Of a stretch of 20,000 nucleotides of DNA, positions 1-20,000 are shown piece after piece. Both the position numbers and the translations under genes were made by a program. The DNA comes from an uncultured virus (IMG/VR IMGVR_UViG_3300021364_000014). Lineage: Duplodnaviria; Heunggongvirae; Uroviricota; Caudoviricetes. The stretch lies in the IMG/VR virus record IMGVR_UViG_3300021364_000014. One strand, given 5' to 3'. How positions within the stretch are numbered: the stretch's first letter is position 1; each line of letters opens with the position of its first letter. The notes under the pieces were generated by a model. That model had not been told where the DNA came from and searched no databases. It saw only the letters and a program-made list of their open reading frames with translations.

Positions 1-3000
1 TCAATTTCAGGATTGGTGTTTGTAACACCATCAATCTTGACGACATAGTGCTCAAGAGGTTCTCTTCCAAGTCCACTAACTGTTAGAATAGTTCTACCAG
101 TTGGAGTTGCGGATACATTGGTGATTGTTGCAATATCAAAGACGTATGGATCTTTTCTGAATCCTGTACCTCTTAGTGCATATTGTCCAAAGTTGGTAGC
201 GGAGTTGGTGATAGATGCATAACCACCAGACTCACAGAGGACACCATCAGAACAGAAGATAACAAAGACCGAAACCAACTGGGTATAACCATCGTTGATA
301 ACTTTATATCCTGTACCACCAAAGGAGACGATCGTGAATGCCGCAGCAACCATCGATTTACCTTGGTTGGGGAAGGATGCAGAACCGTCTAGTTCCAGAC
401 CAGGGAAAGGACAGTTGGGTTGCTTGACCTTAGAACCGTCAATTAAAGCACCGCCACCACCTAGGAAGGAGATAACAGATGCGTTCTGGGTGTAAGGAGA
501 TGCTTCAATAATTGGGAAGTCATCAAAGTCACCACGAACCGCCATTCTGACGCCATCCTGATCATAGATGTAGCTGTCAGGATAGGTTAGAATTTGTGAA
601 GTATCATACAGAGTTCCTGTGTTCTTAGTTGTAACACCAGGAGCAACTGTACCGTCTAGAATATCTTCTAGTAGAGCGAATAATGTTGTAATTGTGGATG
701 CTACGTTTGCACAATCTGGGTTTCCAGGATCAGCAAGAATAGTTCCGTCAGTGAATTGTGGGATTGGCGAAGATGTAGTTACAGGAGTGCCAGCACCATC
801 AGTCCAGTTACGCATTGCAGCAATAGCGTAATCTCTTACTTGCTGATATGCATATAGAGTTTGTGGTAAATATGCAGAATCAATACCTGTTAGTTGTGCT
901 CCAGTGTAGTAGAACTCTGCATTAGTTACAGTTCCTGAATTACCACCTAAGCACAAGTCTCTTACAAGACCTTTGAGGATGAATCCAATATCTCTTCTGC
1001 ACTTTCTTTCGTCTACATTATTAAGTCCTAGTGCTGGATACTGAACAAGAGTATCAAGATATGCTTGATCAGCAATAAGATCCTTGTTGCGAGCAATCAG
1101 ATATGCTGCATCTAGATATGTTCCAGAAGCATTATTTGCAATAACGTCTACCCAGAGGTATGCTAAAGTATCAATAGCAGATGCTACGTTAGCACAAGCA
1201 GGTGTTCCTGCTGTTGTTGTGATAACAGTATCATCAAAGTATCTTGGTAGAGTGGAATATACAGGTGTGTAGACAGGATCGCTTGGAGTTCTATTACCAG
1301 TTCTCCAGTTACACATTGCAAAGGTTGCTAGTTCTCTAGCATACTCAATTGCACGAACTGTTTGAATAATCTCATTCTCTACATATGCAATCTTGGCACC
1401 AACAATATACTTCTTAGCGGCTTCGATTACGTTAAAGTTGGATCCAAATTCTAGGTCTCTAGCTAGAGCATTCAAGAAGTGAACAACGTCTTCACGACAC
1501 TGATCATCATCAACAGGAATGCTGAAACTTGGATATAGTTTCTGACCATTATCACATTCCAGTAGAATGTTGTTGATCTGAACAGTGTCATCCTCTGCGA
1601 TTCCAGGAATTGGAGATGCTAGAGTAACTGTTGCAGCACCACTGACTACATTATCCCAAACAAAGTTTGTGATATTGTAAGAGTTTCCACCATACGTAAC
1701 CGTACCGCCACTTACATACGTATGCGTTTGACTTGTAAAACCAAGATAAATCTTGAATTCCGAACCACCAACACTCAATGCGTTGGATACAGATCTGACA
1801 AATGTATGTGTAGACTGTGGTAAATGCTTGACAGCATTAGCGGTTGCACCAACAAACGAATGTGGAGATTGTGGTTCAAACTTAATTGCATTAGCAGTAG
1901 CAGAAACAAAGGTGTGAACAGAACCAGATGCAGTTCCTGCACTGCCAACATTGAGAGAAATCCAACCATCTTGTCTTCTGATCGCATTAGCAGAAGCACT
2001 AACAAACGTATGTGCTCCTGTATATGGGGAAGATCCTACATTGATTGTGAACGTATTTGCGTCAATAACTACAATTGGCATCCAGCGTCCAGATGGATAA
2101 TCATAACCAGCACGTGGATATGTCTTTTGTGCAGTATTTCCATCTAGATCACAAGTGTATGTGAGAGATCCATCTTGAATCTGTACATAATCACCACTAG
2201 TAAATCCATGACCAGCAACTGTAAATGTTACCGTTCCTGTTGCAGCATTATAAGGCGCGTCAGTGGGAGTATGCTCCGTATACCCAACATCAGTAAGAGG
2301 AATAGACTGACCAGCATATGGGTCAGAACCAGGACGTGGATATGTGTGCTGAGTTGCGTTGCCGTCTTGATCGCAAGTAAATGTAAATGAGTTATCGGAA
2401 AGAACTACACTGCGTCCAACTCCAAGACCATGTTGACCGATTTGGCATAACATATCTCCTGTAGCAGGATTATAGTTTACCGCAGATGGTTGGAAATACT
2501 GGTTTGGTTGAGATGCACCAGCATTTACAGTGATAGTGTTTGCACCAACTGCTGTGATAGGCATAGACCTACCAGCAAATGGATCGATACCAGGACGAGG
2601 ATATGTTTTAACCGACTGATATCCATCCATGTCGCAAGTAAACGACAGGGAGTTATCATCAATAACAATACCTTCACCAACAGAAAGTGTATGTGTACCG
2701 ATTGTAAGAACTAAATCTCCAGTAGCAGGGTCATAGGAAGCACCAGATGGAGTCCACTGTTGATTTGCTCCAGATGCACCTACATTTACAGTAAAGGTAT
2801 TTGTGTCTGCGGCAGTGATAGGAAGTGCTTTTCCACTTGCATACTGGTCAGATTCGGGCAGAGCGTGCTCTGTCTTATTGCCGTCCATCGTACAAGTGAA
2901 TGTGATGGATTCATCGGCAATCTTAACACCATCACCAACTGAAAGACCATGGTTTGCTACTGTGAATACGGAATCACCTGTAGCAGGATCGTATGTTACA

Positions 3001-5498
3001 TTGGTTGGAGTGTAAGCGGAATCTACAGCACCACCAATATCGTATACAGAGTAGTATTCTTTCTTGAATTGGTCGTTGATCTTTCCTACAACTTCATCAG
3101 CGATGAAATCTCTGTTGTTACGGATGAAGGTAACAGCATCCTGATATCTTCTATCAACAGGAGAAGATAGTGGGAATTTGTTTGGAGAGTTTAGTAGGGA
3201 TAGGGTGATACTCTTGGAGTATGACTTTACAACAGCAGCAGATCCTGGTTGGAAGTTAGCATCTGTAATTGCTGGGAACTTCTTAGGAATTACGAATCTT
3301 CTGCAGCGACCGTCAGCGTCTTCGATAACTTTGTAGATTCTCTGCTTACCATTCAATGCAGACAAGTCGGGACCAGCAGTAGGAAGACCGCTAATTTCAA
3401 TCTCCTGACCTTCTTTGAAATCGTGGAAGTTTGTTCTACCGACTAGTTCACTGGTGTAGAATACAACACCACCAAGGTCTTCGGCATTGCCAAATTGTGC
3501 AGAATGTACACCATCTTGAGTAATAGATGGGTCTCCTTGTAATGAGAAATCAATTCTTTGAATTGGTAGAGTTGCTGTGATGTTCTCATCAACAGATACA
3601 ACTTCACCTTCTGCTCTAATAGAAATTAGTTCAGTGGTATCAATTTCTTCTACAATAATGTTTGCATCATTGATGGTGAAGTTGCATGGTCCAATAGTAT
3701 CAAAAGTAGGTGCGCCTAGAATTGGCGAGAATGATACGTACCACTCAGTAGCAGGAATGCTATTCTCAGCATCCTCGTTATCATTTACCTCAATGATTTC
3801 GTAGAACTGAGTTCCAGTAAAGAATGTATTTGGAACGTCATCGATAGCAACATAAACACCACCAGTAAATGATACACTTTCTGGATTGCTGCTAAACTTG
3901 AGAGTATTAGATGCGTAAATTTCTGACGATGACTGTAGTAAACTACCTCCATCAGAACCGCTGATTAGGTATCTAAAACTTTCACCCTGAATAAAGGAAC
4001 CAGACTTCAGTGTAACATCAATTGTACCTGTTAGGTATGCACTAGCACCAATTGCGGTTGTGAAAGATACATCAATAATTTCTGCTCTAGCACCAGAGTT
4101 AATACCAACAATTTCTAGACCAGTTTGTAGTTGTGATAAACCTGTGTTATCTTGGAAGCTTAGACGGAACTGATCGGGTCCAAAAATTTGGTGACCGATT
4201 GGGAAGTTAGTTCCAAAGTCTCCGTTGGTATCATAATCAACGATAACACGCTGTTTATCGTCAAATACCATCGCAAAATCCCAAGTTGCGACAGAATCAC
4301 CAAATGCGTCAACTTGGTCTCTATAAGTAACACCAGTAACGTAGTTCTTATCGCCAAACTTAAAGATGTGCTTCTTGGGGTTAGCAGGTCTGATGATTAC
4401 CAGACGCAAGTTGTCACCAACAACAGAGCAGTCAGGAGGTAGAGAGATTGGGTTATCTTCTACGTAGTCTCCACCAGAAACAATCAGTGTTTCTTTGACA
4501 CCAGGAGTTGCCCATGCTAACTGTGCTGCTTTTTTGATAGAGCGAACAGGACTGACAGCAGAGCGACCATCGTTTTCGTCAGAACCAATCTGCTGAGAGA
4601 CATAGATTCTGCCACCAACGTCATTGGTTGCTAGGTTTAGAACGTATTCTGTAGTAGCAATCTTGTCCGATCTGTCACCCAATAGTGGTGTGATAGATCT
4701 TGGGAATACGCCTGCTTCTCCAGTGGTATTGTAACCAAATGCTTCCTCGTCAATAACTCGGAAACCAATATGCTTAAAGTTGACTTCTCCGTTTAGAACT
4801 ACACCATCTACGTGCTCAGGTGCATCGGATCCAGTCTGTCCAGTGTTTAGTGCCTGATAAACGTTGGCACCAAAATATCTGTAAGAATCTTTTTGGATAA
4901 TAACATTGTCAGCCCAGGGAGTACCTGTATTGTTGACATATGTTTTGAAATTTGGACCTCTTAGGTTTAGGTCAGGTGTAATAAAGTTGTCAATATCAAG
5001 GTTTAGAATTCTCGCCGTATCAGAAATGATAGACGTGGAGGTTCTAATAGCACCGTTGATGTCAAGTTCAAAGTCAACCGTGTCAAGTTGTACTGTTGCA
5101 GTAGCACCAGCACCGCCACCACCACCAGTAATGATGGCATTGGGAGCAGATGTATATCCACTACCAGGGTTATTAACAGCAATGTTGATTACTCTGCCGT
5201 TGAAGATAAACGCAGAAGCAAGTGCTTGTACACCACCAGGAGTGGATGGAGGATCAATCGTAACAGAAGGAACAACAGTGTAACCAGTACCACCATCTGT
5301 TACGGTTACAGTGTTTACTCTCTGTCCAGTTCGGTTGATACCAACACGTGGCAAGGATGTATCAGGATCGAGTTGAGTTCTGAGAATTTCTTTCTCAGCT
5401 GCCCCAACGCCTGCCCTAATTGTTACTTCATTATCACCGATAAAAGCAGGTTTTGAACCTCTAAAAGTCTCTTTATCGGAATTAATGTTAAAACTCAT
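1..5498 (-). CDS. Giant multidomain virion structural protein (tail/baseplate appendage), 3'-truncated by the window edge; at least 1832 aa
   Basis: ATG at 5496-5498 (MSFNINSDKETFRGSKPAFIGDNEVTIRAG...). Hand translation stays open to position 3 (...PLEHYVVKIDGVTNTNPEI). It is missing from the ORF track, consistent with no stop inside the window. A TAAATA late-promoter core and AGGAG lie upstream. It contains a beta-helix-type start (RIYVSQQIGSDENDGRS...SGGDYVEDNPISLPPDCSVVGDNLR), YDPATG/FTCxxDG/HTFV repeats and C-R-x-D/CANV helical repeats of the kind I recognise from cyanomyovirus giant structural proteins. Confidence 0.9.
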   Translation of the reverse strand, partial: MSFNINSDKETFRGSKPAFIGDNEVTIRAGVGAAEKEILRTQLDPDTSLPRVGINRTGQRVNTVTVTDGGTGYTVVPSVTIDPPSTPGGVQALASAFIFNGRVINIAVNNPGSGYTSAPNAIITGGGGGAGATATVQLDTVDFELDINGAIRTSTSIISDTARILNLDIDNFITPDLNLRGPNFKTYVNNTGTPWADNVIIQKDSYRYFGANVYQALNTGQTGSDAPEHVDGVVLNGEVNFKHIGFRVIDEEAFGYNTTGEAGVFPRSITPLLGDRSDKIATTEYVLNLATNDVGGRIYVSQQIGSDENDGRSAVSPVRSIKKAAQLAWATPGVKETLIVSGGDYVEDNPISLPPDCSVVGDNLRLVIIRPANPKKHIFKFGDKNYVTGVTYRDQVDAFGDSVATWDFAMVFDDKQRVIVDYDTNGDFGTNFPIGHQIFGPDQFRLSFQDNTGLSQLQTGLEIVGINSGARAEIIDVSFTTAIGASAYLTGTIDVTLKSGSFIQGESFRYLISGSDGGSLLQSSSEIYASNTLKFSSNPESVSFTGGVYVAIDDVPNTFFTGTQFYEIIEVNDNEDAENSIPATEWYVSFSPILGAPTFDTIGPCNFTINDANIIVEEIDTTELISIRAEGEVVSVDENITATLPIQRIDFSLQGDPSITQDGVHSAQFGNAEDLGGVVFYTSELVGRTNFHDFKEGQEIEISGLPTAGPDLSALNGKQRIYKVIEDADGRCRRFVIPKKFPAITDANFQPGSAAVVKSYSKSITLSLLNSPNKFPLSSPVDRRYQDAVTFIRNNRDFIADEVVGKINDQFKKEYYSVYDIGGAVDSAYTPTNVTYDPATGDSVFTVANHGLSVGDGVKIADESITFTCTMDGNKTEHALPESDQYASGKALPITAADTNTFTVNVGASGANQQWTPSGASYDPATGDLVLTIGTHTLSVGEGIVIDDNSLSFTCDMDGYQSVKTYPRPGIDPFAGRSMPITAVGANTITVNAGASQPNQYFQPSAVNYNPATGDMLCQIGQHGLGVGRSVVLSDNSFTFTCDQDGNATQHTYPRPGSDPYAGQSIPLTDVGYTEHTPTDAPYNAATGTVTFTVAGHGFTSGDYVQIQDGSLTYTCDLDGNTAQKTYPRAGYDYPSGRWMPIVVIDANTFTINVGSSPYTGAHTFVSASANAIRRQDGWISLNVGSAGTASGSVHTFVSATANAIKFEPQSPHSFVGATANAVKHLPQSTHTFVRSVSNALSVGGSEFKIYLGFTSQTHTYVSGGTVTYGGNSYNITNFVWDNVVSGAATVTLASPIPGIAEDDTVQINNILLECDNGQKLYPSFSIPVDDDQCREDVVHFLNALARDLEFGSNFNVIEAAKKYIVGAKIAYVENEIIQTVRAIEYARELATFAMCNWRTGNRTPSDPVYTPVYSTLPRYFDDTVITTTAGTPACANVASAIDTLAYLWVDVIANNASGTYLDAAYLIARNKDLIADQAYLDTLVQYPALGLNNVDERKCRRDIGFILKGLVRDLCLGGNSGTVTNAEFYYTGAQLTGIDSAYLPQTLYAYQQVRDYAIAAMRNWTDGAGTPVTTSSPIPQFTDGTILADPGNPDCANVASTITTLFALLEDILDGTVAPGVTTKNTGTLYDTSQILTYPDSYIYDQDGVRMAVRGDFDDFPIIEASPYTQNASVISFLGGGGALIDGSKVKQPNCPFPGLELDGSASFPNQGKSMVAAAFTIVSFGGTGYKVINDGYTQLVSVFVIFCSDGVLCESGGYASITNSATNFGQYALRGTGFRKDPYVFDIATITNVSATPTGRTILTVSGLGREPLEHYVVKIDGVTNTNPEI
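1774..3014 (-). repeat. Four degenerate ~80-100 aa beta-sandwich-like protein repeats (YDPATG...H...FTCxxDG...YPR...VNVGAS...HTFVSATANA), nested
   Basis: Hand translation gives YDPATGD, YDPATGD, YNPATGD, YNAATGT and FTCTMDG, FTCDMDG, FTCDQDG, YTCDLDG. These are followed by HTFVSASANA, HTFVSATANA, HSFVGATANA, HTFVRSVSNA. Confidence 0.85.
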
Positions 5499-5535
5499 GG
5501 TGCCAACTAGCTCCTAGCCCGTTTATCCTCGTTTA

Positions 5536-5542
5536 TATTTAG
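5536..5542 (-). promoter_or_regulatory. Putative T4-type (gp55 sigma) late promoter, CTAAATA
   Basis: Minus strand reads TGA-TG-CTAAATA-TAAACG in the 46-bp gap, 37 nt upstream of the giant ORF's ATG. It matches the TAAATA core of T4 TATAAATA / cyanomyovirus late promoters, and the same heptamer occurs in the other large intergenic gap. Confidence 0.7.
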
Positions 5543-5544
5543 CA

Positions 5545-6045
5545 TCATGCCCAAGCAATGCTTACAACTTCGGTAGAAACTACCCATTTGATATTTGAAG
5601 TAGTACCTGCTCTAGTAGTGCTATAACTAAAACGATTGGAAGCTCCTTGTGGTGTGATACTCCAAGTCTGACCGATGGGAATATCATCTTTGATAGCCGT
5701 TGTCATCGTAGACATGACTGTAACATTTCCAGCACCATCACAGAATGCTGTGCTTTCTTGCTTTGCAGAATACACTACACCCTGAGGATTGACGGCAATA
5801 ATATGTCCTGTAATAAAATTTAGTGTTGAACTATCAATAGGAATCTGTGTACCAACAGGATCTAACGCTAGAACTGCGGTGTTTAGTCCTCTAAGAATAT
5901 ATCTGGTAATTTTACTATCAAGATACTCAGAATTCTTAATTTCTAAAGTGTTTATATCCTTAGCATTTCTTAGTTCATCTACAATGGTGGTTTTATCAAT
6001 AGAAAAACCACCTGTAGAATCAAACTTTTCTAAATTGACTGGCAT
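5545..6045 (-). CDS. 166-aa protein, probable virion structural/tail-associated protein
   Basis: ORF track. It starts 1 nt after the stop of the 1830-aa gene (TAA-A-ATG), is beta-rich in composition, and lies in a structural operon. Confidence 0.8.
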   Translation of the reverse strand: MPVNLEKFDSTGGFSIDKTTIVDELRNAKDINTLEIKNSEYLDSKITRYILRGLNTAVLALDPVGTQIPIDSSTLNFITGHIIAVNPQGVVYSAKQESTAFCDGAGNVTVMSTMTTAIKDDIPIGQTWSITPQGASNRFSYSTTRAGTTSNIKWVVSTEVVSIAWA

Positions 6046-6046
6046 T

Positions 6047-9000
6047 TTACTTCTTAGTGATGGTGGATGATACAGTAATATTTACTGTATTTGTTGGTGC
6101 AACGTTTTGACCCAGTAGGAAATTAATTCTAACTTCATTTTGTGGAGTAAGTTCGAAGGTTGGAATGATGAGTTGTACACCAGTTCTCAAGTTTCCATAC
6201 TCAGTGTGATATACATCAGTTGTGTTATTTGTAACACCAAACTCAATGAACTCACTATCACCTGTTGTTGGATTGGTTGCAATAACAACTGTCTTACATC
6301 CTGCATTTGTTGCAGTAGCATATAGAACAGAGTTACCATTATTAGAAGTTCCTTTTACCAGGGAAATTTTTTCTGTTAGAATCTTGACATCAGCAAGTTC
6401 GAACTCTTTCAGATCTCCGTCAAATACCTTGACACCAGTGAATGTACCCGTTCCAAATGTTGTGTTGAAATACACATCACCTTGGTTGTCGAGTCTGAGA
6501 ACAGGATCAACAGTTAGACCACCAGACAATCCGAGATCAAAGTATTGCTTAGATGTATGTAAGAAGGTAGTGTCTACTGCAGTGTTGTCTAGTGTGGTTT
6601 CTGCATTATTGAATGTCATCAAATTTGCAGTAATTTCAAACTGGTTGCTTGTCTGAGATCTAATAGTATCTACAGAGAAGAAGTCCATAGCAGTTGTGGT
6701 CAACTGTACGGTATTGTTTCCATCATTGTAGAAGTACAGGATGTTCTCGTTTGCACCAGGAGATGTTTCTGGGATGATATATGTGTTTTGATCAACGTCT
6801 TTGACACCACCAAGAGATCCCCAGTTAGTTCCATCATAACCTTCATATAGTTGGTCACTGGTGTTGAATCTGATAGAACCAATCTCAGCAGCACCTCTAT
6901 CTGCTGTCGTGCCACTAGGAATGACCAATGTTGTATTCGTATCAATCTTGACTTTCTTGCCAGGGTTTGGTCTGATTAGAAGATCATTGACATCAGTAGA
7001 GATTACATTGTTTAGGAATCTCAATTCTCCACTAACAACTAGTGGAAGACCACCAAGTTTACCAATTCTGAGTTCTTCAATATCTTCAAACTCTAGTGGT
7101 GCAACTGCAAGACCCCAGAAAGTAAGAACTGCAGAACCATTTGGTTGTGCTCCAATGGTATGAGTTGGTTCGTTACCAGTGGTAGCAGTTGTACCTGCGG
7201 TAGTTACTTCATATAGATTGTTTCTATACTTGAGATATTGACCTAGTGTTACTGGAGTATTGGCATTATAAAGAGTGTAATCAGGTGCTAGAACATTGTT
7301 AGAACGAATCTTTTTCATGTTCTGGAACTCCAGGTGCTGTGGAGTTACCTTAATGGTGTTGACATTATCATTGATAAACCATAGAGTGTTATCATTAGCA
7401 CCAATCGTCTCTTCTGCTAGAATGTAGGTGTTACCGTCTAGGTCTCTAACACCACCAAGAGAAGACCATGTAGTGGTTGATACACTATATCCTTCATACT
7501 GACTGGTTTCTGTGTTGAAACGGATGCAACCATCTCTTACAATGCCAGGTCCAGGTCTTTCAGAAGTGTTGCCAGCAGGGACTGCAAGTGCAGTAACCGT
7601 GTTTGTATGTACAATTCTACCCAAATCAGGAACAAGACTGATGTCTTGAGTATTCTGAGATGTGATAGATGTTGTAGCAGCGTCAATGACTAAGTTTGCA
7701 CCAACACGAATTTCTGGAGACTCAAGATATCCAGCAGTGGTCAAGTTACCACTTGCACCAGTGATAGCAAATTGACTACCAAAGTTGAATGCTAGAGCGG
7801 TAAAATTAATACTTTCTAGTGTTGGTTCTGGAACTGTCAGTTCTAAGTTTCCACTGGCAGGTTGCAGTAGTGGAGTTGTTACGCTAGTAGTAGCAACAAC
7901 TGTTGAAGATGCGAGTGCATTGATTGTAGCTTCTGGTGATGAAATATCTTGAGTCGTTAGAAGATTACAAGTAAATTCACCTGTTAGAACTTCGCCTTTG
8001 ACAATTTGTTCTGTGGTTACATCAGTAACTAAAATCTGAAGACCAGTACCAAATGTCTTTGGATTGACTGGATCAATAGTTAGAGTTGCCTCGTCATTAT
8101 CATCTCCTCCTTCATTTACGTGAGCAGGGTCTTCTGTAGCACAGTAGTAATAGAGAGTTGGAGTGTTCTCAGTAACTTTGATTGTTAGATCTGCATCTGT
8201 TCTACTAACACCAGTAGTGTACTCAGCACCCTGAACAGTTACTACAATATCACCTTCTGTTGTTGGTGTATTATTAAGTCTTAGTGTAGTTCCGTTTACA
8301 ACTTCTTCAATTATAGTTGCGTCTGCTAGAATACCATCACCAGACTCTTTTACAACTTCCATTCCAGCAAGCATACCAGTTGTGCTTGCAACAATGATAT
8401 TTTTAGATGTTGTGGAAACTGTTGTGCTTACACCTTCAAATCTACTTGGACCCCATTGTCCATCTCTGAACTGAGACAGAGCAAAGATGTGAGATCCTAG
8501 TGATGCATCTTGCAAATCAAACTTGTAAGAGTTGCCAGCATACATTGTCCACGATGGTGTCATTTGAGCACCGTTGCCATCGTTTAGATCAATGTAGAAT
8601 CTATACTCTAGTGATGCTGTGTTGATATCATAACCAACAGCAGGAGCATTCTCATTTACAAGGACATCTCCATCAGCAAAACCAAAGGTATCGGTAACAA
8701 TAGTGGTAATATTGCCACCAGATGTATTGACTTTTCTAACAGTAACAGGATCTCCTGCGTCATTAACAGCGTCAACTGTTAGAACAAGGTTGTCTGCAGG
8801 AGTGGAACCACCAACAGCAGCACCAGCAAGAGTGATTGTATCGTTTGTTGCGTAGAAAGATCCCTCAGATCCTGTTGTAATAACAGCAGAAAGGACAGCA
8901 CCTGTGTTGTCTCTTTGTACATCAAATGTAGCGCCAGTACCATTTCCAGATGTATTGATCTGTGGAACTGCTGTGTATACACCATCTGCTGCTCCAGGAA

Positions 9001-11539
9001 CTGTTGTAGAAACGGTTACTGTAGATGCAAGGATAGATCCACCAGCATCTCTTACCTGATCCCCTACAGAGAATGTTGCGGCGGGAATTACATTGCTTAC
9101 AAAATCGATGATATCAACTTCAGCGTTTGTGACTGTGTAAACTTCTGGTTGTACGAGGTCAAATGCATTGACAGTTAATGTATCACCTTGAGAATATCCA
9201 TTACCACCATCAATAACGGTTACTTCGCTGATTACGCCAAGTGTACCAACGGTGTACTGGAATCCTGTACCACCACCATATTCTGGTTCGAAGTTTACAA
9301 CCATTGCACCAGCGGTAATTGGTGCAATAGACAAAGTAACTTCTGTTGCGCTTACAATATTGGTAACAGTTGTTCCATCAATAATTCCACCTGCACCACT
9401 TACATACACAACTTCCATTCCAGTTGTGATACCAGAAGTATCTGGTACAGTGATGTTTGTTATATTTTGGTTTGTAACTCTCAGGTCTGCATTACCAGGA
9501 ACAGTTGGTGCTTCAGAGATTGTAAACTGAGTTGCGCTATCAACACTAACAACAACAGCTCCACCAGGAATTTGACCAGGATTATTAATGTTTTGAATTA
9601 GATCAACTGCGTCACCAACTTCAATACCAGCAGTAGAAGCAACAGTAATCTGTGGACTTCCTGCTTCAATCGTAGAAACAGAGATAGCAAGGTCGTTACC
9701 ACCAGATCCTGGTACAGCACCAGAAGCGCCTCCAAGCGATCCTCCAGGGATATAGAGCGTGTCTCCTGGTAAGTATCCAGAACCAGCGTTGACGATGGTT
9801 ACAGAGTCATAGAAAGTGTTTCCACCACCACTACTGACAACAACATCTACAACCAGTCCAGAACCATTACTGTTTAGAGTAGAAACTAAAATATTTGAAT
9901 ATGTTGTGTCAGGACCAGCAGCGTTACCAGTAAATTGAATTTCAGTAACACCAGCATTAGATGTAAATGTTACACCTAAGAATTCAATTTCACCCCTAGC
10001 ATATGTGCTGACATTGTTGACCGCAGTTGCTAGTGTAAGAACATCTCCAGTCTGATATCCAAGACCAAAGTCTGCAATGCCATCTAACTCATCAATAGAT
10101 CCGAAGTTTCCACCAAGAGTGTATGCAAAACCAGAACCCTCTACTCCTGCTTGTAGACTGTTAGCATCATAAAGATCTAAAGGATCAACAGATAGGACAT
10201 CACCTAATTGATACAGACCATCTCCACCATTTGTAATAGTGACGGTTGAGATAACACCACCGAGATCATCAACAGTCATAGAGAATCCAGACTGTGATGG
10301 ACTTGGATCAACTAGAGTTAGTTGACCACCCATATTTGGGTGAACACTACAATTGTAGAATAATGTGTTATTATTAGGTGTTGCTGGTACTGTGAAAGTA
10401 ACAATCTTAGTTGTAGCGCCAAAGTAACCAGCAAGGAAGTTTGCTCCAGTTACAGTAACGCCATCTAGTTCATAAACAACACCATCAGCAGCATCGATTA
10501 TAGCATTAGTATCATCTACTGCAGTAGAGATGTAAAATGGGTGTTGATTTGATGTAGTATCACTTACATCAAACACATAAGTTTTTCCTTTTAGGAGGTT
10601 GAAATCTCCACCTAAGAAACCATCAATAAAATACTGGTTACCAAGGGAAGATTTGACTTCAAATGTTTGTGTACCAGTTGTGGTGATTGCTGCAGTTAGT
10701 ACATCGCCTACTGTATACTGAGAAGTAACAGATACAAACTCACTGCTGTCAACTCCACCAAACTGCTGCACACCGCCATTTACAACACGGAGATTACATT
10801 TCATTCCAGAACCATTACCACCAGTCATGGTAATGCTCTTGAACAAACCATCTGGATAGTTGGAACCAGATGTGACAGTAGCACCAAACAGACTGACCTC
10901 AACCTGTGCTTCCATGCCACTGCCGCTACCACCAGTCAGGGAAACATTGTTATATGTTCCAGGATAGTAGTTGATACCAGCGTTGGTGACAACACCAGAG
11001 ATTTGTGGTACTGTGAAATCAATCAGAGCGCCACTACCACTACCACCAATCAGTGGAATGTTTAGATAAGAACCAGGAGTATATCCAGTACCAGTATTAG
11101 AAATAGCACCTTGGAAACCATCGACGGTGAGACCTAGTAGTGCAGAGTCACCAGTACCGCCAATGGCAGGAATGTCTGTATAGTCACCACCATCATAGTT
11201 TTGACCAGCATTTTGAATTGATAAGAACAAACTGTCGAGACTGTTCTTCTCAATAATAAAGTCTTTGTAATACTTAGTGGAACTGGCGGATAGATCAGCA
11301 AGTTTCTTGCTTTGACTTGCAAAACCAAGAACACCGTTACTTGATCTGTATACACCCAGTGTGGTATCATTAACAAACGCTAGTGATGGTGTCGTTACAG
11401 AACCATCACCAAGTTTCAAATTACCAGTAGATAGGTCAGACCCACCACTACTGATTTGGAATAACTGAGAACCGAGTTCATTGATTTTTACCCTTTGTTG
11501 TTCAAAGGTATCGGTTCTTGCGACGTTAACTGCTGGCAT
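6047..11539 (-). CDS. 1830-aa tail-fibre-like virion structural protein with Gly-rich repeats, cupredoxin-like and CBM-like modules
   Basis: ORF track. N-terminal [14 protein letters not shown] (attachment-type N-terminus of T4-like fibres), fibre motif [22 protein letters not shown], many GSGY/GDVLT units, two IRFNT...YEGY..W.SLGG repeats, and a T/G/V/S/N-rich composition. Confidence 0.85.
   Translation of the reverse strand: [1830 protein letters not shown]
6690..7588 (-). repeat. Two degenerate fibre repeats 220 aa apart (LxVPxGxTxxR...IRFNT...YEGY...WxSLGGVxDxDxNTYI)
   Basis: [13 protein letters not shown]...[15 protein letters not shown]...[19 protein letters not shown] (from 7588) versus [12 protein letters not shown]...[37 protein letters not shown] (from 6928). 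Confidence 0.85.
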
Positions 11540-11732
11540 TTTTGATTAACTCTCTCAGTAGTGATTTTATTTCAGAGATTTCATTCTTCAACATATTTAT
11601 GTCTTCTAACGCGGAACCGAGATGTTTCGATTTACGTCTTGCATCAATAGCAGAATCGTCGAGATTGATGATGGCACCAGTGTTTTGGTCTCTTACGAGA
11701 CCATCATGACCACTTACCTTTATGTAATCCAT
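11526..11732 (-). CDS. 68-aa small protein with C-terminal coiled coil (typical neighbour of VrlC-like genes in T4-like marine phages)
   Basis: ORF track. It fills the gap between the two large genes: 9 nt after the VrlC stop and a 14-nt overlap with the next gene. Motif KVSGHDGLVRDQNTGAIIN, with a heptad pattern LEDINMLKNEISEIKSLLRELI. Confidence 0.85.
   Translation of the reverse strand: MDYIKVSGHDGLVRDQNTGAIINLDDSAIDARRKSKHLGSALEDINMLKNEISEIKSLLRELIKNASS
11594..11601 (-). promoter_or_regulatory. Putative late promoter CATAAATA inside the 68-aa gene
   Basis: NATAAATA match, 54 nt upstream of the ATG of the 1830-aa gene. It could also be a by-product of the D-I-N-M codons. Confidence 0.5.
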
Positions 11733-11741
11733 GCGCGGAGA

Positions 11742-14700
11742 TTAGAAAGAAGCTACGGCTCTAATGTCTTGAATCTTGGGTACAAACGCGGGATCTACAG
11801 ATGCCATCACAATTTTGACTGCAAAAGAGGAGAATTCTGGTAGATCTGCTACACTGTACTTAAGATCCTGATACGATGATTGCTTTTCAACTACACCAGA
11901 AATGGTGTTTTCACTGGTAGCAATTTCTGCTGTATCTGGCATTCCAGTTTCATTAAAGAATACCCAATCAATATCTTCAAAGTTTTCTTGACTGGATGCT
12001 TTCTTGAATCTATACAGAACTTTGACATCAGCAATGTCTTTGACGTTTGCCAGTAGGTGTACGTCAATAGAAGTTGCAGGACTATTAATTGCAATTTCCT
12101 TGGTAACATATTTTGCTGCAGCAGATCCATTCTTAGATGTATTCTCTGCAACAAACTCAATACCGTTGGTGTATGTAATAGTTCCTACTTCTAGATATGC
12201 TCTTTCGTTAGTCTCATCTGCATCAGGATGCATAATGAAATCTCCAACACGGAAGATATCTGTTTGCTGATCAGTTACACCATTAGAATCAAATACTGCT
12301 CTAGTAAATTGATCATCATCAATGATTCTAGAAGTGTAATCATCACCGATAGGTTGTGTATCAACTCTTACGGTTAGTTCTTGTGTTTTGCTATTCCAGA
12401 CAACAGACTTGCCAGTAATGATGTTGTAATATGCTTCTGTTCCTTCGGAAACACTATTATAAACAGCAACTGGATTGCGTGCTGTAATAGTAGCAGCATC
12501 AGCAATATCAAAGAATAGTTGTGTTGGATTGGAATCAACAACCACCGCAGTTAATCCAGTGTCGTCACTGAGAGTTACACCCTCACCTTTCTGGAAGAAT
12601 TGAGATGTCTTCAATCTTACATAAAGAACGTTTCCGTCTACACGGGCGATGATACCAGATGCCTTGGTTGTGTTACCAACGATAGACTGGTTGACACTGA
12701 TGTCTGCTCCACCTTGACCAGATACTTCAAACTGATATACTGGGAAGAACTTGATAATTTGATCTCTTCTACCATAACGATTTTCTTGTCCCTTAGCATT
12801 CTCAACTCTGTTTGTGGAAGTCTTTACAGATGCACTGGAAAGATCAATTACAGGAGATAGATGAGACACTGTAGAAGTCAAGGTCATTTTATAGTTCAAA
12901 GAACTTGTGATACCATTTAGTGTTTCATTAATATCAGATGCAATAAACTTCTGATTTGTAAAATAGTGAGACTCATTCAAGAATGTTTTTTCATATTCAC
13001 TCTGGGAGTAAGAAGTGTAGTTGGTAGTAGAACTATCTACAGGGACAACGTTAGTTGTTTTGACTTCTGTGCTGAGAGTTGTTCCAGTAAACGATAGGTA
13101 ATGAACCTGTGGATACAGAGTTTCATATTTTCTATTGTAAGAAGCATAAACTGCATCTCCACCACCAATAGCATTAGCAGCTGCTTTAGATACCGTATTA
13201 ATGTTATAATAATCTATACCAGAGTTGCTAATTTGGAACAATCCATTGTTTAGTGTGGAAGCAGTAATTCCGCCAACTGTCTTGGCGGTCCTGTAAAATA
13301 CATAAGAATCTCCACCAGTTTCAAATCCGTTATCTCTATGGGATACTTTGACAATAGCATTGTTGTTCTTGAACAACTTGGATGTGGAGTTGCTGCTGGA
13401 ACTTGCATTTGTCTCGAATGGATTTGCATCCAATAATTCATATCCAAGAGAAGCATTTCTTAGTACCAATTCTGCAGGACGCTCAATAGCAAACTCTGCG
13501 CGATACATGGTAAACTTGAGATCCTCAAAGATATCTTCTGTCCAACTTTCAGTATTCTGAGATCTGTATACAGAACCTAGTGCTGGTTGGGTGGTGATAA
13601 CAGTGCTTGTAGCAATGTCAGTCTCACCTAGTCTAGATACCCACATCTCATAATCAACAGAATCAGTTTCAACTACAAGTGCATATTCAGTATCATTCTG
13701 TAGATATACTGGATAGTCATATCCAAAGTGAGTTGGGGTTGTAGATTCAGTAACACCGTCTCTATCAACAGCAACGCCCATTCTTACTGCAGGTGTGTCA
13801 ATCTCGATGAAAGTTTCCACTTCACATCCACCAGCACCATTACCAACACCTCTGATAACAACAGAAGGTGCTTCGGTATATCCGAATCCAGGTAAAGAAA
13901 CTTCTACGTTATAGATCTTACCACCAGAAACTTTAATAGATGCAGTAGCAGTAGAACCACCAGGAAGTTGTGGACTTTCTAGAGTCAGAACAGCACTGTC
14001 ATAGTTAGCACCAGGGTTAGTAACTCTGATGTCCGATAGTTTTCCACTATCCTTAGCAATACTCAAAACAAAATCTGTTCCATCAGTAGCATTCGATAGT
14101 GTTACGGATGGGATGATCAGGTCTTCGTTTGCAGAGAAAGATCTGCCGTTGTGATTGCTCAAGACTACGGTATAGACTTGCTCATTGGTAAGACTGTATC
14201 TGCCAGATGCAGTAGCAACTAGTTCTACATTGTTCTTATCAAAGATCTGGAGAATAGGACCAGAAGCAGCAGAAGAAGCGCCAGTTACATTCTCTCCCTT
14301 GTATACTGACATGTTTCCACTAGCAGTACACTTGAGGAATGTATTTGGAGATAATGTTTTTTCCGATCCAGGAACAATATTCTTTCCTGGTTTTTCTGCA
14401 TCTACATTGGTGATGTATGTCTTGACTGGAATGTTGGTGCTCTTCTTATTGAAGTAGAGATCAACACCAGTAACAAAACAACCACCATCTAGATTCTCAA
14501 CTTTGAAAGTCTGAGCGAGAGGATTTGGTCTTACAGGATTATCAGTGTTGCTCTCGATAAGTTGTACACCTTCGTTTGCCTTGAAGTAAGATGGTTTTGT
14601 GGATACAATGCTAGAAGGATTCTGTGGTAGAGTTCCAGAAGCATAGTATTTTACTTCTGCGTAAGTATCAACTGTCTCTTTGCTTTCATTTGTAGCACTA

Positions 14701-17700
14701 GATGTAAATCTAAATGTCAACTCACCTGTGGTGAAGTTTAATTGCTCAGCGTTAGTGTCATATGATACAGTGCTTACATCTCCACCCCAAGTTGCATTTT
14801 GTAGTGGTGGATAACCAGAAGGCAGAAGAATCAAACCACTAGCATTTCCATACTCATCAGTGGTTACAGTTCCATTGAAAGCAGACAAGGAGTTGCCAGC
14901 GATACCACTAAATCTTAGGTCTGGATTGACCCAACGATTGATATTTCTACCTTCAAGGAATACATTGATCTTAGTATTTGGTTTCAGTCTACGGATGACA
15001 AACTTGACTGGTTTGCTTCTAGCAAAGAATGCTAGGGCAGTAGATACTTGAGTCTCACCAACACTCTTCGACTGAACACCTTTTGCAATGTCATTATTCT
15101 GTGGACTGATGTTGGAAGAACTTCCAACAGATGCACTAGCAACAGAAGAAATTGCATCCTGAGTATTCAGTTCACCAAGAGAATTGATAGAAGTAAATGC
15201 AGGTGAAGTTCCTACCCAGTTTACAACGAAAGAGTTGTGAAGACTTGATAGACTCTCTTTTACATTTTCTTTTGCGAGGAAAATTGTGTATAGATTGGTG
15301 TTTGTATCTACAACCAATGGTTCTTGTGAATCATCATACCACTGGTCGATAGATGGAGAAACTTCACCATCACCAACATACTGTAGAACAACAAATGGAT
15401 TTGGATTTAGAGTCTTGGAAGCAAAATCATTTCCTAGCAGTTCTAGACTTCCATATGGAAGAGTAACAATATTGCCAGATCTGGTGTATCCAGAAACAGA
15501 TCTTTGATCATTTCTAGTATTAACTTCTACAAGATCAATAGAATCTTCTTTCGACTGTGGTCTTAGTGTAGATTGTCTGCTATCAATAGAGCATCTGTAG
15601 TCAAGAGAATTGAGGTTGCCAACTCTGTGTGCCTCAAAATTATCAACAAAGAATCCAGACTTGAATCTGTCAAGTCCAATATCATCCTTGACTTGCATGT
15701 TGAGAGCTTGTTGCTCTAGGATGCTAAGTGTGGTATAGTATTCGAGACGCTCAATGCGCTTCTCCAACTTACCAATATCACGCATCGTGTAGCGTCTGTT
15801 GTCAACGGGAGTAATTCTTACGTCCTTACTGTCTTTTGTGAATGCAGGAATGTATGCATAGAAGAGAGGAACTGCATCCTCAATAGGATCTGGTTTAGAT
15901 GGGTTGAGGGAAGAGTTACCTTCTTTGACTACAAAGTTGCCTTTCTTGTCTAAGAAAATACCATCGATGCGATCTAAGTATTGTACTTGACTGAAGGAGA
16001 ACGTGTATTCAATATTATTATCTGGAGCAGGAGTGCTAGAAACAACAGCACCAGAACCAGCAAACGAACCAGATGTTAATCCAAGACTTGTGTTATTCTG
16101 GAAACCAGAAATAATAGCGTTGGAATCTACCTTAGGTCTAAAGTCTAGTACGTTCTTAAGTTCTACTACCTTATGAACAGAAGAATTGAATGTAGGAATC
16201 TCATCTTCAGGAACACCTGCTTCATGTAGATAACTATCAATGGTACAGAAGTCACCTTGAGAATGTACAAAATAATCAAAGGCGATTACCAACTGACCAC
16301 TTGTAGGTTCAAATCCTGGTTTTAGAACAAGTCTGGAGACATCATAAACAGTGTCTCTTTGACCATTGTCAAACGTAAACTTATTAGTTACATCTGTACC
16401 AGAAATTAGATTGCCTGCACTATCGAGTTCAGGTGGTTGAGCAGAAGTTCCTTCATATACGTATCTCAGTTTGAATGCATCAGAGTAAGAAATAGTCTCT
16501 ACTGCTTTAGTATCGTAATCAGATCCTCTGAATGGAACTACACGATCACCTGCGGATGCAACTGTGATTCTCTTATTTCTAATTGCAGTTTTTAGTCTTG
16601 GTTTAGCATTGCTTACTTCAACTGTTGCAGTCAGTTTTAATTTTGGATATGTTCCATTAGAAGGAATTGTTCCAAAGTAAGATGGAGGAAGTGCTAGACT
16701 AATACTTCCAGAAGTTAGACCACTGGTGGTATCTGTCTTAGAAGTAATATTTACTTGATCCTGAGAAACATATAGAATATCACCAATTCCAATATTGGGA
16801 GCATCACCAGGATCGAGAACTGTAATCATGAAGTTCTCTGTACTGTATGCAGCAAATCTCTGTGTTCCAAATGGAAGTTGTGCTTTGAATGTAATTGCGT
16901 TAGGATCACCAGAAGCAGTAGTGACAAAATCTCTACGGAAGTAGTATTTGATCTTGCTATCTTCGTCACTATATGCTAGTTGAGATACCTGCTTACTTCC
17001 AGTTGGGAAGATTAGTGTGCCACTGTTTGTATTGGCAACTTTAGGACGTAAACGAACGATGCTAGTATTAGTTACTGGTCCTGGTAGAGCGGTATCAAAA
17101 TAAACTCTAGTTTTGAATGGTCCGTCTTGCTCAGTTGCATACTGAACAATTGCTCTTACTAGATTATTATTATCATCAGAGAATTGTACTAGATCTCCTT
17201 GCTGTAGAATAGTGGATGCATCTGCACTGAAACTTGTAGATTCAATGAAGTTAGATCCTTGAGATCCGAAGAATGTAAAGTCAGTAACGGACTTAATTTC
17301 AGAATACGTCTGACTATCTACAACAACATCAGCACTGAAGTTGTTGGAGTTACCAGAACCATAACTGCAACCAAGAGACTTGACGTTCTGTGGTGTATAA
17401 GTTGTTACGCTGTTTCTGAATAGAATAGGGACAACTGCCGCTGCAGAGTTTGGAGCTCCAGCAGAATCTGGATTTTTGACAGTTACAGCAGGTGGTTGTG
17501 CATATTGTAAAGCTACTGCATTTCTATCTGCAATAACTGCCTTGTAGATCTTACCATCATTGGTCTTAGAAATTGCAATCTTGGAAGAGTCAAATTCAAG
17601 ACCATTGACCAGAAGAGTCACGCCGTCTGCATAACCCAATCCTCTGTTTTGTACAACGAAGTGGGAAATAGTATTGTCGGTTGCAATTCTAGCGGTATTG

Positions 17701-19874
17701 CCATCTTCATCTCTTACGGTTTCACCAGAAATAAATCTACCAGACAGAGTTTTAATGTAAAGGAGACTTCCAATGGAATATACTCCAGTATCAGATCCTT
17801 CTACAACACCATAAGCTTTGCTCTCTAATCCAAAGATATACTTACCTGCTTGGAATGCATTAGATCCAGTAGGAGTTGCATCTAACTGAATTTTGGTGTA
17901 GAATGTTGGATCGAAATAAGACAATCCGAAGATAGAATTGTAAGTAGCATCTCCATTTGCTAAACGTCCTCTAGAAAGGACAATATCAGAATCTGGGTTG
18001 AAACCAGATCCTAATTTTTGTAGTACAAAATTACTTGGTTTTGCTTTACCAATAACAGGAGTAATGGTGTCGGTATAATCTACAATAAAACCAAATTCAT
18101 TCGAATTGTTAGCAGCATCTGCCTCAGTTAGGAAGATTTTTCTCTTGTATTCAGAATCGGAATCATCATACTCCAACAAGAGTTGTTCGAGTTCATCTTT
18201 TCTACCAGAAACAGTGAGTTCTAAAAACTGAACAGATTCAGATGGATTGATTAGTGGTTTATTGGTTGTAGCAAATGATAAAGATTTGAAACTTGAGATA
18301 GCAGTAGGAGATCCTGTGTCGGTTCTAGTTTTAATAAAGAACAGTTCAGAGAATTGAGAATCAAAAGTTGCATCAGTTACTGCACCAATAAGAGTTACAG
18401 TATTTGTGATTTGCAAAGTAATAGTTTTGATGCCATCATCTACACTGAATACTTCCCCTCTTCTGTTGATAGTTTGTCTATGATCACTTGCAAGTTCTGT
18501 ATCATTTAGACCAATAGAACCATCGTTGAAAGATGCATAGAAGAATAGATCTGGATATGCTGTAAGTTCAGATCCTTCTTTGTTCAGGGGTACACTACCA
18601 AATACGTTTGTAATGCTGTAAGTTGGTAGACCCTTTGTCTTTAGAGTTACATTGTCAGAGGACAGACTCTCTCTTGCCTTACTAATATCTAGATACTTAG
18701 TTTCCTTATTGACAATTTCATATCCTTTGACATATGCTTTACCAGGACCAATGGTAGCTACCATCTTTCTGGATGCTTCGGTAGAAGTCAGATTATTATA
18801 CAGACCAAATTCATCGGCAGCATAGATACCACGGTTGCCGTTTTTCTGTGCATATTCTCTAATATCTACAGCGAAGTTGTCTACAACATAGTCTCCACTC
18901 TCATCAAATGTTCTACGTGCTAGAGTTTGCTCTAGAACACTGAAATCTGTTCCTTGGATCTTTCTTTGGATTTGACCTCTAGATACAGTAAGTAACTGGA
19001 TGAAGTTCTTATCTGTAATTGCATTCAGTGCAAACTCTTTTAGTTCTAGACTAATCTTTAGTCTATGACCACCAGGAGCAGTGTAGTTGGAAGAACCAAT
19101 TGCATTGTCATACAGAGATGCATCTTCTTCTGGAGTTACAATCGACTCTTTGATTGTAAATCCAACTTTTGCGGAGGGTTTGTTGTAGTATTCGTCGATA
19201 ATGAGGAGTTGCTCGTCATTGCGAACAAAGTAACCATTAACAAAGTAAATACCTTCTTGGACTTTTACAGCAGATCCATATCCCATTGCAGGACTATCAA
19301 TGGATGTTACTTCTTGTGTATCGGGATTTGTGACTTGAATGCTAGTTGGTAGAACACTACCATCTGTACCGACAACTAGAAGTGGTGTGTTGATACCATT
19401 GACAACTTCTAAAGTTTCACCTTGCCTAAAAGTTTCTTCTGTGTTAGAATTACCGCTGTTAATATAATTTACATAAACAGTATCAGCACTAGTCTCAGTT
19501 GACAATCTTGCTGCTAAAACTGTTGCAGTGACACCAGATGTTAGTCCAGTTAGTTGTTGTCCAACCAACTGCGTAATATCATACTTTTTATAGACAATAT
19601 CATTTCCTTCGCCTACTGCTACTTCTGATACAGAAGACAATTTTACATAATCTAATTTGGTATTGAGTCCAACTTCACCTGGGATTACCAATTCCCCCTG
19701 TTTAAATGCATACTTACCAAAAGATTCAATCTGATTCTGAAGAATTGATTGAACTTGTGTTAGTTCTCTACCTTGGATAGAGTAACCAGGACGGAATAGA
19801 ATTTTATAAAAATTCTTGTTCGCGTCGAAGTCCTCGTAGTAAGGATTTACATTAAGGTTAGTCTTTTGTGGCAT
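11742..19874 (-). CDS. 2710-aa VrlC-like / DUF4815-domain virion structural protein
   Basis: ORF track. Recognisable motifs: N-terminal NLNVNPYYEDFD...ILFRPGYSIQGRELTQVQSILQNQI, LARRTFDESGDY, NRRYTMRDIGKLEKRIERLEYY...DRFKSGFFVDNF, PLAQTF, and C-terminal FSSFAVKIVM...PKIQDIRAVA. It sits directly after gp8, as in cyanomyoviruses, and has SD GGCGGAG. Confidence 0.88.
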   Translation of the reverse strand: MPQKTNLNVNPYYEDFDANKNFYKILFRPGYSIQGRELTQVQSILQNQIESFGKYAFKQGELVIPGEVGLNTKLDYVKLSSVSEVAVGEGNDIVYKKYDITQLVGQQLTGLTSGVTATVLAARLSTETSADTVYVNYINSGNSNTEETFRQGETLEVVNGINTPLLVVGTDGSVLPTSIQVTNPDTQEVTSIDSPAMGYGSAVKVQEGIYFVNGYFVRNDEQLLIIDEYYNKPSAKVGFTIKESIVTPEEDASLYDNAIGSSNYTAPGGHRLKISLELKEFALNAITDKNFIQLLTVSRGQIQRKIQGTDFSVLEQTLARRTFDESGDYVVDNFAVDIREYAQKNGNRGIYAADEFGLYNNLTSTEASRKMVATIGPGKAYVKGYEIVNKETKYLDISKARESLSSDNVTLKTKGLPTYSITNVFGSVPLNKEGSELTAYPDLFFYASFNDGSIGLNDTELASDHRQTINRRGEVFSVDDGIKTITLQITNTVTLIGAVTDATFDSQFSELFFIKTRTDTGSPTAISSFKSLSFATTNKPLINPSESVQFLELTVSGRKDELEQLLLEYDDSDSEYKRKIFLTEADAANNSNEFGFIVDYTDTITPVIGKAKPSNFVLQKLGSGFNPDSDIVLSRGRLANGDATYNSIFGLSYFDPTFYTKIQLDATPTGSNAFQAGKYIFGLESKAYGVVEGSDTGVYSIGSLLYIKTLSGRFISGETVRDEDGNTARIATDNTISHFVVQNRGLGYADGVTLLVNGLEFDSSKIAISKTNDGKIYKAVIADRNAVALQYAQPPAVTVKNPDSAGAPNSAAAVVPILFRNSVTTYTPQNVKSLGCSYGSGNSNNFSADVVVDSQTYSEIKSVTDFTFFGSQGSNFIESTSFSADASTILQQGDLVQFSDDNNNLVRAIVQYATEQDGPFKTRVYFDTALPGPVTNTSIVRLRPKVANTNSGTLIFPTGSKQVSQLAYSDEDSKIKYYFRRDFVTTASGDPNAITFKAQLPFGTQRFAAYSTENFMITVLDPGDAPNIGIGDILYVSQDQVNITSKTDTTSGLTSGSISLALPPSYFGTIPSNGTYPKLKLTATVEVSNAKPRLKTAIRNKRITVASAGDRVVPFRGSDYDTKAVETISYSDAFKLRYVYEGTSAQPPELDSAGNLISGTDVTNKFTFDNGQRDTVYDVSRLVLKPGFEPTSGQLVIAFDYFVHSQGDFCTIDSYLHEAGVPEDEIPTFNSSVHKVVELKNVLDFRPKVDSNAIISGFQNNTSLGLTSGSFAGSGAVVSSTPAPDNNIEYTFSFSQVQYLDRIDGIFLDKKGNFVVKEGNSSLNPSKPDPIEDAVPLFYAYIPAFTKDSKDVRITPVDNRRYTMRDIGKLEKRIERLEYYTTLSILEQQALNMQVKDDIGLDRFKSGFFVDNFEAHRVGNLNSLDYRCSIDSRQSTLRPQSKEDSIDLVEVNTRNDQRSVSGYTRSGNIVTLPYGSLELLGNDFASKTLNPNPFVVLQYVGDGEVSPSIDQWYDDSQEPLVVDTNTNLYTIFLAKENVKESLSSLHNSFVVNWVGTSPAFTSINSLGELNTQDAISSVASASVGSSSNISPQNNDIAKGVQSKSVGETQVSTALAFFARSKPVKFVIRRLKPNTKINVFLEGRNINRWVNPDLRFSGIAGNSLSAFNGTVTTDEYGNASGLILLPSGYPPLQNATWGGDVSTVSYDTNAEQLNFTTGELTFRFTSSATNESKETVDTYAEVKYYASGTLPQNPSSIVSTKPSYFKANEGVQLIESNTDNPVRPNPLAQTFKVENLDGGCFVTGVDLYFNKKSTNIPVKTYITNVDAEKPGKNIVPGSEKTLSPNTFLKCTASGNMSVYKGENVTGASSAASGPILQIFDKNNVELVATASGRYSLTNEQVYTVVLSNHNGRSFSANEDLIIPSVTLSNATDGTDFVLSIAKDSGKLSDIRVTNPGANYDSAVLTLESPQLPGGSTATASIKVSGGKIYNVEVSLPGFGYTEAPSVVIRGVGNGAGGCEVETFIEIDTPAVRMGVAVDRDGVTESTTPTHFGYDYPVYLQNDTEYALVVETDSVDYEMWVSRLGETDIATSTVITTQPALGSVYRSQNTESWTEDIFEDLKFTMYRAEFAIERPAELVLRNASLGYELLDANPFETNASSSSNSTSKLFKNNNAIVKVSHRDNGFETGGDSYVFYRTAKTVGGITASTLNNGLFQISNSGIDYYNINTVSKAAANAIGGGDAVYASYNRKYETLYPQVHYLSFTGTTLSTEVKTTNVVPVDSSTTNYTSYSQSEYEKTFLNESHYFTNQKFIASDINETLNGITSSLNYKMTLTSTVSHLSPVIDLSSASVKTSTNRVENAKGQENRYGRRDQIIKFFPVYQFEVSGQGGADISVNQSIVGNTTKASGIIARVDGNVLYVRLKTSQFFQKGEGVTLSDDTGLTAVVVDSNPTQLFFDIADAATITARNPVAVYNSVSEGTEAYYNIITGKSVVWNSKTQELTVRVDTQPIGDDYTSRIIDDDQFTRAVFDSNGVTDQQTDIFRVGDFIMHPDADETNERAYLEVGTITYTNGIEFVAENTSKNGSAAAKYVTKEIAINSPATSIDVHLLANVKDIADVKVLYRFKKASSQENFEDIDWVFFNETGMPDTAEIATSENTISGVVEKQSSYQDLKYSVADLPEFSSFAVKIVMASVDPAFVPKIQDIRAVASF

Positions 19875-19878
19875 TGTA

Positions 19879-19885
19879 CTCCGCC
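19879..19885 (-). promoter_or_regulatory. Shine-Dalgarno GGCGGAG of the VrlC-like gene
   Basis: Minus strand GGCGGAG-TACA-ATG. Confidence 0.7.
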
Positions 19886-19908
19886 AAATACTAGCATCTT
19901 GTCCCTAG

Positions 19909-19915
19909 TATTTAG
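19909..19915 (-). promoter_or_regulatory. Putative T4-type late promoter CTAAATA
   Basis: Intergenic, immediately downstream of the terminator U-tract and 34 nt upstream of the VrlC ATG. It has the TAAATA core and is the same heptamer as at 5536-5542. Confidence 0.75.
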
Positions 19916-19920
19916 TAGAG

Positions 19921-19952
19921 ATAAAAAAAATCCCCCCATTGCTGGGGGGATT
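19921..19952 (-). terminator. Rho-independent terminator after gp8
   Basis: Minus strand AATCCCCCCA-GCAA-TGGGGGGATT-TTTTTTAT: a 10-bp perfect stem, GNRA tetraloop and T8 tract, 18 nt after the gp8 stop. Confidence 0.92.
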
Positions 19953-19970
19953 CTTGATGTCTCTCTCACA

Positions 19971-20000
19971 TCAGAATTCGATTACTAGTTTGATATCTTC
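19971..20000 (-). CDS. gp8: 3' end of baseplate wedge subunit gp8 (partial)
   Basis: Minus strand GAA GAT ATC AAA CTA GTA ATC GAA TTC TGA = EDIKLVIEF*, the C-terminus I recognise from cyanomyovirus gp8, supported by gp8-VrlC synteny. Only 9 codons are visible. Confidence 0.75.
   Translation of the reverse strand, partial: EDIKLVIEF

What the first reader, a model, noticed from the sequence alone, without database searches (positions are those of the whole stretch)
1530..3060. Matryoshka stalk: four repeats inserted one inside another, within a fifth, permuted unit
Seen: four N-portions occur consecutively (YDPATG...FTCxxDG...), and then four closing strands occur consecutively (HTFVSASANA, HTFVSATANA, HSFVGATANA, HTFVRSVSNA). 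Only the innermost unit is contiguous (YNAATG...INVGSSPYTGAHTFVSASANA). Unit 3 breaks after SIPLTDVG and resumes at DGWISLNVGSAG...HTFV, supplying exactly the missing xNVG strand. Units 2 and 1 break after VNAGAS/VNVGAS and resume at PQSPHSFV/PQSTHTFV. The set sits between YSVYDIGG and GGSEFKIYLG...HTYVSGG...LECDNGQKLYP, which looks like a circularly permuted relative. Inference: the order is 1[2[3[4]3]2]1, so the chain goes out and comes back. This would give a doubly tethered, length-tunable side arm from a single polypeptide rather than beads on a string. I know of no description of this in cyanophage virion proteins, but could not search.
Basis: partly seen in the sequence, partly recalled or inferred. 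Interest (0 to 1): 0.85.

Follow-up and report, generated by a model that had tools for sequence, protein, structure and literature searches.

The report
Self-nested barrel arm, cyanophage fibre
A giant tail-fibre-type protein of a marine cyanobacterial virus carries four copies of one small barrel domain plugged one inside another within a fifth, rearranged copy, most likely forming an optional out-and-back side arm; this rare build is known from cyanobacterial RNA polymerase, and what the arm does is untested.

Summary
Observation confirmed; structural reading supported. The ORF (3-5498, minus) is a T4-like cyanophage 'tail fiber' protein (PHROG 5342). Four barrel openings are followed by four closing segments. 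In an AlphaFold2 model (pLDDT 88, pTM 0.74), single-domain matches span six nested ranges: 288-391, 213-424, 127-441, 40-459, 28-540, 1-577. Folded as separate chains, the last two closers dock on units 1 and 2 in reverse order (0.70, best control 0.00). Relatives keep openings and closers equal at 1, 2, 3, 4, 7 and 11 units (207 of 212 clusters after tuning; 168 of 201 on first pass). The fifth unit is a true circular permutation. At this site the arm is all-or-none: 13 empty, 34 filled, none between, so 'length-tunable' holds only across the family. The barrel resembles E1-FCCH and endosialidase barrels. It sits inside a phycobiliprotein-like helical domain, probably inside a tailspike-like domain. 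Closest precedent: Si3 of cyanobacterial RNA polymerase; sheath proteins nest unlike domains. Ten literature searches showed no description for cyanophage virions. This scan found the same build on other genomes, some deeper. Function (accessory adhesion or spacer arm) is inferred.

The parts
3..5498 (-). Host ORF, 1832 aa in the window, cut by the window edge; about 3,370 aa in a near-identical relative. T4-like cyanophage tail-fibre-type protein
   Evidence: (PHROG 5342, E=0)
4254..4616 (-). N-half of a tailspike-like domain (aa ~295-415); probable outermost host
   Evidence: profiles of both halves hit adjacent stretches (561-635 and 678-792) of one P-SSM5 ORF; inferred, not modelled
3066..3143 (-). 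First helix of a phycobiliprotein-like helical host domain (aa 786-811)
3030..3062 (-). Permuted barrel (unit 0), first strand YYSVYDIGG (aa 813-823)
   Evidence: empty site; range 28..540
2766..3023 (-). Barrel 1, outward part (aa 826-911)
2505..2765 (-). Barrel 2, outward part (aa 912-998)
2283..2504 (-). Barrel 3, outward part lacking both the xNVG strand and the closer (aa 999-1072)
1971..2282 (-). Barrel 4, the only contiguous unit, tip of the arm (aa 1073-1176)
1878..1970 (-). Return part of barrel 3: DGWISLNVG strand and HTFVSATANAI closer (aa 1177-1207)
1821..1877 (-). Closer of barrel 2, PQSPHSFVGATANAV (aa 1208-1226)
   Evidence: W915 and aa 944-947 touch aa 1222-1225
1770..1820 (-). 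Closer of barrel 1, PQSTHTFVRSVSNAL (aa 1227-1243)
   Evidence: aa 829, 859-861, 865-866 touch aa 1234-1242
1524..1769 (-). Permuted barrel (unit 0), remainder GGSEFKIYLG...LECDNGQKLYP (aa 1244-1325)
   Evidence: barrel N-half to its C-part E 2e-8; barrel C-half to its N-part E 3e-6
1134..1511 (-). Remainder of the helical host domain, from DDDQCREDVVHF (aa ~1330-1455; end estimated)
   Evidence: (modelled to aa 1362)
663..1124 (-). Second phycobiliprotein-like helical domain (aa 1459-~1612) with KCRRD; its two insertion sites are empty here and filled in relatives
   Evidence: profile vs phycoerythrin alpha, E 6.5e-5
129..521 (-). C-half of the tailspike-like domain (aa ~1660-1790)
   Evidence: inferred

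Best explanation
The region is an optional side arm of a giant tail-fibre-type virion protein. It is built from one ~100-aa beta-barrel (E1-FCCH / endosialidase-barrel-like) whose two ends lie together, so a copy can be dropped into a loop of another copy. Four barrels are nested 1[2[3[4]3]2]1 inside a circularly permuted fifth, which sits in a loop of a phycobiliprotein-like helical domain, probably itself inside a tailspike-like domain. The chain runs out through about 85% of each barrel and returns as short segments that complete barrels 3, 2, 1 and 0 in turn, so each joint has two chain connections and the main fibre continues from where the arm left. Shown by sequence comparison and models: topology, register, permutation, all-or-none presence, copying of the four-barrel block to other sites. 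Inferred: that it projects from the virion (about 0.75), and that it serves as an accessory host-surface contact or reach element exchanged by recombination (about 0.45). Topology alone: about 0.92.
For: Model: pLDDT 88.4, pTM 0.74, five models 86.2-88.4. Single-domain matches of 65-85 residues span six nested ranges. In trans, aa 1206-1245 docks on aa 826-999: score 0.70, best of 3 controls 0.00, mark reached by 116 of 157 solved complexes and 2 of 215 mismatched pairs, runs agree in at least 93% of contacts, partner pLDDT at least 80; unit 1 touches the last closer, unit 2 the third. Counts equal in 207 of 212 non-edge clusters, 141 of 144 with consecutive openings. Trees of 7 and 11 units balance, and all 6 unit-1-type openers in the 7-, 11- and L068 clusters are closed by the HxFxR-type closer under last-in-first-out pairing. 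Empty site in 13 of 47 orthologues; two ACG-2014j isolates differ by the whole arm. A BFVD model of ACG-2014d overlaps at rmsd 3.3 A over 319 columns. The fold match in endosialidase is a polysialic-acid binding site that affects host discrimination in phage K1F (PMC12632334, passages). A relative without barrels, S-SCSM2R ORF112, is in the virion proteome (PMC12801897 passages).
Against: All structure is predicted; both models used my alignment, whose rows carry the same register. Balance counts depended on tuning: 168 of 201, 154 of 210, 207 of 212. One cluster (L208) lacks a recognisable third-unit closer. In the 7-unit model the branch point (residues 329-360) has pLDDT under 50 and pTM is 0.58; only units 4', 2' and 1 were read out. 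Closer types other than the last are poorly separable (72-83% self-classification). The arm is absent from many viable phages (S-RSM4, S-PM2, S-WAM2). S-PM2 p088 is annotated 'hypothetical' while its neighbours are 'virion structural'. No ligand, length or orientation was measured.
Confidence: 0.75

Rival explanations
1. Same nested fold, but no selected role: the barrel spreads because its loops tolerate insertion and repeats recombine; the arm is tolerated accretion.
For: Absent in 13 of 47 orthologues and polymorphic within ACG-2014j; near-identical phages differ by one barrel at another site; the block turns up at many sites.
Against: The four-barrel block keeps frame, order and many invariant residues at 53-92% identity across 36 sequences; no partial or decayed arm among 34 filled sites; about 1.27 kb of DNA is kept.
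Confidence: 0.2
2. The arm is a structural strut or spacer inside the virion (contact with baseplate, sheath or neighbouring fibres), not a host-contact element.
Confidence: 0.25
3. The closers complete barrels of a neighbouring chain (domain swapping in an oligomeric fibre), giving a cross-linked bundle and not a single-chain arm.
For: The closers dock in trans in the model; tail fibres and spikes are usually trimers (recalled).
Against: Short fixed linkers and strict last-in-first-out order in 7- and 11-unit trees fit in-chain closure; the single-chain model is confident.
Confidence: 0.07
4. The N-portions are complete tandem domains and the HxFV strands form a separate small domain.
For: Only the linear order of the motifs.
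Against: Every stand-alone barrel ends in HxFV (65 AC clusters; H and F conserved in 65 rows); counts track from 1 to 11; model ranges and contacts place the closers in barrels 1 and 2.
Confidence: 0.03

Closest known systems
Si3 insertion of cyanobacterial RNA polymerase beta' (RpoC2)
   Same: Repeats of one small beta fold, several made from distant parts of the chain, forming an elongated appendage tethered at both ends (150 A, eight SBHMs; PMC10895346 passages); a six-level recursive insertion (PMC13114784 passages).
   Different: Si3 uses the sandwich-barrel hybrid motif in a trigger loop. Here the unit matches FCCH/endosialidase/reductase barrels, lies in a phage fibre protein, includes a permuted copy, and is gained, lost and copied as a block.
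'Russian doll' tail sheath proteins (T4 gp18 type, R-type bacteriocin sheaths)
   Same: Domains inserted one into another in a phage tail protein (PMC6088184 passages).
   Different: Two to four domains that are not copies of one another, in a conserved contractile protein; no sheath family hit here.
Beta-barrel of phage endosialidases (K1F, phi92) and FCCH domain of ubiquitin E1
   Different: Single inserts there, five nested copies here; below Pfam cut-offs; no binding shown.
RTX-adhesin split domains, antigen I/II stalk, flagellin D0-D3 (recalled, not checked in a call)
   Same: Chain goes out and returns to display a tip.
   Different: Unrelated folds; not self-nested repeats of one domain.

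Membership tests
PHROG 5342 cyanophage tail fibre protein | Profile match over the protein | tested here: met
   E=0, 2863 bits, aa 1-1575
PHROG 5342 cyanophage tail fibre protein | Part of the virion, acting as a fibre | not testable with these tools
   Annotation varies; only a barrel-less relative is reported in a virion proteome
Si3-type recursive insertion | Copies of one fold inserted recursively | tested here: met
Si3-type recursive insertion | Unit is a sandwich-barrel hybrid motif (SBHM/HABAS) | tested here: inconclusive
   Best matches are FCCH, endosialidase and reductase barrels; the single barrel was not folded alone
Si3-type recursive insertion | Lies in the trigger loop of RNA polymerase beta' | tested here: not met
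   Host is a phage structural-cluster protein
Tail sheath 'Russian doll' proteins | Domains nested in one another | tested here: met
Tail sheath 'Russian doll' proteins | Homology to tail sheath protein | tested here: not met
   None of 11 PHROG hits is a sheath family; gp18 is a separate gene in Syn1
E1 FCCH / endosialidase beta-barrel | Same barrel fold | tested here: met
E1 FCCH / endosialidase beta-barrel | Pfam gathering score (PF16190 29.5; PF12195 35) | tested here: not met
   18.4 and 15.2 bits; 16 and 4 of 65 barrels hit at E<=0.1
E1 FCCH / endosialidase beta-barrel | Sugar binding as in endosialidase | not testable with these tools
   No assay; binding residues not compared
Phycobiliprotein fold (host domain) | Sequence or structure match to phycobiliproteins | tested here: met
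Phycobiliprotein fold (host domain) | CxRD chromophore motif in the domain that hosts the arm | tested here: inconclusive
   Window has QCRED; CxRD in 18 of 47 orthologous sites. Role of the motif is recalled
Phycobiliprotein fold (host domain) | Bound bilin | not testable with these tools
   No assay

The most novel reading that the evidence does not exclude
Cyanophages have a recursive plug-in system for virion appendages: one barrel with at least four usable loops accepts copies of itself, whole four-barrel blocks or foreign cargo (a ~300-aa hydrolase-like insert in L068), so recombination builds branched, doubly tethered arms (up to 7 barrels deep in L235) that present glycan-binding barrels or enzymes and shift host range.
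Probability: 0.3. Interest if true: 0.82.

Novelty: new variant of a known kind. Interest (0 to 1): 0.62.

Why it matters
Most insertions are single-level and the complex case highlighted in a 2026 survey is six levels in RNA polymerase (PMC13114784, passages). Here five copies of one fold nest inside one or two more hosts, in a block that phages gain, lose and copy. It explains why these giant cyanomyovirus proteins resist domain annotation, gives cleanly excisable units for structure work, offers a natural pair (ACG-2014j US23 and US103) and a defined deletion to test a role in adsorption, and is a natural scaffold for branched protein design.

Tried and rejected
No whole genome is held for this window. 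Foldseek of the whole model against PDB gave nothing meaningful (best TM 0.12; Si3 8emb at rank 15, probability 0.08, rmsd 32.5). No SBHM chain is among the 50 rows, which does not exclude it. The barrel profile found no PDB sequence below E 0.49. The uninterrupted tailspike-like domain got no informative Pfam or PDB sequence hit, so its beta-helix fold is recalled, not shown. No contiguous form of that domain lay in my own loci (63 examined); it came from other phages. First two balance counts were lower because of missed degenerate closers, the permuted unit's own strand, HG/HSF motifs of the next unit and cluster splitting (inspected). The alignment for the 7-unit tree left its outer 250 residues at 3 rows. 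The tree is the quick version; 4 rows labelled otherB are site-1 arms. Joints in laid contigs, such as 1373-3031 in X2, may come from relatives or repeats and were not used; RNA contigs are patchy and show nothing about expression. The Cys list printed was mis-indexed and ignored. PMC9910659, PMC2984593 and PMC10665884 (passages) say nothing on nesting; the first lists S-PM2d088, the arm-less orthologue, among late-mutated ORFs. Protein-collection searches and the metagenome and genome scans were not used.

Full report
Setting. The finding lies in ORF 3..5498 on the minus strand (1832 aa, cut by the window edge). It matches PHROG 5342 'tail fiber protein' at E=0; upstream genes match virion structural families and DUF4815. 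The closest cultured relatives are T4-like cyanophages Sf-CH11, ACG-2014j, S-RIM44 and Syn1 (57-71% over the region; 328 phage records match, all named Synechococcus, Cyanophage, Prochlorococcus or Marine). In Syn1 the gene lies between gp8 and gp13. ORFs on the other strand over the region are at most 107 aa.

Observation. The units are 40-54% identical.

Relatives. Three scans of viral contigs gave 237 loci, with repeats of the same contigs. I counted openings with a profile and closers with a matrix or pattern, on distinct clusters away from sequence ends. Balanced and properly nested: 168 of 201, 154 of 210, and 207 of 212 after adjusting the rules (22 edge clusters left out). The rules were tuned after I read the failures, so the last figure is not a blind test. 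The patterns include 1/1, 2/2, 3/3, 4/4, 7/7 (L065, L155, L181) and 11/11 (L235, seven barrels deep). Of the five exceptions, one (L068) closes about 600 aa later, after a ~300-aa insert with GHSQGG and a weak hydrolase hit (E 0.023); one (L208) has a degenerate third unit; three are pattern misses or extras. In the 7-unit trees barrel 3 carries two inserts, one in each of two loops; pairs in L032 and L068 use a third loop, after the YP motif.

The site. Of 47 distinct orthologous sequences, 13 have only the permuted barrel (105-117 aa) and 34 have it plus the four-barrel block (about 527-540 aa); none is intermediate. ACG-2014j isolate US23 has the arm and US103 does not. S-PM2 p088 and S-WAM2 lack the permuted barrel too: the two helices are joined by a short loop. 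The empty unit is a circular permutation: the barrel's first half aligns to its second part (E 2e-8) and the reverse (E 3e-6). The same block occurs at a second site of this protein, empty in the window, and up to five times in other proteins. In a quick tree of 65 blocks the 21 site-1 arms form one side of a branch (SH-aLRT 97), apart from the site-2 copies of the same contigs, which suggests one old insertion at this site followed by loss or exchange.

Models. AlphaFold2 on aa 786-1362 with 36 sequences gave pLDDT 88.4 and pTM 0.74. Matches of 65-85 residues to single domains spanned 288-391, 213-424, 127-441, 40-459, 28-540 and 1-577: six shells, with barrel 2 ending at the third closer and barrel 1 at the last. 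The 213-424 range rests on one row. ESMFold2 on two separate fragments (aa 826-999 and 1206-1245) scored 0.70 against a best control of 0.00; the mark was reached by 116 of 157 solved complexes and 2 of 215 mismatched pairs; runs agree in at least 93% of contacts, partner pLDDT at least 80; the counts hold only roughly with my own alignment. The best pairs put unit 1 with the last closer and unit 2 with the third. This supports the register; it does not show binding, and the alignment rows carry the same pairing. A model of the 7-unit tree (pLDDT 80.1, pTM 0.58) gave ranges 534-637, 373-686 and 5-742, as nesting predicts, but its branch point is unresolved.

How it works. Shown: topology, register, permutation, all-or-none presence, block copying. 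Inferred: because the barrel's ends lie together, a copy can enter a loop without unfolding the host; the arm therefore leaves and rejoins the fibre at one point and has two chain links per joint. Recombination between like strands can swap whole subtrees: in the 7-unit trees barrel 3 is closed by a unit-1-type segment. My preferred role is an accessory host-contact or reach element (about 0.45), on the endosialidase analogy (PMC12632334, passages) and the patchy distribution; an internal strut (0.25) and tolerated accretion (0.2) remain open.

What is known. Recursive insertion of one fold is described for Si3 of cyanobacterial RNA polymerase (PMC10895346 and PMC13114784, passages; the second has no occurrence of 'phage'). 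Nested unlike domains are known in tail sheaths (PMC6088184, passages). Ten searches listed no paper describing self-nested barrels in cyanophage virion proteins; the library lacks most subscription papers and I read no supplements. Earlier notes of this scan report the same build on other genomes, some deeper; they are unchecked AI notes and gave me the Si3 and phycobiliprotein leads, which I then tested.

Verdict. Real and well supported as an architecture; a new variant of a known kind; function untested. Interest 0.62.

Noticed in passing
window 663-1124 and 1134-3143 (-): Two helical domains resemble phycobiliproteins; the second keeps KCRRD (profile E 6.5e-5 to phycoerythrin alpha), the first has QCRED.
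   Followed up: partly
window 129-521 and 4254-4616 (-): Two halves of a tailspike-like domain are separated by about 1,250 aa; the gap ranges 883-1839 aa in 63 orthologues and is short in P-SSM5 and S-SBP1 proteins.
   Followed up: partly
L068 protein aa ~1840-2450: A barrel carries a ~300-aa alpha/beta-hydrolase-like insert (GHSQGG) in one loop and a two-barrel nest in another.
   Followed up: partly
L235 protein aa 929-2080: Eleven barrels in a branched tree, seven deep, with eleven closers; not modelled.
   Followed up: partly
L082 protein aa ~1575-1690 versus window ~780: A relative 97% identical in the arm has one extra contiguous barrel in the second helical domain that the window lacks.
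   Followed up: no
window ~3200-3430 (-), aa ~690-765: HDFKEGQEIEISG...NGKQRI looks like one more, more distant barrel of the same kind upstream of the arm; seen by eye only.
   Followed up: no
L134, L187, L218, L211, L219 (proteins starting MARLI..., about 4,200-4,400 aa): An unrelated giant protein carries four or five copies of the whole four-barrel block; these form one clade.
   Followed up: partly
L248 ORF at 5154 (P-SSM5, 332 aa): A small protein with two barrel-like units, similar to PHROG 1276 in size, matches the arm at E 2e-17.
   Followed up: no
window 6047-11539 (-): The 1830-aa neighbour (PHROG 6005) is about 200-580 aa longer than its counterparts in Syn1 and S-PM2 and has many GxGY repeats; it may also hold insertions.
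   Followed up: no
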